Positions 1 through 64,000 of a stretch of DNA of 64,000 bases are shown in pieces (positions within the stretch are counted from its first letter, which is position 1; each line of letters opens with the position of its first letter). Below the pieces are notes generated by a model. The model was given only the letters and a program-made list of their open reading frames with translations. It did no database searches and had not been told where the DNA came from. The translations under genes were made by a program, and so were the position numbers. The stretch covers positions 116,701 through 180,700 of the IMG/VR virus record IMGVR_UViG_3300010213_000001. One strand, written 5' to 3'. The DNA is from a virus. Its lineage: Duplodnaviria > Heunggongvirae > Uroviricota > Caudoviricetes.

Positions 1-1
1 A

Positions 2-655
2 TTCAATCTGCTCTTTAATGAGAGAATGCATATGTTCTTCGGATATTGATTCTATACAATCTATAGGAACAATAGAACAATTATTGTTAAAATCCATAAT
101 TCCAACAGTTAGCACACTTTGGTTATTAAGTCCATAAGGAACTGCTACAGAATCAGTAGTAACTCTGGATACAGTACCCACAGGAATAATAGAATGCTTA
201 TCTACGTCTATTGCACTACCCAAAGTACTAGATATAAGGTTCTTAATAGTATTATTCAAAGTTAATAATTTACTGTCTGAGGTTACTACTACTAGATCTC
301 CATATTTAACCTTATTGTTGTTTAAACTAAGGTTATCTTGAGCTGTAACAAAATGATAGTATGAGTTAGTTGGGTTAGAGTTAGACTCTACGTACTCTTC
401 ATAAGTATCGAAGAGCATATCTTCTATATCATTCCCAACTATTTCAAAGTATGGGTCCTCTGTGAATATCTCAACTCCATCTTGAGTAGTAAACAAGAAA
501 TCTTTAAATACATGCTTATTTTTTGAGTAAAGCTCCATAGATATGGAGTATCCCAGTTTATTTAGTAGGTTATCACTATGTTTGTCATATTCATAAACCC
601 CTATTGGATTTACAATATTGTTTACAGATAGTGGAGTAGTTAATAGTACTTTCAT
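2..655 (-). CDS. hypothetical protein (partial, runs off the window start)
   Basis: Not in the ORF track. ATG at 655, translated by hand as MKVLLTTPLSVKQYCK...HSLIKEQIE, open to the window edge. Confidence 0.75.
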   Translation of the reverse strand, partial: MKVLLTTPLSVNNIVNPIGVYEYDKHSDNLLNKLGYSISMELYSKNKHVFKDFLFTTQDGVEIFTEDPYFEIVGNDIEDMLFDTYEEYVESNSNPTNSYYHFVTAQDNLSLNNNKVKYGDLVVVTSDSKLLTLNNTIKNLISSTLGSAIDVDKHSIIPVGTVSRVTTDSVAVPYGLNNQSVLTVGIMDFNNNCSIVPIDCIESISEEHMHSLIKEQIE

Positions 656-667
656 TGCTTATTAATA

Positions 668-925
668 CTAAATTAATTTTTTATTTTGTATGTCCTTTAA
701 AATTCCATTTTCATTATTAAAGTCTATATATTCTTCATAAGTCTGCTTGTAATGTAAATTAATACAAGTGGTGTCAACAGTAAACCACGGAGAGCTGTGT
801 AAGTTTTGTAAGTATAGTTTTGATTTATCAAATTGAGATAAGTTATTATATACTTTAATACATTTTTGTCTTGTAGACTCATTACTAACTGAGTCTATTA
901 ATTCCTTAAGTGTTTGTTTTTCCAT
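668..925 (-). CDS. hypothetical protein
   Basis: 85 aa ORF in the tightly packed minus-strand array; no motif recognised. Confidence 0.7.
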   Translation of the reverse strand: MEKQTLKELIDSVSNESTRQKCIKVYNNLSQFDKSKLYLQNLHSSPWFTVDTTCINLHYKQTYEEYIDFNNENGILKDIQNKKLI

Positions 926-940
926 GTCTATATTTTGGAT

Positions 941-1231
941 TTAGATATCATAAATATAAAATAAATATTTGTCTACACTATCACGTAGTTTTGTGAGCTT
1001 ATGCTTAAGTTTATTCAATCTATTCTTCTTATTTGGGACTTTAGAAAGTTTCTTAATTTTTCTAGATAACTTATTTATCTTTGAATTAAGTTTATCTTGA
1101 TTAGTTTCTTCAATACTTATAGTTGCAGCTCTGTTTATCCATTGCCAATCAATTCTTTGTATAGGATCATTTAGATCAAATGTATGTATCTTATCATTGA
1201 TTATTACATTTACAATATTATCCTGTGTCAT
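941..1231 (-). CDS. hypothetical protein, basic coiled-coil C-terminus
   Basis: 96 aa ORF with an AAACTATG start context. Confidence 0.7.
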   Translation of the reverse strand: MTQDNIVNVIINDKIHTFDLNDPIQRIDWQWINRAATISIEETNQDKLNSKINKLSRKIKKLSKVPNKKNRLNKLKHKLTKLRDSVDKYLFYIYDI

Positions 1232-1258
1232 AGTTTATATGTTTATGGTATAAAAATA

Positions 1259-1284
1259 GAGAAGAGAGTACGTACTCTCTTCTC
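1259..1284. terminator. perfect 26-bp palindrome, probable terminator
   Basis: GAGAAGAGAGTAC|GTACTCTCTTCTC between two genes; T-rich tract follows on the minus strand. Confidence 0.65.
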
Positions 1285-1301
1285 CTTTAAACTAACCTAC
1301 T

Positions 1302-1976
1302 TTATTCTTTAACATATTTTACACCATCAAATACTAACCATTTTATAGAGTTTATATTAACAGGTCTAATATTATTTCCAGATGTAATATCCATATCAAC
1401 ACAATCATATCTTCCATCTTCAGAAGTAAATTGTACTTTATAACCTCTTAGAATTCTATCGTCTCCTTCTTTGTAAGATAAAATAGGTTGATCTAGTATC
1501 TTATTTAATTCGTCTGCTATTTCTCTGTTTGTTGGTCTTCTATCTAACATATCTTGAAACTTGGATATTACAGCATCTTTAGCCATTTGTATATCTTTCT
1601 TAGAAAGATTAACATCCTGCTTTTTATAACAAACAGTAAATACCTGACTTGAATGGATATCTTGCCAAAGCGTTTTTATACCTTTTAATCTAACATCTCC
1701 TACTTGAACACTATCAGCCTTTATCTCTCCTTTTCTAACAGCATCATCTATTTGCTTAGCAGTCCATCTTTTATCCTCCACTCCAACTTTTATTTCTTGT
1801 GTATATTGATCTGCAGTTTTTAGTAAGTCTTTAACATATCCATTACCTAAGTTTACTTCTTTTCCAGATTGTAAATGTCTTACTTTTACATCATTATTAG
1901 TTTTAGATAAGACAACATAGTGAGATATTTCGCTTAGAATATCATTAGTCTGAATTTCATTAATATTTATAGACAT
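1302..1976 (-). CDS. conserved hypothetical phage protein next to the VWA gene
   Basis: 224 aa; FTVCYKKQ...RILRGY...GRYDCVDMD...RPVNINSIKWL looks like a conserved viral family (recollection, function unknown). Confidence 0.75.
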   Translation of the reverse strand: MSININEIQTNDILSEISHYVVLSKTNNDVKVRHLQSGKEVNLGNGYVKDLLKTADQYTQEIKVGVEDKRWTAKQIDDAVRKGEIKADSVQVGDVRLKGIKTLWQDIHSSQVFTVCYKKQDVNLSKKDIQMAKDAVISKFQDMLDRRPTNREIADELNKILDQPILSYKEGDDRILRGYKVQFTSEDGRYDCVDMDITSGNNIRPVNINSIKWLVFDGVKYVKE

Positions 1977-2027
1977 AGTTTATTTTTATTAGTTAGTTTA
2001 TTGTAGTTTATTAATTTATATACGAAA

Positions 2028-2720
2028 TTACTCACTATCTAGTACTTTAGAATAGAAACCAAGAGTTACATCTTCGCCACTCTTAACTGCATCTTTATAT
2101 AAAGCTCTAGCCTTAAGTGTAGTATCGAATGCTCTAGTAACCCCTTTACTATCGTTACTGTAAGTGAATAAGTTACTTTCTGATATCTTTAAACTCTTCA
2201 AGATATAAGCTCTATCTTCATTAGTTCCTAAGAAACTAACCGTATGTCCTTCTGATTCTAATTTACTAATAATATCATTTACTTCTTTTCTTTGTCTTGC
2301 TGTACTTGCATTATCTTCTCCGTCTGTAAATATATTTATTAGTACTTTAGTATTTTTATCTTTGTCTAGAGCTGATAATACATAAGTCTTATATCCGTAT
2401 ATTATGCTAGAATATAAGGCTGTATTACTCATAGACTTATTCAAAGCATTTGTGAGATACTCTAACGTCATATTCTTGTCTGAGTACTCTATTTGAAGTT
2501 CAGCATTAACTTTATCAGAAAACTGAACTAGTTTAATAGATTCTTCCTCTGTAATATTTCTTACAATTTCATGAACTCCTTTTAATGCCGCATAATACTT
2601 AGATCCAGACATAGATAAGCTATTATCTATAATGATAAGAGATAGGATTTTACTTTCTTCTTTTGTTTCTGTTGGTATAGTAGTTTGAGCTAAATTAGCT
2701 CTGTCCATTTGTACTCTCAT
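2028..2720 (-). CDS. von Willebrand factor A (VWA) domain protein
   Basis: MIDAS motif IIIDNSLSM, then NTALY and FTDGEDN. Confidence 0.9.
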   Translation of the reverse strand: MRVQMDRANLAQTTIPTETKEESKILSLIIIDNSLSMSGSKYYAALKGVHEIVRNITEEESIKLVQFSDKVNAELQIEYSDKNMTLEYLTNALNKSMSNTALYSSIIYGYKTYVLSALDKDKNTKVLINIFTDGEDNASTARQRKEVNDIISKLESEGHTVSFLGTNEDRAYILKSLKISESNLFTYSNDSKGVTRAFDTTLKARALYKDAVKSGEDVTLGFYSKVLDSE

Positions 2721-2754
2721 AGTTTATTGTTTTATGTAGTTTATTTTAAATTAG

Positions 2755-2764
2755 ATTAAATACT
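2755..2764 (-). promoter_or_regulatory. candidate promoter motif AGTATTTAAT
   Basis: Exact copies at 2755, 15860, 21048, 28951 and 53591, each a few tens of nt upstream of a minus-strand start. Confidence 0.35.
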
Positions 2765-2776
2765 TTTATTTGTAGA

Positions 2777-3577
2777 TTATAGTTTACTAATAAATTCAAT
2801 GTGTAATCTTTGTATTAATACTTTATCACTATACTCACTATTAAAGTAAGTCTCAAAGTCTGGTACATGCTCTATCCTTTGATCTAAGCTCATATCTATC
2901 CATTTATCAAAAGTCTCTTGCACTAACAACAAGTCTTCTTTAGTATCTTTATTAGTAGATCTTACTATATTGAATAGTAAAAAATAAGTCAATTCCTCGT
3001 TAGAAGATCTTAACTTATAAACTTTAGATCTATCTTCTATTATAGATATAGATTTATTTATATAAAGTGCTTGATAAATACAATCATCTAAAGCATTATG
3101 ATGTACTCCAACTCTGTCCACATTCACATGACCCCCTACTAAGTGAGTGAGTGTTCTTATGTCTCTATGTGAGGTGAATCTTATAAAGTTACCAACTCCA
3201 GTCTTAACAAGAGCATTAGTTAATATAGGAGGATCAAAAGTAGCATGGGACCAATACACATAATCTGCAGGGTTAACAAGCCAAGTTCTAAAGTCAGATA
3301 GAGCTTGTCTAATATCAACTTTATCTTCAACATTAACTATAGACTTAATTGCTTTATCCTCTTGTTTAAACCACCACTCTATTGTATCATAGTTAACCTC
3401 AAATCCATAATTTTGAAGAGATTTCATATTTATATTCCTAATAAATTTATCTTCTTCTTTAATATCATCAGGATTAACTTCATCTCCATAGAATCTAACT
3501 GCGCCCAGTTGTATTATTGGAGAATTGGCGTTGTTTCCAAGAGTTTCTAAATCAAAAGTTATGCTGGCTTTTTGCAT
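2777..3577 (-). CDS. DEDDh 3'-5' exonuclease/exoribonuclease (Rv2179c-like)
   Basis: TFDLETLG, SHATFD, HHNALDDC motifs. Confidence 0.85.
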   Translation of the reverse strand: MQKASITFDLETLGNNANSPIIQLGAVRFYGDEVNPDDIKEEDKFIRNINMKSLQNYGFEVNYDTIEWWFKQEDKAIKSIVNVEDKVDIRQALSDFRTWLVNPADYVYWSHATFDPPILTNALVKTGVGNFIRFTSHRDIRTLTHLVGGHVNVDRVGVHHNALDDCIYQALYINKSISIIEDRSKVYKLRSSNEELTYFLLFNIVRSTNKDTKEDLLLVQETFDKWIDMSLDQRIEHVPDFETYFNSEYSDKVLIQRLHIEFISKL

Positions 3578-3585
3578 GTGATTTA

Positions 3586-3906
3586 TTATTTAATTAAATC
3601 TAATATTAGTTTAGGAGTAAATATTATGTTATTTTCTTTCTTAACTTTATTATCCAAATTAGAATATGTAATAAATTTCGGTGTTATATACTGTAAACCT
3701 AATGTAGCTCTAAACATTTTTATAGCAATTCCTGCGTCAGATACAGATTTATTATATTCACTAAGTAATTGCTCCGACTCCAAGTTATTAGCTGTAACAA
3801 CAGTACATTTAGGATTTAATACTAGAGACCTAACTAACCAAACATTAGAGTTTGGTGGACCTCCCTTAAATAAATCTATAAAGTTGTATATATCTTTAAG
3901 TTTCAT
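3586..3906 (-). CDS. hypothetical protein
   Basis: 106 aa ORF in the array. Confidence 0.7.
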   Translation of the reverse strand: MKLKDIYNFIDLFKGGPPNSNVWLVRSLVLNPKCTVVTANNLESEQLLSEYNKSVSDAGIAIKMFRATLGLQYITPKFITYSNLDNKVKKENNIIFTPKLILDLIK

Positions 3907-4705
3907 GATCTAATAATTGAGTTACACAAGATTGTATATGTAAGAATGCGCCCAAAGCTACTTCAATATCACAATTACTAAAGTCTTCAACTAACATTAA
4001 CTTTTTATTATGGAACACTTCAAATTTAAATCTCCAATATGAGTATTCTGTAAAATTAGTTCTTAGATTAAACTCCACTTCATTAATAGAATTAGCTGTA
4101 AAAGTTATACTATCTACAAGCTTTCCAGTATCGAAATCTTCAGATATATCAGATCTATTTACATTTGACCCGTCACAAGTAACAATTGTCCCAACACAGA
4201 AAAATAATCCACAATTATCTATGTCTTTTGTATTAACAACATAATAAGTTATACCATCAATATCAATATTACTGCTAATATCTAACTTACATTGCTTACG
4301 CTCTATATATGTAGGACGATTTACATATGTTTCTTCTAGTTGAATTAGAGTACTCTTATGAGTTACAGGAGTCATATCTATTATTCTTGTCTGTGATTCT
4401 GTAGCTAACTTATTTATATAGTGAATAATTGATGGTACTGTAACTTTAATAGGAGAAGCTGTAGTTTCACAAGATATATTAGAGAGTTTACAGAATACTC
4501 TTTGCATATTGTATATGTCTTTTTCTGATTCTTTACTCCAAGCTAACTTGCTGATTGTGAGTTTAGACCATACATCATTATTAAATTCTTCGATAGATAC
4601 TTTCTTAGACTCTAAATAATTATACAGAGGGACATTGATCCTATTTAGATATTCTCTAACCATCAATTCATGATACTTTATATTATCTGGGGTATCTTTT
4701 TGCAT
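3896..4705 (-). CDS. hypothetical protein
   Basis: 269 aa ORF in the array. Confidence 0.75.
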   Translation of the reverse strand: MQKDTPDNIKYHELMVREYLNRINVPLYNYLESKKVSIEEFNNDVWSKLTISKLAWSKESEKDIYNMQRVFCKLSNISCETTASPIKVTVPSIIHYINKLATESQTRIIDMTPVTHKSTLIQLEETYVNRPTYIERKQCKLDISSNIDIDGITYYVVNTKDIDNCGLFFCVGTIVTCDGSNVNRSDISEDFDTGKLVDSITFTANSINEVEFNLRTNFTEYSYWRFKFEVFHNKKLMLVEDFSNCDIEVALGAFLHIQSCVTQLLDHET

Positions 4706-4707
4706 AA

Positions 4708-5256
4708 TTATATAGTTTTTAATATGTTGAATGGAGGAGCTACATCATTACATAATTCTGAAGCAGCTTGCAGAGCTTGCTCTATATTTGATACTGTATT
4801 AGGTGTACCACTTTGTAATACATATAGAGCTCCTGAAGCAATATCACCACCAGATCCTATTGCAGTAAATTCTCTAAAGTTCTCCTCAACTTGAAAATCA
4901 CTATAGATTATAAATAATCTATCCTTATATCCAACCATAAATTCTCCGCCTTTCTCTTCTCCCTCTTCTCCTGATTTTTTAAACCCATTATCATTAAAAC
5001 ACTCCTTTACTGCATCTATAAAACTTGTACACATATATTCAAATATATCTGTATCATGTATTCTTGGTAGAGAAAGTTTGAATCTCAGTAATTGGGACAT
5101 TCTTGGAGATCCTATACAACCTATTGTGAACTCTCCAACTTGAAATACTTTTGGATCCTTTCTTATAGATATCTCACTCCATCTAGTAGCAGCACTATCG
5201 CCACCTATAAATACACGAGAATTAGCTTTATCTATTACACCAACTATACAAGTCAT
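4708..5256 (-). CDS. Ntn-hydrolase, HslV/proteasome beta-like protease
   Basis: N-terminal M-T-C-I-V-G (catalytic Thr1), GGDSAA, K, AIGSGGDIASGAL. Confidence 0.85.
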   Translation of the reverse strand: MTCIVGVIDKANSRVFIGGDSAATRWSEISIRKDPKVFQVGEFTIGCIGSPRMSQLLRFKLSLPRIHDTDIFEYMCTSFIDAVKECFNDNGFKKSGEEGEEKGGEFMVGYKDRLFIIYSDFQVEENFREFTAIGSGGDIASGALYVLQSGTPNTVSNIEQALQAASELCNDVAPPFNILKTI

Positions 5257-5273
5257 AATGTTTTATTTTTTAG

Positions 5274-5423
5274 TTATTCAAATGATATACTAATATTTTG
5301 TAATAAGTTGTTATCTTCAAACGATACCTTTAACTCCTCAGCTATCTTATCTACTATCTCTTGTTTTGTATACTCACTATTACACATACCTGCTTCTATT
5401 GTTATAATTATAGTTTCTTCCAT
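5274..5423 (-). CDS. small hypothetical protein
   Basis: Likely starts at MEETII rather than the track start at 5483, which overlaps the upstream gene. Confidence 0.5.
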   Translation of the reverse strand: MEETIIITIEAGMCNSEYTKQEIVDKIAEELKVSFEDNNLLQNISISFE

Positions 5424-5427
5424 AGTA

Positions 5428-5856
5428 TTAGAAAGATATCTGTTGTTCAAGTTTAGTATTAAGATATCTAATGAACATTTCAACTCTAAATTTAGCTAAG
5501 TCATAATCTGATTTAGTAGTCTTACCTCTCATTCTCTTAACTTTTAAATCAAATACTCTAACAACTATTTTATCTTTTAGAATAACATAGTTTATAGTAG
5601 TCATTAAACTTACTTTATACGTCCGAGTTGGACTTTCTGAATGATTAAAACTATCTACGTATTTTATATTGATATAATTATCTACTTCCTTATACTTAAG
5701 ATCATGTCTATCAAATAATAAAATTATATCACTTTTGTTATAGCTTTCATTAAATGTTAATTTGGAAGCATTATCAATATGATAATATGTTTGAGTTGGA
5801 GAACAGCTAATAAATAATAAACTAAATAACATAATATAACTCAATAGTCTTTTCAT
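5428..5856 (-). CDS. putative lipoprotein
   Basis: Signal peptide MKRLLSYIMLFSLLFIS-C with lipobox Cys. Confidence 0.7.
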   Translation of the reverse strand: MKRLLSYIMLFSLLFISCSPTQTYYHIDNASKLTFNESYNKSDIILLFDRHDLKYKEVDNYINIKYVDSFNHSESPTRTYKVSLMTTINYVILKDKIVVRVFDLKVKRMRGKTTKSDYDLAKFRVEMFIRYLNTKLEQQISF

Positions 5857-5859
5857 ATA

Positions 5860-6147
5860 TTAGATATTTGTAGTGTTAATATCGATAAAATCGATTCCAT
5901 TATATACAACTGAGGTTATAACTTGATAAGTATTTTCTATCTCTCTAATAAGAAGATACGACTCTCCTATTGTAGGAGAGATATCCATATCAACTAATTT
6001 AGTGCAATTATCTAAGTTATTAATAATATATCCATACTCTTTTTCTGATAAAACAATAGAGTTTTCAGTAGGTAGAGCATTGTTAAACAGAAGTGCTTTT
6101 GTAAAAGAATTCATAGTATTAGAAATTAAACCAATCTTTACATCCAA
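5860..6147 (-). CDS. hypothetical protein
   Basis: 95 aa ORF; true start may be the internal Met (MNSF). Confidence 0.6.
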   Translation of the reverse strand: MDVKIGLISNTMNSFTKALLFNNALPTENSIVLSEKEYGYIINNLDNCTKLVDMDISPTIGESYLLIREIENTYQVITSVVYNGIDFIDINTTNI

Positions 6148-6847
6148 CTAATTCTGACCATCTAGTATAACACAACTTAGCATAGTCTATATAAAATAAA
6201 CCATAATCTCCTAAAGCAAATCCATCATTTACTTCAACTAGTATAGTTTTGCCATCTTTAGTTATTCCAAAATCTATACCATAAGCAAGCGGAGAAGATT
6301 TATAATCACTCACACATTGTTTAATTACATTATAATCTGGAACAACTGTATAATCTCCTTTATATCTACGCACATCTAATATCTCGCCATATCTAACAAA
6401 TGCTCTATACTCACTTACTAGTTCTACTGGTTCTGAACACCATATGTCATAATCTTCTCCTTGTACAGCTTTATTGACTAAATCTTTAGGAGAATTAACT
6501 ACTAGTCCAGTAAAGAACTTTTGCTGTTTAGGTTTTATGAATATACCTTCGTAACCTTTAATAGAATTAAAAGTACTTTCCCACACTTCTCTACCTAAGT
6601 AATCTCTTAGCTCTAAAGGATAGTCAAGAGGCTCCACTACATCTAAGTGTAATTGTCTTAATCTATTCTTAACAAATCCAATACCACCAATACATATATC
6701 TTCCTTATTAAAGGACACTATATCGTTAACTGTATCTACTATAGTACAGTGTGCTCCCATCTTTTGTAATCCCTTAAATGCTGAAAATGCTCCTAGTTGT
6801 GGATTAGGAGCATCATTCATCATATTTAGAATATAAGCGTTTACCAT
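6119..6847 (-). CDS. ATP-grasp domain protein (DUF4343/R2K-like)
   Basis: FIKPKQQKFFTG, SEYRAFV, YGIDFG, LVEVNDGFALGDYG. Confidence 0.85.
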   Translation of the reverse strand: MVNAYILNMMNDAPNPQLGAFSAFKGLQKMGAHCTIVDTVNDIVSFNKEDICIGGIGFVKNRLRQLHLDVVEPLDYPLELRDYLGREVWESTFNSIKGYEGIFIKPKQQKFFTGLVVNSPKDLVNKAVQGEDYDIWCSEPVELVSEYRAFVRYGEILDVRRYKGDYTVVPDYNVIKQCVSDYKSSPLAYGIDFGITKDGKTILVEVNDGFALGDYGLFYIDYAKLCYTRWSELVGCKDWFNF

Positions 6848-6856
6848 ATATTAAAG

Positions 6857-7048
6857 TTAAAACATTCCTTCGACAGTAGGTTTGTCTGACATGCTCTTTT
6901 CTAGAGCTTTATCTGCAGCTTTTTGTTCTAAGTCAGACATTGGCTTGCTATCCTTAAATAATTCATTACTTAACTTAATTAAAGTAAGCTGATTTTTTAA
7001 CTTAGCTTTAAACTTAATATGTTTCAATATCTTATTCCTCTTATTCAT
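6857..7048 (-). CDS. hypothetical protein
   Basis: 63 aa ORF in the array. Confidence 0.6.
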   Translation of the reverse strand: MNKRNKILKHIKFKAKLKNQLTLIKLSNELFKDSKPMSDLEQKAADKALEKSMSDKPTVEGMF

Positions 7049-7215
7049 TATTTTTTATTTAATGCGATTATAAGCAAAAAGTAATACAAGCATATATTTC
7101 TTATGTATTCTGTAGTAGTTATAATGCCTCCAATTAGATCTATAAAGTTTGTTGTTATTAATATTAGATACATTATAAGTAATACCTTATTTATATCTAT
7201 ATCATATTGTGTCAT
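7048..7215 (-). CDS. small membrane protein
   Basis: Not in the track. MTQYDIDINKVLLIMYLILITTNF...CLYYFLLIIALNKK; fills the gap and its stop overlaps the next start. Confidence 0.6.
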   Translation of the reverse strand: MTQYDIDINKVLLIMYLILITTNFIDLIGGIITTTEYIRNICLYYFLLIIALNKK

Positions 7216-7245
7216 TTTATTATATTATAATTAATGGTTCTCATA

Positions 7246-7563
7246 TTAATGAATTTTAGTTACCTTGCCATAAACCTTACTTATATTGGTCCAACCATTA
7301 ACGTGACCATGATTATTGCTTATTTGAACTCTATTTTTAGGTTTGTCAATTGCTGAGACTTTATGAGTGTAGTATTTGCCAGCTACCTTACAGTACACTA
7401 TATCACCAACTTTTAACTGCTCTATATCAGAAACGGGAGTAAGATCATGCTCTTGCCCTGACTTAATAATAGGTTCCATACTGTTACCTTTCTCTTTAGT
7501 TCTTTCTATATCTTTTCCTTCTAGTAACCTTAAAACCTTGTGTGGTAAATTTAACGATCTCAT
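7246..7563 (-). CDS. peptidase S24/S26-like protein
   Basis: GNSMEP (Ser), GDIVY, HKV (Lys) dyad pattern. Confidence 0.75.
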   Translation of the reverse strand: MRSLNLPHKVLRLLEGKDIERTKEKGNSMEPIIKSGQEHDLTPVSDIEQLKVGDIVYCKVAGKYYTHKVSAIDKPKNRVQISNNHGHVNGWTNISKVYGKVTKIH

Positions 7564-7577
7564 ATTTTAAAAATTAA

Positions 7578-7599
7578 AATTAAAACAATTATATACTAC
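7578..7599 (-). promoter_or_regulatory. 22-bp upstream repeat, copy 1 (candidate promoter)
   Basis: 21/22 identical to 15850-15871; both are intergenic, directly upstream of a start codon. Confidence 0.45.
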
Positions 7600-7610
7600 T
7601 TACTATAGCA

Positions 7611-8372
7611 CTATATACTAATTAAAAATTCATGAAAGGCTTTATTCCATCTTGCATCAGCTAAAGCGTTATGTTGATTAGCATCTTTTGCAAACATAGT
7701 ACCAATTCCAGTTCTACTTGTAATATCATCTGCTAATTGCTTTAAATCTCTACAGTAATATGGAAACCCACTAGGGATATTCATCATTATACCAAACAAT
7801 TGACAGAATACCACCCAATCGTAAGCCGAGTAATACCCATAAAATTTAACATCGTCGTCTAGTTCATCATTAAACTTACCAATCTCTTGACAAGTATAAC
7901 ATGTATCTCTTTCCCCGCAATCTTTACAATCTTCTGGGTACTCTTTCTCAGCAACATTACAAAACTCTTTTATCTCTTTAGCAATTTGTTCTCTAGATTT
8001 ACCATACTGTACTAGAAGAGCTTTAAAATATAGTAAATTTACGCCGTTATCTAGATCTTCCCAACAGTTTAAGGCTTGTTCTCTAGTGTATTTTCCTCTT
8101 AATTCAAATAATTCAAGATAAATAGGTTTAAGCACATTTTCTCTGATCCAATAGTAGGGCTCTTCATCTACGCCAGTTGTAGCTTGGACTCTATTCCACG
8201 CTTCAATTACATTAAATTCATTACAAATAGCATAATACTCTCTACCATCTTCACTGACCAACCCAATTGATATTAAATCAATAGTTGGTTTAGTTTCTCC
8301 ATACTTAATACCTACGATCCTTTTTAATTGCGGTCCTTCTAAGAATTCACAATCCAAGTAGTATTTTGCCAT
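7611..8372 (-). CDS. DEDDh 3'-5' exoribonuclease (Rv2179c-like)
   Basis: YYLDCEFLE, LISIGLV, SAYDWV, HNALADARW. Confidence 0.9.
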   Translation of the reverse strand: MAKYYLDCEFLEGPQLKRIVGIKYGETKPTIDLISIGLVSEDGREYYAICNEFNVIEAWNRVQATTGVDEEPYYWIRENVLKPIYLELFELRGKYTREQALNCWEDLDNGVNLLYFKALLVQYGKSREQIAKEIKEFCNVAEKEYPEDCKDCGERDTCYTCQEIGKFNDELDDDVKFYGYYSAYDWVVFCQLFGIMMNIPSGFPYYCRDLKQLADDITSRTGIGTMFAKDANQHNALADARWNKAFHEFLISI

Positions 8373-8374
8373 AA

Positions 8375-8998
8375 TTAGTTAGTAATGTTATGTAAAGTAA
8401 CCAGATCCAAATGATTAATTTGACTTGATCTTTTTGTTGTCGATTGAATACTTAGATACTCATCTATATTATTATAGTCTGCTATAGCTTTTTGCATAGT
8501 AGTTAATACATTTACAGGATCTAGTTGACCTGTACCCACACCAAATAAAGGTAGTAGTAGAATGCTGTCTCTGTTCCACGCACTTATTGCTGATAAAGTA
8601 CATAAATATGGTATTGTATCTCCAGATTCTATTTTTGATGGGGTCAACATAGTTGGGATATAGATAACTTCTTCAATGTCTAATTCAAACTGATTAGTAG
8701 GTATTTTAATAAAATTAGTAGGTGTAAGTAATAATCCTGTCTCTTTAATCTTGTTTTGAATTATAGGTTCTATCTCACCATTAAAATATTTATTTAAAGC
8801 TAAGTCAAATCCCCCAGACATAATACCAAAACTATTTCCAGGAGATACTAGAGATATGTCACCCTTACTCGATTGGATATAGTCAAATATATTACCATGA
8901 TATAGAGAAACATGAGTTGTGTATATATTAAAAGATTTGTTTTTATCAAACAAATCCTTAAGTCCATCTTGATTATTATATATTATTATTTTCTTCAT
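8375..8998 (-). CDS. macrodomain (ADP-ribose binding/hydrolase) protein
   Basis: LVSPGNSFGIMSGGFDLAL and LPLFGVGTG motifs. Confidence 0.85.
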   Translation of the reverse strand: MKKIIIYNNQDGLKDLFDKNKSFNIYTTHVSLYHGNIFDYIQSSKGDISLVSPGNSFGIMSGGFDLALNKYFNGEIEPIIQNKIKETGLLLTPTNFIKIPTNQFELDIEEVIYIPTMLTPSKIESGDTIPYLCTLSAISAWNRDSILLLPLFGVGTGQLDPVNVLTTMQKAIADYNNIDEYLSIQSTTKRSSQINHLDLVTLHNITN

Positions 8999-9672
8999 TA
9001 GTTTATTATTACTGCATTCTTATTTTCTGTTTCAAAATCTAAGTCAACATGATACTCATCAAAGCTATCAACAGTACACAATGTTGGTAAGTTAATAACT
9101 TGTTGATATGTATTACCTTCATCGTCATGACTATATACTACAGGATATAGTAACGCATCTGGATTATTTTTCACTATATCATTTAGAGCTTTTATTAAAT
9201 CTACTACTCTAATAGTATCATGTGATTTTGTCTCTGATTCTTTGTGTTTGACTAATATCCAATTACCAACTCTCTCCTCTAGAGCTTCTCTTAAGAATAT
9301 GTAATCTATGGAATCTTGAACTTCATCATCTATTTCATCAATTGGATTATAACTATAACATTGAAGTTTAGATAATAAGCTTTTTGATGCTATTATTGAA
9401 TCAGGGTATATATACTCTTCATACTCTTTAGATTCATTGTATAAATAGTTTCTCCATTTTCCATCTCTATTGTCTAACACACTATCCCATTGTTCGATAC
9501 TTAAATCTTTTACAAATCCTATAATATTCACATCTATATTCTTATCTGATACTCCTGCCCTTGAAAGTTTTAGATCTATTTCTAGATTTACTTTAGAAGT
9601 ATCTTTGGTCCACTTCTCCTCAATAAGTATCAGATAGAATATGCCTTTTTCAGTTGTAAATTGCTCTACCAT
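8998..9672 (-). CDS. hypothetical protein, probably two-domain
   Basis: 224 aa; C-terminal VVYSHDDEGNTY motif is common in phage hypotheticals. Confidence 0.7.
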   Translation of the reverse strand: MVEQFTTEKGIFYLILIEEKWTKDTSKVNLEIDLKLSRAGVSDKNIDVNIIGFVKDLSIEQWDSVLDNRDGKWRNYLYNESKEYEEYIYPDSIIASKSLLSKLQCYSYNPIDEIDDEVQDSIDYIFLREALEERVGNWILVKHKESETKSHDTIRVVDLIKALNDIVKNNPDALLYPVVYSHDDEGNTYQQVINLPTLCTVDSFDEYHVDLDFETENKNAVIIN

Positions 9673-9771
9673 ATTAAATAGACTTTAACTGCTAAGCTAA
9701 TTAATAACGCTAATGGATACATTATGATCTTGCCTATAATCATGATATTTGTTTTATGTTTAATCTAATAA

Positions 9772-10293
9772 TTATTGTTTATATGTTCCACTTACTTCTC
9801 TCTCATCTCTGTTATTTTGTCTTGCTTGCATCCAATGTAATGCTTCTTCTAATTTAGTTATAGATAAGCTAGTTTCTCTAGAAGGAACTAGTTTGTTCTT
9901 ATACTGTAGATCATGTATCATCATACCTAATAGCTGCTCATGTACAATACCGTCTACATTTGGAATTTGATCATCTTTATCTTTACTACCTCTAACAAAT
10001 GTGATTTGAGAACATTCATATTGAGGGCTATTAATAACACTATATGAATAACTTAATTCTTTATCTCCAAAGTTAGATTCAGTTGATTTAAGCTGTTTAA
10101 CTATATCTACTAACTCGTCATGATCATCTGAATAATGAAATCCTATTTCAATAACATCAGATCTTAATCCTTGAACAAGATATTTACCTAGACAATATTT
10201 TTTAAGTACATTAATGCCATCTTCCGATATAGAAAAATGCGGCAAATTATAAGTTGTACCTTCTTCTATAACTGTAAATTGTTTATTTTTCAT
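9772..10293 (-). CDS. tad1: Tad1-like anti-Thoeris nucleotide sponge with an internal insertion
   Basis: ITFVRG...G..LL...L...SRETSLSITKLEEALHWMQARQNNRDEREVSGT matches the Tad1 pattern RE...EEAL.WM..R...R..R.V.GT as I recall it. Confidence 0.75.
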   Translation of the reverse strand: MKNKQFTVIEEGTTYNLPHFSISEDGINVLKKYCLGKYLVQGLRSDVIEIGFHYSDDHDELVDIVKQLKSTESNFGDKELSYSYSVINSPQYECSQITFVRGSKDKDDQIPNVDGIVHEQLLGMMIHDLQYKNKLVPSRETSLSITKLEEALHWMQARQNNRDEREVSGTYKQ

Positions 10294-10307
10294 ATTATTT
10301 TAGTTAA

Positions 10308-10673
10308 TTATTTATTGCACATATATTCTGGGAATCTGACATATTCACCATCTTTTCCCAACAATACTAATGTTATATACGAATCTCCAGCATATTTATT
10401 CTTTGATACAACTACATAGTCCTTAGAGTCTGGTCCAATCACATCATCTCCTTTATTAAATACATATTTAATATTTTTAGAAAATTCTTCAGCATTGTTT
10501 ACATTAAAGAATATACCAAAGTGCTTTTTAGATACATAACTACTTTCTACAAAAATATTAGTTTTTATATCACCTCTCTTCTTTCCTATTGTACTATTGT
10601 TGGTTAATGCTACAGTATAATAAAAATCCCCAGGTTTTAGTATATTACCTTCTTTTGTGATTATTTTGTTCAT
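10308..10673 (-). CDS. hypothetical protein
   Basis: 121 aa ORF. Confidence 0.7.
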   Translation of the reverse strand: MNKIITKEGNILKPGDFYYTVALTNNSTIGKKRGDIKTNIFVESSYVSKKHFGIFFNVNNAEEFSKNIKYVFNKGDDVIGPDSKDYVVVSKNKYAGDSYITLVLLGKDGEYVRFPEYMCNK

Positions 10674-10689
10674 TTAAAATTTGATTAAC

Positions 10690-11250
10690 TTAACTATCGC
10701 CAGGAGCTCTTTTTCCTTTCACTGTTACTTTAAAATTATTGGCTAGATGCTCCAGTTGCCTTAATAATACTTCTTTTTGTTCTAAGTATATATGTTCCCT
10801 TCCCAATAATCTCATTATTTGATAAGCATCATAACTTTCTACTTGTTTCATACTATCCTTTATATTATCTACTAGTCCTTTATGTATAGTATCCTTATTA
10901 AGAAAATACTTATCTCCAAAATCACCTAATAAATAGATAATAGTATCTTGTTCTACATGCTCCTTAAAATAGTGTCTATAATCTGAAGACTGTGTATTAT
11001 ATATGTTGTTCTTTTCTTTAGATATAAGGAAACAGTTAAAATCCATAATGTTAGAGTATAGATGTGTCTCTTTTCTAACCCACTCATTTTCTTCTTTTTT
11101 AAATAAAGATAGATATTGTCTTAAATAACCATCTTCTATTTTATCAAATATTTGAATTCTGTAATCTCCCAGGGAGATGTCTTTTGTTACTGTTACGTTA
11201 TCAAAATCAAAGGCGCAAACTCCATTAATTGTAAATATTGGTATTATCAT
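10690..11250 (-). CDS. hypothetical protein
   Basis: 186 aa ORF. Confidence 0.7.
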   Translation of the reverse strand: MIIPIFTINGVCAFDFDNVTVTKDISLGDYRIQIFDKIEDGYLRQYLSLFKKEENEWVRKETHLYSNIMDFNCFLISKEKNNIYNTQSSDYRHYFKEHVEQDTIIYLLGDFGDKYFLNKDTIHKGLVDNIKDSMKQVESYDAYQIMRLLGREHIYLEQKEVLLRQLEHLANNFKVTVKGKRAPGDS

Positions 11251-11261
11251 AATATCAGGTA

Positions 11262-11798
11262 TTAATACCAGTAAGCATATACTGGCTCTGTTATGTTTAT
11301 TGTATAGTATATAATTTTATATAGTATATGATTATCTACAGATATATTGTCTTCATTGTCATAAACCACTATTTCAGTAGTTTTAGGAATCCAAATAGGG
11401 TTCTTAGTTTCAATAGTCTTATCAATACTATTAATATCAATAATTATATATTTATCTAAGTCGATATTTGGGCGTAGAGTGTAATTATCGACTCTGGAAT
11501 ATAATCCAGCGATATATGGAATACTATTTCCATTCTTATCTTGATCCAGTATTCTACCAAATCTATCTCTGTTACTAAAAGAAAATAATATAGATTCACT
11601 TAGAATCTCTCTAACTCTTTTTGCTAGGAAAAGCAGGTCATCTTTAGAATCTTTGTCTAGTTCTGCTCCAAACTTTACTACTCCACTAGGTAAATCTAAT
11701 ATATTGGATGGAATCTCTGATTCAAATGTAAGTATATTATTATCTGACAAAATGTCTAGTACTTCAGAATAAGTTTTAGGTTGTGTATGTTTAATCAT
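11262..11798 (-). CDS. hypothetical protein
   Basis: 178 aa ORF. Confidence 0.7.
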   Translation of the reverse strand: MIKHTQPKTYSEVLDILSDNNILTFESEIPSNILDLPSGVVKFGAELDKDSKDDLLFLAKRVREILSESILFSFSNRDRFGRILDQDKNGNSIPYIAGLYSRVDNYTLRPNIDLDKYIIIDINSIDKTIETKNPIWIPKTTEIVVYDNEDNISVDNHILYKIIYYTINITEPVYAYWY

Positions 11799-11983
11799 TA
11801 TTTTGCTTTATTATATTTATTTTGTTATATTTATTTTGTTTGCCTTTACAAGCATCTTTCCACCCCTTAACAAATCGATCAATTTGTTAAGGATCCTCTA
11901 ACTTGATTTAACAATTCTTCTGGATTTGCGCTCCCTTTTATAGCTTGTAACGCAAAGTTATATCCTCTAAGGTATTCATTCAT
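11791..11983 (-). pseudogene. frameshifted small gene
   Basis: MNEYLRGYNFA...RGSLTN* (stop at 11879). Removing one T continues the frame as DRFVKGWKDACK...NND*, filling the gap exactly between its neighbours. Confidence 0.55.
11865..11892. repeat. perfect 11-bp inverted repeat (hairpin)
   Basis: CCTTAACAAAT-CGATCA-ATTTGTTAAGG. Confidence 0.85.
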
Positions 11984-12413
11984 TGTTTATTAGATAAGCT
12001 GGCTGGTTTAATATATAACTATACTTTATAATATGATTATCATCATTTGTAATCAAGAATATTCTTAAAGATTTAGGTAAATAGAAAATAAGATGAGAAC
12101 ATCCTAACACATTAGGTAAATCTATTTCTTTTAATCTTAATTCTATATACTGATCCTTAAGATCAGTATTCTCTTCTATATCACCAGCTTTATTAATAAT
12201 ACCATCTATAATTTTAATTTCTGCCATATCCGCTTCCTCACCTAATAGTACTACACCTAATATAAACTTAATAAGTTTTATTTCAGATTTCGCTGGATTG
12301 TGAAATCTAACTTTTCCAATCTCTATATCTTTATCTAATAATTCTTTTTCACTTATTTCATGTATTATACCACTTTCAATTAAGTAATCTATAATGTCTT
12401 TACTATTAATCAT
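11976..12413 (-). CDS. hypothetical protein
   Basis: 145 aa ORF. Confidence 0.7.
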   Translation of the reverse strand: MINSKDIIDYLIESGIIHEISEKELLDKDIEIGKVRFHNPAKSEIKLIKFILGVVLLGEEADMAEIKIIDGIINKAGDIEENTDLKDQYIELRLKEIDLPNVLGCSHLIFYLPKSLRIFLITNDDNHIIKYSYILNQPAYLINNE

Positions 12414-12419
12414 ATTAAT

Positions 12420-12608
12420 TTAGTTTATAGATTTATTTTGATTTTTAGTTTTATATTCAATCTCATAATCAAATTCTAGCTGTTCTCCCTTTCTAGGCAA
12501 TCTTTTAATTTTAGACAAATTATGACAATCTTTAAGCAGTTGCTCAAGACACTCTATAGTTTTACAATCAGAACATTTATCTAAATCTTTTATATTTATT
12601 ATCTTCAT
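12420..12608 (-). CDS. hypothetical protein
   Basis: 62 aa ORF. Confidence 0.55.
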   Translation of the reverse strand: MKIINIKDLDKCSDCKTIECLEQLLKDCHNLSKIKRLPRKGEQLEFDYEIEYKTKNQNKSIN

Positions 12609-12639
12609 ACTAATTTTATACTAATTTTATATTATCTTT

Positions 12640-13200
12640 TTACATTAAATAGGTTAAAGATAGATAATTTATTATTATATGAAATGTATTATCAATTATA
12701 ATTAATAACCAAGTAGATAAAAATGGCGGTGTAGAGGAGTTGAATCCTGTTGGAGTATCATCTACTACCCAATTCTTATATACTTGCTTTTCTTTATCAT
12801 TAAGTATAATACATTTATATAAGTTATTGCCTAAGTCTTTAAGTATGTAGTATACATTTCCTTCATATACAAAGCTATCGTTCTGTATTTCACTTTGATT
12901 ATGTCTCTGTATTTTACAGACTTTATTTCTATGTATATTGTAGAACATTATCCAATATCTAGCTAATCTAAATCTGTCTATAAGAAAGTGAGTAATAAAT
13001 ATTACAAACCAAGCTAGATTAAACCCCTTAGTTAGAAGTAAGAAAGGTAAACTGTATGTTATAGCATGAATAAAAGCCCAAAGATAACTAGAAGTCTTTC
13101 TTTGAGCCATAGTATTATTCTGAATAACGTAATCACCTAATAAATGTAGTATTAATTGTTCTATCATATTAATAAAGTGCTCTTCCTTGATATAAATCAA
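12640..13200 (-). CDS. DUF3307-family membrane protein with a soluble insertion
   Basis: HLLGDYVIQ, HAITYSLPF, THFLIDRF, DNTFH. Confidence 0.8.
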   Translation of the reverse strand: MIYIKEEHFINMIEQLILHLLGDYVIQNNTMAQRKTSSYLWAFIHAITYSLPFLLLTKGFNLAWFVIFITHFLIDRFRLARYWIMFYNIHRNKVCKIQRHNQSEIQNDSFVYEGNVYYILKDLGNNLYKCIILNDKEKQVYKNWVVDDTPTGFNSSTPPFLSTWLLIIIDNTFHIIINYLSLTYLM

Positions 13201-13810
13201 TGTTTATCCCTCCATAGGATTTAAATACCATACTAACAGCTTCCTCTCTTATAAATTGTGCATCTTCAATCATAGATAAGTTTATCTGTCTTAAATCTTC
13301 CATACAAGGTTTAAGTATTAAGTTAAATAATGATTCTTTAAAATATTCAATAATTGTATCAGTATCAAACATACTTAAATGAAGTATCTCATGATTTTGT
13401 CTAGATGTCCCAATATTAGCTCTGTCAGATGCTACAACTGCTAATATAGTATTCCCTTCGTCTACTTTTATTCTATCGTAAGCTTCCTTTATAGTATAAA
13501 CACTTTCTGACAAGACTCCAAATCTAGGATTATTATTTATAAACTCTTTTATTTCATCATCTGAGTTTTTATAAGTGTTATTTTTCAATTCGTTTGTGTG
13601 TACAAACTCAACTCCACCACTTATCTTCTTATTAGTTAAATTTCCTATTAATTTATTAAGTTGATCCTTCTTTGATTGGGGTCTTCTTCTCCAGTTAAAC
13701 TTATCTAGAAATATTTCTTGTTGTTTATCTAATTTACTTAAGTATTCTATTAAATCATTAATTGTTACTTTAGATTCTTCCATATTTATTTTATATTTTA
13801 TTTTGTTCAA
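13169..13810 (-). CDS. hypothetical protein
   Basis: 213 aa ORF; true start probably MEESK. Confidence 0.7.
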   Translation of the reverse strand: MNKIKYKINMEESKVTINDLIEYLSKLDKQQEIFLDKFNWRRRPQSKKDQLNKLIGNLTNKKISGGVEFVHTNELKNNTYKNSDDEIKEFINNNPRFGVLSESVYTIKEAYDRIKVDEGNTILAVVASDRANIGTSRQNHEILHLSMFDTDTIIEYFKESLFNLILKPCMEDLRQINLSMIEDAQFIREEAVSMVFKSYGGINIDLYQGRALY

Positions 13811-14270
13811 AATCTTCTCTTATTGCCTCTAAAGACATAGATACTAAACCTTCAAATATATTTGTAAGGTCTTTTGGGGCATAGTACACTTGTAATAAAG
13901 CTCCAAACTTATCTTTATATTTTGTAAGACTATCATTAACTTCTTCTAGAAAGTCTTCTAAACGTCCAAACTCAACATTAACCATAAGTTTATCTCCATA
14001 CTTTCCTACAGAGAATGTCAATTCCTTAGTTGTATTATCGTAAGAGGTGCTAGGCATGTAATCTCCAATATCCTCTATTTCATGATATTCTTCTCCAGTA
14101 TCTGTTATTAAGATAACATATGTTTGGTCTCTCTCATTCTTAGCTAATACCCCAACATTATCTTTATATGTTTCTACTGCTTGAATAGTTAATTGATTAG
14201 TAGTTGGATTACCAACTTTATATAAGTTTAAGTTAGTAAGTACTTGACCTATTTTATAGGTATTTTTCAT
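13791..14270 (-). CDS. hypothetical protein
   Basis: 159 aa ORF. Confidence 0.7.
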   Translation of the reverse strand: MKNTYKIGQVLTNLNLYKVGNPTTNQLTIQAVETYKDNVGVLAKNERDQTYVILITDTGEEYHEIEDIGDYMPSTSYDNTTKELTFSVGKYGDKLMVNVEFGRLEDFLEEVNDSLTKYKDKFGALLQVYYAPKDLTNIFEGLVSMSLEAIREDFEQNKI

Positions 14271-14273
14271 AGT

Positions 14274-15080
14274 TTATTCATTTATAAGTTCATACAATTT
14301 ATAGTTCATATACGCATCGTATAATGGTATAGATTTATTATCATCTTCAATATTCTCAGTGTTTATATCTTCTTTACTAATATTAATATCTTTATATTTC
14401 ATTAATGTATTTATGTCATAAAAACTTTCTCTTGTGATATTCATAGGTAAAGTTGAGTCTTTATCAATATTTGACTCATTGTTATACAACTTTAACATAT
14501 CCATGAATAGATGTTTATTTAAATGATTAATGTCCGACCATATTTCTACATTCTCAAACTTAGATATCCAACTTTTAAAGTTGTGCGCCACCATATATAC
14601 AGGTCCTTCATATATAGATAAGTTCTTATATAGACTTAAATTAAAATTTAAGTTTTCTTCAGTAGTATTATTAGTTCCTGTATTATTATCGAATTGTCCA
14701 TAAAAACAATCAATTGTATCTATTACATGATAAATTTCCATAGAACTTAAAACTACATGATGTGAATAATCTTGTACTTGACAATTAATTAAATAGTTCC
14801 CTACTGTATAAGTATTTATGAATACATTACAATAATTTCCTGTTCCTACAAATTTCGTTTTGCAAGAATAATATTTACTTAAATAATCATTAACCTCAAC
14901 GTCAGTATTAATATCTTTAACTTCATCAGAATCTAGAGCATGTTTAAGATACTTTATAAAGTTACTAACAGTCACTTGAGTTTTATGTTGAGTAGTAGCT
15001 ACTACTCCAATAGATATTGGCTGAGAAGATTCTAGTTGCTTATCTACATCAAAACTATAGAACACTCTTGTAGTTTTCAT
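14274..15080 (-). CDS. degenerate Rv2179c-like 3'-5' exonuclease paralog, probably inactive
   Basis: FYSFDVD...PISIGVV, FYGQF, WSDINHLN, FYDINTL, SIPLYDA align with the family but lose the catalytic E, D and H positions. Confidence 0.6.
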   Translation of the reverse strand: MKTTRVFYSFDVDKQLESSQPISIGVVATTQHKTQVTVSNFIKYLKHALDSDEVKDINTDVEVNDYLSKYYSCKTKFVGTGNYCNVFINTYTVGNYLINCQVQDYSHHVVLSSMEIYHVIDTIDCFYGQFDNNTGTNNTTEENLNFNLSLYKNLSIYEGPVYMVAHNFKSWISKFENVEIWSDINHLNKHLFMDMLKLYNNESNIDKDSTLPMNITRESFYDINTLMKYKDINISKEDINTENIEDDNKSIPLYDAYMNYKLYELINE

Positions 15081-15082
15081 AA

Positions 15083-15844
15083 TTAGCGTTGTATATTAGT
15101 TGTATAATCATTGTACCTTTTTATAAGATCTGCTATATGTTCAATATCATCATCTTTAAATATGTAGATTACTCTGGTATAGGTAGTTGTTTCTAAATTT
15201 AGAACAGTTCTATAGTCGTATTTGTAATATTTAGAATTACTATTGGGTCTTTTACGATATTGAATACCTTTAAACATTGCAGCATTACTCTCTACATACA
15301 AATCTACATTTGTGCATAATATATATTTACGTCTAATTTGATATTTATTTAGTATCCCTAATTTATCTAGTTGCCTACACAACTCCATAAACTGTTTACT
15401 ACCTCCATTTGTATCGAATCCTATTCTATAGGATAAGCTGTTTTTACCTACAGTAACACTACCAGATTCAAATGTATCTACTATATTCTTCACATCTATA
15501 TTTTCTATATCATATACAACGTAATCCCTGCGATTTTCAGGATTGTTGCCAAATACACACAGTCTCTTTTGAGAAAACTCAAATCTCAAGATTACATCTC
15601 TAGTTTTTATAATAATATTATCTGAACGATCTTTGTATATTGTTACATACTCTGCATCAAGCATAAGTTTCTCAAGTAAATCAAATAGATGCTTATGTCT
15701 TTTAACTAGCTTTTTAGCAGATGACATATACAATCTTATACTATCTGTCTTAACTTTATCTATATCTTCAGCAGTCATTTTGGGGGAAGGTAGAATATTA
15801 CAATCTTGTAAAAAGGATTTTATTTTATATAACATATTTCTCAT
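15083..15844 (-). CDS. hypothetical protein
   Basis: 253 aa ORF. Confidence 0.7.
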   Translation of the reverse strand: MRNMLYKIKSFLQDCNILPSPKMTAEDIDKVKTDSIRLYMSSAKKLVKRHKHLFDLLEKLMLDAEYVTIYKDRSDNIIIKTRDVILRFEFSQKRLCVFGNNPENRRDYVVYDIENIDVKNIVDTFESGSVTVGKNSLSYRIGFDTNGGSKQFMELCRQLDKLGILNKYQIRRKYILCTNVDLYVESNAAMFKGIQYRKRPNSNSKYYKYDYRTVLNLETTTYTRVIYIFKDDDIEHIADLIKRYNDYTTNIQR

Positions 15845-15849
15845 TAGTT

Positions 15850-15871
15850 AATTAAAACAATTAAATACTAC
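15850..15871 (-). promoter_or_regulatory. 22-bp upstream repeat, copy 2 (candidate promoter)
   Basis: GTAGTATTTAATTGTTTTAATT on the minus strand; 21/22 identical to 7578-7599. Confidence 0.45.
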
Positions 15872-15878
15872 AAAACAT

Positions 15879-16904
15879 CTAGCTTCTAGATTTTATTACT
15901 AATTGAGTAACTTTATCCATATCTATACTATCTGGTAAATCTGAGTTATTATACAATAAATCAATTTGATTTAGTTTATCTTCAACATAATTGTTTAATG
16001 ATTCTAAATCAACTAATCCTTGTCTTATTTTTAATAAATACTCTGCATCCCTACCTCTTCTATCTACATAGACTGTCTTATCTGTGAATATTTCTTCACA
16101 ACTGTTAACTAGTCTTACAGCATGATAGAAGAACTTTAGATCTACTATACTACCTGTCTTCTTAATAGCTTGATACCTTTCTGGATTCCTCTTACTTAAC
16201 CAATCTTGATACTGTTTGTACTTTTTACAGTGTGAAGAATATGCGTCTGGATTATACAATAACACCCCAAGTGGCTCATAATCATCAGAATGTTTTGGGA
16301 TAGATATAGTTCTCAAATTATTAGACTTATCTGTGGCTATACTACTACCAAAGTTAGTTTTGTATAATAAATGTCCTTCTTTAGTATTATTTAGTTTGGT
16401 AACAGCAAGCTTATTTATATCTAATTTTCTTTTCTTGCACCAATGCTCAATAAGTTGTGTTCCTTTGTCAGTTACAATATAGCAAAAATCCAATACACTT
16501 TTACGTGGGACCTCGTTTTGCTCCCAATCTAATCTCTTAGTGATATTCTTAGCCTTGTGTAGTTGAGCTTTTACAAATCCAGTGTAGCTATCTCTCAACT
16601 GCTTAGTAATGAATATATCTCTATTCTTAAATAGCTTATCTAAACAAGGATCTTTATGGATTATAAATTTATCTGGAGTATATAATGTTTCTATTTGGAT
16701 GGGAGAACCTTTAGTACACAAATAAATAAACTTGCCTACTTCCATAGAAGTATCATCTTTAGTAGTTTCTATGAAATCTTTATAGTGATTACCTAGATAA
16801 GTATCAACATCATGTTTAAATAGTGAAAAATAGTCAGTATCTGATGTTTCTACTGTAGTACCATATACTTGAGATCCTTTAACAACTTTTAATATTTCTT
16901 TCAT
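15879..16904 (-). CDS. nucleotidyltransferase, Pol-beta superfamily (RlaP/PF10127-like)
   Basis: GSQVYGTTVETSDTDY (GS...DxD), KGSPIQIETLY, YHAVRL, LLKIRQG. Confidence 0.85.
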   Translation of the reverse strand: MKEILKVVKGSQVYGTTVETSDTDYFSLFKHDVDTYLGNHYKDFIETTKDDTSMEVGKFIYLCTKGSPIQIETLYTPDKFIIHKDPCLDKLFKNRDIFITKQLRDSYTGFVKAQLHKAKNITKRLDWEQNEVPRKSVLDFCYIVTDKGTQLIEHWCKKRKLDINKLAVTKLNNTKEGHLLYKTNFGSSIATDKSNNLRTISIPKHSDDYEPLGVLLYNPDAYSSHCKKYKQYQDWLSKRNPERYQAIKKTGSIVDLKFFYHAVRLVNSCEEIFTDKTVYVDRRGRDAEYLLKIRQGLVDLESLNNYVEDKLNQIDLLYNNSDLPDSIDMDKVTQLVIKSRS

Positions 16905-16918
16905 CTTTCTAATTTAAT

Positions 16919-17380
16919 TTAGTTGACAAATTCACTTGTCGTTTTATATACTTTTGATCCTCCTTTCTTACAAAGATCAATAGCTCTTCTAGCTCTAGCT
17001 TTATTATGAACCTCAGTCTTTTCAGCAGGTGTATTAAAAGCAATATCACCGTCGTACCAAATTCCATACCAAGAACCTTCCACTTTAACCTGCGGAATAT
17101 ATTTTACATCTCCATTATATTTAACTACTGTAACTATCATAAAATTAGACTCTTCTAAAACAGAAGGAGTAGATACTATATTTTCTTGATTTTCTATAAC
17201 ATCTTCTTGCTGAGATTCTTCCACAACTACATTAGACGATCTAGAATAAACTTCATTTATAGCAGATTTATATGCTGAACGTTGCTTATACAACAATACA
17301 AACGCAATAATTAACAATAGTATTACACCAATAAATAATATAACTATCACAATCATATAATATTGAGACAAATTTTCCAT
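16919..17380 (-). CDS. membrane-anchored hypothetical protein
   Basis: N-terminal TM helix; YIPQVK..W motif. Confidence 0.7.
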   Translation of the reverse strand: MENLSQYYMIVIVILFIGVILLLIIAFVLLYKQRSAYKSAINEVYSRSSNVVVEESQQEDVIENQENIVSTPSVLEESNFMIVTVVKYNGDVKYIPQVKVEGSWYGIWYDGDIAFNTPAEKTEVHNKARARRAIDLCKKGGSKVYKTTSEFVN

Positions 17381-17692
17381 CTAATTTGAAGGGATTAATA
17401 TAGTGTATTCAGTATTCCAAGATACCTCAGTTACTAAATATCCTATAGTGTTAACAAATCGCATACCACTTACTATATACCATTCTATATCCGAGTCCTC
17501 ATCATCAGCTTCTACTACAGTCCAAATATTGTTATACTTATAAGACTTGACATGCTCCATAGATTCCACATCTAAACTAAACATAGTTCCTCCAAGTGAA
17601 GCAGTCTCACTACCTTCTATCTCATTACTGATAGGTTTGAATTTCTTTATAAATTCTAGATAAGTCATCTTATTTATTATTTCGTAAAGCAC
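17381..17692 (-). CDS. conserved hypothetical phage protein
   Basis: IWTVVEAD...YIVSGMRFVNTIGYLVTEVSW. Confidence 0.7.
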   Translation of the reverse strand: MLYEIINKMTYLEFIKKFKPISNEIEGSETASLGGTMFSLDVESMEHVKSYKYNNIWTVVEADDEDSDIEWYIVSGMRFVNTIGYLVTEVSWNTEYTILIPSN

Positions 17693-17906
17693 AATATTTA
17701 CAATTACCTTTATGAGCTAATCCAGCTGTAGCAAGATCTCCAAACCCATAATCATAAAATACATACTCACAACTATCATACTCTACTATGGACAGTTCTG
17801 AATGTTTAATAGCAGAACCATCAACTTTATTTTTCGTCTCACAACTTACTAAAAACAATATTATAGTTGCAAATGATAATAACATAAATATTTTAGTTTT
17901 CATCAA
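17670..17906 (-). CDS. putative small lipoprotein
   Basis: Lipobox LVS-C; DSCEY...HKGNCKYC. Confidence 0.75.
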   Translation of the reverse strand: MMKTKIFMLLSFATIILFLVSCETKNKVDGSAIKHSELSIVEYDSCEYVFYDYGFGDLATAGLAHKGNCKYCALRNNK

Positions 17907-18345
17907 TTTCTTTGTTTAATTGTTCTTGCAATTCTTTTCTAATTTTCATTATTAATTTACCTAGTTTATTATCTCCAATATTGGTCTTTAGACAAACTCC
18001 CCATATGGTATCATTCCAACGATCTTCTTCTTGAATATCTATATTTCTAGTAGATAAAAGCTTTGTTCTGAATGGTTCCTGGTTAAACTTTTGTCTTAAG
18101 CACTCTTCCATTATATCGTACTTTATAATGTCCCAGTCTTTTACAAGCTTTATACTTTTTGATTTCTTTTTTACTGCGCCTGCAGAGTTATTACTGTCAG
18201 CACAGAATCTTTTCCAACTAATATCATTAGACTTAGCTGACATAAAAGCATGTTCCACAGAAGGGTAAATTATCTTATTTACTTCTATATTAACTGGAGT
18301 AAAGTTGCTTAACCATCTATATTGACCTCTAAATTCTTTTATCAT
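17893..18345 (-). CDS. NADAR (YbiA-like) N-glycosidase
   Basis: WLSNF, YPSVEHAFMSAK, KFNQ, E...WNDTIWG, NKLGKLIMKIR. Confidence 0.9.
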   Translation of the reverse strand: MIKEFRGQYRWLSNFTPVNIEVNKIIYPSVEHAFMSAKSNDISWKRFCADSNNSAGAVKKKSKSIKLVKDWDIIKYDIMEECLRQKFNQEPFRTKLLSTRNIDIQEEDRWNDTIWGVCLKTNIGDNKLGKLIMKIRKELQEQLNKEIDEN

Positions 18346-18347
18346 AA

Positions 18348-18857
18348 TTATATTTTATTTAGTATTTTAACTGCTTGATCTACATGAACATCTTGTAGTC
18401 CTGCATAGCTATCTGTTAAAATAAATTGATCTTTTTGCTCTAAAAGCATATCTCCATCATCATCTATTATTACATACGTAAAATCTTTATTCAACTCTTT
18501 TCTTGACCAATCTTTGCCTTGATTAGAATGAATATTTGTATCCAACCATTGTTTAATCTCTACTCCTCTAGGAATTGATAGATGTATGCCAGTCCCTTTC
18601 TGTAAGTAATGATAAGCTCTAATAGTTATCCCAATTATCTTATCACTAAACATGAAACCTTCACTTGTCATGTACTCTCTTGTCTTTTCAAGAGTATGTA
18701 ATCTCCAAGAAGACGATAAGACAATTTTAGCATCTGTTTGAGTAAGAATTTTACCAAGTAAATGTTGTTTCTCTTCTGACAACCCCCAAACTCCTCCTTT
18801 TTTTAAAGGATTTGGAACTGCCAAAACTCCGTCGATATCTAAGAATATAATTTTCAT
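18348..18857 (-). CDS. HAD-superfamily phosphatase (Swiss-Army-Knife RNA repair-like)
   Basis: IIFLDIDGVL, IVLSSSWR, RGVEIKQWL, YVIIDDD. Confidence 0.9.
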   Translation of the reverse strand: MKIIFLDIDGVLAVPNPLKKGGVWGLSEEKQHLLGKILTQTDAKIVLSSSWRLHTLEKTREYMTSEGFMFSDKIIGITIRAYHYLQKGTGIHLSIPRGVEIKQWLDTNIHSNQGKDWSRKELNKDFTYVIIDDDGDMLLEQKDQFILTDSYAGLQDVHVDQAVKILNKI

Positions 18858-19081
18858 ATTTCTGTTGTTTTGTTAATATATTTCTTAGTTATATCTTTAT
18901 GCAAATCTGGATTAGAGTACTCTATATCTGTTGCATAAGCTGCAATAGCTTTAAGTGAAGCTTCAAGATGTTTTTTATCTTTACACTTACTATCTAATCT
19001 TAGTACAAAATATTCAGCATCTGGGTCACAATCAGTACCATCTGCCTTTGTTATGTGATACTTATTATATAATCCTTTCAT
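18854..19081 (-). CDS. small conserved hypothetical phage protein
   Basis: GLYNKY...YFVLRLD...AIAAYA motif. Confidence 0.7.
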   Translation of the reverse strand: MKGLYNKYHITKADGTDCDPDAEYFVLRLDSKCKDKKHLEASLKAIAAYATDIEYSNPDLHKDITKKYINKTTEI

Positions 19082-19086
19082 AATTA

Positions 19087-19476
19087 TTAGTTAATATATT
19101 TCCATTTAATAATATTTACCATTAACGTACAACCTGAGATAGAACATTTCCAGGTTTTACAATTAGGGGCGTGACTACATCTATATATCCTATGGATAGT
19201 ATCTTCATCGCTATATCCTTTAATATCTTCACCTGCAATAGGTAACTCATCTTTGATTAAAGTCCAGCCTTCTTCTTGAGGAATCCCTTCAAAAGTATGG
19301 ATAATCATATCTTGTCTAATAAATCTCCAGTCTTCATACTGTTCTCCTAACTTTGAGTCAGTAAGAATATAACGTAGGTAAACCTCATCATTATCTACTT
19401 CTAATATTTCTAATATCTTAACAGTAGTCTGAGGATTACCCACAAACTGATATTGCTTATATAGTTGTAGCTCCAT
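19087..19476 (-). CDS. hypothetical protein with Cys-rich C-terminus
   Basis: 129 aa; WTLIKDELP...C.HAPNCKTWKC. Confidence 0.7.
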   Translation of the reverse strand: MELQLYKQYQFVGNPQTTVKILEILEVDNDEVYLRYILTDSKLGEQYEDWRFIRQDMIIHTFEGIPQEEGWTLIKDELPIAGEDIKGYSDEDTIHRIYRCSHAPNCKTWKCSISGCTLMVNIIKWKYIN

Positions 19477-19852
19477 TTATTGAAAGATTAGTCAGTACAT
19501 ATTTATACGCATTACGCCTAGCTGTTCTATAGTCATTAGATACTCCAATAGTAAATACTTCTTTAGTATGTAAATTCTTAACTTTATAATTAAATACTTC
19601 CTGTCTATTATCTGTACTACATATAACTCTATATCCTTTCTCCATTACATATTTCTTTGCTTCTTTATAATTCCAAGCATCTCTAATAGGAGTTAAATAA
19701 CATATGTTATTTCTGTTTATGTATTCAACAATATGTGGTTTAGTAGGATCTTCTTGAATCCAAGCTATATGCTCAAGTCTAGATCTAAAATAGCATATCT
19801 TAGGGAGAAGTTTAGTTAGCTCCCAATCTACAAATTCCTCATCAATATTCAT
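19457..19852 (-). CDS. hypothetical protein, likely paralog of 36675-37073
   Basis: Shared FV.(W/F)EL.KL N-terminus and Y..A C-terminal helix. Confidence 0.65.
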   Translation of the reverse strand: MNIDEEFVDWELTKLLPKICYFRSRLEHIAWIQEDPTKPHIVEYINRNNICYLTPIRDAWNYKEAKKYVMEKGYRVICSTDNRQEVFNYKVKNLHTKEVFTIGVSNDYRTARRNAYKYVLTNLSINGATTI

Positions 19853-20147
19853 TATTAATTAAATTTTGAATTTGTTCAACTCTACCCTTACCATGTATTT
19901 GTTCAATAGTTTCTATAGCTTCATTGTATGACAGCCTAAACAATGATTTTTGCTCATTGTTATTTAGTTTCTTTAATGAATGCTCAACATTATTTGTTAT
20001 TGTTATCTTACTTTGATTAATATAGTATTCTACTAGCTCCTCTTTTGAAGCATTATGTAGTACTATATCATCAATGGTAGTATCATATATACAATATAGT
20101 CCATTAGGTTGCTTAATTATCATTATTATTAAAGTCTTATAGTTCAA
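19842..20147 (-). CDS. conserved hypothetical phage protein
   Basis: IIKQPNGLYC motif. Confidence 0.7.
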   Translation of the reverse strand: MNYKTLIIMIIKQPNGLYCIYDTTIDDIVLHNASKEELVEYYINQSKITITNNVEHSLKKLNNNEQKSLFRLSYNEAIETIEQIHGKGRVEQIQNLINNEY

Positions 20148-20187
20148 TTCATTTTATATAACTAACAAATGATATTTTCTACAAGAA

Positions 20188-20379
20188 CTATCTTGGTAAA
20201 GTAATCTCCTCTAATAGTTCTTCTATAAAATCCAAGTTACTATTAACTCTTATCAGCTGAATTTTGCTAAATAGCTTTTCATCTTCAAACTTATCTGGTC
20301 TATTCTTTTCAACCAAAGCTAAAGCATCTTGCAAAGATTCACTATTATCCCAATACTCTTTAGATTTTAGTAACTTCAT
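20188..20379 (-). CDS. hypothetical protein
   Basis: 63 aa ORF. Confidence 0.55.
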   Translation of the reverse strand: MKLLKSKEYWDNSESLQDALALVEKNRPDKFEDEKLFSKIQLIRVNSNLDFIEELLEEITLPR

Positions 20380-20464
20380 TTGCTTATATTGTAATTTTTT
20401 TTATGAGGTTTTCTCTACAGCATTTATTCATTTTATTTATTTTATATAGTACAAGTTTACTTAA

Positions 20465-21019
20465 TTATGTTGTAACAGACTTCTTAAATATATGTTCTTT
20501 AGTATATGACACTAAAATATTTTCAATTTGATTTATGTTGCTGGACTCCATGACAATATCTGCTAATACAGGACTAGTTGTATATCTTCTACTCTGTTCA
20601 TGGTTTTCTACTACTTCTGCCATTTCAACAACATAAGCCCACCTCAATAGCTCATCTAATTCTTCATCTTCGTCCATATCTAAATCTAATAACAGAATTA
20701 TTATAGTATCATTACAGTAGTTATCTATATAGGATATTTGTGTTAGTATATACTCTGCAGCAAAGAAAGTAGCTTCCCATCTACAATCAGCAACAAATGA
20801 TCTCTCCCATTCTGTTCCATCTATAGTTAGACTAGCGATATACTCATTGTTTAAATTAGATTTAAATATTTGTATATAATAACCTAATTGACTTAGTGAA
20901 TCAGCCATATCAGTTAGTATGTTAATATACCCTAATTTATCCATAGCTATTGTAGCTACAGTATAGGATGAAGCTATATTATATAAGTTGCTACAGTGGT
21001 CATATAGTGATCTACTCAT
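20465..21019 (-). CDS. hypothetical protein
   Basis: 184 aa acidic ORF. Confidence 0.7.
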   Translation of the reverse strand: MSRSLYDHCSNLYNIASSYTVATIAMDKLGYINILTDMADSLSQLGYYIQIFKSNLNNEYIASLTIDGTEWERSFVADCRWEATFFAAEYILTQISYIDNYCNDTIIILLLDLDMDEDEELDELLRWAYVVEMAEVVENHEQSRRYTTSPVLADIVMESSNINQIENILVSYTKEHIFKKSVTT

Positions 21020-21491
21020 TTAATTTAGTAAAAGCTTTATTTAGTATATTAAATACTCTTTTCTCTATACCCTTACTTTTACTTTCTCTGTTTCCAGCTA
21101 TATTTATAGCTGTATAGTTTCCATCTTTGATAAACTTAATTATATCATCCACTGTAGATTCTTTCCTTATATCTACTTTGTTAAGATATAAATAAGGCTT
21201 CCCGTTCTTCATACAGAAAGTCTTTGTCAATTTACTACCTCCTGATTTGGCTTCATCAAATATAATAGTACAATCTGTACTTATTACATTTTTTAGAGTT
21301 CTTCCAGCGTAATTATCGCTAGTAGTAGTAACTGCTCCTAATTTTGAATACTCTGGCTTTTTACCATTTTCAGTTATATACCCTTTTGGCATGAATCCTT
21401 TAGTTTCAAGACCATTACTTATAGCTGCTTTAATACCAGCTATGTCTGCTCCAGTTTGGAATCCAGACCATATTGTAATATTACTTTTCAT
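21012..21491 (-). CDS. SLOG superfamily protein (cpYpsA / putative molybdenum carrier family)
   Basis: SGFQTGADIAG, RT.KNV..TD.T, SGGSKLT, INIAGNRES. Confidence 0.85.
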   Translation of the reverse strand: MKSNITIWSGFQTGADIAGIKAAISNGLETKGFMPKGYITENGKKPEYSKLGAVTTTSDNYAGRTLKNVISTDCTIIFDEAKSGGSKLTKTFCMKNGKPYLYLNKVDIRKESTVDDIIKFIKDGNYTAINIAGNRESKSKGIEKRVFNILNKAFTKLNE

Positions 21492-21669
21492 GTGTTAATG
21501 CGTCTTCTTCTATAACCTCTTGTAAAGCTTTAGATAAATTGTATTCCGAACTTTTCTGCTTCTCTCTTTCTCTTGGAGAAATATCTGTTCTATGTCTACT
21601 AGTATTATATCTCCATTTTTCTAATACTCTTAAAGTAAAGAGTACCTTTTTATTCAATTTATTTTCCAT
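21481..21669 (-). CDS. hypothetical protein
   Basis: 62 aa ORF. Confidence 0.55.
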   Translation of the reverse strand: MENKLNKKVLFTLRVLEKWRYNTSRHRTDISPREREKQKSSEYNLSKALQEVIEEDALTHEK

Positions 21670-21679
21670 AAATATTTTA

Positions 21680-21912
21680 TTATTTAAATGTTCTTGGAAA
21701 AGGAATGATATCTCTAATATTTCCCATTCCTGTTACGTATTGTATTATTCTCTCAAACCCTTATATGGGATATATCTATCCCTTCTACTACAACTTGTAG
21801 TTTATCTAGTTTACTATCATTTGTTATAGATAGAAAAGACACATTAGAGCTTTCTCTCTTGTGTCTTACCCACCCATTCAAAGTGATAGTACCCCAACTT
21901 GGGGTACTCCAT
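21680..21912 (-). pseudogene. asnS: internally deleted asparaginyl-tRNA synthetase relic
   Basis: Hand translation. 21887-21753 = ITLNGWVRHKRESSNVSFLSITNDSKLDKLQVVV (OB-fold N-terminus). 21760-21680 = GFERIIQYVTGMGNIRDIIPFPRTFK* (class IIb motif 3 and AsnRS C-terminus). Confidence 0.85.
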
Positions 21913-21930
21913 ATTGTTTATTAATTGCAT

Positions 21931-22314
21931 TTATTCTGGTTGAATTATTCTTAAAGCTTCATTAAGTACTCTATTAAATTCCAGTTCAGTTATCTCAGAA
22001 ACGTCCTCTCTAAGAATATCAGCATCAAATACAGCTCTGTTTTCTATCAAGAATCTTTCTCCTCCTAACTTGGACAATGTAATGTTTAACACTATTACAC
22101 TATTTTTATATCCTCTATTAGATTGATATACCTTAAAGTAACTATTTTCAAAAGAATCATAGAAACATTTACCAGTAAGATTTGCTGATACTACTAGTTT
22201 CTCTTCTCTTACAATTTGCTTTAATCTATTAATCTCTTCTTGAAGATTAGCAATTATCTTCTGAGACTCAATTATCTTTTGTTCTGTTTCTTGTATTTTA
22301 TTATTGTTTAACAT
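21931..22314 (-). CDS. hypothetical protein, coiled-coil N-terminus
   Basis: GKCF...YFKV...EITELEF; resembles 25698-26138. Confidence 0.7.
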   Translation of the reverse strand: MLNNNKIQETEQKIIESQKIIANLQEEINRLKQIVREEKLVVSANLTGKCFYDSFENSYFKVYQSNRGYKNSVIVLNITLSKLGGERFLIENRAVFDADILREDVSEITELEFNRVLNEALRIIQPE

Positions 22315-22672
22315 TTTGTATTTTATTATTAGTTAATAGATTATAAATATACTTTAGTTTGTATTCATATTCTTTGATTGAATATAGTTCAGATAAGACT
22401 GCTAGGTCATGTCCTAATACATCTAAAATAGAAGTACACATAATTAATTCGTAGATACTAAGACTTCCCTCCCAGTCTGATATAGATAGAAGATCTCCAC
22501 TACTTATTTTTCTAAATTGGTCGCTGGATGCTTCATCTATACAATATGAGGTATTTTTATCTAGCTCTTCAAGTAATATTGGATTATCTACAATTAGTTT
22601 ATTTATTATTTGAGTACATAACTTCTCAATGTTAAGTACTTCATTATAGTTCTCTTTAGTTAATGTTATCAT
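22301..22672 (-). CDS. hypothetical protein
   Basis: 123 aa ORF. Confidence 0.65.
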   Translation of the reverse strand: MITLTKENYNEVLNIEKLCTQIINKLIVDNPILLEELDKNTSYCIDEASSDQFRKISSGDLLSISDWEGSLSIYELIMCTSILDVLGHDLAVLSELYSIKEYEYKLKYIYNLLTNNKIQNVKQ

Positions 22673-22675
22673 ATA

Positions 22676-23269
22676 TTATTTTTTCTTTTTCTTCTCAAGG
22701 TCTTTTATAGCTTTAAATAGTGTATCTGCTTTTTCTTCTAATTCTTCAAGGGAGATCATCTTAATCTCCCTAGTTAGATACTGCTCTAAACTTAATCCTT
22801 CAATATTAATAAAGTTATCATATTCGAGATTTTCCACTATATGATTAGAGTGAGATATAATTAAGTATGGTTTAGTCACATTTCTATTTATGAAATCTGT
22901 TATACCTAATTGTACTTCAGCACTACATCCTACTTCAGGCTCATCAAATACTAAATAATCAGCTTTCTCTTGTCTATTAACCAGAGCTTGTATTTGATGT
23001 ATACTGTTTATACTTGTAGCTAGCCAGCTTGTATCTAACATACTACCACTAAGAGCTCCCCAATCTGCTACACTAGATGTTCTACGTTCCATAGAAGTAG
23101 ACATGACCTTAGGTTTTCTCTCTAGTATATATTCAAGTTGAAAAGGTAACTGTTTTCTAATTAAACTTTTACCAGAAGCATTGCTGCCAGTAAGGACAGT
23201 TCTCTTAGAATAATCAATATTTATGATAATATCTGTAAGATATTCTATGTATTTTTCTAGATCTTGCAT
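22676..23269 (-). CDS. stand-alone ABC-type ATPase
   Basis: Walker A GSNASGKS, Walker B LVFDEPE, H-loop ISHS. Confidence 0.8.
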   Translation of the reverse strand: MQDLEKYIEYLTDIIINIDYSKRTVLTGSNASGKSLIRKQLPFQLEYILERKPKVMSTSMERRTSSVADWGALSGSMLDTSWLATSINSIHQIQALVNRQEKADYLVFDEPEVGCSAEVQLGITDFINRNVTKPYLIISHSNHIVENLEYDNFINIEGLSLEQYLTREIKMISLEELEEKADTLFKAIKDLEKKKKK

Positions 23270-23299
23270 AGTGAAATGAATTTAATTAAGTGTTTACAA

Positions 23300-23596
23300 T
23301 TAAGATACTTTAACTACTTGAATATGCATTTGATTCTTCGTTTTTATCTTACCAATCCATAAGTATGTATTAGTAACTTCAGGTATTTCATTTAGAGGCA
23401 CTAAGTAGAACTCTTCCTGATCATCTAATAATTCTATAAGTTTATTGTATTTTTTATTAGACATATTATCTTTAAAATAATCCTGTTCTTTTATAGCTTT
23501 AATAGCTGCTTCTTTATCACTCATTGGATCTGAAGATGTTACTTTAGAAGTAAACTTTCCCTTTTTATAGTCAACAATTACTATATATGTTGTCAT
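23300..23596 (-). CDS. hypothetical protein
   Basis: 98 aa ORF. Confidence 0.7.
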   Translation of the reverse strand: MTTYIVIVDYKKGKFTSKVTSSDPMSDKEAAIKAIKEQDYFKDNMSNKKYNKLIELLDDQEEFYLVPLNEIPEVTNTYLWIGKIKTKNQMHIQVVKVS

Positions 23597-24384
23597 ATTT
23601 TGTAATTTATAATTATTCCATTTGATGTAGGACCTTCATAAAATTTATCATCTGTCATACAGCTAACATTGAGGAAATGGATATTATCTCTTATTAATTC
23701 TCCTTGATTCTTGAAGGTTGGATTATCATGTATATGTCCAAATATATGATATCTAGGATATATGTCATATATACGTTTTAGTAAAGCTTCGTCTCCACAC
23801 AACTTAACAGTATTACCATAATCCTTCACCATATCTAATATGGAGAACGGAGGACCATGAGTTACAAGTATATCTGTATCCTCTGGAATTTTAGACCATA
23901 ATTTAGATAATTCTACTATAGTCCTATTAAAGTACCAATTACCAAATTTTGGTGTGAATGGAGAGCCAAATATTTTAATTCCTTCTATCTCTACAATCTC
24001 ATGTTCTAGATATATTATTCCAGCGTCTTTTACTTTCTGTACATTATAATCCTTGGTAGCCCAAGCATCATGATTACCAGCTATTAATACCTTATTCTTT
24101 ATATTTAAATTAGAATACCAATCTAGAAAATCATCAAATTCTTGCTCGTTTTTATAAGGCTCCCAATAGTTTGTACTATCTCCAGCATGAATAATTATAT
24201 CTACCTCTTGAGGTACAGTAAGACTTCTATGATGTCCATGAGTATCAGATATACAATAGATAGTTACATCTTCTTTATGTTTTACACTATGTAGATCGCT
24301 TTCTTGTTTTGTATAATCTTCATAGAGTAACCAACTTTGTACTAACTTTTCAACTTCAGATTTAGCTATATCAACTACTTTCAT
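23593..24384 (-). CDS. calcineurin-like metallophosphoesterase (MPPED/239FB-like)
   Basis: ISDTH, HAGD, AGNHD, VTHGPP, FGHIH. Confidence 0.92.
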   Translation of the reverse strand: MKVVDIAKSEVEKLVQSWLLYEDYTKQESDLHSVKHKEDVTIYCISDTHGHHRSLTVPQEVDIIIHAGDSTNYWEPYKNEQEFDDFLDWYSNLNIKNKVLIAGNHDAWATKDYNVQKVKDAGIIYLEHEIVEIEGIKIFGSPFTPKFGNWYFNRTIVELSKLWSKIPEDTDILVTHGPPFSILDMVKDYGNTVKLCGDEALLKRIYDIYPRYHIFGHIHDNPTFKNQGELIRDNIHFLNVSCMTDDKFYEGPTSNGIIINYKI

Positions 24385-24396
24385 TCAGATTTAATT

Positions 24397-24789
24397 TTAA
24401 ACATAATCTACTAGTACTAGTCTATCTTTATAAAATCCAACATTCTCAATCTTTACATCTTCGCTAAGATTTAATCTTGAGCACTCTTCTTTAAAAGAGT
24501 CTGGAATTTGTCCTTCTTTAATTAATTGACACCTATATTGTATAGACATAATACCAAACCACAAGCTAAATACTGTTGGGCATATCATTTCTAATTTTTT
24601 ACTAGCTAATGTATATTTATCATCATTCTCCTTACTACATCGTTCCCATATCTTATACCATATTCTTTCGCAGTAATTCCCATAACATCCATACAAGAAC
24701 ATCAGCATACCATTATCTAATCTCGGAAACTTAATAGCATAATTACCAATTAGTATTACTAGCCTACTAGATCCTTTATATAGTTTCAT
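24397..24789 (-). CDS. minimal protein-kinase-like fold protein
   Basis: GSSR.V...YAIKFP, EDVKIEN, LVDY. Confidence 0.65.
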   Translation of the reverse strand: MKLYKGSSRLVILIGNYAIKFPRLDNGMLMFLYGCYGNYCERIWYKIWERCSKENDDKYTLASKKLEMICPTVFSLWFGIMSIQYRCQLIKEGQIPDSFKEECSRLNLSEDVKIENVGFYKDRLVLVDYV

Positions 24790-24852
24790 ATAGATAGTTA
24801 AAAGTGATAAATTATATTATCTTACTTACTTTTAATATAGTCTAGTAAATAA

Positions 24853-25314
24853 CTAGTCAGTATATTTAATAGTAATTTCTATCTCTGGGTTTTCATAAAT
24901 ATTTCCTATTATTTGACATTCTTCAGCGTCAAGATTCTCATATTCATACCCACCAAAAGCAGGTTCACAGAATGGATAATATCCAGCTAATTCTGTATTA
25001 TAAGATACCACGTACGTATCATATTGTGGTTCTTCTTGTGCTTGTCCTCTACGATAAACCTTTCTACCGGCTTCATGTCCATCAGTACCATCTGATATGA
25101 TAAATGGATCATATCCTAAAACAATATCACCTTCACATATACTTTTTCCATTCTTATCTTTACGGTTAATATATTGTTGAACTTCTTCATCTTCTAAAGG
25201 CTTCAGAAGCCCAGAGCCATTATCATATATAAAATTAATTGTAGTACTATTTAATGTAAATGGTTCTGAGAATTTGCTTAATTTTTCGCTCCAAGCTCTA
25301 AACATTTTATTCAT
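24853..25314 (-). CDS. YopX family protein
   Basis: FRAW, DKNGKSICEGDIV, IIGNIYENPE. Confidence 0.9.
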   Translation of the reverse strand: MNKMFRAWSEKLSKFSEPFTLNSTTINFIYDNGSGLLKPLEDEEVQQYINRKDKNGKSICEGDIVLGYDPFIISDGTDGHEAGRKVYRRGQAQEEPQYDTYVVSYNTELAGYYPFCEPAFGGYEYENLDAEECQIIGNIYENPEIEITIKYTD

Positions 25315-25723
25315 TCGTCTTTATTATTGATTTTATTATTGATTTGAATTGTTCAAGTGAGGTAACAACAAATCCCATTACTCTGTCCCATTCATAAGAT
25401 TTAAAAGAATATCTCTCTAGTGATACATATAATCCATTATACTTTGTCTCATTAATACTATCGTAGTCTGTATCATCAAGCCCTAATCGGATAACTATAT
25501 GACAATCTCTACCGTCCTCTTCTTCCCAAGAAGGCACACGCTGATATTCTTCATGTGGTTTATCATATTTGCAACTAGTAATCCAAGTTAGTATACTCTC
25601 ACTTCTCTTCCAATTAACATTAGGGATAGATAAAATATAGCTTATACATTCTTCTTTTAGTTGATTTCCTTCAGCTTTTGTCATATTAATAGGTAATTTA
25701 ATTTGTATCTTTAGATGAATCAA
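25307..25723 (-). CDS. hypothetical protein
   Basis: 138 aa ORF; true start probably MTKAE. Confidence 0.65.
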   Translation of the reverse strand: MIHLKIQIKLPINMTKAEGNQLKEECISYILSIPNVNWKRSESILTWITSCKYDKPHEEYQRVPSWEEEDGRDCHIVIRLGLDDTDYDSINETKYNGLYVSLERYSFKSYEWDRVMGFVVTSLEQFKSIIKSIIKTNE

Positions 25724-26138
25724 AATAATTATTTACTTTAAGATACGCAATATTAAATTCTTCTTTAGATATTTGTTTTAAAGCGAACAAGTCAGTTATA
25801 TAATATTTGGTAACTCTACTAATTTTAGGGTTTAGTGAGTCTTCCAAATCTATAATTAGTAGATTGTATTGTACAGTTGGGTAATCAGACTTTTTATTTT
25901 CTATTTTCTTGAGATCTATTACTTTTATGTAACAGTCATTATCTAAATCTATAAAGTAATTTCCAACATACTCTTTTGTATATACTTCAAATAAATGGTC
26001 ATTAAGCTCCGACTCCAACTTTTTAAGCTCAGTTCTAGCTTCTAGGAATCGTGTCTTCGCTTCTGCTACCTTTTTAAGTAGGACTTTGTCTAATTCCATA
26101 ATTATTTTAGTCTGTAAAGTCTGATAAATCAATACCAA
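25698..26138 (-). CDS. hypothetical protein, likely paralog of 21931-22314
   Basis: Coiled coil, then GNYF...YIKV...ISKEEF; true start probably MELDK. Confidence 0.65.
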   Translation of the reverse strand: MVLIYQTLQTKIIMELDKVLLKKVAEAKTRFLEARTELKKLESELNDHLFEVYTKEYVGNYFIDLDNDCYIKVIDLKKIENKKSDYPTVQYNLLIIDLEDSLNPKISRVTKYYITDLFALKQISKEEFNIAYLKVNNYFDSSKDTN

Positions 26139-26274
26139 ATATAGCTCCCATTAATATTAGAGTAATAAATAGTAATACATATCCTGTTATTACTAAGGTA
26201 GTATCTTCTAATGTTATTAAATAATTAGATAGGATAAATAACCCCACTAAAAATATAAATGCTAATGCTTTCAT
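26107..26274 (-). CDS. small two-TM membrane protein
   Basis: Not in the track. MKALAFIFLVGLFILSNYL...ITLILMGAIFGIDLSDFTD*. Confidence 0.65.
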   Translation of the reverse strand: MKALAFIFLVGLFILSNYLITLEDTTLVITGYVLLFITLILMGAIFGIDLSDFTD

Positions 26275-26663
26275 GATTTAGAGTTGGTAAATTTAGATAT
26301 AGCAGTTAGTATGACGTCTTGGGTAATTTCTTCATACTCAAAGTATTTGGCTTCATATCCTTTCCCTAACTTTCCAATAATCAATGAGGTTAATCCACCA
26401 TACTCATCAATAACTAGTAAACATAATCCATCTTCAAATTCTCTGCTTAATACTGCTTCATTATCATCAGATAATCTTTTTGAATAGTCTATATCTTTTA
26501 GCTGTGCTATGATTCTACTATAAGTGTCTAACTGTTCTTTTGACTTTGCAAATAGTTCATCTATTAGAACATCACGATAAGGATTTATAACTGTAATACC
26601 TTCATATTCTGAATTTACAGCACATAATTCCTTTAGACTTATACTATCACTTCTTTCTTTCAT
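26271..26663 (-). CDS. hypothetical protein
   Basis: 130 aa ORF. Confidence 0.7.
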   Translation of the reverse strand: MKERSDSISLKELCAVNSEYEGITVINPYRDVLIDELFAKSKEQLDTYSRIIAQLKDIDYSKRLSDDNEAVLSREFEDGLCLLVIDEYGGLTSLIIGKLGKGYEAKYFEYEEITQDVILTAISKFTNSKS

Positions 26664-26681
26664 TATTGTCGTTAATATAAA

Positions 26682-27014
26682 TTAAAATAATTCATCAAAA
26701 TAATCATCAATCATATTTACTACATCTGCATCTAGATTAACATTAATCTGTATAAGATTAGCTGCAAAGTTTTGCATCTCTTGTAAATTCTCTTCATCTA
26801 CTTTTATTAGTTGATTAACATTTTCAAAACATCTACCACCTTTCCATCTAACATCTACTTGATCTTTATCCAATTTAAAAGGAGATTCTACCACCTCTCC
26901 AATACCTTCTCCTCTTCCCCAAGAGTCAAAATCATTAGGTATCCAAGTATCAGGGTTTTTAACTACTTTATTTCCTACTTTCATTATAAATTTGATGTGT
27001 AAAAGGTTGTTCAT
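26682..27014 (-). CDS. hypothetical protein
   Basis: Likely start MKVGNKV; SH3-like beta pattern. Confidence 0.65.
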   Translation of the reverse strand: MNNLLHIKFIMKVGNKVVKNPDTWIPNDFDSWGRGEGIGEVVESPFKLDKDQVDVRWKGGRCFENVNQLIKVDEENLQEMQNFAANLIQINVNLDADVVNMIDDYFDELF

Positions 27015-27903
27015 TATTTAAGTGATCTTCTAATGTTCCTTCTGTTGAAAACTTACTACACATTGAAGCTGAAATTGTTAGTTTGCACTTCTTTAAAAGA
27101 ATTGCATACTTATCTGGAAAGGAGTATTCTGATGCAGGGTATTTATATTTTATGTGACCATAAATTCCATCCATACCTTCTTCTCCTAGATATTCCATTT
27201 TATCTATTTGCTCCTCAAAAGGAATATGATATTCATTCTCTTCAAATTCTCCATTCCATATATCATAAATCTGTTCAGCTATTTCTTGAAGTTCTTGTGG
27301 GATTGTTAATAATATATTACACTTATCTAATGTAGAAGGGTCGTACAAGCAGTCTGTAAGCTCCGATATTTCTCTTTTTGATTTACCGATAATGGGATTT
27401 GAGCCATCTTCATTTGATATTTTATACTTAGGACAGAATTCCTCAAAGAAGCTATCCCAATTACTAGATGTAATAATACAAGTTGTATAGGCAAAAGGAG
27501 TTAATAATAAATTATTTCTTGTATGCTTATTAAGATAATAGTTCATATCAGTTATTCCTAACTTTTTATAGTCTACAATCCAACCACTAGCTTCACTAGA
27601 ACTAACATCAAAATTAACACTGCTAATTGTAGTATTACTATTTACATCTATAGCCATTTTAGAGTCTGCCCCTTTCAAGAACTCCAACCACATCTGGTTT
27701 AATGTTTCTGAATTGTTATCCCACGTAGGAATAAATGGATTATCCAAAACATTATTTACTTCTATATCTTTAATCTTCTTCCAAGTTATTGTTAATTCTT
27801 TATGTTTTAACAACTCAGGTAGATATACATAAGGCACATCTACTATTACAGTAAGAGTCTTCTTACCTTTATTTTGTGTTGCTGCAAGTTTCCGCATTAT
27901 CAT
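26968..27903 (-). CDS. degenerate flavin-dependent thymidylate synthase (ThyX)-like protein
   Basis: RNNLLLTPF...IITSSNWDSFF, PQELQEIAEQI, EYHIPF and SASMC follow the phage ThyX layout, but the RHR..S....SxR signature reads KHKELTITWKK. Confidence 0.6.
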   Translation of the reverse strand: MIMRKLAATQNKGKKTLTVIVDVPYVYLPELLKHKELTITWKKIKDIEVNNVLDNPFIPTWDNNSETLNQMWLEFLKGADSKMAIDVNSNTTISSVNFDVSSSEASGWIVDYKKLGITDMNYYLNKHTRNNLLLTPFAYTTCIITSSNWDSFFEEFCPKYKISNEDGSNPIIGKSKREISELTDCLYDPSTLDKCNILLTIPQELQEIAEQIYDIWNGEFEENEYHIPFEEQIDKMEYLGEEGMDGIYGHIKYKYPASEYSFPDKYAILLKKCKLTISASMCSKFSTEGTLEDHLNNEQPFTHQIYNESRK

Positions 27904-28237
27904 TAGATTTAATTGAATCGTTTGAGTGATTTATATCTTCTGATTCTTTTAATGTTGTTCCCATTAAATACGCTTTAATTTTTCTTGAATTAGTGTCTAA
28001 GATAGGATATAATTGATTTACTCCAGTATGAAAGAAGTCTTTAGCATTTATCTTATAACATTTTGCATCCCAATATGTAATATTAGTAGGATCTCCTCTC
28101 CACCCTGTTTGCCAATTATATTCTAGAAATACAACTAATTCCTGTCCCCAGATACAATATAAATTCTTGTGTAATTTATATTCACTCAGTGGTTGATCTA
28201 TTACATACCATCTATTACCAATTGTTATTGTTTTCAT
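27869..28237 (-). CDS. hypothetical protein
   Basis: 122 aa ORF. Confidence 0.65.
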   Translation of the reverse strand: MKTITIGNRWYVIDQPLSEYKLHKNLYCIWGQELVVFLEYNWQTGWRGDPTNITYWDAKCYKINAKDFFHTGVNQLYPILDTNSRKIKAYLMGTTLKESEDINHSNDSIKSNDNAETCSNTK

Positions 28238-28337
28238 ATAGTTTATATTTAAATACTATCTAATAAATATTATAATAAAAATTTGTTAAACTGCTATACT
28301 CTAATCTATAAACAGAAGGTTTATCATTTCAAATGCA

Positions 28338-28925
28338 TTAAGTAGCCGGTATATACAAATTAATAGGATTGTCTTTGTGTACATCTAATTGATATTTATT
28401 CTTAAACTCTCTTAGATCAAATGGAGATGTTATGAGATGTATGCCATTCTTAGTTGGAAGTTTCATAATTATCTTCTCTCCAGTAGGATTTTGGCTATTA
28501 ATGAAGTCAGTTAATTCTTTTAACCAATCTTCATCAACATTTCCATCTATGTCAACTATCCATTTTTTGTTTGGGTCATCATGTCCATTACCAACAGCTT
28601 TATCATAGCACTTCTTTATTGCATGATGATCTCCTTTAGATAAATTATCAGCAACATACTGCATTGTTCTGAACCCCACTTTAGTATATGATCTTTTGTT
28701 TAATCTTAACATTGCTCTAGCTTTAAACAATTCACATAAACTCTTAATCTCTGGATACTTAGCTTCAAGATACTCTATACTACTTATATAGTAATTCTTA
28801 ATTACTCTGCTACTTTTCTTTAAATCAGTATTATCTTTGTTCCTTTGTATTATCTGTAGGTAATAGAAATCGTCCTTTGACTCAAATTTTAGTATAGGTT
28901 TTATTTGTTCTAGTACTTCTATCAT
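28338..28925 (-). CDS. conserved phage protein, possible AEP/primase-polymerase-like fold
   Basis: WIVDID and PTKNGIHLIT (DxD plus G.H motifs). Confidence 0.55.
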   Translation of the reverse strand: MIEVLEQIKPILKFESKDDFYYLQIIQRNKDNTDLKKSSRVIKNYYISSIEYLEAKYPEIKSLCELFKARAMLRLNKRSYTKVGFRTMQYVADNLSKGDHHAIKKCYDKAVGNGHDDPNKKWIVDIDGNVDEDWLKELTDFINSQNPTGEKIIMKLPTKNGIHLITSPFDLREFKNKYQLDVHKDNPINLYIPAT

Positions 28926-28951
28926 AGTTTTAATATTTAAGTAATAACAAA

Positions 28952-29341
28952 TTAAATACTAGTATGAATACTTTCATTAGCTATCACTAATCTTGTATTA
29001 GTTAGGAATACTAATGCTTCAGATAATGCTCTATAACAACTAATTTGCAGCTTGGTTTCATCTTTATACCTTTTAAAGTCTACTTCTACTTTATTGTTGT
29101 TATCAATTAGAGCATATAAAGTATAATTATCTTTATCTGAGTTATATCTTGTACGAATATTACAATTTGTGTGATTGTTAATAATTTTGAACACATCGTA
29201 TATTCGAAAGAGTCGCACATCATCAGTACCTCCAAAACAACATTCATCTAATACACTATCACTTACTACTTCTTCTAATAAATAGAATAAATTATCATAC
29301 TTAAACCGGCAGTTACCAGGTAGTATTAATATGTTTTGCAT
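28952..29341 (-). CDS. hypothetical protein
   Basis: 129 aa ORF. Confidence 0.65.
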   Translation of the reverse strand: MQNILILPGNCRFKYDNLFYLLEEVVSDSVLDECCFGGTDDVRLFRIYDVFKIINNHTNCNIRTRYNSDKDNYTLYALIDNNNKVEVDFKRYKDETKLQISCYRALSEALVFLTNTRLVIANESIHTSI

Positions 29342-30045
29342 TAATTAATTTTTCTAAAAGTTAAATTAATTCTAGAGTTTTGTACTTTTGTCTGTTTAGG
29401 AACAGAGTGTTGCCAAAAATGTTGAAGTTCTCCCTTCATTATTAGTAATGATCCATGAGATAGACCAATTTCTAGTTTTTGCTTGTGATCATCAATTCTT
29501 CTAATTATAAATCTCCTAGATTCTCCTAAGCTTAAAGAAGCTATTGTTGGATTTGTACCTAATGATTTTTCGGCGTCTGTATGCCATGAAATATAATCTT
29601 GTCCATCTCTGTACCAGTTTAGTAGCACAGAGTTATAAATGCTACTTTCTATAGCTTGTATATCATTCTTTATTTGTAATAGGTTATCTTCCCATTCATT
29701 TGGACTTAGTGCAAGTCCTGAATAAGTATAAGAACTGTCTTTATCTCCATACCAAGATGAATATCTAGGTAAATAAACTAATTTATCAAACATATTAATT
29801 TTATGATGATCCCATTTTATATTTTTAAATGGGACTTTCTTAATAAGTTCTTTACTATTAGTCTTTATATCTATCTCTTCAGCTTCTTCAGTATTCTCAA
29901 TCTCAGTCAGATACTTAAAGTAATAATCTGCTTTTTCCTTATTATAAAACTCTGGAATAAATACCATACATCCATTAGAAACTTCTATGTTAAATATTCC
30001 ATTGGTTTCCTTGCATTTATAATCAGTAGTGGCTTTTATATTCAT
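29341..30045 (-). CDS. alkB: AlkB-family 2OG-Fe(II) dioxygenase (ALKBH2/3-like)
   Basis: LLNWYRDG, HTD (HxD), IASLSLG, WQHSVPK, RINLTFR. Confidence 0.92.
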   Translation of the reverse strand: MNIKATTDYKCKETNGIFNIEVSNGCMVFIPEFYNKEKADYYFKYLTEIENTEEAEEIDIKTNSKELIKKVPFKNIKWDHHKINMFDKLVYLPRYSSWYGDKDSSYTYSGLALSPNEWEDNLLQIKNDIQAIESSIYNSVLLNWYRDGQDYISWHTDAEKSLGTNPTIASLSLGESRRFIIRRIDDHKQKLEIGLSHGSLLIMKGELQHFWQHSVPKQTKVQNSRINLTFRKIN

Positions 30046-30067
30046 AATAGTTTATAATTGATAGATA

Positions 30068-30214
30068 CTACTCTTTTTCTTTCACTTCTTGCTCATCTTC
30101 AGAGTCTGTATCTTCATCAATAACTTCTCTAATTGTTATAGTAATAGTTATTGTTTCAACCTCTTCATCAGCTTGAAAGCCAAATATAGATTTAATCCAT
30201 TTTATAAGTCCCAT
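30068..30214 (-). CDS. small acidic protein
   Basis: Not in the track. MGLIKWIKSIFGFQADEEVETITITI...EKE* (48 aa). Confidence 0.55.
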   Translation of the reverse strand: MGLIKWIKSIFGFQADEEVETITITITIREVIDEDTDSEDEQEVKEKE

Positions 30215-30219
30215 AAGTT

Positions 30220-30606
30220 TTAATTTTGTTTTGTTGAATCATGATTCTCTATCAATATCTTAATTATTTTAGGAGTAACTTGCATATCTACCCAACCAGA
30301 TTTAGTGAATGTGTCTTTGACTTGTTCTATATCTGATAGATTTAAGTCTTCCATTTTACCTAGCTCTATTAAGTCATGAGGATCCATATTATCAGATAGT
30401 GTTTTAATTATTGAAGGAGTCTTAAGTGTCCAGCTTATCTTCAAGCTTTTACTTTCTGTGTATATAGTTACTCCATCTAGGAAAAATTCTCCCTTAGTCC
30501 AAGGATCTTCTTGCTGTATTCTATATCTTAAAATATATTTATACTCTATACCATCTACAGTAATCTTTCTAGGTGCGTGATTAATAACTTTATCAATTAG
30601 AAACAT
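30220..30606 (-). CDS. hypothetical protein
   Basis: RKITVDG.EYKY...VTPKII; distant resemblance to 36343-36678. Confidence 0.7.
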   Translation of the reverse strand: MFLIDKVINHAPRKITVDGIEYKYILRYRIQQEDPWTKGEFFLDGVTIYTESKSLKISWTLKTPSIIKTLSDNMDPHDLIELGKMEDLNLSDIEQVKDTFTKSGWVDMQVTPKIIKILIENHDSTKQN

Positions 30607-30651
30607 AATATTAATTTTGAACTTTATTGAAATAAATACTCAATATAATTA

Positions 30652-30849
30652 CTATTTATCTTTATCAATTTTATCTAATTCAGCCTTAATTCTATTTAAC
30701 TTTCTTATATAGTAAGATTTAGGTTTTACTTTAGTATCTTTTCTAATAGGAGTATCTATGGCTGAGCTACTTAAATATTGTTTGATAATGTCTGACATTT
30801 CTGTTACAAGTGTCAGCTTATTAAGTAAGTCGTCGTTTTCTATACTCAT
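30652..30849 (-). CDS. hypothetical protein
   Basis: 65 aa ORF. Confidence 0.6.
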   Translation of the reverse strand: MSIENDDLLNKLTLVTEMSDIIKQYLSSSAIDTPIRKDTKVKPKSYYIRKLNRIKAELDKIDKDK

Positions 30850-30854
30850 ATTAT

Positions 30855-31265
30855 TTATTTTACACTATTATTTAATCTTATCACAGTATCTATAATAACC
30901 TTAGTATGATTAGCTAGTATTGCAATGTTGTTATAAGATTGATTGAATTGGACGAATCCCCCCATTATTGTATAATGGATAACATCATCAGTATAGTCAC
31001 ACCCCTTAAGATTGTGCTTTAATTGTAAAGCTTTATGTAACCTACTGTATATTACACTAAATAATAGAACCTCTCCTCTAGAATAGTGCTTATCTAAGAC
31101 ACGAATAAATTCTTCTAGATTATATCTAAATATATCTTTCTCCCCATCTACCATGGTGAGTTTGTCCACACTAACCCAAAACCTAACTTGATTCTCTTTA
31201 CTAGAATTAGGAAGTATTAAAGGATTTGGTATCATCTCAAATAGATCTATATTAACTGTTTCCAT
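30855..31265 (-). CDS. hypothetical protein
   Basis: 136 aa ORF. Confidence 0.7.
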   Translation of the reverse strand: METVNIDLFEMIPNPLILPNSSKENQVRFWVSVDKLTMVDGEKDIFRYNLEEFIRVLDKHYSRGEVLLFSVIYSRLHKALQLKHNLKGCDYTDDVIHYTIMGGFVQFNQSYNNIAILANHTKVIIDTVIRLNNSVK

Positions 31266-31266
31266 A

Positions 31267-31506
31267 TTAATCTAGTACCTTTATGGTTAGTTCTTTATTA
31301 TCTATAAGCTTAACAGCATCAGCTAAGCTGATAACTACTGTATACCATAGATTATCTTTAGCTTCATTAGCTGAACTAATTACTCTAGCTTTTATCTCAT
31401 TATTTATGATAATATTATCTCCATACTTTAAGTCTTTATTATCAAGAAATAACGCTAAGTGACAATGTGTGTCTGCTGTAGCTTTTATTTGTTTAATCTC
31501 ACTCAT
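31267..31506 (-). CDS. hypothetical protein
   Basis: 79 aa ORF. Confidence 0.65.
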   Translation of the reverse strand: MSEIKQIKATADTHCHLALFLDNKDLKYGDNIIINNEIKARVISSANEAKDNLWYTVVISLADAVKLIDNKELTIKVLD

Positions 31507-31507
31507 T

Positions 31508-32431
31508 TTACTTATTTTTAAATTTCCAATTACTATTTAGTTTGGGAGACCCTAGTTTTATTTTAGGATTTTTTAATATCTTAATTTTTTCATAGAAAAC
31601 TAAATCTTCTCTAGTAAGGTATTCTTTAGTTTCATCAAATATTATACTCTTAGTAGAATAATCTTTATATCTTATAACTATCTCACAGTAATAACTGTTG
31701 GTTAATTCTTCAATATGGAAATCTTTATATGGATAATGAAGATTCATATCTGTTATTAATTTATTAATTTCTATTATATCTTCGTCTGTTAATAAAACTT
31801 CAATAGGTTTTCTATAGAAAGATAAGTCATCGATATTAAGATATACCAAATCACTATTGTAACCTATGTCATACTCTTCTTTATAGTCTCTGTTAAAGAC
31901 TTCGTACTCCTCCCATTCCCCTAACCATTCTTTAATTAATACATCATCAATACTTGATTTTCCTACAAATTTTATTTTACCTTCTAGAGAGTTAATGTAT
32001 TCTTTAAGTTCATTTGGACAGGTAAATGTTTTAGCCTCTTTAGTCACAGATTTATCTTGTATAAAAGCTGACACATACTCTACTTCTGTATAATCGTAAC
32101 TCCGTGTTAGTTCAAATTCAAAGTGACCAGTATCTCCGAACTTCATTGTACCAATACCCCATTCATAAGCTTTTTCTAAATCTCTTCCGTCCAACCAAAA
32201 ATCATAATCGTAACCTTTAGTATCTAATAGACTAACTAGTTCTATTAAATCTGTAGTTTTTGTTAATTCTTCTATATCATCTGTAAATTCAGAATCATTC
32301 TTTAGAACTTCTATTACTTCCTCAAAAGATAGTTCTTTATAAGTAGCTTCTGTTTTTACTATTAACTCTATACTATCTACATTGCAAGTTCTTGCTTCGC
32401 TGTCTTTGTTAAATTTATAGTTTATTTTCAT
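31508..32431 (-). CDS. hypothetical acidic protein
   Basis: 307 aa ORF. Confidence 0.75.
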   Translation of the reverse strand: MKINYKFNKDSEARTCNVDSIELIVKTEATYKELSFEEVIEVLKNDSEFTDDIEELTKTTDLIELVSLLDTKGYDYDFWLDGRDLEKAYEWGIGTMKFGDTGHFEFELTRSYDYTEVEYVSAFIQDKSVTKEAKTFTCPNELKEYINSLEGKIKFVGKSSIDDVLIKEWLGEWEEYEVFNRDYKEEYDIGYNSDLVYLNIDDLSFYRKPIEVLLTDEDIIEINKLITDMNLHYPYKDFHIEELTNSYYCEIVIRYKDYSTKSIIFDETKEYLTREDLVFYEKIKILKNPKIKLGSPKLNSNWKFKNK

Positions 32432-32913
32432 TTTAATCTATTATTATGCTTTTCTATTACAGAATTAATAGCATTATCAAATGTTTCCACTGTTAGTATA
32501 GAATAAAATGAATTAGGTATGTTAATCTCTTTCATTTTACTCTTACCTTTCTTTACGCTAGTTATTAGTTTCATTTCGAAGGTCTCAGTATCTTCTTGCA
32601 TAAAACTTACAGAATCTATATCACACAATACTGTATCATCTTCTTGTATAATTATACAACTAATATCTTTATTTATATTCTCTAATAAAGATTTTAGTCC
32701 TGTTTCTACAGTTAGAGTAGTTATATAGAATATATGACTGACAGTTTTATTATTTACTGTATAATGTTCTTCACTATTAAAGTTATCTATTGTTCCTTCG
32801 ACTATACCTATTAAGTCTTTAAATAAAGACTTAAATAAAGTATTTATAGCGTCTTCTGTATTATATACAGCAGCTTTAGTTACAGGTATTAATAATATTT
32901 TAATTTGTTTCAT
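32428..32913 (-). CDS. hypothetical protein
   Basis: 161 aa ORF. Confidence 0.7.
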   Translation of the reverse strand: MKQIKILLIPVTKAAVYNTEDAINTLFKSLFKDLIGIVEGTIDNFNSEEHYTVNNKTVSHIFYITTLTVETGLKSLLENINKDISCIIIQEDDTVLCDIDSVSFMQEDTETFEMKLITSVKKGKSKMKEINIPNSFYSILTVETFDNAINSVIEKHNNRLK

Positions 32914-33139
32914 TATTTTTATTATATAACTCTAATAAATATTTATCAATATTATAATGTTTTAATACTTGTTCACCAATTAAAACTTTATCATTTTCTG
33001 GTTTATTTATCTCACCTACAGTAAGTCCTGTTGTTATTGCTACATCTATTATATCGTCGATTATATTTCTTAATTCTTCTCTTGAAAGTTCAGAAGGATT
33101 TACTTTGACTCCTTGATTATTTAATTTAAATCGTATCAT
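32900..33139 (-). CDS. hypothetical protein
   Basis: 79 aa ORF. Confidence 0.65.
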   Translation of the reverse strand: MIRFKLNNQGVKVNPSELSREELRNIIDDIIDVAITTGLTVGEINKPENDKVLIGEQVLKHYNIDKYLLELYNKNNETN

Positions 33140-33178
33140 ATTTTATTTATTTAATTTTGTGTCTATTAGATTACATAT

Positions 33179-33595
33179 TTAATTATGTAAAGTGTCTAAT
33201 AAAGACATCAAGAAGCTGTATCCCATCTTATCAATGCCTTTAAAAGCTTCTTGCAGTAGATTATATTTTGTAGGATTTTTATAATAAATAAACTTATTCC
33301 ATAATACACTAAATACTGGATTTACTTTATACCACTTAGATAGAGTATTTAGCTTCTTCATTTCTTCTACCGGAACCAACTTCTGTTTCCCTTCTATTAG
33401 CTCTTGAATTAAGTATCCTCTACTATCATAAAACTCTTTATGTTCTTTGGTAACTTCAATATGAGCTTGAGAATTTAACATAACGCTGTCTTTAAATTCT
33501 GCTATAGGATTAGTATTAATTAGATACTTCTTATTTCCACTTGTAAATTGAATAAATTTATTGTAATGATTTACAGGACTAATTGAATATTTCAT
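33179..33595 (-). CDS. hypothetical protein
   Basis: 138 aa ORF. Confidence 0.7.
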   Translation of the reverse strand: MKYSISPVNHYNKFIQFTSGNKKYLINTNPIAEFKDSVMLNSQAHIEVTKEHKEFYDSRGYLIQELIEGKQKLVPVEEMKKLNTLSKWYKVNPVFSVLWNKFIYYKNPTKYNLLQEAFKGIDKMGYSFLMSLLDTLHN

Positions 33596-33597
33596 AT

Positions 33598-33903
33598 TTA
33601 TTTAGTTAATTCATATAAAGTTTCACTATATGGTAATCTTATTACTTCTTTTTCTTCTATTAGCTCACCAATTGCTGTAAATACAGCTAACCTAGTAATT
33701 AGGCTATCCTCCATACCTGCATCTGTTATCATCTTGTCTGGTGAGGTCATAAACTTCATCTTAGTGTTATATCTGACGTAGACTATTGTTACACCTTCTG
33801 GTATTAAGCCTATGGGCTCTATAACGATTATACCTAATATTTGATATAAAAACATTACTAGTAAAGCTAAGATTATTAATAACCATTTTATTAATTTATT
33901 CAT
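33598..33903 (-). CDS. membrane-anchored conserved hypothetical protein
   Basis: N-terminal TM; VIEPIGLIPEGVTIVY...RLPYSETLY. Confidence 0.75.
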   Translation of the reverse strand: MNKLIKWLLIILALLVMFLYQILGIIVIEPIGLIPEGVTIVYVRYNTKMKFMTSPDKMITDAGMEDSLITRLAVFTAIGELIEEKEVIRLPYSETLYELTK

Positions 33904-33921
33904 CTTGTTTCATTTAAATTA

Positions 33922-34572
33922 TTACATTTTATTTCTTCTACTAATATTATTCTTGGTTCCAGATGGTTTTGTATCATCTCTTTCCCAAGCTATGTCAAAA
34001 TCACTATGTTCTGACATATATCTATCTCTGGCTTCATCTGAGGTAAATCCACTAACATATGTCCAATCTTTAGACTTTAAATCAATTTCAGATACTTTAT
34101 ATCTTGGCTGTTCCTTCATATGACATATAGTAACATTACTCGTCTTATCTTTTAGATATTCCATAGCTAAGGTATCACATCCTTTATAATCTCCTATAAT
34201 AAATCTATCGTTATTAGCTAATGCTATATTTATTAGAGGAATATAATGTTTGTTAAATTCATCAAAAGTTAGATTACCATGACCACTTATATAATAACAT
34301 TCACTAGTTACTCCTCTAGTATAAGGTACATATGAAATAATTAAATCATCTTCACCTTTCAGTTCTTCTAAGGCTCCTTCGTTTATCTTTATCACACATC
34401 TGATAGTATCTACAGTAAAACTTGAAACATCCACGATTATTCCTTTAACTTTATTATTTAAAGCTATTTCATCCCATTTAGTATAACCTGATTTAAGAGG
34501 TAATAGAAGTATTATAATCTCTTTATAGTTAAAGGTTATGTTAGCATAAGGTACTATTATTTTAGGTATCAT
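33922..34572 (-). CDS. SLOG-superfamily domain protein with an unknown N-terminal domain
   Basis: ISGH, IIGD..GCD..A..YL, RD..M...SD..IA, SGTKNNI.R. Confidence 0.65.
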   Translation of the reverse strand: MIPKIIVPYANITFNYKEIIILLLPLKSGYTKWDEIALNNKVKGIIVDVSSFTVDTIRCVIKINEGALEELKGEDDLIISYVPYTRGVTSECYYISGHGNLTFDEFNKHYIPLINIALANNDRFIIGDYKGCDTLAMEYLKDKTSNVTICHMKEQPRYKVSEIDLKSKDWTYVSGFTSDEARDRYMSEHSDFDIAWERDDTKPSGTKNNISRRNKM

Positions 34573-34650
34573 TTTGGTTAATTTTTATTATGTTAATTTA
34601 TTTATTATTAGATGTTAATACATTAGCTAATAGTTCTTCCCCTATCATAT

Positions 34651-35049
34651 CTATCTTCTTCTGTAGATCCTGTTTTCAGCTTCTGTCCTTTCCCATTTCT
34701 TTATAAGTTTTTCCTTATATTCTGTTAATTTAGCTTTAGGAGTCTCGTTTAGAAACTCAATAAATTCATCTGATGGCTTAACTTTATGTTTTAATACATA
34801 ATGTTCAGCAAAATCACCAGCCCAACTCCAGTTACCTAAAGCATATTCACTACAACCTAGAGGTTCTTTAGTGAGTCTAGAGTAACTAAATCCTCTCTGT
34901 AGTGTCTTATAAGCAATTTTCTCTTTTTCTCTTATCTTATTATAAATATCTAAAGCTTGTTCTTCATTTAGTTGATTAGCAATAGGCATCGGATAATTAC
35001 AATCCTTAGCTCCTGTGTACCAATAACCTTCCTTCTTTCTATTTTCCAT
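34651..35049 (-). CDS. conserved hypothetical protein
   Basis: EGYW...PMP, RGFS, SEY, W.W, HYV..H.VKPS.EF. Confidence 0.75.
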   Translation of the reverse strand: MENRKKEGYWYTGAKDCNYPMPIANQLNEEQALDIYNKIREKEKIAYKTLQRGFSYSRLTKEPLGCSEYALGNWSWAGDFAEHYVLKHKVKPSDEFIEFLNETPKAKLTEYKEKLIKKWERTEAENRIYRRR

Positions 35050-35060
35050 AACGCTTAAAT

Positions 35061-35219
35061 TTATTTAATTTTACTAAAAACGTGATTTCTAACTAAACTA
35101 TTACTTAAATACATAGCTCTTTTCTGCAATTCTTCTTTAGTTGACTTTCCTTATATTTGATATAAAGCTAGTAATATTAAAATTAATAAAACTAACACCC
35201 ATTTTATAGATTTTCTCAT
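35061..35219 (-). pseudogene. truncated paralog of 33598-33903 with a nonsense codon
   Basis: MRKSIKWVLVLLILILLALYQI*G vs MNKLIKWLLIILALLVMFLYQILG; TTA changed to TAA at 35151-35153. Confidence 0.6.
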
Positions 35220-35234
35220 TTAATAAAATTAATT

Positions 35235-35627
35235 TTATTCTATTATAGGTTTACGAGTAAGTGTACCAATACACCGTTCTAATTCTTTATCAAATTCCTT
35301 ATCTGTTATAATAGCATATCTATTGTTAATCCAATTGTATAAGAAATTAAATTTAGCGCTCTTGTCATTTATGATTATATCCATATCTCTCATATCACTA
35401 ATATGTACACGAAATTGTTTTATTTCTATGTTTCCAAAATCACTTACCTTAGTTATATCCCATATACCTATTTTAGGTGTACCTGCTTTATCTATATCAT
35501 GAATTGTGGGCACTACTCTAAAGAATGTTTTAGAATATGAACAATATAAATATATTGTTTCTTCTGGAGCGTTGAATATAGTAGAATCAACTTCTACATA
35601 ATCATAGGACTTTATTGTAACTTCCAT
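35235..35627 (-). CDS. hypothetical protein
   Basis: 130 aa; ends IITDKEF. Confidence 0.7.
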   Translation of the reverse strand: MEVTIKSYDYVEVDSTIFNAPEETIYLYCSYSKTFFRVVPTIHDIDKAGTPKIGIWDITKVSDFGNIEIKQFRVHISDMRDMDIIINDKSAKFNFLYNWINNRYAIITDKEFDKELERCIGTLTRKPIIE

Positions 35628-35631
35628 TTAC

Positions 35632-35856
35632 TTATTTATTATTTTGTAGATTAGTTGATAAATCTTTAGCGATTAAATATCCACAATTAGAGTTATGCTC
35701 CAACTTACTCATATCGTATTCCTCGTAGTTTACTTTTACTCCACATAATGGACATCTGCTAGATTCATAACCGCCCCAAGAATATGATACTTCAGCGGAT
35801 AATTCTAGAACTTGTTTACAAAGTTCTTGTATATCCTTCTCTCTATCATTATCCAT
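35632..35856 (-). CDS. small putative zinc-binding protein
   Basis: CPLC...H..NC. Confidence 0.7.
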   Translation of the reverse strand: MDNDREKDIQELCKQVLELSAEVSYSWGGYESSRCPLCGVKVNYEEYDMSKLEHNSNCGYLIAKDLSTNLQNNK

Positions 35857-35888
35857 ACTTTAATTAATTTAAAAAGATTTGAGATTGT

Positions 35889-36341
35889 TTACTTAATCTT
35901 TAATTGATACTCTGTTTTTATACACGGATTAACATTATCTTTTGAGTCTTCAACTACTAAATATAAATCAGTATTTGTATCTGAATAACAATCATTAATA
36001 TTTCTTACGATATGTTTAAGTATAACTCCTCCATTTTCAGTTGCAATAGTAAATGTAGTAGCTGTTGCTGAATCATCGTGCAGCGTTATATCCTCTACTT
36101 CTTTGATTATACTAACAATCTTACTATTAATTAGCTCTTCTAAGTCCCATTCTACATAAATATGATATGAGATTTCACAACACTCTCGTAAATGTGTAAG
36201 AATAAAAGTATAGTCATCATTCTTGAACTCTATGTACTCATCTATATACCCGTCTTTACGTACTTTTTGCTGTTTACTTATTTCAGTAAAAGTCTGACCT
36301 ATAAATAAGTCATAGATAGCTTGCTGATTTTTATTTATCAT
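35889..36341 (-). CDS. conserved phage hypothetical (H.xCCE motif family)
   Basis: THLRECCE...DLEEL...TTFTIATENG. Confidence 0.7.
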   Translation of the reverse strand: MINKNQQAIYDLFIGQTFTEISKQQKVRKDGYIDEYIEFKNDDYTFILTHLRECCEISYHIYVEWDLEELINSKIVSIIKEVEDITLHDDSATATTFTIATENGGVILKHIVRNINDCYSDTNTDLYLVVEDSKDNVNPCIKTEYQLKIK

Positions 36342-36342
36342 A

Positions 36343-36678
36343 TTATTTTAATCGAGTTAATAATACCCTTTCCTGTAAATGTAGGGATACTATATGGTTA
36401 ATGTAACTAGGAGTTATTACTAGTTTATCTTCTACCCAAGTATCTCCATTACTATCTTTATAATCTTTCCACTGAGTCCAACTAGAAGGATTATACCAGT
36501 CATCCAGTTCATGGTAATTTATAAAATTCTTAGAATCCAATTTATATAACTCATTATTAAAATACAAAAGTAGCTTTTTACTATCTACTTTCCATTTAAC
36601 AATAACTGAATCACTTAACTTATCATAGTCATCGTAGTATCTTACTGTAGTGGTTCGGAAACCTTTTAAATTAATCAT
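36343..36678 (-). CDS. hypothetical protein
   Basis: 111 aa ORF. Confidence 0.7.
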   Translation of the reverse strand: MINLKGFRTTTVRYYDDYDKLSDSVIVKWKVDSKKLLLYFNNELYKLDSKNFINYHELDDWYNPSSWTQWKDYKDSNGDTWVEDKLVITPSYINHIVSLHLQERVLLTRLK

Positions 36679-37073
36679 TTCTTTATAAGTTTGAATGCTT
36701 CAAATAAGCCCTTTTCTAGAGCTTCTTCATAGGTATTATGTGGACCTTTACTAGACCAATCTTCTTTTCTATGTCTAACTTCATCCATATAAATAGTTGT
36801 ATGTATAAGTGTGATATATTTATCAAATTCATTATATACTTCTACATGTATATTATGTACTTCTCTAAACCACTTTTGTAAAAGACTTAAAGTTGGAGCT
36901 GATATGCATTTACTATTTTCTATATTATAGTTATAATAACCTCCTTCTATAGTGTAATCTTCAAGACTTTCTGTTTCTATAATATAAGCATGTAATACTT
37001 CTTCAGTAAATCCTGCTTCTTTAGCTAGTTTGCTTAACTCAAATGATACTAATGTTTCTGCCATATTTACCAA
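36675..37073 (-). CDS. conserved hypothetical phage protein
   Basis: VSFELSKLAKEAGF, SAPTLSLLQKWFRE, TYEEALEKGL. Confidence 0.75.
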   Translation of the reverse strand: MVNMAETLVSFELSKLAKEAGFTEEVLHAYIIETESLEDYTIEGGYYNYNIENSKCISAPTLSLLQKWFREVHNIHVEVYNEFDKYITLIHTTIYMDEVRHRKEDWSSKGPHNTYEEALEKGLFEAFKLIKK

Positions 37074-37507
37074 TATTTATTTTCATTTTGATATTCTTCG
37101 CTACAATTCATATACTGACCTAAAGCTTTATGACTTATATACTTCTTTTTAATATTAAAGTATTTTATTTTATCAGCAATAAAAGATTGATTCTTTAAAT
37201 CTTTACAAAGTAATTGTAGGAATCTTGTTTCTTCTTTTACAGTAGGTCCAATATCTATATAGATGTGTAATGTAACACCACATATATTTATACTCTTATC
37301 TATTCTTAATACCTTACTATTGTAGGCTTCCATAAAAACTGGTCCTCTAGGAAATTTAGTATAACAATCATTAAGTTTATCTTTATACTCACTCTTTAAT
37401 CTAAGTTTAATTAAGCTAGATTTATAACGACGTGTAAAAAATATAGTCTTTTTATACTTAGTTTTGCTAATAAGCTTATTAGCAAAATTTAATAGTGATT
37501 CTTCCAT
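37067..37507 (-). CDS. hypothetical basic protein
   Basis: 146 aa ORF. Confidence 0.65.
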   Translation of the reverse strand: MEESLLNFANKLISKTKYKKTIFFTRRYKSSLIKLRLKSEYKDKLNDCYTKFPRGPVFMEAYNSKVLRIDKSINICGVTLHIYIDIGPTVKEETRFLQLLCKDLKNQSFIADKIKYFNIKKKYISHKALGQYMNCSEEYQNENKYW

Positions 37508-37518
37508 AATTATAATTT

Positions 37519-38997
37519 TTAATATGCTCTAGCAAACAAAACACGTTCTTTAGAAGGCTTGCCTGTTAGAATACAAACTCCGTCTTCTTGAGGATTATTC
37601 AAAGGAATACACCGAATAGTTGCTTTTGTTTTTTCTTTGATTTGTTCTTCTGTTTCGGCTGTGCCGTCCCAGTGTGCAGCAATAAATCCACCTGCATCAA
37701 GAGCTTTTTCGAATTCTTCCCACGTATTTACGTATGTGGTATTAGAAGTTCGGAACATCAACGCTTTTTCATAAATATTTTGTTGAATATCTTTTAAAAG
37801 CTCTTCTATTTTTTCGCCTGCACCTTCTAGCTGCCACGACATTTTTTCTTTTGTATCTCTACGAGCTACTTCTACCGTTCCGTTTTCGACATCACGCATT
37901 CCGATAGCTAAACGAACAGGGACACCTTTCAATTCCCATTCTGCAAACTTAAATCCTGGACGGAAAGCATCTCTATCGTCTAGCTTTAAAGAAATATTGG
38001 CTGCTTTTAGTTCGTGCATAAGAGGAATTAAAGCTCGTTTGATTTCCTTCAAATCATCTTCACTTTTATAAATAGGAACAATAACTACTTGAATAGGAGC
38101 CAATTTTGGAGGTAAAACCAAACCTTCATCGTCGGAGTGAGCCATAATAAGCGCACCCATAAGACGAGTCGAAACGCCCCAAGAAGTTCCCCAAACATAA
38201 TCTAATTTATTGTCTTTGGCTGCAAATTTCACATCAAAGGCTTTAGCAAAATTTTGTCCCAAGAAATGAGAAGTTCCTGCTTGAAGTGCTTTTCCGTCTT
38301 GCATGAGTGCTTCAATACAATAAGTTTCTTCTGCGCCTGCAAAGCGTTCGGATTCGGTTTTTAAACCTTGAATTACAGGAAGAGCCATATAATCTTCTGC
38401 AAAATCGGCATAGACTTTTACCATTTGTTCGGTTTCTTCAATAGCTTCTTGTTTAGTAGCGTGTGCAGTATGTCCTTCTTGCCACAAAAACTCAGCAGTA
38501 CGCAAAAACAAACGAGTACGCATTTCCCAACGCACCACATTTGCCCATTGATTGACTAAAATAGGCAAATCTCTATACGATTGAATCCAATTTTTATAGG
38601 TATTCCAAATAACAGCCTCACTTGTTGGGCGCACAACCAATTCTTCTTCTAGTTTTGCCTCTGGGTCTACCATTAACTTCCCTTCTTTGTTAGGGTCATT
38701 TTTCAGACGGTAATGTGTAACGACTGCACACTCTTTTGCAAAACCTTCTGCATTTTTTTCTTCGGCTTCAAACAAACTTTTCGGAACAAAAAGAGGAAAG
38801 TATGCATTGCTGTGTCCTGTTTCTTTAAATTTATCGTCTAAAATGCGTTGCATTTTTTCCCAAATAGCAAAACCGTAGGGTTTGATAACCATACAGCCAC
38901 GAACGGCTGAATGTTCTGCTAAATCTGCTTGTTTTACGAGTTCGTTGTACCACGCTGAATAATCGTCTTTGCGTGTAGGTAGTCCTTTTTTCACCAT
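37519..38997 (-). CDS. proS: prolyl-tRNA synthetase (archaeal/eukaryote-type form found in Bacteroidota)
   Basis: [72 protein letters not shown]-terminal FARAY. Confidence 0.97.
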
Positions 38998-39116
38998 GAT
39001 TCTCCTTTACTTTTAATGTATTCTTCAAATTGCTTCCTAGTTATTGCTTTTATAGCTCCAGATAATTCCTTTTGAATATCAAACCAATCAAAATAGTTTA
39101 TAGTTTTACTTTTCAT
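38991..39116 (-). CDS. small ORF whose stop overlaps the proS start
   Basis: Not in the track. [20 protein letters not shown]...KGESW* (41 aa), with an ATGGTGA overlap. Confidence 0.5.
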
Positions 39117-39319
39117 AATTCAGTATAAATAGTTTTCCAAGTGTAGTTATCTACTTGATTATAGAACTCTTTTAACTCCGTAAGAGTCTTCCCAATGCAC
39201 CAATGCGGTCTCCCTTGTGGAGAATTACTACAATCTACAATAATGTTATCTTTAACTATTATTTCGTACTCCCATATTTTAGTACTTCTAAAAAATCCTT
39301 CTATCTTATACTGTATCAT
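39113..39319 (-). CDS. hypothetical protein
   Basis: 68 aa ORF. Confidence 0.65.
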   Translation of the reverse strand: MIQYKIEGFFRSTKIWEYEIIVKDNIIVDCSNSPQGRPHWCIGKTLTELKEFYNQVDNYTWKTIYTEL

Positions 39320-39725
39320 TCGGTATTTCTAAATCTTGATCAGTGTTTATGTCAAGTACATCTATTTGTTCTGATATATAATCTAGAATTTTGTTAAACT
39401 CAGTATTAAAATATGATAAATATACTTCTAAACTTTGTTCTATATCTTCATATTCTCCATCTAATTCTCTTTCTTCAAATCTAAAACATATAGTTTTATC
39501 TTCCAGTCTATTATCAATTTCTGATAATTTTATAGATATATTAATATCACTGTCTGGATTTTGGGTCATAGTTTCATACCCATCTATGTATACTAGAAAA
39601 TCACATTCTTCAATTTTAATAAGGCTTTTAATTTGTGAGATAATGTACTGCTCAAGTATATCTTCTATAATATATATTGGAAATTGTTTCTCATTATCTA
39701 TTTGCTCTTTATTAATCATTAACAT
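39306..39725 (-). CDS. hypothetical acidic protein
   Basis: 139 aa ORF. Confidence 0.7.
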   Translation of the reverse strand: MLMINKEQIDNEKQFPIYIIEDILEQYIISQIKSLIKIEECDFLVYIDGYETMTQNPDSDINISIKLSEIDNRLEDKTICFRFEERELDGEYEDIEQSLEVYLSYFNTEFNKILDYISEQIDVLDINTDQDLEIPNDTV

Positions 39726-39757
39726 TATACTTGTAGTTTTACTAGTTATTCCAAATA

Positions 39758-40138
39758 CTATATATTTTGTAAACGTTTTTCAATGTCTGCATCTATTAAT
39801 TTATCTAACTTTACTCTGGCTTCTTCAATTGAAGTAAATGTTCCATCTATTCTAGATTTCCACTCTGTATCTGCAGTTATATCCTTACCATAAACATATA
39901 TACCATCTTTTTCTTGAACTACTTTATTGACTTTACAAGCTATTATAGTTTTATTATATATTCCAAATACTGTGGCTCCCATTTCAATATAGTAATTAAT
40001 AGATACGGTTGCACTATTCTGACTTAATTCCTCTTTCAGCTTATTTATAGTACTTTTCAACTGATTTTTAGATGTATATAACCAAATGTTAATACTTAAT
40101 ATAATTGCTAAGGCTATACCTAGACATATTACTACCAT
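39758..40138 (-). CDS. membrane-anchored hypothetical protein
   Basis: N-terminal TM plus coiled coil. Confidence 0.7.
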   Translation of the reverse strand: MVVICLGIALAIILSINIWLYTSKNQLKSTINKLKEELSQNSATVSINYYIEMGATVFGIYNKTIIACKVNKVVQEKDGIYVYGKDITADTEWKSRIDGTFTSIEEARVKLDKLIDADIEKRLQNI

Positions 40139-40184
40139 AATTAAATTAATTAAAACTTGAGGTTTATTACTTATTGTTTAGTAG

Positions 40185-41165
40185 CTATACTGCTATATCT
40201 AATTTAATATTTGCATGACATTTATAATCTAGTAAAGTAAACTTATCTACGATCTTATCAATAGCTTTATCGAGGGAGTCTCCAGTTAAAGATAAATCAT
40301 ACTCTAAATATTCAAATGTTAATTCAGGATCAATAATTAATTCTCGTTTACAATCAATAGGAGTTCTATTTAATACTTCTCTAGCTCCTTCAATATGATT
40401 ATTATAAATATGAACATCTCCCATACTGTAAGTCATAATATTAGGGCTATAACCCGTCAACTTAGCGACTATATGCAGTAGAATAGCATATGAGGTAAAA
40501 TTAACAAAGCCACCAAGCATTAGATCCATACTTCTTTGATGAGTGTACAGATTTAACTTATTATGTTTATCAACATAAAATTGTATGACTGTGCCATGAC
40601 AATTTGCTAGAGCCATACGATCTAAATCTGGATTCCATAATGTAATCACATGTCTACGGGAATGCGGATTGTGGATTAGCCCATCTACTAAATTTTTGAA
40701 TTGATCAGCTTCACTAATATAAGTATCTTCTCCAGAAGTAGAGTCGAAACAAGTTATTCTATAATGTCTTAACATATACCCATACATATCTCCAATATTA
40801 CCATCGTCTTTCTGCCATGGAGTCCACCAGTGTTTTACTCTGCTATGTAATTTGTTAACATCGCTAGATCCATTTAAGAACCATAAAAGCTCTCTGATAG
40901 TATTTATATATGGTGTACTCTTTAATGTGGTAATAGGAATAGATTTGGATACGTCAATAGCTACTGAATATCCAAACAAAGATTTGGTACCTATACCTGT
41001 TCTATCTACACTATCTTTTCCATTACTTAGAATGTCTGCTATGAGATCTTTACACCAGTAATCAAATTCATATGGTGTTAGTACTGACTTAAGTTTAGTT
41101 TGCTCAGATTTATTTAGATATTTACTATAATTCCAGATATGCTTTAGTTTATCTATGATGTTCAT
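40185..41165 (-). CDS. thyA: thymidylate synthase ThyA
   Basis: DRTGIGT, ELLWFLNG, GDMYG, SRRHVITLWNP, MALANCH, QRS.D...N..SY, DVHIYNNH. Confidence 0.92.
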   Translation of the reverse strand: MNIIDKLKHIWNYSKYLNKSEQTKLKSVLTPYEFDYWCKDLIADILSNGKDSVDRTGIGTKSLFGYSVAIDVSKSIPITTLKSTPYINTIRELLWFLNGSSDVNKLHSRVKHWWTPWQKDDGNIGDMYGYMLRHYRITCFDSTSGEDTYISEADQFKNLVDGLIHNPHSRRHVITLWNPDLDRMALANCHGTVIQFYVDKHNKLNLYTHQRSMDLMLGGFVNFTSYAILLHIVAKLTGYSPNIMTYSMGDVHIYNNHIEGAREVLNRTPIDCKRELIIDPELTFEYLEYDLSLTGDSLDKAIDKIVDKFTLLDYKCHANIKLDIAV

Positions 41166-41179
41166 TTATATTATTAAGT

Positions 41180-41437
41180 TTATTGTTCAAGCTCTTGATC
41201 TACTTCAATATAAGCTATTATATCTTTAGGCTCACATATACTATATACTTTTTCATCTATTTGTACTCTTGCATATAAATATATTACAAGTACAGTGTCT
41301 CCAGCTTCTATAAGTTTATATAGTCCATTGTAACTCATATGCTCTGAGACTTTAACTACTTTGTATATATCTTGTCCAACTTTATCTAAAAGTATTTTGT
41401 TGTTAATTAATAGTACATTATCGATGCTCTTAATCAT
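41180..41437 (-). CDS. GroES/Cpn10-like protein lacking the mobile loop
   Basis: NKILL...VVKV...AGDTVL...V.IDEKVYSI.EPKDIIAYI. Confidence 0.6.
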   Translation of the reverse strand: MIKSIDNVLLINNKILLDKVGQDIYKVVKVSEHMSYNGLYKLIEAGDTVLVIYLYARVQIDEKVYSICEPKDIIAYIEVDQELEQ

Positions 41438-41458
41438 TTTAGTTAATTTATGGTATTA

Positions 41459-41493
41459 AATAGCCACTTACTAATTAAAGTAAAGTGGCTATT
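41459..41493 (-). terminator. intrinsic terminator
   Basis: Stem AATAGCCACTT/AAGTGGCTATT downstream of 41496-41729. Confidence 0.7.
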
Positions 41494-41495
41494 GT

Positions 41496-41729
41496 TTATT
41501 TTATATTTAATATTATTTCTTCAAGGAGTTCAGCATAGGTATCACACAATATTACATCTTTAATATTAGCCAATTCAATAATAAATATTGAGTCTAGACA
41601 TATACTAATTTTTGTAGTATTGTATGTTATTAGAATATGATATATCCCACCTATTACATCAAGTTTGAATATAACACTATACTCTGCAAGATCTCTCCTT
41701 AACCAAGTTAGAGTATTAAGGATGGTCAT
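41496..41729 (-). CDS. hypothetical protein
   Basis: 77 aa ORF. Confidence 0.6.
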   Translation of the reverse strand: MTILNTLTWLRRDLAEYSVIFKLDVIGGIYHILITYNTTKISICLDSIFIIELANIKDVILCDTYAELLEEIILNIK

Positions 41730-41845
41730 ATTCTAGATGTTTTTCACTTTCTTTCCAGTATTCTTCAAGCTCTTTAAGTTCTAAATCTGGAATTTTACCA
41801 ACTAATAAGTAATTATTGAAATAATATTCTAGTACTGTTATATAG

Positions 41846-43306
41846 TTATTTTGGGTCATTGTCTATGAGTGTTCTATATTTTAAGTAAATATTAATTATT
41901 GTAGATTTAAGCTCTGTTTGAAATCTAGCTGTAGTATATTCTTCTTTAATTGCGATATCTATAATCTTTTGTCTTGCTTGACTAAGATCCTCTTTTAGTA
42001 AGAGTATAGTATCTTCGTCTAAAGCATTAACTTTTAATCTGTTTATATATTTTATCTTGATAGCTTTAGATTGCTCTTCTCTAAGCTCTTCAAAGAATGC
42101 TATAATAATATTGGACAGTTTATCAAACATGCGCTCTAAAACATCAACATCTGGCAATCCAAAGTATATAACATTATCAAGTCTGCCAGCTCTTCTTAAA
42201 GCTGGATCAATCTTCTCAATATGATTTGTTGTTACAAATACAAAGCCAGTCTTAGGTGAATCTACTCCTGATAAACAGTTTAGTACTGTAGCAAAGTCAA
42301 GGTCTGTCCTATTATCAGACTTATCAACACGCTCTCTCATATCAAATACGCTATCTATATCTTCTATTAAAGTGAATACATTTCTATGCTTTATTCTCTT
42401 AAAATAATCTATAAGATCCTTACTTGATATATTGTTTAATTGAATAACATTTATCTCCGTTCCTCCTGCAATCTCTCCTAAGAACTTAACAAAGCTGCTC
42501 TTTCCCGTACCTGGAGGTCCATGTAATAGATACCCCTTACAGTAACTTTCTTGCATTAATGTACCAATAATATGCTTTATGTCTTCATTACTCCAATCTA
42601 TGAACTCTTTAACTGTTGGATTTAAGGCACTAGGTACAACATAATTTGGTACATATTTATTCTTGTCATCAGCTTCTACATCAAACACAAAATCGCTTTG
42701 ATTCCTTATAGAATAACTTAGATCTTGTGTTGACATCGCTAATGCCGCTGTATTGCCTCCACCTCCACCACCACCAGAGTCTCTATATACTGTTCTATTT
42801 TCCTGTTGACTTTCTCCTGAGCTACTAGCCTTTACAGTCTGTATATACTGTACTGTGTTTACTCCAGGTTCAACTTTAGTATAATTCCTATTTGCTGCAA
42901 ACAAATTAGATGCGTCTCTGATATTACTAAGGAAGTTTTTTAATTTAAATGCTCCTCTAATATAGGTTATCTTTAAATCTCCACTACTTAATAGTGTACA
43001 CCAGACAAGTCCCTCACCCTTTCTATATAAGAGCATGTTATTAAATTGATGTATTTCAATAAAGTTCAACAAACTAGATTCTGGTGGCTTTCTAGATTGA
43101 TACCTTTTAGATAGTAACATAGTACTGAATCTATAATTATTTTTTAAATAATAATATAGTTCATCTACTGACATAAATATCACTACTTCATGACTTACAA
43201 TAAGTAGTGATATTATTCTATTAATGTGGAGTTTTATGGTACTCCAGCTACTAGCAATAAATGTTGCTACAGCTCCCAAACCAGCAAATCCTAGAAGGTT
43301 GTTCAT
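41846..43306 (-). CDS. BCS1-like membrane-anchored AAA+ ATPase
   Basis: N-terminal TM, GYLLHGPPGTGKSS, LIEDIDS, LNCLSGV, TTNHIEKIDPALRRAGRLD. Confidence 0.88.
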   Translation of the reverse strand: MNNLLGFAGLGAVATFIASSWSTIKLHINRIISLLIVSHEVVIFMSVDELYYYLKNNYRFSTMLLSKRYQSRKPPESSLLNFIEIHQFNNMLLYRKGEGLVWCTLLSSGDLKITYIRGAFKLKNFLSNIRDASNLFAANRNYTKVEPGVNTVQYIQTVKASSSGESQQENRTVYRDSGGGGGGGNTAALAMSTQDLSYSIRNQSDFVFDVEADDKNKYVPNYVVPSALNPTVKEFIDWSNEDIKHIIGTLMQESYCKGYLLHGPPGTGKSSFVKFLGEIAGGTEINVIQLNNISSKDLIDYFKRIKHRNVFTLIEDIDSVFDMRERVDKSDNRTDLDFATVLNCLSGVDSPKTGFVFVTTNHIEKIDPALRRAGRLDNVIYFGLPDVDVLERMFDKLSNIIIAFFEELREEQSKAIKIKYINRLKVNALDEDTILLLKEDLSQARQKIIDIAIKEEYTTARFQTELKSTIINIYLKYRTLIDNDPK

Positions 43307-43316
43307 AATACTTTGG

Positions 43317-43832
43317 TTATGAGTTATTGATTATTTTTTTGTATTTTTTTGTTAACATTTCTAATTCTGCTTCATACCAATTATCTACTACTCCCTGTGA
43401 TTCCATTCTCACATCAGTAAGATCAGTAAATATTCTACTGTTTTTAAGAGATAGCTTCATAACAGGCACACTTTCACTCTCTAATACACTTAGTATCAGC
43501 TCTTTAGCATTTATGTCTTTCTCATCTTGAATAGCAGCTAGTTCTTGTCCTAATCTGGGAGATATCGGTAAGTATCGTACCTCTACGTCTATTGGGTTTA
43601 TATTTATAGAAATAGCTATACAATATTGTATATCACCACTTTTATCTAGCATATAGAATACCTCATACACTTGAGGAATCTCTTGTATATTATGCTTAAC
43701 AAGCTCTATCTTTTTAATTTCTTCTGGAGGACCCAGAGCTTTTCTATGATACCTAGAAGATATACTTTTTACAAAAGTCCTTATATTATAAGAAATACTT
43801 AGTGCTACAAGCACACAAAATATTATTTTCAT
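43317..43832 (-). CDS. hypothetical protein with N-terminal signal/TM
   Basis: 171 aa ORF. Confidence 0.7.
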   Translation of the reverse strand: MKIIFCVLVALSISYNIRTFVKSISSRYHRKALGPPEEIKKIELVKHNIQEIPQVYEVFYMLDKSGDIQYCIAISININPIDVEVRYLPISPRLGQELAAIQDEKDINAKELILSVLESESVPVMKLSLKNSRIFTDLTDVRMESQGVVDNWYEAELEMLTKKYKKIINNS

Positions 43833-43861
43833 ATTACATGAGTTTAAATTAAAACTTAAAT

Positions 43862-44401
43862 TTATACAGTTAGCTTTCTATTTATTATAGCTTCTTTTAG
43901 ATATATAATAGCTAAACTAACTTTACCTTCTCTAATTAATAATTTAGCAGAATTAACTAGATGTTCATCATCCATAATAGGATAATCAATACCTGTAGTA
44001 GCATTAGATATATAATATTTATTTCCATTCTTAGATGTATGTATAGCGTTTCTATTAAACTCAACATCTCTATCTATATGTTCACGGTATATCTTATATT
44101 TATCTAATGATTTATACGTAACTTGAGCCTCGTCTTTATTACCTTCTGCTAACATATAATCTATACTCAACATAGTAGCTACTATACTACTAAGTTTAGG
44201 TTGGAACTCACAGTTACCTTCTGAGTCTATATCGTAAGTAACACCATTTACTTTAATTTTATACTTAGCTGGGTTATTACTCATTTTAACTAGTAATAAT
44301 ACATCATAATATTCTAAAGGACCTGGTATTATTTCTGATTTATTAATTTCAGTATCTATAATAAGAACCAGCTCCTCAAAGTTATAATTCGGGATGTTCA
44401 T
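43862..44401 (-). CDS. hypothetical protein
   Basis: 179 aa ORF. Confidence 0.7.
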   Translation of the reverse strand: MNIPNYNFEELVLIIDTEINKSEIIPGPLEYYDVLLLVKMSNNPAKYKIKVNGVTYDIDSEGNCEFQPKLSSIVATMLSIDYMLAEGNKDEAQVTYKSLDKYKIYREHIDRDVEFNRNAIHTSKNGNKYYISNATTGIDYPIMDDEHLVNSAKLLIREGKVSLAIIYLKEAIINRKLTV

Positions 44402-44460
44402 GATTAATTAATAGTTTTATTATATTTATTTACAAAATAAACATAAATATAAATTTAAGT

Positions 44461-44919
44461 ATGGCGTTTGAAAATACTATAAAAGCTATTAAGACTTATA
44501 ATCAATCTACAGATGGAACTATAATTAAAGTAGATCATCTAAGATATGTTATACAGAACTTAATACAAGAATTAAATAATGAGGTGAGTTCGCTACCAGC
44601 TGGTGGTACAACAGGACAAGTATTAGCTAAAGCTACTGACGCAGATGGTGCTGTAGAATGGATAGACCCACAATTCTTACCTTTAGAAGGAGGTACAATG
44701 CAAGGTAATATAGAAATGGACGGGTATAATGTCCAAGATATTGTCTTGCTTACTGGAGATAGTGCAGATCTTAATTTATCTGTTGGTACATATTCTTCTA
44801 CTAATGGAGCAGGATTGACATACGTAGCAGATTATTCTGCTAACTATACAAACAGAAGTTTAGTTGATAAGGAGTATGTAGATCAGGCAATTGCAACTGC
44901 AATAGCAGCAATACCTTAA
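44461..44919 (+). CDS. tail-fibre-repeat-like (virion structural?) protein; only convincing + strand gene
   Basis: LPAGGTTGQVLAK...VEW, FLPLEGGTMQGNI and SLVDKEYVD repeats typical of fibre proteins; occupies its own gap. Confidence 0.75.
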   Translation: MAFENTIKAIKTYNQSTDGTIIKVDHLRYVIQNLIQELNNEVSSLPAGGTTGQVLAKATDADGAVEWIDPQFLPLEGGTMQGNIEMDGYNVQDIVLLTGDSADLNLSVGTYSSTNGAGLTYVADYSANYTNRSLVDKEYVDQAIATAIAAIP

Positions 44920-44955
44920 TTTTACTAATACGTATTACAGACATTAATAAAACAA

Positions 44956-44983
44956 TAAAAGAGATGAATATTCATCTCTTTTA
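44956..44983. terminator. perfect 28-bp palindrome, probable bidirectional terminator
   Basis: TAAAAGAGATGAAT|ATTCATCTCTTTTA between convergent genes. Confidence 0.75.
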
Positions 44984-45496
44984 GTATTTAACAATTATAT
45001 CATTGTTGCTAAAATCTACATTAATATGTTTCTTCCTAAGAAACATATTGGCATCTTCTATATTCAAGACTTGCGGTATAAATGAATCAAACTCTATAAC
45101 AAATAACTTGATACCATCAAACTTATCACTATATGATAAACTATACTCTATATTGTTTAAGCTAGATGATACTTCTACATAAGATAGATCCTCACTTATT
45201 TGCTTTCTACTAATATCTATAGTATTATCTTTATCGTGCAGATCTAATAATATAGAATTGTATTCTATCATTATCTCATTTATATTTTTAATAGAAGTTA
45301 TAGTATGTAGAATAGGTTTCCACTCTGCGTATGTTTTTCTGTTTGTAATAAACTCACTAATGTCCACACTACTAATTCCTTTCTCTTTACTTAAAGTTAA
45401 AGTTCTGTTCTTAAGTATGTCTTCATTTGTTAAAGGATTAGTTGTCTTAAGTCCAACTTCTATTGAAAAATCAATATAATTGTATATCTTATTCAT
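44981..45496 (-). CDS. hypothetical protein
   Basis: 171 aa ORF. Confidence 0.7.
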   Translation of the reverse strand: MNKIYNYIDFSIEVGLKTTNPLTNEDILKNRTLTLSKEKGISSVDISEFITNRKTYAEWKPILHTITSIKNINEIMIEYNSILLDLHDKDNTIDISRKQISEDLSYVEVSSSLNNIEYSLSYSDKFDGIKLFVIEFDSFIPQVLNIEDANMFLRKKHINVDFSNNDIIVKY

Positions 45497-46019
45497 ATTT
45501 TTGTGTTATCTGGTTTATTGTTTCTGTTAATTTACTATATAGTTCAAATAATTTATAGTCTGAACTGCTTAGAATTTGCTTCCATATAGAATATACCTCA
45601 TTTAACATATGACTCTTAGAATTTATCTCTATAGTCAAATTATTTAACGATAAGTTTAAAGTATTGTATATTACTTCTTCTTCATCATTTCTTTCTTCAG
45701 GTAGTTTAGATAGTTCAGATTGAATTTCTTTTAGTTTACTATTTAGGTTATATAGATCTGAAGAATGTCTATAGTTAAATCTATTAAATTCATATATAGC
45801 ATGTTTAATTTTATTAACTATCCTATTAAATAGTAGATACAAATTATGTAATTCTGGTTCACATACATTTTCATTATATAAAGTTCTATATGCACCTCTT
45901 ATATGTTCACGTATACCTTCCCCAGATGTAAGTGATGACGGTCTATTTTTATATAGTACATAGAAACAAACTTCTAAATCTTTTTTATATAAATCTAAAA
46001 AGAATTTACTGTCTTTCAT
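45489..46019 (-). CDS. hypothetical coiled-coil protein
   Basis: 176 aa ORF. Confidence 0.7.
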   Translation of the reverse strand: MKDSKFFLDLYKKDLEVCFYVLYKNRPSSLTSGEGIREHIRGAYRTLYNENVCEPELHNLYLLFNRIVNKIKHAIYEFNRFNYRHSSDLYNLNSKLKEIQSELSKLPEERNDEEEVIYNTLNLSLNNLTIEINSKSHMLNEVYSIWKQILSSSDYKLFELYSKLTETINQITQKYE

Positions 46020-46026
46020 TTAATTA

Positions 46027-46416
46027 TTAGTTATATAGTATTAATGTAGCTATTAAATCTCCCATTTGATATGTAATAATATTATTACTCGACTCCATAT
46101 AGTTGTGATACCCTAGAGTTGTTAGCTTAAAACTTAACTTGAATCCAGTCTTACATTTTAAATCTTTATTTACATCTGGGATATTATAACTTAATAATAA
46201 ATCTGTATTATTTATACTTGAGTGAGTAGATAATAGACATAAGCTTGGACTTATATCATTATTTAATTTTATACAAGTATTGTACTCTACATATACTTCA
46301 TTATCAATCTCTTCAATTGTTGGGTGTGAATTTGCATATAACTTAACAAGAGTCAAGTTATGTTTTGGCAGATCTTCAATATCTACTCTTGTCGTATTAT
46401 TTAATTTTGTAATCAT
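46027..46416 (-). CDS. hypothetical protein
   Basis: 129 aa ORF. Confidence 0.65.
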   Translation of the reverse strand: MITKLNNTTRVDIEDLPKHNLTLVKLYANSHPTIEEIDNEVYVEYNTCIKLNNDISPSLCLLSTHSSINNTDLLLSYNIPDVNKDLKCKTGFKLSFKLTTLGYHNYMESSNNIITYQMGDLIATLILYN

Positions 46417-46495
46417 TTTAATTAAAAATATTAATTTAGTTCATTACAATAATATAATAATAAATCATAATTGCCAAAACATAACTTAAAACTTA

Positions 46496-47659
46496 TTAAC
46501 TTTTAACTAATTTAGAAAAGAAGGTATCCAATGTAACTCTAGCTTCATCTATAGACTGGGACAGTCTTACTTTATTGTTAGATGTTGTTTCAAATATTTC
46601 TAGTTGAATCATTGTATTTCTAAAATCATTAACTTCTTTTACAGAATATCTTCTACCCATCAATTCTGAAACATCTTCAATGTCTTTCTTAACTAATTCT
46701 GAAGTTCTCAAATCTCCTAACAATTCTAGTAAAGTTATATATTCTAGCATTTTCTTAATCTGCGGTTTAGAAAGTAACTCTTTTCTCTTAGCTCTTATTG
46801 CTTCGTTAAATCTGATATTATAATCTTCTAACATCTTCTCAAATTCTATCTTATTATAACCATAAAAGAATGATAAACTTATAATTACCATTTCAGTAAT
46901 TAACGCAAGTAAAGATAATCCTATTTTTATGTAATCAAAATTAGTAGAAGAAGTACTATCTACTATTGCCTTATCTACTTTATTAGCTTGCAAGAGCTTA
47001 TCTTTTATATGTTTCTCTATACTTTGTTTGGACGAATTGATCTTCTCTTTTTCTTTAGATATCTGATCATTTAGTTGTTCTATTTGACTAGCTCTATATG
47101 TCTTCTTAAGAACATTCTCTAAATCTTCAATATTCTTTTTTACAATTGGATTACTAGCTAAAGCAAGACTATCTATTTTGTATAATAATAAATTATTTAA
47201 ACTGTCAATATAGACAGTATTGTCACTATTTATTCTAGATTGCTCTTGCTTAATATTATTGTAATTAACAATTTTATCTACTCCTGTATAAAGACCATAT
47301 ACAGAAGATAAACTAATTAATACAGTAATCAAAGCAACTATAATACTGGTAATCTTTATTTTACCTTGTTTATAGTCCTTACCTATACTAATTATGGACT
47401 GTACTTTATATCTTTCATTAAATATTAATATTGTTAATAGAAATACACCTAAAACAATATTTGCTATTATTGAAGATTCAGAGTATAGTTGAGATAGAGT
47501 AGACATTGAAAATATAATAGAAAATACCCCACTTATTATAAGCAGGGTATTGTTGCTATTACTATATATTGGAGGATTATATGAATGTTCATCTTTTGAC
47601 TCTTTTTCAACTGCTTCCATCTGTTTCTTATATGTATCTAGTTTATTTAGTATGCTCAT
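46496..47659 (-). CDS. multi-pass membrane protein with coiled coil
   Basis: Three N-terminal hydrophobic helices, a long coiled coil, then a further TM helix. Confidence 0.75.
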   Translation of the reverse strand: MSILNKLDTYKKQMEAVEKESKDEHSYNPPIYSNSNNTLLIISGVFSIIFSMSTLSQLYSESSIIANIVLGVFLLTILIFNERYKVQSIISIGKDYKQGKIKITSIIVALITVLISLSSVYGLYTGVDKIVNYNNIKQEQSRINSDNTVYIDSLNNLLLYKIDSLALASNPIVKKNIEDLENVLKKTYRASQIEQLNDQISKEKEKINSSKQSIEKHIKDKLLQANKVDKAIVDSTSSTNFDYIKIGLSLLALITEMVIISLSFFYGYNKIEFEKMLEDYNIRFNEAIRAKRKELLSKPQIKKMLEYITLLELLGDLRTSELVKKDIEDVSELMGRRYSVKEVNDFRNTMIQLEIFETTSNNKVRLSQSIDEARVTLDTFFSKLVKS

Positions 47660-47671
47660 TTAATTTTAATC

Positions 47672-48436
47672 CTATTGTTTTATATAATCTATCACTTCTT
47701 TCTCTTTTATTACTTGATCCATCAAAGATGTTCCCTTTGGAATATTTACATCTAATTCATCTCTAAAGTACTTTTCTAATGGGTTAAATTTACCATCTCC
47801 AGAATATAAAGCATAAGTTATCTTTGTACCGTACAATTTTGGATTTAAGAATACACCATTAACAACAATTAAAGCTTCTGGCTTGTTAGTTTCTGGATTT
47901 ATAATTTCTCTTCTTTCTAGACAACCTAACCAATTAGATAGCATAACTCTAGCCTTTTCTGCCTCAGAGTATTTAAGTACATTAGAAGATAGATAATATT
48001 CTATGTTCTTCTCATAATCTTTTAAAGAAAATACTAAGCAAGTCTTATCATTGTATTTTTCCATTTTACTCTCTACAGTATACTTATATAAGTAATACTC
48101 ATTATTTAGAGGATACTTAACTTCACCATCTACAACAACATGTATTGATAATTCTTCTGTGTCTATAAAGCAATTTATCATCTTTCCTTCGAAAGAATCA
48201 ATCTCCAGATTTATTAAAGGTAAGAGATAGAATGCTGATCTATTATAGTCTTTTTGCCTATATTCTTCTACTTTTACTACTGCTGCATATTTACTGAAGC
48301 TGGTATATCGTTGAAGTAATTCTTTATTTTCTCTAACACTATCTGGTATAATCTTAAATAAATCTCTATCCTTATGCGTACTAGTGTATATACTTTTATT
48401 ACTTCGATTTACAGTAAATGTGTGTGTATCAGACAT
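47672..48436 (-). CDS. hypothetical protein in the replication module
   Basis: 254 aa ORF. Confidence 0.75.
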   Translation of the reverse strand: MSDTHTFTVNRSNKSIYTSTHKDRDLFKIIPDSVRENKELLQRYTSFSKYAAVVKVEEYRQKDYNRSAFYLLPLINLEIDSFEGKMINCFIDTEELSIHVVVDGEVKYPLNNEYYLYKYTVESKMEKYNDKTCLVFSLKDYEKNIEYYLSSNVLKYSEAEKARVMLSNWLGCLERREIINPETNKPEALIVVNGVFLNPKLYGTKITYALYSGDGKFNPLEKYFRDELDVNIPKGTSLMDQVIKEKEVIDYIKQ

Positions 48437-48437
48437 A

Positions 48438-49505
48438 TTATTTTAGTTTATTTTTAATTTGATCAAATAGATCAACTATATTACCTACAATATACTCTTT
48501 ATTATTATCTATTATTGTCTTGCTTGCTTCTGATATATATTTAGCATCACTACTCTCAAGTAACTTGACAGCTCTATAATTATCTAATAATTGTTCTTTA
48601 GTTTTGCCATTATTAACATATAACTTTATTACTTCTCTAATACAACTAAATTCAGATTTACAATCTTTAAGAGCTTTAACAGCAGCCACAGGTCCAAGAC
48701 CTTTAATGCCAGGTATATCATCTCCTCCATCTCCAGCTATACATTGACCATATAACAGCTTGTATCCATATCCTCTAAGTTTAGATTTCTCTACAAAGAT
48801 ATCAGTTTCAGAAGTCGCATCTGTAAACTTACCTGTAACATAATTAAAATGGCTGGTAGGTATTTGTAATAGATCTTTATCTTGTCCAGCTACAATTACA
48901 TTATAAGAGTCTTTTAATTCTTTATGTAATATAGCTAACATATCATCAACTTCAATAGTTCTTACTACTTCTTGGAAGTTTAAATCATCTATTAATATAG
49001 AGTATATGTAAGGTCTCCAGAATTTAACATAATCTTTGGTTTTTCTTTTAGATTTGTATTCAAAAGTCTTACATAATCCATATCTAAAACAATTTTCCTG
49101 TTCCTCTTCTTCTTCAGTTTTATCTCTTTTTCTTGAAGCTAAAAGACCTATGTAATATCTACTATTAGTAGTTGAGACAATGTAATAAATATATGATAAT
49201 AAATCTTTCTTTAAAGCAGCTAAGACTGACTCTGTTGGTCTTAGATCTTCAACATTTAAGTTCTTCTCATAGTAATCTCTATATCTATATGCAAACGTAT
49301 AAACTATACTATCACTATCTATCAATGCAAGATTGTTATTATCCTGTACAATATCTACAATCTTAGGATCGTCACAGCATATGTACTTTTTAACTATATT
49401 ATCGCTTCCATGTATTCCTGGTAAACCTAAGTTAGATATATGTATATGCTGCTTATTTACTTTAGTACTGCAATTAAGACAGTACTCTAGTTTATTTATT
49501 TTCAT
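48438..49505 (-). CDS. 5'-3' exonuclease / flap endonuclease (T7 gp6/T5 D15/RNase H-like)
   Basis: LIDSDSIVY, EVDD, DKDLLQIP, GDGGDDIPGIKGLGPVAA (H3TH). Confidence 0.9.
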   Translation of the reverse strand: MKINKLEYCLNCSTKVNKQHIHISNLGLPGIHGSDNIVKKYICCDDPKIVDIVQDNNNLALIDSDSIVYTFAYRYRDYYEKNLNVEDLRPTESVLAALKKDLLSYIYYIVSTTNSRYYIGLLASRKRDKTEEEEEQENCFRYGLCKTFEYKSKRKTKDYVKFWRPYIYSILIDDLNFQEVVRTIEVDDMLAILHKELKDSYNVIVAGQDKDLLQIPTSHFNYVTGKFTDATSETDIFVEKSKLRGYGYKLLYGQCIAGDGGDDIPGIKGLGPVAAVKALKDCKSEFSCIREVIKLYVNNGKTKEQLLDNYRAVKLLESSDAKYISEASKTIIDNNKEYIVGNIVDLFDQIKNKLK

Positions 49506-49998
49506 TATTATTTTCTAAAGTTATTAATTTCCAGTTTATCTTGGAGCCTGACTGTTCATTGATTAAATCACGTATTTGTCTTTCTCTTTTCGGAAGGCTA
49601 CCTTTCTTAGACTTTACTTCAATAAATATTATTTCTTCTAGGTTACCTTTGGACAGTCCTTTGAAGTAAATATAGTCTATTGGACTTCCTAAAAATCTAA
49701 AATCATTTAAGTTTATTTGGTCTTCTCCAAGCTCCTTAAATATATTAGAGTTGTTATCCATACTTATAATTGGAAGCATTGTCTCAAATACTTGTCCCAA
49801 TATAACTTGTTTTGATTTATCAATGGCTTCTCTTCTTATAGAAGCGGAATGTTCTGATTTCCATTTATTGAAATCATGCTCATACATTTCTTTTAGTCTA
49901 TCTCGATAAACCTTATCCTTCCTATGAGTCTTGATATAGTCTATTATAGTAATAGCTATAATAAGAATTATAGCTATTATCAGTATTATATAATCCAT
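49492..49998 (-). CDS. membrane-anchored Holliday-junction-resolvase-like endonuclease (PF10107-like)
   Basis: N-terminal TM, R.EAI.KS..V..GQV.E, DFRFLGSPIDYI.F.G, FIEVKS. Confidence 0.85.
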   Translation of the reverse strand: MDYIILIIAIILIIAITIIDYIKTHRKDKVYRDRLKEMYEHDFNKWKSEHSASIRREAIDKSKQVILGQVFETMLPIISMDNNSNIFKELGEDQINLNDFRFLGSPIDYIYFKGLSKGNLEEIIFIEVKSKKGSLPKRERQIRDLINEQSGSKINWKLITLENNNENK

Positions 49999-50002
49999 CA
50001 GT

Positions 50003-50518
50003 TTATTTATTTATTTCTTTAATCTTTTCCTCTAAATTAATTACATCCCATTCTATCTTTCGTGACTTCTTTTTTGAATCAGTTAGTAAGTAACATTTAG
50101 GAGTAAAAGTTTCAGCAAATAAAACTGGAGTTGGGTGAACTAAGTCTACAAATATCTTATCTTTTTGATATAGCCACTTAATCTTCACTTTAGCTAATTC
50201 ATTCTTATTTTGGAAATTGAATTTAGGCTTTATCTCAATAATAGATTCTATCAATCCATCTACATCATTCCTACTTGGAATTAAGAATATTCCTAATGAT
50301 TCTAAAAGACTCTTCTGTTCTTTAGTATAATATACCCAGAAGTCTGGAGTATACTTACATTTAGATATTTTCCTATCCTTTCCACAACTACTTATTACTT
50401 CAGATTCAAATAATGTAAAAGTCTCTTTTTCATATTTGTAATCTTCTATTAGTAGCTTTTCTTTTAATTCATCCAACCACCAGCTATAATATTTTTCTAT
50501 ACTACTTCTATACTTCAT
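50003..50518 (-). CDS. PD-(D/E)xK endonuclease (T7 endonuclease I-like)
   Basis: YRSSIE, YTPDF, IEIKP. Confidence 0.75.
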   Translation of the reverse strand: MKYRSSIEKYYSWWLDELKEKLLIEDYKYEKETFTLFESEVISSCGKDRKISKCKYTPDFWVYYTKEQKSLLESLGIFLIPSRNDVDGLIESIIEIKPKFNFQNKNELAKVKIKWLYQKDKIFVDLVHPTPVLFAETFTPKCYLLTDSKKKSRKIEWDVINLEEKIKEINK

Positions 50519-50521
50519 TAA

Positions 50522-50776
50522 TTATTGATTTGGACTTGATTTAGTAGATTTACTTGAACCATATTCATTGAATCCTCCTAAGTACGGACTACTAAGAACT
50601 CTATCTCCTAATACAGTTTCTCCAGATTCATTAACATATTGGATTTTTTCTAACACATCTTTAGGTAATAGTTTGGCATCTTCTAGACATTTATATGAAT
50701 GATTTACTTCTACTAATTCTTCTATAAACTCCCCTTTTTCACTTTTCTTTTTTATTTTATAAATATATGTAGGCAT
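50522..50776 (-). CDS. FmdB-like small protein (MPTY motif, no CxxC)
   Basis: MPTYIY start; the Zn-ribbon cysteines are absent. Confidence 0.5.
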   Translation of the reverse strand: MPTYIYKIKKKSEKGEFIEELVEVNHSYKCLEDAKLLPKDVLEKIQYVNESGETVLGDRVLSSPYLGGFNEYGSSKSTKSSPNQ

Positions 50777-50789
50777 AATTATCTATTAT

Positions 50790-51299
50790 TTATTGTTTAG
50801 TTAATAAGCTATTTGGTCTAAATTCAGGTATTCTACCTCTCTTTAATTTTATAAATTTCTCTCCGTCTTTAGTTGGAACTATGACACAGTAGTAGTGACT
50901 CTTTTCTATATACTTAGCTGCATTGACAAATGTTTTAATTTTATCCTTACCGTGACCAAGCATAAGATTACAAGGACTACATAATAGTCCTCTTACCTGT
51001 CCACTATTATCTTCATGACTATGTTCATGATCTACTACTAGTTCATTCATAGGTTTTGCTTGTTCGCATATGGCGCACTTACCTTCCTGAGCTTTGTACA
51101 AGTTTTCTAAATCTTCAGTATCTATATTATATGTAGCTTTTAAGTAATTATCTTTAGATGATTTAACAGTACCTATATTACTGTTGTAGAATTCTTCAAT
51201 AACTATATGCTGTGATTCAGCATATAGAATAGTTTTGTATTCGTCAGTAATATTTTCATTGTTATTTACTTGTTTTGAGTTCATTATTAATTTTGGCAT
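50790..51299 (-). CDS. endonuclease VII-family (His-Me finger) nuclease
   Basis: QEGKCAIC...LVVDHEH...VRGLLCSPCNLMLG. Confidence 0.88.
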   Translation of the reverse strand: MPKLIMNSKQVNNNENITDEYKTILYAESQHIVIEEFYNSNIGTVKSSKDNYLKATYNIDTEDLENLYKAQEGKCAICEQAKPMNELVVDHEHSHEDNSGQVRGLLCSPCNLMLGHGKDKIKTFVNAAKYIEKSHYYCVIVPTKDGEKFIKLKRGRIPEFRPNSLLTKQ

Positions 51300-52356
51300 T
51301 ATTTATTAAGTCAGTTATGAGTTTTTTAGCAAATATAGTTCCATACTTTTCTATCAATTCACTAATGTCAGTACATTGATACTTGCTTGGTATATATGTA
51401 TAAGGGATATTAAATCTTGAACTTATTTCTCTACCTCTCTTTAGCCCTGTATTCTTAAGAGCTGGCTTATCATAATCATTATCATAAAACACTAGAGCAG
51501 TCTTATAAGGTAGCAGAAATGGAAGCATGTTTTCACTTGGGAAACTATAAGAATCTATATCTAATAATAACTTTAAAGCTAGTCTATCTTTTCTCGATTT
51601 GGTCAATACGATAAAGTCACTATTCTTGTTCATCCCAATATCATCTATTAGGTCTGTATTGGTTCTCCATTTAGTTCTTTTGTCTCCATATGGAGAATAT
51701 ATCTTAAATTTATCTGGTTCAAAATAATAAGTAAATATAGGATAATTAGGATTGCTGCTAAAAACTTCAGTTAGTACTTTCTTATCGTTAATAATTTTAC
51801 TTATCCAGACTTTCCTAGCACTAAATATACCAAATTCTCTAAGTAGATAACAATTACTGTAGTTTATTCCTATTTTACTCCAAAATTGTATATCACTTTT
51901 ATCATATAGTGCATAGCCTTTATTATCTAATTTAGCTTCTACTTCAATTATAGAATTGGTCTTATCCTTAGCGTTGAAAACATATTCATCTAGTCTGGAA
52001 TTTATATCTACAAAATCTACATTACTCAATAACAACTCTCCAGCTTCATCTAAAGTTATTATCTTATTATGTATATCTCTATAGTAATAAGTTGTCCAAT
52101 CTATTACATCTCCAGCATATGACGTATCGCCAAAGTCTGTAGCGTACAATCTATTGTTTGGGGTCAACATAAAACTTATTGACGGACTTTGCTCTACTCT
52201 TAAAGTATTAAGATTCTTCTCATATATGTTTATAGGAGTACCTAACAATCCTGAAAATGCTTCTTCTTGATTTATATTTCCTAGTATTACCTCTTTAGTT
52301 ATTTTAGTTCTATCAATCCATGATAAGTCTAGATTATTGTAATTACTTGTATTCAT
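51262..52356 (-). CDS. DNA primase (TOPRIM, crAss-like)
   Basis: R...SPS, DFG, K.Y.P, LTKSRKD, FYDND..G, DISE. Confidence 0.75.
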   Translation of the reverse strand: MNTSNYNNLDLSWIDRTKITKEVILGNINQEEAFSGLLGTPINIYEKNLNTLRVEQSPSISFMLTPNNRLYATDFGDTSYAGDVIDWTTYYYRDIHNKIITLDEAGELLLSNVDFVDINSRLDEYVFNAKDKTNSIIEVEAKLDNKGYALYDKSDIQFWSKIGINYSNCYLLREFGIFSARKVWISKIINDKKVLTEVFSSNPNYPIFTYYFEPDKFKIYSPYGDKRTKWRTNTDLIDDIGMNKNSDFIVLTKSRKDRLALKLLLDIDSYSFPSENMLPFLLPYKTALVFYDNDYDKPALKNTGLKRGREISSRFNIPYTYIPSKYQCTDISELIEKYGTIFAKKLITDLINNAKINNELKTSK

Positions 52357-52457
52357 AAGATTAAATTTATTTTTATAAAAGATTAATAAAAATAAATTAA
52401 AAGTGGTATCAGTTTATAACAAATAAAAATTAATTGAAATATTAAAACAAAAAAAAA

Positions 52458-52485
52458 TAGCATAGAGAAATTAATCTCTATGCTA
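52458..52485 (-). terminator. intrinsic terminator
   Basis: Stem TAGCATAGAGA/TCTCTATGCTA followed by a T9 run on the minus strand. Confidence 0.85.
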
Positions 52486-52492
52486 ATATATG

Positions 52493-53548
52493 TTATTTAG
52501 GTTTATTTGGATTTACAGCACCAAAACCACCTGGAAATTTAGGCATACCTGGTTTATTGCCTGGTACCATGTTGGAGTTATTTGTTTTCTTTCCAAACAC
52601 TCCTTTATCTTTGTTCCAAGCTTTCCATTCTAATCCTTCTTCAATATTATAATAAGGAACATCTCCTCCAATACTATTAAGATAATCTATATCTTTCTTA
52701 ATCTGTTTTAATATTGTAGCTGCTGGATCATATTTCTGCGTTTTCTCTCCAGGATAGCCAAACTTTTTAGTATATATTGTTCCGTATACATTGGTGCCAA
52801 CTAACTTCAATCCTCTCACAGCCTTAACTGCGCTAGGATTAGCAAAAGAATTAACTTTCTTACAAACAGCTTTATAGAAACCTATTACCTGATTGTATGC
52901 ACGTTCTACTTCTTCTGCATCATTACTATTGAATAAAGTATCCCAATGCTCTGCTGATGGTCTTAATCTGTCTATTGTTATAAGTTCTGGCTTTTCTGGA
53001 GCTTCTACTTCTTTATCACTATTCTTGCTGATCTCATACTCTCTCATAGCAGCTTCATAATCTCTTATCAACTTAGAATTAACAGAAGAGGCACCAGTTA
53101 TAACTAATAAGAAATCTAATAAGTCAGCTTCACCTTTATATAGAGGAGTTAGTGTACTGTGGTCCACATACTGAGCTGTAGATAGATCTGGTGTGCCGTC
53201 TGACGATACTTCAACATATGTCTTACCTCTCAAACCATCTATAAATCTCACTCTCCCACTTTTGGCAGTATCTGGACTGTTATACAAGAAGAAATCTATA
53301 CTAGATCTAGTTGGATTCTCTTCTTCTAAAGTCTCTAGGAAAATCTGTATTCTAAGGAATTTATCACCGTTCTTATCTTGTTTAAAATACTCAGGGTATG
53401 TTTCACCAATACCAAATCCTTTCATATTAAATAGCTCGTCATATCTTTCCTTAGATGGGTTTACATCTACCCATTTCCAATCTGTAGCACCTACTTTAAT
53501 TTCAATCGATGATGTTGTTTCTTCGTTATTTGGCTTAATAAAGTCCAT
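52493..53548 (-). CDS. putative single-stranded DNA-binding protein (crAss-like)
   Basis: VNPSKE N-terminal motif, flexible Gly/Pro tail, position between annealase and primase (recollection of crAss-like gene order). Confidence 0.5.
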   Translation of the reverse strand: MDFIKPNNEETTSSIEIKVGATDWKWVDVNPSKERYDELFNMKGFGIGETYPEYFKQDKNGDKFLRIQIFLETLEEENPTRSSIDFFLYNSPDTAKSGRVRFIDGLRGKTYVEVSSDGTPDLSTAQYVDHSTLTPLYKGEADLLDFLLVITGASSVNSKLIRDYEAAMREYEISKNSDKEVEAPEKPELITIDRLRPSAEHWDTLFNSNDAEEVERAYNQVIGFYKAVCKKVNSFANPSAVKAVRGLKLVGTNVYGTIYTKKFGYPGEKTQKYDPAATILKQIKKDIDYLNSIGGDVPYYNIEEGLEWKAWNKDKGVFGKKTNNSNMVPGNKPGMPKFPGGFGAVNPNKPK

Positions 53549-53629
53549 AGTTTATTTTTATTTTATTTAATTTAATGTAAAATACAATAAATTAAATACT
53601 TTATTTAGTACTAACAAGTTCTTCTTATT

Positions 53630-54310
53630 TTACTCTTGTTCCTGTACTTGTGTTTGAGGAGCATCTTCATAATCTACCTCTGTAACTTCAGCATCATTAT
53701 CTTGCTCTGATTCTGTATTAGTTACTTTTAGTAGTTTGAAAGCTTTTAATGAAGTTTCAACTAGATTGGATGTTAAGTTTAAAACAGCTGATTTCCAATC
53801 CTCTAAACTAGAGGCTGTTTTTGCTGCTGCATTATTCTTATCTATTTCAATAGTATGCTCAACTAAATGGCTGGTGATGCTCATCTCACTTAACTTATAT
53901 TTTCCATCTTCAATAAAATCTAGAAGTTGCTTCGATGTCACTCTTGTTCCTTTATTTAGTTGAATATTCTTTGTCTTAGTACTCTTAAATATAACATACT
54001 GAGTATCTATAACTATAGGATTAGTAACTACAGTATCAGATTGCAGCTTTGTAGTGAACTTAACTGTGTTATTATTTACTATCTTAATAGAATCTTTTAC
54101 TGGAATAAGAAATATATCTCCGTCTGTACTTCGCTCTTCTTGTGATTCTTCTTGTTCTAAGTTCATCACTTTTATAATTATATATTGTTTATCTGTAGGC
54201 TTTAATAAATTTACAGCAGCAGAGCTGAAATTTAATCCATTAGATGTTTTATTTATAATAGGTAATGCTTTGTTAGTTTGTTCTTGAACTACAGGAATTT
54301 GCTCTTTCAT
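53630..54310 (-). CDS. hypothetical protein with acidic tail
   Basis: 226 aa ORF. Confidence 0.75.
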   Translation of the reverse strand: MKEQIPVVQEQTNKALPIINKTSNGLNFSSAAVNLLKPTDKQYIIIKVMNLEQEESQEERSTDGDIFLIPVKDSIKIVNNNTVKFTTKLQSDTVVTNPIVIDTQYVIFKSTKTKNIQLNKGTRVTSKQLLDFIEDGKYKLSEMSITSHLVEHTIEIDKNNAAAKTASSLEDWKSAVLNLTSNLVETSLKAFKLLKVTNTESEQDNDAEVTEVDYEDAPQTQVQEQE

Positions 54311-54380
54311 TTTTATCGTAATTTATAATAGTTAATTTATAATATTTAAATTTAATAAATACATAAATACTATAAATAAA

Positions 54381-55133
54381 TTACCTTACGTCATCAATAT
54401 CAATAACATCAATATCAACTCCCATTACATCTTTTATTTCTAACGATTCATACAAACCGTTTGTATAATCACTAAAGAATCTTCTAGATAGCTTACTTAG
54501 AGCTCTAGCCCATGCCATATTTTGTGGCTGTTTTTGCCAGTTACTTTTACCAGCCAACTCCATATTCATAGCTTCTGACCAAGTAAAGCTAGCATCTTCT
54601 TCAATAACTACACCGTTATATATTCTACTACCCCTCAATGTAGTAATATAGTCTATTGGTTGATATTTCTCTAGTTCGTTTTCCTGAGCTGTTTTAATCA
54701 CTTCTCCTTCTTCATTCCAAACAGGTCCATTGTACAATGGTTCCCAGTCTCTAATAGTTCTAACTAATCCACCTCTTCTAAATATTAAAGCAGTTAATAA
54801 TTTTGCTCTAACAGCAGGTACTTTAGTACTACCAGGTTTATTACTTCCAATAAAATCAATATTAAATATAGCGTCTGTTAGGCTAACACCTAGACTAGTA
54901 GCCATATCCATAGTAACTAGAACTTGTTCTGGGCTAGTGTACGATTCAGGAAGTAATCTACTACTTACAAGTAATCTAGCATATTCTATTTTATCATTTA
55001 GAGATAATCTATATAAATCCTTCTCCATTAACTTTGCATCAGCTTTAGCTAACTTATTGTTAGTTGTAGAAGGAACAAGAGATTCATTATTAGTTTCTTT
55101 AATTTCTTTAGTTTTTTTGTTATCAGTAGCCAT
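54381..55133 (-). CDS. RecT/Red-beta-like single-strand annealing protein
   Basis: ASFTWSEA...LAGKSNW.KQPQNM.WARA.S...R.FFSD...GLY. Confidence 0.75.
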   Translation of the reverse strand: MATDNKKTKEIKETNNESLVPSTTNNKLAKADAKLMEKDLYRLSLNDKIEYARLLVSSRLLPESYTSPEQVLVTMDMATSLGVSLTDAIFNIDFIGSNKPGSTKVPAVRAKLLTALIFRRGGLVRTIRDWEPLYNGPVWNEEGEVIKTAQENELEKYQPIDYITTLRGSRIYNGVVIEEDASFTWSEAMNMELAGKSNWQKQPQNMAWARALSKLSRRFFSDYTNGLYESLEIKDVMGVDIDVIDIDDVR

Positions 55134-55181
55134 TTTATAGATAGTTTATTATTAGTTTATTATATACATTGAATAACTCAA

Positions 55182-56297
55182 TTATACATACAGACTATAA
55201 TCTACTTCATTTGCTGGTGGTAGCTCCGTTACAGTTGATACAGCAAAGTTACTATCTAAACTTATTCTAGCTCCAACATCACAGTATCTAGACGCAACAA
55301 CATTGAGGCATCTGTAACGATTTCTTAATTTAACTATGTTGTATTTATCTTCTTCTTTACCTTTAGAAGGGAATTTTGGCAGTTTATGCAAATATGGAGC
55401 ACCTATACTTAATACTAGGTCTGCATCCATAACTATTCCCTTACCACCATACAAGTGGTCTCTCTGCGGAACAAAGTCATTTTGCCTATTCTCCTCTTCT
55501 GAGGATTTAGTATTAGTTTGACTTAGTATTATATTACAATCTCTATAAAAATTTCTAGACATATATAACTCTTGGCTTAAGGCTTCTGCTCTTTTAAACT
55601 CATCCTTTTCTCCATTATCTTTTATCAATTTCATATGATCAACTATATTTATAAACATATAATTGTCAGGACTTTCATATCTTCCGTTGACTATTTTTCC
55701 TCTCCCATCAGCTAGATGGAATTCCCTTAGATAGGATGTAATTTCTTTAGCGCTTCTGGGTATGTCTATTATATTTATAGTCGCTAAATTAGAAACATAT
55801 ATAATAGCTTCATTGTAATATTTTAATATTTGTTCTTCACTTAATCTTTTTTCAGTAAAACCTTCTAGGTCAGAATAAGACATATTTATATTATATCTTA
55901 AATATAGATATCTCGATACAAGTCTTTGAAATAAAGAAGCTCCTGTCATTTCTAAAGAGAACCAATTTATAAATATCTTATATTGTTCATCAACTGGTTT
56001 ATTTGCATTATCTTCTAAAGCATTGAATATTATATTTTGCAATATTGTACTCTTTCCACTTTTAGTTTCTCCAAAAATAACCATCTGCATTTCCTTTCTA
56101 AGTCCATATGTTATATCATCTAAACTGTCAAAAGTTCTAAGCCCTTTGGTATATCCTTTCAAGCCCTGAAGAGCTCTCTTCATTGCTTCTTGTCCATGAG
56201 AAACTAAACTAAAAGGGTTCAAATTAGCAATGTCTATGGGATCTTCATAATCATCTATATATTTAAATTCACTTGAAGATTCAACATTTTCATTCAT
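55182..56297 (-). CDS. dnaB: DnaB-like replicative helicase (SF4)
   Basis: Walker A GETKSGKS, FSLEM, IVDHM, LSQ, DADLV, R(Y). Confidence 0.88.
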   Translation of the reverse strand: MNENVESSSEFKYIDDYEDPIDIANLNPFSLVSHGQEAMKRALQGLKGYTKGLRTFDSLDDITYGLRKEMQMVIFGETKSGKSTILQNIIFNALEDNANKPVDEQYKIFINWFSLEMTGASLFQRLVSRYLYLRYNINMSYSDLEGFTEKRLSEEQILKYYNEAIIYVSNLATINIIDIPRSAKEITSYLREFHLADGRGKIVNGRYESPDNYMFINIVDHMKLIKDNGEKDEFKRAEALSQELYMSRNFYRDCNIILSQTNTKSSEEENRQNDFVPQRDHLYGGKGIVMDADLVLSIGAPYLHKLPKFPSKGKEEDKYNIVKLRNRYRCLNVVASRYCDVGARISLDSNFAVSTVTELPPANEVDYSLYV

Positions 56298-56318
56298 TAA
56301 TTTTATATTTATAGTTTA

Positions 56319-56975
56319 TTACTCAGATTTATGATGAGCAAAAGTCCAGAAGTCTTCCTCATCATTAATGCCTATGCTTGTGATTTCTTCACTATCAACT
56401 TGTATGTTATTGATGGACTTATGTATATCATCTAGAGTTATTTCACCATCTTCTATTAAAGACATAATTTCTTCACATTCTGCAGTTAATTTAGACGGTT
56501 CATGTTGTTTATTTACAAAGTTACCTGATGTCTTAGCGTATCTTAATAAATCCTTAGTCCATTCATTATTAAGGTATCTTAATGTAGCATATTCAACAAC
56601 AATTAATGGATACTTGAACTTAGTTTCTATAAACCACTTTTTAAGCTTACTTTCTACTCCATATTTACCAGTTAGACTCTCTCTTAGATTCCTATTAACT
56701 CTTAAATTAGTCCAGTCTTTTAGTATCTTTCTAGTTGGGAAAATATCATTCCATTTTTTACACCAGGCTAGAAATTCTTTAGTATGTAAATCAGAATAGG
56801 CTATCTTTCCTGTAGATAAATTTATTACATTCTCTTTTTCAGTACTATCTATATCTAGAATTAACTTAGCTTTATCCGTAAACTTATAATGATTATCATC
56901 TGTGAATACTATCAGCTCCAACTGCTCAAATTTAAGTAAAACTTGTTCTTTAGTTAATTTCATATGCTCTATCAT
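56319..56975 (-). CDS. hypothetical replication-associated protein
   Basis: 218 aa ORF between the two helicases. Confidence 0.7.
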   Translation of the reverse strand: MIEHMKLTKEQVLLKFEQLELIVFTDDNHYKFTDKAKLILDIDSTEKENVINLSTGKIAYSDLHTKEFLAWCKKWNDIFPTRKILKDWTNLRVNRNLRESLTGKYGVESKLKKWFIETKFKYPLIVVEYATLRYLNNEWTKDLLRYAKTSGNFVNKQHEPSKLTAECEEIMSLIEDGEITLDDIHKSINNIQVDSEEITSIGINDEEDFWTFAHHKSE

Positions 56976-58341
56976 TCTGTATTATATTCAAACAATCTTC
57001 AATGTTATTAACACTAACTATTTCACTCTTTTCTTTCTCTAAGAAACTAGCTGCCCAAGTATAATTTTGACAATACTTTATAGTCTCCTTACCGTTTTTA
57101 TCTTTAATTGTATAGTAGCTCACTAGGATATGTATGTAAGCAGTCTCATCTATTGGTAATCTTGTCATCCTACCTTTAGCGCCTTGGAAGTAGTCTGTCT
57201 CTGAACTAGTAAAACTATGAGCTATACAGTGATTAAGTCCAGTAAAGTTAATACCTCTATTTGCTTTCTTACTAACTCCTATTACTTTTAACTCTCCACA
57301 ATTAAATCTATCAACAACATTATCTGCTGTAGCAGAGTCTACCTTGCTATGAAAGCCATTGTTTGTTATTTCATCAATTGTATCTGTAAACTTACAGAAT
57401 ATAATTACTTTATTCTTTTCATCTTCTATAAGTTTATTCTTTAATTCTATAGCATATTTAGTTAAAGAGTTCAATCTATATACTATATTAGCTCTAGATT
57501 TCTTATTTGTAGGACTAGCTTGTTTAAACTGTAGCTGTTTGGTATATTTTGCTATATCATTAGATATTGTAGATGTATCTTCATTTAAGAATTTCTTATT
57601 ATTTAGCTCAGAATATAGACCATTCAACTTACTATATAAGATAGCAATTTCCCTCTCAATATATTTATATTGCTCTACTTCAGAAGTATTAAATGACTTT
57701 TTTTCTTTAGTTTTCTTATCAATATATTCTATTTTTATATTCTTCTTTGTATCTAAAGGGACGTAATGAACTATTATCTTATTCTTGTTAATTATTGACT
57801 CTTCTTGAGCTTGTGCAACATCATAAGTAAATCTAATAGGAGGAAAGTATTTTAGAGTATTAAGTAACTCTATTTTACTATCTATAAAAGTTCCACTTAA
57901 GCATAAATTATATTTGGGATCTTGTTTATTAAAAACCTTTCCATATTCTGTAGTAAGTGCAAAATCAACTTCATCGCTAATCATTAGACCAATATCCTTC
58001 TTCTTCCATTTATAAGAGGTGTGATAGCACACAAACTCTATCTTACCAGAAGCTATCAAATCTTTACTAACTCCCCACTGTAGAATCTCTCTCACTGTAT
58101 CTACATCTCTAAGATACGTACTACTAACTTGAATAAGAATAGGGACATCACAATCGACTATTTTATTATAATACTCTGGAGTATTAACTACTAACTTTAT
58201 AGCATCAGCAATAATTTTACCTTTACCCAATCCCATCGATACTTGGTATGTACCTATTAACTTATTCTCTTCCCAATTATTTATAATATATTTCTGTATT
58301 TCATCTCTTTTAATATTCCTTAACTCTTCTTGCTGTTTCAT
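56950..58341 (-). CDS. superfamily 2 helicase
   Basis: MGLGKG, ISDEVD, LSGT, IIFC, NRGINF, GRMTR. Confidence 0.85.
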   Translation of the reverse strand: MKQQEELRNIKRDEIQKYIINNWEENKLIGTYQVSMGLGKGKIIADAIKLVVNTPEYYNKIVDCDVPILIQVSSTYLRDVDTVREILQWGVSKDLIASGKIEFVCYHTSYKWKKKDIGLMISDEVDFALTTEYGKVFNKQDPKYNLCLSGTFIDSKIELLNTLKYFPPIRFTYDVAQAQEESIINKNKIIVHYVPLDTKKNIKIEYIDKKTKEKKSFNTSEVEQYKYIEREIAILYSKLNGLYSELNNKKFLNEDTSTISNDIAKYTKQLQFKQASPTNKKSRANIVYRLNSLTKYAIELKNKLIEDEKNKVIIFCKFTDTIDEITNNGFHSKVDSATADNVVDRFNCGELKVIGVSKKANRGINFTGLNHCIAHSFTSSETDYFQGAKGRMTRLPIDETAYIHILVSYYTIKDKNGKETIKYCQNYTWAASFLEKEKSEIVSVNNIEDCLNIIQNDRAYEIN

Positions 58342-58351
58342 AGTAATTAAA

Positions 58352-58377
58352 AAAGTAGAATCGTTTGACTCTACTTT
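58352..58377 (-). terminator. probable intrinsic terminator
   Basis: Stem AAAGTAGA/TCTACTTT with a T run on the minus strand. Confidence 0.6.
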
Positions 58378-58403
58378 ATTTAGTTTATCTAGTTCATTTT
58401 ACT

Positions 58404-58640
58404 TTAATATCCTATTGATGACGCTGTTCTCAGCTTAACTAATCTATTAGGAGGTAGTGGTATTTCAAAGTAGTATTCTATTCTCATTTCTGTTGGTAAT
58501 ATAACAGAGTTATCAGAATATCTTTTGAAATTGCCTGCTGTACCGTCAAAGTAAGCAATAATTTCATTTTCCCCATCAGATAATAAATATCTAAACACTA
58601 GACGACTAGGTGTAAATGAAGTAATCGGTTTGTAGTTCAT
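58404..58640 (-). CDS. hypothetical protein
   Basis: 78 aa ORF. Confidence 0.6.
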   Translation of the reverse strand: MNYKPITSFTPSRLVFRYLLSDGENEIIAYFDGTAGNFKRYSDNSVILPTEMRIEYYFEIPLPPNRLVKLRTASSIGY

Positions 58641-59179
58641 GTTCTTAGTTTATTTAACATAGTATCTACCACATTATCTATCTCTTGCTTATCAATATTA
58701 TCTTTCTCTAACTTATCTCTCTTCTTCTGATCCAACTTATGCTTGTAGCTTTTAGTTGATGTGGTTTTCCTTAATTTGAATTTATGATTTAATGTACTTA
58801 AATATAAGATTTTCTTATATAAGAAGTTGTTTAATTTATCATCGCCTAGATAACTAAGTCTTAAACCATTTATATTAATCTCTTTTAGCAGCTTACCGAA
58901 CTGCTCTTTATTATTCAAACAATTAAGGAAACAGAAGTTTACATTATCTATAAACTTGTTTGAAGATACATTAGCTAATCTTATTCCATGATAAAATAAC
59001 ATTAGTATGTCTATAAACTCAAAATTCATTGGAAATAATCTTACTTTAAGTAAATGATCCCTTTTCACCTTATCTATAGCTGATTCAGTTTTGTTTAGAG
59101 CATCTTCCATCAAATAGTCTGGGATATCTTCTAGATTAGAATTTATACTCTTACTTAATACATTTATATGTTTACTCAT
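58637..59179 (-). CDS. hypothetical protein
   Basis: 180 aa ORF. Confidence 0.7.
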   Translation of the reverse strand: MSKHINVLSKSINSNLEDIPDYLMEDALNKTESAIDKVKRDHLLKVRLFPMNFEFIDILMLFYHGIRLANVSSNKFIDNVNFCFLNCLNNKEQFGKLLKEININGLRLSYLGDDKLNNFLYKKILYLSTLNHKFKLRKTTSTKSYKHKLDQKKRDKLEKDNIDKQEIDNVVDTMLNKLRT

Positions 59180-59997
59180 TATTCTACATATTCAATTTCC
59201 ATGTCATATATACCATCATATTTCTTACTCTCTTGTATTGTTAATGAAGTTCTCTTATATAAACAGTGATATAAAGAGTCTACTCTTTCTTCTCCAACCC
59301 AATTGATCTGAGGTTTCCCATAGAGATCTAATAAATCATTAACAACAACAAAATGATTATTACCGACAAATTTTCTACTATTATTTACTCCAACGCTTCT
59401 TGCATCTACTACTGGATGAACAGATTGTAAAACAGTTGAATTATCTGTTATATTTAATTGTTCTGCAAAATCTTTTGCATGTTTACCCCAAGCAAGAATT
59501 ATTAAGTTAGGATTAAGTTCTAATAGTTTATTTATACAATGTCTAACAAAATAATCCCACATTAGTTCAGAATGACTATTTGGTTTATAATCTTCAACTG
59601 TTAGACTAGTATTTATTAATATGACTCCTTGATCCGCCCAATCCTCTAAATTTGTATTTGTACGACGTTTATTATAAGTTCTTTCTAATTCTTTAAATAT
59701 AACATTAATTGATGGGGCTAGATAATTGTCTTTTGTTGAGAATGCTAATCCATCTGCTATATTAGGAGTGTAATAAGGGTCTTGCGCTATTATTACTACA
59801 TTAGCAAGTGTCCAATCGTAGCTAAAAACTTTAAACAAATCATCTAGTGATGGCTGTACGTTTCCCACTGAATACAGGTACTCCACAGCTTGTAACAGCC
59901 ATATGAAGTATTCCTCTTTCAATACGGCGTCCAAATCTATTAGACGCCTTGTATTGATGTGGCAAGCTTCTTCAAGCTTATCAAGTATGATGCTCAT
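59179..59997 (-). CDS. ung: uracil-DNA glycosylase, family 1
   Basis: VVIIAQDPY, GLAFS, W..QGV.L.N..LTV, AWG..A, HP. Confidence 0.9.
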   Translation of the reverse strand: MSIILDKLEEACHINTRRLIDLDAVLKEEYFIWLLQAVEYLYSVGNVQPSLDDLFKVFSYDWTLANVVIIAQDPYYTPNIADGLAFSTKDNYLAPSINVIFKELERTYNKRRTNTNLEDWADQGVILINTSLTVEDYKPNSHSELMWDYFVRHCINKLLELNPNLIILAWGKHAKDFAEQLNITDNSTVLQSVHPVVDARSVGVNNSRKFVGNNHFVVVNDLLDLYGKPQINWVGEERVDSLYHCLYKRTSLTIQESKKYDGIYDMEIEYVE

Positions 59998-60398
59998 TAT
60001 TCTATTCTAGCTTTAGATGAATTTAGCAAAGTATTACATGCTGTCATTAGACAACTCCTCTTAGATACATCCCTGAAGTGAGCTGCTTTCTCTATTATAG
60101 ACTTAGCAAGTTTGCCTTTCTTGCCTCCCTCCACAACATTTAAAGCTAATTCTTTTAGAACAGTATCCATAGTTTCATCTATCTTAGACTGTATTACCTC
60201 ACCTCTCTCATCTCGTATCAACACTGGAATTAGATCACCATACTCTTGACTACATAAGGCTATGAACATAACTGTAACGTTAATATAATCTTGATCTAAT
60301 CTCACCACATCTATTTCACATTTATCTAATGGTACACCAGAGATTATATTATATACGACAACCATGTCGCCCTTTTCAATTAGATTTTCATATTTCAT
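59997..60398 (-). CDS. hypothetical protein
   Basis: 133 aa ORF. Confidence 0.7.
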   Translation of the reverse strand: MKYENLIEKGDMVVVYNIISGVPLDKCEIDVVRLDQDYINVTVMFIALCSQEYGDLIPVLIRDERGEVIQSKIDETMDTVLKELALNVVEGGKKGKLAKSIIEKAAHFRDVSKRSCLMTACNTLLNSSKARIE

Positions 60399-60400
60399 TT

Positions 60401-60997
60401 CTATAAAGTTGAATTAAATTTATGCTTTAGTAAATATACTATAGCCAACGCATCATTTATTGCTGTATGATTAGGCTTATATATGACTGATTTCTTATTA
60501 TCTAGCAGTAATTCTTTATTCATTCTTGCTACACATTTAGATAGAGATGGTATAATCTCATCTTTTTCATTCATATATAATATAGAAGGGTCTAGCACTC
60601 TTGATCTAATAATTATATTATTATCCCAATTTACTAGACCCTCTAACTGTCTTCTATCCATATGATTAAAGTTCTTTCCTGCTACATTAATTATGATTTT
60701 ATCTTGTGGTAAGGTGGGTGTATAACCACATGTATTTACCAACCAATATTTAAAATCTTCAGCTAACAAAGATTCATGTATTACATTATTTTTGTTAAGT
60801 GATATATGCTTAATGCTTTGGGATAATAAAAGTTGAGTTTCCTCATTATCATATATATATTTGTCTCTCTTGACATATTTATGATAAACTTTTATATTTT
60901 TAATATCTCCATAAAGATCATCTTGAATAGCTGCAAATTCAACTATACTAGATTCTTTAAATGTTGTGAACTCTAAATCTATAGATATATATTTCAT
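60401..60997 (-). CDS. DnaQ-like DEDDh 3'-5' exonuclease
   Basis: ISIDLEFT, AGKNF..MD, LDP, HTAINDA. Confidence 0.85.
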   Translation of the reverse strand: MKYISIDLEFTTFKESSIVEFAAIQDDLYGDIKNIKVYHKYVKRDKYIYDNEETQLLLSQSIKHISLNKNNVIHESLLAEDFKYWLVNTCGYTPTLPQDKIIINVAGKNFNHMDRRQLEGLVNWDNNIIIRSRVLDPSILYMNEKDEIIPSLSKCVARMNKELLLDNKKSVIYKPNHTAINDALAIVYLLKHKFNSTL

Positions 60998-61001
60998 TTT
61001 A

Positions 61002-61589
61002 TTATTTAATTATTTCTTCTATATTGATTCTTCCCTTTACGGGACCCTTCTTAGGTTTAAAGGTATCCTCGAATTCTTCAAAGAGAACACTATCAATAGC
61101 ATTTACTCCTGAAACAGAAGTTTCAACTTTGTTGTTGCTTTCTTCTTTAGGTTTTGTAGATTTCTCTTTAAGTTTTTTTAAGCTATCAATAACGTGTTCT
61201 CTACCAGAATCAATAAAACTTATTACTTGATTTAGTGTGTAAATATCTATTGAATCCTCTTCTTCCAGATAAGCTACTCCCTGCTTTAAAGCATCGTAAA
61301 TCTCTATAGCAGCAATCTTCTTCTCTTTTTCAATATTAGATAAATCATCAATAGATTTACTAACTTTGTTGCTTTCTTTATCCGTTGATTGAATTGCAAT
61401 AGGTGATGTAGCAGGTAGTGTAGAAGAGGCTGGAAGAAGTTCTCTAGGTAAGTTAACACTTTGAGAAGTATCTTTAGTCTTCTCCACTATATCTAATCCT
61501 AAATCTCTGACAGTTTCTAAAAGTTTCATGAAGTTTCTAAGTTCTTCAGCCTGTCTATTTTTGAATGCTTCTAAAATTGTATCATTCAT
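61002..61589 (-). CDS. hypothetical protein
   Basis: 195 aa ORF. Confidence 0.7.
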   Translation of the reverse strand: MNDTILEAFKNRQAEELRNFMKLLETVRDLGLDIVEKTKDTSQSVNLPRELLPASSTLPATSPIAIQSTDKESNKVSKSIDDLSNIEKEKKIAAIEIYDALKQGVAYLEEEDSIDIYTLNQVISFIDSGREHVIDSLKKLKEKSTKPKEESNNKVETSVSGVNAIDSVLFEEFEDTFKPKKGPVKGRINIEEIIK

Positions 61590-61610
61590 AATTGCATAAT
61601 TGAATTAAAG

Positions 61611-62312
61611 TTAAATTAAATCAAGACTTTTCAGTAAATCTCTAGATACTCTTTCTTTACTAAAACTGTCCTTTATAACTAAGATGGCTCCAATTATATC
61701 ATTAGATTGTTGTTCCGTTCCCTCAAAGATTTTATCTAGTATCTTTTGTTTAAAGAAATCTATTCTATCAGAAGTGGACAAATCTAAAAATTCAGGATCA
61801 TCTCTAAATTTATATAGATTAACAAAGTGAGACGCTAGAGTAGCAACTACCTCTTCAACAGAATTCATAGTTTCTTCTGTTATATAAGATCCAGGATTAT
61901 TTTCTTGTTTTGCATTCTTGTCATAGTAAGACACTAATTCTCCTATTATTCTACGACCATTATTCAAGCTATCCATCATCTGGGAGCTTATAAATGTAAA
62001 ATCTTCTGATATCCTGTCGTTAGCTACTTGTTTATCATAAGTGTCTAGATTTTTATATTCATCAGTCTCTCTAGTTTCTTTAGCTTGTTTTAGCATAGCT
62101 TCTCTAGTTTGTTTATATTGATGATATTCGTTATAGTACTTTGTAAGGATATTTTTATATTTAGTTTTCTCCTTATCAGTTCTAATATCTAGAGCATCTA
62201 TTACCTCTACTTTGTCTCTATTACAGACTCCAGCCCAATACTCAACAATGGAATCAAAGGATACTGTAACATCTTCTGTTACAAAATTGGTATTGCTGGG
62301 GCCTATATCTAC
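61611..62312 (-). CDS. helical protein; open frame extends 72 codons above its first ATG (62096), probably reached by -1 frameshift
   Basis: Frame is open from 62321 with no ATG/GTG/TTG until 62096; begins across the slippery heptamer. Confidence 0.7.
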   Translation of the reverse strand, partial: VDIGPSNTNFVTEDVTVSFDSIVEYWAGVCNRDKVEVIDALDIRTDKEKTKYKNILTKYYNEYHQYKQTREAMLKQAKETRETDEYKNLDTYDKQVANDRISEDFTFISSQMMDSLNNGRRIIGELVSYYDKNAKQENNPGSYITEETMNSVEEVVATLASHFVNLYKFRDDPEFLDLSTSDRIDFFKQKILDKIFEGTEQQSNDIIGAILVIKDSFSKERVSRDLLKSLDLI

Positions 62313-63202
62313 TTTTTTCTCTTAGCCTCCTCTCTTGCAAGCTCTTCTCTCTTCTTCTCTAATGACTTTTTCAATATCCCAACAGAAGTTCCCTCAGGAT
62401 TTTTCTTTATACTTGTCTCCAGTCTCTCTATATCTTTCCTTAGCTGTTCCTCAGTACTTGATCTAGATGGATTTTCTTCATTTTTGCTTATCTTGTCATG
62501 AAGATGCCTCATTCTCTCTTCTGGTGACATCTTTTTCAAATCTTCTAAATCTTTATTACTTTTTTTCTTCTTATTAGAAGATTCCATAATAGCAAAGAAA
62601 TCATCACCAAATTTCTTTTTAGCATAAGCTAGAATAGCTGCCAATACATTTAGGAAAGGAGTACACCAAACATTATAGAACACCACTCTATTCATTGTAA
62701 CAACTTTCTGTTCGACAGTTGGTATCCAAGATGTAGCTGAAGTTTTATAAGTTATTGCATTTATAGACTCCAGGTAACTCATCCATATTGTGTATGTACA
62801 GTATGTAGCTAAAGCAAAGAACATAAGTGATACCATTAATGCAAATCTCTCTTTCTTCTCTATTTTACCATCTGCTAATATTTTAGATATAATTCTAATA
62901 AAGAAGAAACTAAAGAACGATTCTGCTAAAACCCACTGACCATATCTGAACAAGGCTTGTGTAATATGTGTGTTAGGATCAATAGTCACTAGATTAAATG
63001 TCTCAGATGCTGAGCTTACCAGCAGTAGTAGCTCGCACAATAATAATGGGTCTAGAGATATTAGATCTGATATGTTTTTCTTTTTATAAAATATTAGAAA
63101 AAGAATATAACATATCACAATAATAAGTAGCCCCAAAGCTCCCAACATTACAATATCTGTAATACTCTGGTACCGAATCAACGGTGTATTTTCTGTGTTC
63201 AT
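62309..63202 (-). CDS. multi-pass membrane protein with C-terminal charged coiled coil
   Basis: About five hydrophobic helices, then a K/E-rich tail ending ...KRKK*. Confidence 0.8.
   Translation of the reverse strand: MNTENTPLIRYQSITDIVMLGALGLLIIVICYILFLIFYKKKNISDLISLDPLLLCELLLLVSSASETFNLVTIDPNTHITQALFRYGQWVLAESFFSFFFIRIISKILADGKIEKKERFALMVSLMFFALATYCTYTIWMSYLESINAITYKTSATSWIPTVEQKVVTMNRVVFYNVWCTPFLNVLAAILAYAKKKFGDDFFAIMESSNKKKKSNKDLEDLKKMSPEERMRHLHDKISKNEENPSRSSTEEQLRKDIERLETSIKKNPEGTSVGILKKSLEKKREELAREEAKRKK
62312..62318 (-). promoter_or_regulatory. candidate -1 programmed ribosomal frameshift heptamer A_AAA_AAG
   Basis: Zero-frame A AAA AAG immediately before the TAG stop; same heptamer as E. 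coli dnaX and IS3-family sites. Confidence 0.7.
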
Positions 63203-63249
63203 TGCAACTTAAGTAAAAATTTATCAATTATATATCTAATAAGTACGTA

Positions 63250-64000
63250 CTATTTTACCCAATAGTCTTCTATAACAAATTCTGCAGTCATTTTAGTAAA
63301 TCCATTTAGCACAGGATCTGCAGAATCGCACATTTCTCTTTCTATTAGTATAGGAAGACTCTTACCTATACTAGATATATGTGCTAAATATTCTGGTAGT
63401 TCGTGAACTACTTCATCATGAACAGTTAATAATATACTTAATTTATCTTCAAGATGTAATCTTCTTCTTAATTTTCTAAAATTAGATAGATATATCTTTA
63501 ATGCTTCTGCTTGACTACCTTGGATAGGTAAGTTCCTAGTTTGTGTATCCAAAGATACTGCGTCTAGAAAGTTAACTTTCCTAATATCAGCTAACATATT
63601 ATTTATAAACTCTTCTTTTAGTTCTGGATTATTTCTAATCTTATTTAGTTCTTTTCTTTCATTATCAAATAATAATCCTTTATTATATAGATAATTCAAT
63701 GCAATAGGATTATATTTTCTAGTTCCTATATTAGAGTGAGTTACAGTATATCCACACAGCATAGTATCAATACTACTGTTTTTTAAATAATTATACGCTT
63801 CTGCTTCAACCTGCTGTACTACTTTCACTGCTATTTCTGCTTCTTGTAAAGGAACTTTAAGCGCATTAGCTACTGTTCTAGGATGAGCTCCATACAATAT
63901 TCCAAAATGTGTATTCTTTATGGCTTTTCTTAAATCCTGATTTGTTTCACTATTTACTATAAGATTATTAGATAGATGTTCCAATTCTTTCTTTTTTGAT
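63250..64000 (-). CDS. polA: family A DNA polymerase, C-terminal part (gene starts beyond the window)
   Basis: Motif B RKAIKNTHFGILYG, RNLPIQGSQAE, motif C TVHDE; frame open to the window end. Confidence 0.92.
   Translation of the reverse strand, partial: SKKKELEHLSNNLIVNSETNQDLRKAIKNTHFGILYGAHPRTVANALKVPLQEAEIAVKVVQQVEAEAYNYLKNSSIDTMLCGYTVTHSNIGTRKYNPIALNYLYNKGLLFDNERKELNKIRNNPELKEEFINNMLADIRKVNFLDAVSLDTQTRNLPIQGSQAEALKIYLSNFRKLRRRLHLEDKLSILLTVHDEVVHELPEYLAHISSIGKSLPILIEREMCDSADPVLNGFTKMTAEFVIEDYWVK

Follow-up and report, generated by a model that had tools for sequence, protein, structure and literature searches.

Phage genomes are compact, and recognisable pseudogenes are rarely kept in them. 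The locus described here raises the question of why a 261-nt gap between two phage genes (21931–22314 and 21481–21669) encodes, on the minus strand, the two ends of an asparaginyl-tRNA synthetase (AsnRS) with the middle missing, and what has become of that sequence since. Unless the record itself is named, coordinates refer to the window, the 64,000-nt stretch at positions 116,701 to 180,700 of the IMG/VR virus record IMGVR_UViG_3300010213_000001.

The source record measures 244.7 kb, is 96% complete with 30% GC, and encodes a terminase, a portal, and a major head protein. Its terminase shares 25–30% identity with counterparts in crAss-like phages that infect Bacteroides, Flavobacterium, and Cellulophaga; classical crAss-like phages are far smaller than 245 kb. 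The remnant is embedded in this bona fide phage genome, with phage genes tightly packed on both sides, and its gap is one of 17 that reach at least 250 nt among the 233 gaps of the genome (median 30 nt). The genome carries one canonical tRNA. Elsewhere in the record, four consecutive giant ORFs on the plus strand (record positions 62435–97673; 2972, 4649, 2529, and 1554 residues) may encode a virion RNA polymerase or ejected proteins. The features of the locus are collected in Table 1.

Table 1. Coordinates of the asnS remnant, its parts, its neighbours, and the intact synthetase gene of the window.
Feature	Position	Strand	Description
Whole asnS remnant	21680–21930	-	Fills the gap separating two phage genes
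Putative original 5′ end	21897–21930	-	ATG 21930 and second ATG 21912; one base out of the OB-fold frame
N-terminal OB-fold (anticodon-binding) fragment	21768–21890	-	About 41 codons recognisable
Deletion-junction interval	21761–21767	-	From last N-side homologous codon TCC (Ser) to first C-side GGG of GFER
C-terminal fragment	21680–21760	-	26 codons, from end of class II motif 3 to PFPRT tail, plus stop (21682–21680)
Perfect palindrome	21888–21908	.	10-bp arms, 1-nt centre; includes G4 run 21892–21895
33-bp imperfect hairpin	21812–21891	-	In OB-fold coding remnant; 4 G-U pairs on sense strand, AAAG loop; predicted fold
Upstream flanking gene	21931–22314	-	127 aa, orphan; found itself alone among 1.84 billion representative proteins
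Downstream flanking genes	21012–21669	-	62-aa ORF (21481–21669) and cpYpsA SLOG-family protein (21012–21491)
Intact prolyl-tRNA synthetase, proS family I	37519–38997	-	549 bits against a cut-off of 437

Identity and lesions of the asnS remnant

Extent and identity: the remnant begins at ATG 21930, which adjoins the TAA of the upstream gene, and ends with a TAA located 11 nt ahead of the next ATG. What is retained corresponds to the first ~55 codons of AsnRS, covering the start of the OB-fold anticodon-binding domain, and to its last 26 codons, the two lying in differing frames. Translation of the minus strand gives an AsnRS-like N-terminus, GTITLNGWVRHKRESSNVSF...KLQVVVEGIDIS, in one frame, and the C-terminus GFERIIQYVTGMGNIRDIIPFPRTFK followed by a stop in another. 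The N piece matches positions 1–35 of the 75 in the Pfam family tRNA_anti-codon (E 2.4e-4; 21.4 bits against a cut-off of 27) and positions 18–54 of the 455 in the NCBIfam model asnS (TIGR00457; E 2.4e-7); on the evidence of these profiles, it clearly derives from an OB-fold anticodon-binding domain, which is incomplete. The C piece (21760–21683) matches positions 284–307 of the 308 in tRNA-synt_2 (PF00152), positions 422–446 of the asnS model (E 2.9e-9), and the solved AsnRS structure 6pqh (E 1.1e-6). The sequence-only reading had proposed a homology search of the two fragments against AsnRS as a check; both matches are significant, the pieces are collinear on the one strand, and each piece on its own favours asnS over aspS and lysS by at least four orders of magnitude.

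A read-through of the fossil, made by a one-base step at the G-run and a one-base step at the junction, matches 859 full-length AsnRS among 5.8 billion proteins, with a best E-value of 4.7e-14. All 859 have AsnRS architecture, and wherever a source supplies a name, it is asparagine--tRNA ligase. Against the family models, the read-through scores E 2.2e-16 for asnS, 6.6e-7 for aspS, and 4e-3 for lysS. An AsnRS remnant on the minus strand with both termini kept is what the earlier reading had described, and the peptides it quoted lie where it had placed them.

Alignment to intact proteins defines what is missing. Fossil residues 10–54 correspond to residues 11–58 of proteins that are 476–480 aa long, and fossil residues 56–82 correspond to their residues 446–472. 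Identity to cellular AsnRS reaches 45–52% over the OB-fold strands and 78–92% over the last 26 residues; 27 of the 29 positions that are invariant in the AsnRS alignment and fall within the fossil survive, including 10 of the 11 N-terminal ones. In all, ~365–390 codons are absent, or ~1.1–1.2 kb including nearly all of the catalytic core, which bears out the earlier claim that more than 1 kb of the interior was lost. Of the class II core with its motifs 1, 2, and 3, positions 284–307 of the 308 in PF00152 are what remains. No other PF00152 or PF01336 signal is present in the 244.7-kb, 96%-complete record, so the catalytic core has not moved elsewhere in it. The closest point of reference is the bacterial AsnRS of Bacteroidota type, such as a 476-aa protein encoded beside rpoN in a Bacteroidota metagenome-assembled genome (MAG): the N-terminal length agrees to within one residue, whereas the fossil lacks ~80% of the protein, motifs 1 and 2, and most of motif 3, and has its pieces in different frames. 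It is not an uninterrupted ORF, as two frame changes are needed to read through it, and it scores 59.8 bits against an asnS cut-off of 342.6. Taken together, the profile and protein matches show the locus to be a genuine asnS pseudogene, an AsnRS stump with an internal deletion.

Lesions: four departures from an intact gene are visible. First, the internal deletion is out of frame. The OB-fold frame (21896–21756) is open as far as TGA 21755–21753, and homology on the N side extends to the Ser codon 21770–21768 (VVVEGIDIS in the fossil, VVVEGESIS in a top match). On the C side homology begins at GGG 21760, which confines the junction to 21767–21761. The sequence-only reading had the two halves overlapping at GGGTT (21756–21760); the two open frames do overlap there, but no overlap of homology can be demonstrated, and the microhomology-mediated deletion proposed by that reading would be a candidate mechanism. 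Second, a 1-nt frame change lies between 21912 and ~21893. The OB-fold frame has no start codon upstream, ATG 21930 and ATG 21912 share a frame that is one base off, and deleting a single base at or close to the G4 run (21895–21892) brings both into the OB-fold frame. In the segment 21897–21930, AsnRS homology is weak and length alone agrees, with fossil numbering offset by one from the 476-aa Bacteroidota AsnRS. Third, the Gly of the NDG motif, invariant in the AsnRS alignment and in all 48 of the genes compared, is Ser in the fossil. Fourth, the C-terminal tail falls four residues short of that of intact AsnRS. The N-frame is nonetheless open for 48 codons (chance ~0.02), and this openness, taken with the survival of 27 of 29 invariant positions, would be compatible with a lesion of very recent date or with a remaining degree of constraint. 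Some crAss-like phages recode stop codons; recoding was considered here and discarded, as the breaks are frame changes and not in-frame stops.

Two readings would deny that the phage lineage holds a dead gene here. That the remnant is still coding is exceedingly improbable. It could yield a 28-aa peptide from ATG 21930, a 42-aa ORF starting at TTG, or a fusion of the N and C pieces by a +1 frameshift at GUU UGA; the open frames exist, and ATG 21930 directly adjoins the upstream stop codon. The peptides, however, have no homologue or family, synthetase activity is impossible because the core is absent, and strong predicted hairpins would cover most of these frames. The frameshift fusion is rejected for its poor tRNA re-pairing: Val-tRNA cannot re-pair on UUU, unlike Leu-tRNA at the prfB shift site. 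That the deletion is an assembly artefact or a minority variant in a phage population carrying an intact asnS at this position is also very improbable, since the independent lesions (the frame change, the lost Gly, the tail shortened by four residues, and the hairpin-forming substitutions described below) go beyond a simple collapse of an intact gene.

Origin of the gene and its genomic slot

Donor: the best full-length matches come from cellular Bacteroidota, whose AsnRS genes lie next to rpoN in an ordinary chromosomal setting. In a tree built on a full-length backbone, the fossil falls within a 30-row clade (SH-aLRT 100) that contains all rows named Bacteroidota, nearest a Bacteroidota MAG and Arcicella, on a long branch and with 16% of columns filled. 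Judged by this placement, the gene is of Bacteroidota type, in line with the phylum in which the host of a crAss-like phage is to be expected. The description of the remnant as phage-like in composition, with Arg mostly AGA, holds: all five Arg codons are AGA, and GC3 is 0.21, like that of the adjacent phage genes. AGA is also used in the nearest cellular gene segment, whose GC content is 33%. Phage-like codon usage is equally compatible with such an AT-rich donor, and composition is thus no proof of long residence; the proposal of the sequence-only reading that the lineage long carried its own AsnRS is weak.

Relatives: we looked for an undeleted allele along several lines. Exact look-ups of the flanking proteins found none. 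In IMG/VR, neither the 127-aa and 159-aa neighbours nor the terminase led to close relatives, and megablast against phages gave no match. With the fossil itself as query, IMG/VR, JGI metagenomes, and GTDB genomes yielded cellular AsnRS C-termini only (33–57% GC). The 68 IMG/VR loci with AsnRS have zero neighbour genes in common with the fossil locus, and none of the 32 AsnRS records that could be searched carries a convincing crAss-like terminase, two matches being weak and partial. A complete 463-aa AsnRS in MT835501.1 ('UNVERIFIED Bacteriophage sp.', human faeces) was set aside because the entry looks bacterial, like a Clostridia-type chromosome fragment; its AsnRS lies beside a 405-aa lipoprotein-like ORF and an 814-aa glycoside-phosphorylase-like ORF, as judged by eye.

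Distant relatives were reached through homologues of a 197-aa ATPase (64% identity) and of cpYpsA (57–68% identity), including Logan contigs; the runs SRR15635848 and ERR12040027 contain relatives at 64–68%. Their gene upstream of cpYpsA differs from one to the next, encoding Thg1, NADAR, HNH, or phosphoribosyltransferase; elsewhere the contig ends too early. In the Logan SRR15635848 contig, for example, where cpYpsA is 64% identical, a Thg1-like tRNA-His guanylyltransferase (368–1183) lies directly upstream of cpYpsA. Such a change of gene per relative marks a fast-turnover accessory slot. The slot is hypervariable and repeatedly hosts RNA- and nucleotide-related genes.

This turnover bears on whether a whole asnS was ever present. 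Two short host pieces, or an already-deleted copy, might instead have been captured by illegitimate recombination, and the absence of any AsnRS trace from the 10 relatives' loci (68.5 kb), like the differing slot gene, counts in favour of such a capture. We hold it to be improbable, as the remnant starts at an ATG abutting the upstream stop and ends at the natural C-terminus, and chance capture of both is unlikely. The seamless fit between the neighbours' stop and start suggests that a complete asnS ORF was once resident.

We favour the following explanation, to which as a whole we assign a probability of about 85%. In this account, two genes of a 245-kb crAss-like phage would once have flanked a complete asnS of Bacteroidota type. 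The gene would have lost ~1.1–1.2 kb of its interior through an out-of-frame deletion, and with it the remainder of the OB fold and nearly all of the class II core; a one-base frame change near codon 12–13, loss of the invariant Gly, and shortening of the C-terminal tail are further lesions. The termini were probably spared since they abut the expression signals of the neighbouring genes. At some time after inactivation, the 5′ part would have been remodelled into a perfect gene-end palindrome and a 33-bp hairpin, by palindrome-templated (template-switch) mutation, by selection for an RNA element, or by both.

Two hairpins in the 5′ part of the remnant

Gene-end palindrome: the perfect palindrome starts 23 nt past the stop of the upstream gene and has a predicted stability of -14.5 kcal/mol. 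It belongs to a recurrent kind of element in this genome, which contains 32 perfect hairpins with a stem of at least 9 bp. Intergenic DNA makes up 7% of the sequence and holds 21 of the 32 (p 5e-17), mostly 6–60 nt downstream of stop codons and in several cases with A-tract or T-tract flanks. The perfect intergenic hairpins are probably the gene-end or terminator signals of the phage. The palindrome at the remnant has the properties of this class: a perfect stem of at least 9 bp, a position 6–60 nt after a stop, and an intergenic gap. Examples in the window lie at 37462–37487, 44956–44983, 51203–51227, and 52458–52485. The proS stop is followed, 32 nt on, by a perfect 13-bp palindrome. The palindrome at 21888–21908 is no canonical intrinsic terminator: AUCACUUUG follows the stem on the minus strand, without a U-tract (the scanner scored the plus strand only).

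The palindrome also bears on the nature of the frame change. The sequence-only reading attributed the shift of ATG 21912 to one extra G in the G4 run. A one-base change there does restore the frame, but a random slip is the less likely cause, because the G4 run is an arm of a gene-end-type palindrome and the added G renders that arm an exact match to the other. More likely, the extra G perfects a gene-end-type hairpin.

The 33-bp hairpin: the whole gap folds at -69.7 kcal/mol (z -5.8 against shuffles) and ranks 26th among 1881 genome windows, the better ones being nearly all G+C-richer and near the record ends. The hairpin at 21812–21891 has a minimum free energy of -35.6 kcal/mol, compared with shuffled sequence at -13.6 ± 2.5 (z -8.7), and is predicted as a single dominant fold with 47% of the ensemble. 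Three comparisons set it apart. First, among 34,946 sampled 84-nt windows from both strands of the genome, none reaches -35.6 kcal/mol, and the best sampled window is the same locus; the relatives' loci reach -22 to -28 kcal/mol only. Second, in 48 intact asnS genes, the homologous 84 nt have z-scores of -2.9 to +1.1, with the hairpin absent. Third, when the fossil peptide is recoded synonymously 3000 times according to phage codon usage, the minimum is -23.2 kcal/mol. As the recodings never fall below this value, neither the peptide nor codon usage accounts for the hairpin. An Rfam search gave no family match at E up to 1.

The changes that created pairs, identified against the nearest cellular gene, are clustered. 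ACG became CAC (Thr to His) opposite the Val codon GTG; Ser-Ser TCC TCG became AGC TCT; Gly-Ser GGA TCA became AGT AAA opposite Thr-Ile, turning the invariant Gly into Ser; and 3 nt were inserted. Because the helix-forming changes break conserved residues, the helix was probably completed after the protein had lost function.

How the helix arose divides into two main possibilities, which differ in whether the RNA is of use to the phage. In one, the hairpins would be neutral by-products of quasipalindrome-templated errors that perfected chance inverted repeats, including the +1 G, and the remnant would be functionless. Template switching during replication creates and maintains RNA hairpins (Monttinen and Loytynoja 2022, PMC8794818), and has been linked to de novo miRNA hairpins (PMC10710096) and to quasipalindrome mutagenesis (PMC7202029). 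The locus shares with these cases the clustered changes that turn an imperfect inverted repeat into a long helix and the one-base insertion that perfects a palindrome; multi-nucleotide clusters of pairing changes are the signature of template switching (PMC8794818, PMC10710096, PMC7202029), and the exact match of the palindrome arms made by the added G points the same way. We regard neutrality as a serious possibility, somewhat short of even odds. Three observations tell against it. First, all four wobble positions form G-U pairs on the transcribed strand and none is A-C, an outcome with a chance of ~1 in 16 if the process is DNA-symmetric; such a strand bias in the G-U pairs suggests that selection at the RNA level acted besides template-switch mutation. 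Second, the sense RNA (-35.6 kcal/mol) is much more stable than the antisense RNA (-25.8 kcal/mol) or a DNA cruciform. Third, the most stable 84-nt fold among the sampled windows of the 244.7 kb lies exactly where the phage puts its gene-end hairpins.

In the other possibility, the dead asnS stump would have been exapted as an RNA element: a 3′-end stabiliser or RNase III-type processing site, for which the upstream transcript would be the natural client, or a small structured RNA. We advance this reading tentatively, on the strength of the folding models, and place it rather below even odds. Early and late transcripts of phage T7 carry intergenic RNase III processing hairpins, and the predicted fossil hairpin resembles them in its length of more than 20 bp, its imperfect pairing, its location on the transcribed strand, and its position between two genes that form part of a single transcription unit. 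The predicted 33-bp helix exceeds the 20 bp of near-continuous dsRNA that characterise an RNase III-type processing hairpin as a minimum. The fossil and T7 hairpins have no sequence relation.

Gain and loss of synthetase genes in a large phage

The asnS remnant is not the only synthetase-derived locus of the genome. The sequence-only reading had pointed to proS as a second synthetase, and this gene is indeed an intact family I member. It carries a ProRS-C_1 domain, and its composition is foreign: GC is 0.39 against ~0.29, and Arg is mostly CGT/CGC against AGA in the neighbours. A 398-aa ORF on the minus strand at record positions 114017–115213, ~1.5 kb before the window start, encodes a partial ArgRS catalytic domain. 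It matches positions 175–297 of the 349 in PF00750 and positions 283–476 of the 569 in the argS model, at 64 bits against a cut-off of 262, and represents a third synthetase-derived locus, which has been truncated or has diverged strongly. Neither of the class I families 1b and 1c gives a signal in the genome, and PF00133 has a sub-threshold signal only, on the ArgRS-like ORF itself.

Aminoacyl-tRNA synthetase genes are known from huge phages, which carry up to 15 per genome, related to yet distinct from those of the host (Al-Shayeb et al. 2020, PMC7162821). The present case is likewise a gene of host-phylum type in a phage genome larger than 200 kb, here beside an intact proS and the ArgRS-like ORF. 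The synthetases of that survey (PMC7162821) are described as intact, whereas asnS here is dead and resides in a genome with one canonical tRNA. In the literature, we found no description of a decayed phage synthetase, and on synthetases in crAss-like phages we found passing mentions only. The asnS fossil is an instance of gene decay of an auxiliary gene, a process already known; the hairpin overlay is a new observation here.

For the biology of large phages, a dated-looking synthetase stump is direct evidence that they lose synthetase genes as well as gain them, and a single genome displays three states: an intact proS, a partial ArgRS-like ORF, and a dead asnS. Exaptation, if true, would explain why a piece of asnS has been retained in an otherwise compact genome, and would make the locus a clear case of a protein-coding pseudogene fragment turned into a structured RNA element in a phage. 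The hairpin offers a testable example of dead coding sequence becoming a long RNA helix, whether through template-switch mutation, selection, or the two combined.

Follow-up and report, generated by a model that had tools for sequence, protein, structure and literature searches.

The proS gene, its product and its carrier

The DNA analyzed here, referred to as the window, is a 64-kb stretch of a phage genome. Its minus strand carries a gene for a prolyl-tRNA synthetase (ProRS), proS, which lies within a long, tightly packed block of replication and accessory genes. A DnaB-like helicase, a 5'-3' exonuclease, an AAA ATPase, a NADAR gene, an RlaP-like RNA-repair nucleotidyltransferase and a metallophosphatase are encoded on the same strand in the block around proS, to which thyA and the genes for AlkB and the R2K ATP-grasp protein also belong. 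The features discussed below are the following (window coordinates):

6119-6847, minus strand: R2K-clade ATP-grasp protein (PF18299/PF14243), 67-70% nucleotide identity to four Bernardetia genomes
21683-21912, minus strand: AsnRS remnant (class IIb synthetase), C-terminal motif at 21683-21760, 15.6 kb from proS
29341-30045, minus strand: AlkB-like 2OG-Fe(II) oxygenase (PF13532), 65-72% nucleotide identity to Bernardetia genes
37067-37507, minus strand: downstream 146-aa phage ORF, 24% GC, no family match and no relatives found
37506-37518, minus strand: 3' junction and 11-nt spacer, where similarity to host DNA fades
37519-38997, minus strand: proS
38990-38997, minus strand: 5' junction with the remodelled start, from the alignment to eight host loci
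38991-39116, minus strand: 41-aa phage ORF upstream of proS, with a 7-nt overlap between its stop and the start of proS, no family match
40185-41165, minus strand: thyA (thymidylate synthase), upstream in the proS block, with phage-typical codon usage

The proS gene is an uninterrupted open reading frame of 492 codons, and its predicted 492-aa product scores 549.4 bits against the equivalog TIGR00408 (proS_fam_I; cut-off 437), with residues 9-492 covered. The models for bacterial-type ProRS give only 125-133 bits, far under their cut-offs. A Pfam search places the class II core (PF00587) at residues 115-284, the HGTP anticodon-binding domain (PF03129) at residues 303-399 and ProRS-C_1 (PF09180) at residues 426-492; the same search gave no match to an INS/YbaK editing domain. 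The protein has a C-terminal tyrosine, ending in ...VLFARAY. It is predicted from these features to be a class II ProRS of the archaeal/eukaryote-like (Bacteroidota) type that is devoid of the INS editing domain. The closest solved structure is that of the Thermus thermophilus ProRS (1H4Q, E 5.5e-159), with an end-to-end alignment in which residues 3-492 of the phage protein pair with residues 4-477 and the same three-domain architecture is found; the T. thermophilus protein is, however, a cellular enzyme from another phylum, and is useful only as a structural and mechanistic template.

The original prediction held that the locus encodes an intact ProRS of the Bacteroidota type, and both parts of this claim stand. 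In addition to the open frame and the TIGR00408 score above the cut-off, every one of the 290 internal columns with a conservation of at least 95% among 132 homologues is kept in the phage enzyme, and the nearest proteins are ProRS of Bernardetia. The sole departure from residues conserved in the family is residue 2, which lies inside the rebuilt start described below, and the comparison with 13 Bernardetia sequences leaves seven unique internal residues, which are conservative. Within the whole phage genome, proS is the only class IIa core gene.

The AsnRS remnant is of a different nature. It contains a 26-aa open frame with the AsnRS C-terminal motif (GFER..GMGNIRD.IPFPRT), which shares 77-81% amino acid identity and, over 38-51 nt, about 90% nucleotide identity with Bernardetia asnS; a piece corresponding to the N-terminal OB-fold is weaker (37% amino acid identity) and lies in another frame. 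Bernardetia is one candidate donor of this gene; its identity, although the highest (89-92%), extends over only 38-51 nt of a universally conserved motif. Longer alignments, at 77-81%, are obtained with other Cytophagales. The remnant suggests a second aaRS capture that has decayed, which would imply that captured aaRS genes can be dispensable in the phage.

The carrier is a linear virus record of 244,700 bp with a CheckV completeness of 96%, in which the phage DNA to the two sides of proS measures 154 kb and 89 kb. It encodes TerL, a portal protein and a major head protein, and the latter two match PHROG families. TerL is 24-30% identical to the terminases of crAss-like, Flavobacterium, Bacteroides and Cellulophaga phages, and the hosts of these phages are all Bacteroidota. 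On the basis of this TerL identity of 24-30%, the carrier would be a crAss-like phage, though a distant relation. Its size of 244.7 kb is far larger than that of typical crAss-like genomes, and its plus strand contains, at 44-98 kb, ORFs of 4649, 2972, 2529, 1960 and 1554 aa. Shine-Dalgarno-like motifs are depleted in the 20 nt upstream of the starts (4 of 260 genes versus 7.6% at random positions), which fits a Bacteroidota host; G accounts for just 2-9% upstream of the ORF starts. Neighbouring genes on the same strand are at most 15 nt apart in 47% of cases, and 17% overlap. One tRNA-Met and one odd tRNA-like gene were found with ARAGORN in the phage genome, and no tRNA-Pro. Positions 1-57 of the record (minus strand), at the very start of the contig, hold a tRNA-like gene that is cut at its 3' end (Rfam tRNA, 34 bits), and neither a terminal repeat nor a tRNA running over a circular join of the contig ends was found. 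The assembly probably breaks in a cluster of RNA genes, which would make the genome slightly incomplete.

Searches of IMG/VR gave no usable relatives for TerL, the AAA ATPase, the two ORFs flanking proS or a membrane protein of the replication block. Three relatives of the AAA ATPase, with 37-46% identity, are present on Logan contigs of 2.5-5.7 kb. Two Logan contigs were read: one stops 400 nt past the AAA ATPase, and the other carries a DNA ligase downstream of it and no proS within 3 kb. In relatives whose AAA ATPase is 37% identical (L153:3221-5239 and L154:3346-5364), an NAD-dependent DNA ligase is located two genes downstream of the ATPase, at the position that is occupied in the phage studied here by small ORFs, thyA and proS; the accessory block thus appears to vary between relatives.

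Base composition, codon choice and the donor of proS

The GC content in 300-nt windows is 0.35-0.41 over proS and 0.24-0.29 on either side. Calculated per gene, it is 0.390 for proS, 0.243 for each of the adjoining genes and 0.314 for thyA, in agreement with the earlier observation that the GC content of proS is raised over that of its flanks. In the comparison with the whole genome (the 244,700-bp record, one contig, 30.2% GC, 260 ORFs called), proS ranks second in GC content among the 169 genes of at least 150 aa (z = 2.7). The excess resides mainly in the first codon positions (GC1 of 0.543 versus a mean of 0.405, z 2.85), and GC3 is just 0.268 versus 0.207 (z 1.5, rank 10). The proS orthologues of Bernardetia have a GC content of 36.9-38.0%, with a GC1 of 0.52-0.54 and a GC3 of 0.21-0.24, and in the 21 kb around proS of B. 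litoralis, which have 29.8% GC, proS is the GC-richest gene as well. The further claim that the GC excess marks a foreign genome must therefore be abandoned: since Bernardetia DNA around proS has about 30% GC and its own proS is likewise an outlier, the GC bump is a property of the conserved proS gene, and GC alone is silent on foreignness or recency. As a separate observation, the strongest composition outlier of the phage genome lies at positions 1860-2420 of the record (minus strand), with 48% GC, a GC3 of 0.48 and the top surprisal under the phage codon model; this stretch has no Pfam match and may not be protein-coding at all.

The real donor signature of proS is its synonymous codon choice. 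Its 23 arginine codons comprise 12 CGT, 4 CGC, 2 CGA and 1 CGG, i.e., 19 CGN codons, and 4 AGA, against 2062 AGA, 256 AGG and 268 CGN in the remaining phage genome (80% AGA and about 10% CGN), which bears out the initial remark that arginine is encoded by CGN in proS and by AGA in its neighbours. The four clustered CGT codons that had drawn attention are codons 156, 160, 162 and 166. In most of the 23 arginine columns, the phage gene and its Bernardetia counterparts have the identical codon, including AGA at codon 491. This last position bears on another claim, namely that the final codons of the gene, AGA GCA TAT TAA, look phage-like. However, AGA-GCN-TAT-TAA is present in eight of eight Bernardetia orthologues, so the 3' codons of proS were evidently inherited from the host and not remodelled.

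Host and phage differ in codon use beyond arginine: CGN makes up 54% of the arginine codons in the host versus 10% in the phage, ATA 30% versus 56% of the isoleucine codons, and AAG 13% versus 36% of the lysine codons. We expressed these differences as a per-codon log-likelihood ratio between a host model and a phage model for 166 phage genes. With +0.216 bits/codon, proS ranks first of the 166 (z 7.1, or 5.4 when arginine is left out), against -0.119 +/- 0.048 for the other phage genes and 0.200 for the host's own proS. All phage genes other than proS have a codon usage distinct from that of the host, and the codon profile of proS does not equal that of other phage genes, a possibility that the original prediction had itself raised.

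Among 5.8 billion proteins, the best match to the phage ProRS is that of Bernardetia litoralis DSM 6794. The phage protein shares 91-95% amino acid identity with ProRS of Bernardetia, and the next relatives are at about 78-79% or less. All other members of the 90% cluster that holds it are Bernardetia or 'Flexibacter' isolates or MAGs, and its identity to the cluster (91-95%) is in the same range as that of the members among themselves. The proS genes retrieved from 17 genomes of the family included nine orthologues at 91-95% and seven at 72-77%. The Bernardetia proteins (WP_014799011.1 of B. litoralis DSM 6794 and that of Bernardetia sp. OM2101) resemble the phage ProRS in length (491 versus 492 aa), in sequence (92-95% identity), in domain order, in the arginine codon used in most of the 23 columns and in the C-terminus ...VLFARAY. 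They differ from it at the start, which reads M-A-K-G in place of M-V-K-K-G, and at the seven internal positions where the phage copy has private substitutions; unlike theirs, the phage gene has neither the promoter region nor the terminator of the host and is located between phage ORFs.

At the nucleotide level, the codon alignment of phage proS with eight intact Bernardetia genes gives 86-89% identity, with a dS of 0.57-0.82, a dN of 0.03-0.05 and a dN/dS of about 0.05. The host-to-host dS of proS within Bernardetia is 0.38-0.74, and the phage-host divergence of proS falls among the inter-species distances within Bernardetia. In the maximum-likelihood tree, phage proS is nested in a five-member Bernardetia subclade with 99/99 support, and an AU test, for which the group was named after the tree had been seen, rejects a clade of the eight host genes that excludes the phage gene (p = 0.021). 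Along proS, identity to the sampled hosts stays at or below 96% in every 150-nt segment, so nothing points to a tract of very recent recombination, and the species that actually donated the gene would be an unsampled one. The one match above 90% that a metagenome search for closer proS alleles returned is identical to a Bernardetia MAG that had already been compared, and looking for the exact phage protein on other contigs gave no record. Other viral contigs with a ProRS were considered as kin of this capture and rejected as unrelated, being at most 77% identical.

These comparisons identify proS as a single-gene capture from Bernardetia (Cytophagales, Bacteroidota). The transfer would postdate the onset of divergence among the sampled Bernardetia species, and would thus be recent on the scale of the diversification of the genus; 'recent' is relative and not absolute, as the nearest sampled donor gene still differs by 11% in its DNA. 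The proposal of a recent single-gene acquisition from a cellular host holds in this relative sense, given the 91-95% amino acid identity, the nesting within one genus and homology confined to the coding sequence (CDS). The expectation that the closest cellular homologue would identify the host has also been borne out, with Bernardetia at 91-95% against about 78% for the next relatives and a phylogeny that agrees. On the basis of gene similarity and phage type, Bernardetia is the probable host of the phage.

Boundaries of the capture and residence in the phage

The ends of the capture can be located with precision. The first nucleotide homologous to the eight host loci is base 9 of the CDS (window 38989). 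The phage start, ATGGTGAA(A)... (M-V-K-K-G), differs from the host start, ATGGCAAAAGG (M-A-K-G), by one additional codon: the phage reads ATG-GTG-AAA-AAA-GGA where the hosts read CTT-ATG-GCA-AAA-GGA. As was originally noted, the start of proS overlaps the stop of a 41-aa ORF (38991-39116), and the TGA within ATGGTGA at the proS start is this stop; the overlap of 7 nt may allow translational coupling of the 41-aa ORF with proS. A sequence AAAGGAG before the proS start was considered as a Shine-Dalgarno motif and discarded as coincidental, since it lies inside the upstream ORF and such a motif occurs in 4 of 260 genes. The upstream region of all eight host loci, with a TAccTTTG box in common, is absent from the phage.

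At the 3' end, host homology runs out 0-13 nt past the TAA stop (window 37506-37519), and the 146-aa phage ORF begins 11 nt after this stop. A G+C-rich hairpin that is present downstream of proS in six of the eight hosts is not found in the phage. Scans for promoters and terminators around proS gave counts at chance level, with nothing in the two junction spacers, and when metagenome contigs were searched for exact copies of the 35-nt 5' junction, no second contig was retrieved.

The claim that no host neighbours came along with the gene is supported by the comparison of the window with five Bernardetia genomes, in which homology at this locus is confined to the CDS and no host flank is present in the phage. 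In the 64-kb window, proS is the only stretch with at least 86% full-length identity to these genomes, and no other long stretch exceeds 76% nucleotide identity. The other matches are the AlkB-like gene (65-72%), the R2K ATP-grasp gene (67-70%), a 114-nt patch (76%) and, at about 90% over no more than 51 nt, the short remnant of AsnRS. The AlkB-like gene, which has two counterpart copies in B. litoralis, may be an older host-related gene.

With regard to the time spent in the phage, the changes private to phage proS are 20 synonymous and nine non-synonymous ones, three of the nine in the rebuilt start, which is no worse than in host lineages. No AT-ward bias was detected on the phage proS branch, and no drift to phage-preferred codons: 16 private synonymous changes go towards and 15 away from them, no more than in host lineages. 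The terminal branch of phage proS amounts to 0.11 substitutions/site, without a frameshift, a stop or the loss of a conserved residue. Its residence in the phage would have sufficed for the loss of both flanks and the emergence of the overlapping start, but would have been too short for its codons to shift. Purifying selection on proS inside the phage is likely; some of its terminal branch may belong to a Bernardetia lineage outside the sample, however, and for this reason the low non-synonymous count is no proof of selection in the phage.

Interpretation and significance of the capture

We favour, with a probability of about 0.65, the view that this is a Bernardetia-derived housekeeping proS, present as a bare CDS in a crAss-like phage of that genus and encoding an active enzyme that would sustain the supply of prolyl-tRNA. 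According to this view, a Bernardetia bacterium would have donated its housekeeping proS to the 245-kb phage infecting that genus; the host promoter and terminator would have been lost, so that the coding sequence alone remains, and the start would have been rebuilt with the stop of the preceding phage ORF overlapping it. During infection, proS would share transcripts with the phage genes around it, and its translation may be coupled to that of the upstream ORF. The phage ProRS would be active and charge host tRNA-Pro, the phage having no tRNA-Pro gene of its own, and prolyl-tRNA would be kept up in this way as host gene expression fails. As proline makes up 2.8% of the phage proteins, a simple argument from proline demand is weak.

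The low proline content also belongs to what can be said for an alternative to which we assign a minor but appreciable chance, namely that proS is a neutral passenger that arrived by illegitimate recombination, is too recent to have decayed, confers no advantage and will share the fate of the AsnRS gene, the relic of which lies 15.6 kb away. That its synonymous changes are not shifted to phage codons (16 towards, 15 away), that there is no AT-ward drift and that its codon profile is still wholly host-like are in line with such a passenger. On the other hand, nothing but the exact CDS is left of the host DNA and the start has been rebuilt over the stop of the upstream ORF, both of which suggest that proS has spent some time in the phage and has been selected for expression within a phage operon; a branch of 0.11 substitutions/site free of frameshifts, stops and losses of conserved residues also argues against a passenger. 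An unlikely reading is that the phage ProRS serves in counter-defence or as a decoy, replacing or shielding the host ProRS, and the charging of tRNA-Pro, when an abortive-infection system or a toxin attacks translation, its gene being one of an accessory region that also has genes for the repair of RNA and of bases. The neighbourhood, with AlkB, the RlaP-like RNA-repair nucleotidyltransferase, NADAR and the metallophosphatase, suits this idea, and huge phages have been proposed to intercept and redirect translation (PMC7162821). However, no defence system targeting ProRS was identified in this analysis, and the phage enzyme is nearly identical to that of the host (seven unique, conservative residues), so that any inhibitor recognising the host protein would also strike the phage enzyme.

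It is equally doubtful, though conceivable, that the phage lineage repeatedly acquires aaRS genes of its hosts, each as a bare CDS, and loses them later, as a fast-turnover, condition-dependent arsenal. This thought comes from the contrast between an intact ProRS and an AsnRS of which the two ends are left; the precise ends of proS would then reflect a specific route, for example a transcript-based one or one through recombination at microhomology at start and stop, and not random recombination followed by trimming. By far the least probable explanation is that proS reads of Bernardetia were misjoined into the phage contig. A phage and its host are expected in one sample, and the exact search with the 5' junction gave no second contig, as would be the case for an artefact. 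Such a chimera would nevertheless require two joints exactly at the ends of the CDS, within a contig that has 154 kb and 89 kb of phage DNA on the two sides; the allele differs by 11% from every sampled Bernardetia gene, a phage-specific extra codon supplies the stop of the upstream ORF, and the host promoter, terminator and neighbour genes are all missing. The exact joints, the extra codon and the divergence from known host genes together make a chimera very unlikely.

The reading that we prefer, that of a functional gene of Bernardetia origin, does not describe something new in kind: very large phages are known for such captures, of which proS is a clean example. Host-related aaRS genes have been reported from huge phages (Al-Shayeb et al. 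2020, Nature 578:425, PMC7162821), and the phylogeny of these genes has been used for host prediction, including Bacteroidetes hosts (PMC7162821), in the same way as is done here for proS. The present case differs from these in that the phage has a single intact aaRS gene plus one relic, in that the gene is nested in one genus at 86-89% nucleotide identity, which places the donor at the genus level, and in that the boundaries of the capture can be read to within a few bases. Phage-borne proS genes are also known from the Acinetobacter phage MD-2021a and the Microcystis phage MaAM05, which have genomes of about 250-275 kb; their products are, however, only 31-32% identical to the ProRS studied here, over about half the protein, and so are not close relatives but would represent independent captures.

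For the biology of these phages, the capture would allow the host of an uncultured 245-kb crAss-like phage to be predicted down to the genus (Bernardetia, marine Cytophagales). The collections searched contain no close relatives of this phage, and our literature search found no paper linking Bernardetia with a phage. The case also carries a lesson of method: when a phage and its host have equal base composition, a GC bump tells which gene it is and not where it came from, and the transfer is revealed only by synonymous codon choice together with phylogeny. Read in this manner, proS would be an unusually well-resolved host-to-phage capture, in which the sequence still shows from which clade the gene came, where exactly it begins and ends, how its start was rebuilt and that its donor codons are unchanged.

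Follow-up and report, generated by a model that had tools for sequence, protein, structure and literature searches.

How is a protein made when its reading frame stays open for a long stretch without any start codon, and begins at the very point where the frame of a neighbouring membrane protein ends? Such an arrangement is found on the minus strand of a 64,000-nucleotide stretch of DNA, here referred to as the window, that belongs to a 244.7-kb viral record of 30% GC from a large uncultured phage. The initial annotation of this DNA proposed that a programmed −1 frameshift joins a multi-pass membrane protein to a cytoplasmic domain. That proposal is supported by two relatives, in which the heptamer, the UAG, the phase and the open frame recur. 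Judged from sequence comparison, a conserved programmed −1 ribosomal frameshift at A_AAA_AAG is the probable explanation of the locus.

The 0-frame ORF (62309..63202, minus strand) translates into 297 amino acids, the predicted short product, and on the minus strand its 3′ end reads GAG GAG GCT AAG AGA AAA AAG TAG. The slippery heptamer A_AAA_AAG (62318..62312, minus strand), which lies in the X_XXY_YYZ phase of the 0 frame, is followed at once by the stop codon (TAG, 62311..62309, minus strand), exactly as had been described. Around the same site the −1 frame reads GGA GGC TAA GAG AAA AAA GTA GAT, wherein the TAA stands three codons ahead of the first post-slip codon and closes this frame 5′ of the heptamer. 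The −1 frame part, P0001 (61611..62312, minus strand), consists of 233 open codons and a TAA at 61613..61611. The first 72 of its codons hold no ATG, GTG or TTG, and the earliest start codon in the frame is an ATG at 62094..62096 (minus strand), which gene callers take as the start of a 161-aa gene and which corresponds to residue 75 of P0001. The closing TAA, the 72 start-less codons and the in-frame continuation into the ORF at 61611–62096 are all as initially reported, and the two products, put at 297 and about 530 aa, are 297 and 530 aa by translation.

Relatives of this locus are few. The family of the −1 part comprises three known lineages: the window itself, a 1190-bp ENA contig assembled by MEGAHIT (L002, 54% amino acid identity to the window), and a Logan lineage (L003/L004). 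In the latter, L003 is part of a 28.6-kb contig with 28% identity to the window, and L004 is a separate contig, reported in four samples, that is identical to L003 across 2413 nt; at least five samples carry the identical L003/L004 sequence. When 1.84 billion representatives were searched exhaustively with HMMER, the same relatives alone were recovered, and no homologue with both parts fused in a single ORF. Word-index searches, run with the −1 part, with the membrane part and with a profile of three sequences, returned nothing beyond the window's own proteins, P0003 and P0006, and scans of IMG/VR and JGI metagenomes with proteins, an alignment and the polA gene gave no relatives. Among 50,697 phage genomes, neither blastn nor tblastn found a match to the region or to P0001, and polA matched crAss-like phages only, at about 22% identity. 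A DNA cassette scan that combined the 12-mer, a gap and Glu-Tyr/Phe-Trp codons produced 177 loci, all of which were chance matches by tblastn. Conservation as discussed below is drawn from three lineages, with correspondingly thin statistics.

When the three lineages are aligned, the 12-nt string AAAAAAGUAGAU is common to all of them and lies in the same phase, and the linker codons flanking it are unconserved on either side. The upstream frame ends in GAA AAA AAG TAG in L002 and in GGA AAA AAG TAG in L003, and the A run is 6, 7 and 6 nucleotides long in the window, L002 and L003, respectively. In each lineage the 0 frame terminates at the heptamer with UAG, the +1 frame shuts in 1–18 codons, and the −1 frame is closed by a TAA 3–13 codons upstream and then remains open for 232–252 codons. 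The gap between the heptamer and a conserved Trp codon measures 74, 86 and 83 nt; all three values equal 2 modulo 3 despite the indels. Likewise, no lineage has a −1-frame stop in the 21–25 codons that separate the heptamer from a position occupied by Ile or Met, and the indels there come in threes. Conservation of the heptamer in relatives was a check set beforehand, and the heptamer is kept in both, at 54% and at 28% amino acid identity. Because the relatives keep AAAAAAGUAGAU, its phase, the adjacent UAG and the open −1 frame, the comparison argues for the frameshift reading. Marks of a bacterial-type −1 frameshift are found together at this locus, namely a phased heptamer, an arrangement kept in diverged homologues and a −1 segment that is genuinely coding.

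The same comparison bears on the simplest alternative, in which the frame break is a homopolymer miscall in the assembly or the mark of a recently broken pseudogene. Indel errors do typically arise in homopolymer runs; here, the same frame relation recurs in three independent assemblies (IMG/VR, ENA MEGAHIT and Logan), and since these come from different pipelines and samples and break the frame alike at runs of A6, A7 and A6, a miscall is not credible. Decay is opposed by the survival of the arrangement to 28% protein identity with both halves conserved, and the probability left to artefact or decay is negligible. Stop-codon reassignment was rejected, as more 0-frame stops follow within 2–17 codons in all three lineages, and so was an intron or intein, since the locus contains no insertion and the frames meet directly at the heptamer.

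The remainder of the genome provides a background against which the open −1 frame can be viewed. In-frame A_AAA_AAG heptamers number 23 within ORFs of at least 80 aa across the 244.7 kb, and at 21 of the 23 the −1 frame shuts within 27 codons, which argues that the open −1 frame at the membrane-protein site is more than chance. A long −1 run follows only two of the heptamers, that of the membrane protein (233 codons) and one at genome position 21152 (259 codons). The latter was rejected as a frameshift site, its −1 ORF being a LAGLIDADG homing-endonuclease gene that has a separate start codon. This LAGLIDADG gene overlaps the end of a 1044-aa gene. Counted against the frameshift reading is the lack of avoidance of in-frame A_AAA_AAG (22 observed, 24.6 expected), from which it follows that there is no sign of general harm by this heptamer in the genome.

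In the window, the −1 part encodes a linker about 18 codons long, after which comes an all-helical domain of some 215 aa with an acidic pI of 4.9. An AlphaFold2 model of this part, built on the three-sequence alignment, has a mean pLDDT of 79.5, with values of 85–92 over residues 21–130. In the predicted fold, residues 1–17 form a disordered linker and are followed by confident helices at residues 21–31, 36–44 and 48–83. The annotated start, Met75, lies inside the last of these helices, and 13 residues upstream of it are invariant in the three-lineage alignment; the ATG at 62096 most likely encodes an internal Met rather than a gene start. Searches with a model of the C-terminal part against pdb, afdb_clusters, pdb_via_wide, atlas and viral gave generic helical-hairpin matches only, the best being at Z 8.9 over 104 residues and, with Foldseek, a DUF3826 model at E 0.024 and TM 0.25. 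Atlas feature searches for function found no match, and neither part was assigned to a family by Pfam or PHROGs, the sole match being a sub-threshold one to DUF3826 (E 0.007).

These features have to be set against the possibility that the locus holds two ordinary genes, the second of which is started at the Ile/Met codon before the Glu-Tyr/Phe-Trp motif or by ribosomes that reinitiate past the UAG; the heptamer would then be an incidental Lys-Lys. An independent start in homologues had been named at the outset as an outcome that would speak against a frameshift, and here the two relatives differ. The extension holds no ATG, GTG or TTG in L002, as in the window; L003, however, has a normal internal ATG 26 codons past the heptamer, one residue ahead of the Glu-Phe-Trp motif and before the conserved domain, and this ATG is used by gene callers. 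The folded domain also starts about three residues ahead of the Ile/Met position, as a separate gene would have it. Against this, the codon at the position of the L003 ATG is ATT in the window and ATA in L002, both very poor starts, and the 21–25 codons between the heptamer and that position are open in all three lineages, each stretch having a likelihood of about 15% of being open at about 0.08 stops per codon. The invariance of the 12-nt block, UAG included, amid varying neighbouring codons is also hard to reconcile with an incidental heptamer in a genome that prefers TAA (78% of the stops of 242 long ORFs, with TAG at 13%), and neither a promoter-like nor a terminator-like site above chance was found between the two frames. 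A pair of separately started genes is accordingly a very improbable account of the locus. Sequence and model together show the −1 part to be real folded protein, which in two of the three lineages has no start codon to itself; the main caveat is that the L003 phage, to go by its ATG, could make the free domain separately as well.

Frameshift sites of this class carry a stimulatory structure in the RNA 5–9 nt past the heptamer, and a Shine-Dalgarno (SD)-like stimulator on the 5′ side is optional. Folding of the 95–110 nt 3′ of the heptamer, with z-scores taken against dinucleotide shuffles, predicts in the window a stem-loop that begins 4 nt past the heptamer and has a minimum free energy of −27.3 kcal/mol over 95 nt (z −3.6). 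This candidate stimulator is a long-range stem-loop at 62222..62307 (minus strand). The initial annotation had pointed to a TGTAACA-GAAGA-TGTTACA hairpin and to CAATAC/GTATTG pairing downstream of the heptamer; the 7-bp hairpin is present at 62283..62265 but is merely the inner portion of the larger predicted structure, and the CAATAC/GTATTG pairing belongs to the long-range stem that encloses it. In L002 an 11-bp perfect stem is predicted from 6 nt past the heptamer (z −4.7), and L003 shows two local hairpins with z-scores of −0.5 to −2, which are not significant against the shuffles. Against random windows of the same genome, the 3′ RNA of the window is more stable than 99.6% of genome windows (98.3% of GC-matched ones), that of L002 ranks in the top 0.07% (0.14% GC-matched), and that of L003 ranks at 1–2.6% of windows (5–10% GC-matched). 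RNAalifold found no consensus structure in register among the three sequences. Taken as folding predictions, these results make a 3′ stimulatory structure likely.

On the 5′ side, the GGAGG that was initially noted 7 nt upstream of the heptamer does lie there (62326..62330, minus strand), overlapping Glu-Glu codons, but a stimulator role for it finds no support. An SD-like element is found in L002 as GGAGGAG, 11–13 nt upstream of the heptamer, and L003 has none. SD-like cores at positions −20 to −4 precede only 6 of 241 genes of the genome (2.5%, against a background of 8%), and the phage appears to be SD-independent. As GGAGG is unconserved and the genome SD-poor, a dnaX-style 5′ stimulator is unsupported, and the motif probably represents just Glu-Glu codons. 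A different aid may come from the stop codon, since a slow-to-decode A site can in principle promote slippage (PMC5009743); the conserved UAG right after the heptamer suggests that such a site contributes here.

The A run itself invites a further explanation, namely transcriptional slippage, in which RNA polymerase adds one A within the A6/A7 run; the same two proteins would then arise through recoding at the level of the RNA. A run of 6–7 A is indeed present at the site in all three lineages, and bacterial RNA polymerases are known to slip on A/T runs, a property that IS elements exploit (Baranov et al. 2005, as cited in PMC4066793). AAA-AAA codon pairs are, moreover, strongly avoided in the genome (67 observed, 171 expected), as if long A runs were error-prone. 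Transcriptional slippage sites in use are usually runs of at least nine, longer than those found here. What is conserved, furthermore, is not run length but a phased heptamer that ends in G and is followed by UAGAU, and a stable RNA just downstream is a feature of ribosomal frameshifting. Transcriptional slippage at the locus is therefore considered improbable.

Under programmed ribosomal frameshifting, expression of the locus may be pictured as follows. Ribosomes translating the membrane-protein ORF would arrive at A_AAA_AAG with UAG as the next codon, and the majority would terminate there to yield the 297-aa protein, with five membrane helices and a basic cytoplasmic tail. A fraction would slip by −1, either through tandem re-pairing of tRNA-Lys from AAA-AAG to AAA-AAA or through a slip in the P site during the wait imposed by a slow UAG in the A site. 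For the slipped ribosomes the next codons would be GUA GAU, and translation over 233 codons of this frame would yield a 530-aa protein in which the same membrane part is joined to the acidic all-helical domain of about 215 aa. The stable RNA structure 4–6 nt downstream probably assists, and the ratio of short to long form would be fixed by the signal. Of the heptamers that have been tested in E. coli, A_AAA_AAG shifts most readily. It would be less slippery here if the phage's host possesses tRNA-Lys(CUU) (PMC5009743).

The short form has a predicted mass of 34 kDa; five membrane helices are predicted within its first 200 aa or so, and a tail of 97 aa follows. The tail is Lys/Glu-rich, helical and basic, with a pI of 9.6 (10.5 in L003). 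The model of the membrane part was of too low confidence to be used (pLDDT 54). Five hydrophobic segments are found in both the window protein and its L003 homologue, a 337-aa protein to which the membrane part has 28% identity over residues 26–198 (E 1e-20). Lys-rich loops follow helices 1, 3 and 5, and because of this the tail and the added domain would, by the positive-inside rule, be cytoplasmic. The predicted long form measures 61.5 kDa, and its added domain is acidic in all three lineages (pI 4.6–4.9).

The locus had been placed beside the DNA polymerase rather than in a tail operon, and this is borne out by its neighbours in the window, which are polA, an RNase T-like exonuclease, UDG, an SF2 helicase and DnaB. 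Gene order in L003 is as in the window, and runs from the end of polA through the 337-aa membrane protein, the −1 part, UDG and the SF2 helicase to DnaB, with identities to the window of 51% for polA and 36% for UDG; L002 retains the same downstream neighbour at 32% identity. The gene sits in a collinear replication module (polA-UDG-helicase-DnaB). As its position inside this block is conserved, a replication-related partner is a first guess for the protein, and it is likewise a guess, from gene order only, that the protein keeps the replication apparatus of the phage in place, or organises it, at the membrane. In a more specific version the frameshift would fix the ratio of the two forms, and the long form, as the minority, would use its acidic helical domain to dock the replisome (polA, helicases) or another partner at the cell membrane; this version is rather unlikely.

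Annotated phage frameshifts lie nearly all in tail chaperone or capsid genes, and of the 2476 joined genes annotated in SEA-PHAGES, 2397 encode tail chaperones (PMC10885494). If the proposed role is true, the locus would encode a membrane scaffold for DNA replication that is made by recoding in a lineage of large, SD-independent phages, and would be the first conserved frameshift of such a kind outside virion assembly genes. A conserved frameshift in a membrane protein of a replication module would widen the range of phage processes that use short and long forms in a fixed ratio. It also corrects the annotation, in that the public "genes" of 161, 155 and 228 aa are truncated pieces of one domain, for which two of the lineages have no separate start. 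The compact cassette of heptamer, stop codon and structure of about 90 nt could serve as a useful test of frameshift stimulation in an SD-independent setting, and the immediate impact is limited by the tiny size of the family.

Several known systems resemble the locus in part. In the OrfA/OrfAB genes of the IS3 family, A_AAA_AAG is likewise common, a 3′ stem-loop or pseudoknot is present, and the fused product is a −1 extension of the shorter one (PMC4066793), whereas the ORFs of the window abut at the heptamer instead of overlapping by tens of codons. Assignment to IS3-family OrfAB was rejected, as no transposase or DDE domain (Pfam, PHROGs), inverted repeats or mobile-element context was found. 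The dnaX gene of E. coli, which encodes tau and gamma, shares with the window the heptamer A_AAA_AAG, a 3′ stem-loop a few nt downstream and a replication-related context (PMC5009743). In dnaX, however, the shifted ribosome stops almost at once and the frameshift product is the shorter one, whereas the shift in the window adds 233 residues; the SD-like 5′ stimulator of dnaX is without a conserved counterpart in the three lineages, and no similarity to dnaX was found in sequence or fold.

The phi29 proteins p16.7 and p1 offer a functional analogy only, each being a membrane protein with a cytoplasmic helical part that is encoded among replication genes, and a function in tethering the replication machinery to the membrane has been proposed for them (PMC4974454). 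They show no detectable homology to the window protein, and phi29 does without recoding. Whereas p16.7 binds DNA, the acidic nature of the domain added in the window makes DNA binding unlikely.

A parallel in logic is provided by gpG and gpGT of phage lambda, the tail assembly chaperone pair that has homologues in most tailed phages. Membership among the G/GT tail assembly chaperones was rejected, given the replication-gene neighbours and the lack of a PHROG or Pfam match, and the lambda pair differs in its slippery site (G_GGA_AAG) and gene family; moreover, the window gene lies in a replication module and not before a tape-measure gene, and the part shared by its two products is an integral membrane protein. 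In both cases, though, −1 slippage close to the 3′ end of a phage ORF would give a short major and a long minor product with a common N-terminus (PMC5009743). In lambda the added domain provides the long form with an extra binding function, and the signal fixes the ratio of the two (PMC5009743). By the same logic, the long form of the window protein may carry a protein-binding domain to a membrane assembly made up mostly of the short form. The mechanism proposed here would be canonical, and what is new is the gene family and the genomic context in which it is found.

The recoded membrane gene, a minus-strand ORF carrying a probable -1 frameshift at A_AAA_AAG, lies within a collinear replication module that is common to window positions 55182-63999 (minus strand) and to L003:1-8143, part of a Logan contig from a relative at 28% amino acid identity. 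The shared order is polA, the recoded membrane gene, one to two small unknown genes, a gene for a UDG-superfamily protein, a small gene, an SF2 helicase gene, a further small gene and a DnaB-like helicase gene; relative to L003, the window has in addition an RNase T-like exonuclease gene (60401-60997). The public gene call places the start of the membrane protein at residue 72, an internal GTG codon, for a length of 226 amino acids. The 297-amino-acid ATG start (62309-63202, minus strand) is the better call, because the L003 homologue aligns from residue 26 onward, with the first membrane helix inside the aligned region.

Apart from the membrane-gene site, the phage genome has a single in-frame A_AAA_AAG after which the -1 frame stays open over a long stretch, 259 codons; it lies outside the window at L006:5153-5939 (genome coordinates about 21152-21939). 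This heptamer was rejected as a frameshift candidate, as the -1 ORF, which overlaps the end of a 1044-amino-acid gene, encodes a LAGLIDADG-type homing endonuclease and has its own start.

The 244.7-kb genome as a whole shows strong avoidance of AAA-AAA codon pairs (67 observed versus 171 expected), also where a codon ending in A precedes them (8 versus 44), but none of A_AAA_AAG (22 versus 24.6). Selection seems to act against long A-runs, yet not against the slippery heptamer as such. ARAGORN detected just two tRNA-like genes in this genome (227144-227212 and 239069-239143), one typed as tRNA-Met and the other with an undetermined two-base anticodon call; no phage tRNA-Lys bearing on the slippery site was found.

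Shine-Dalgarno-like cores (GGAG, GAGG or AGGA) occur at -20 to -4 in 6 of the genome's 241 long ORFs, versus 8% at random positions, and the sequence upstream of the long ORFs is A/T-only; translation initiation in this phage appears to be Shine-Dalgarno-independent. The closest phage relatives of polA are those of crAss-like phages (about 22% identity), a kinship which, beside the Shine-Dalgarno-poor starts, hints at, rather than proves, a Bacteroidota-like host.
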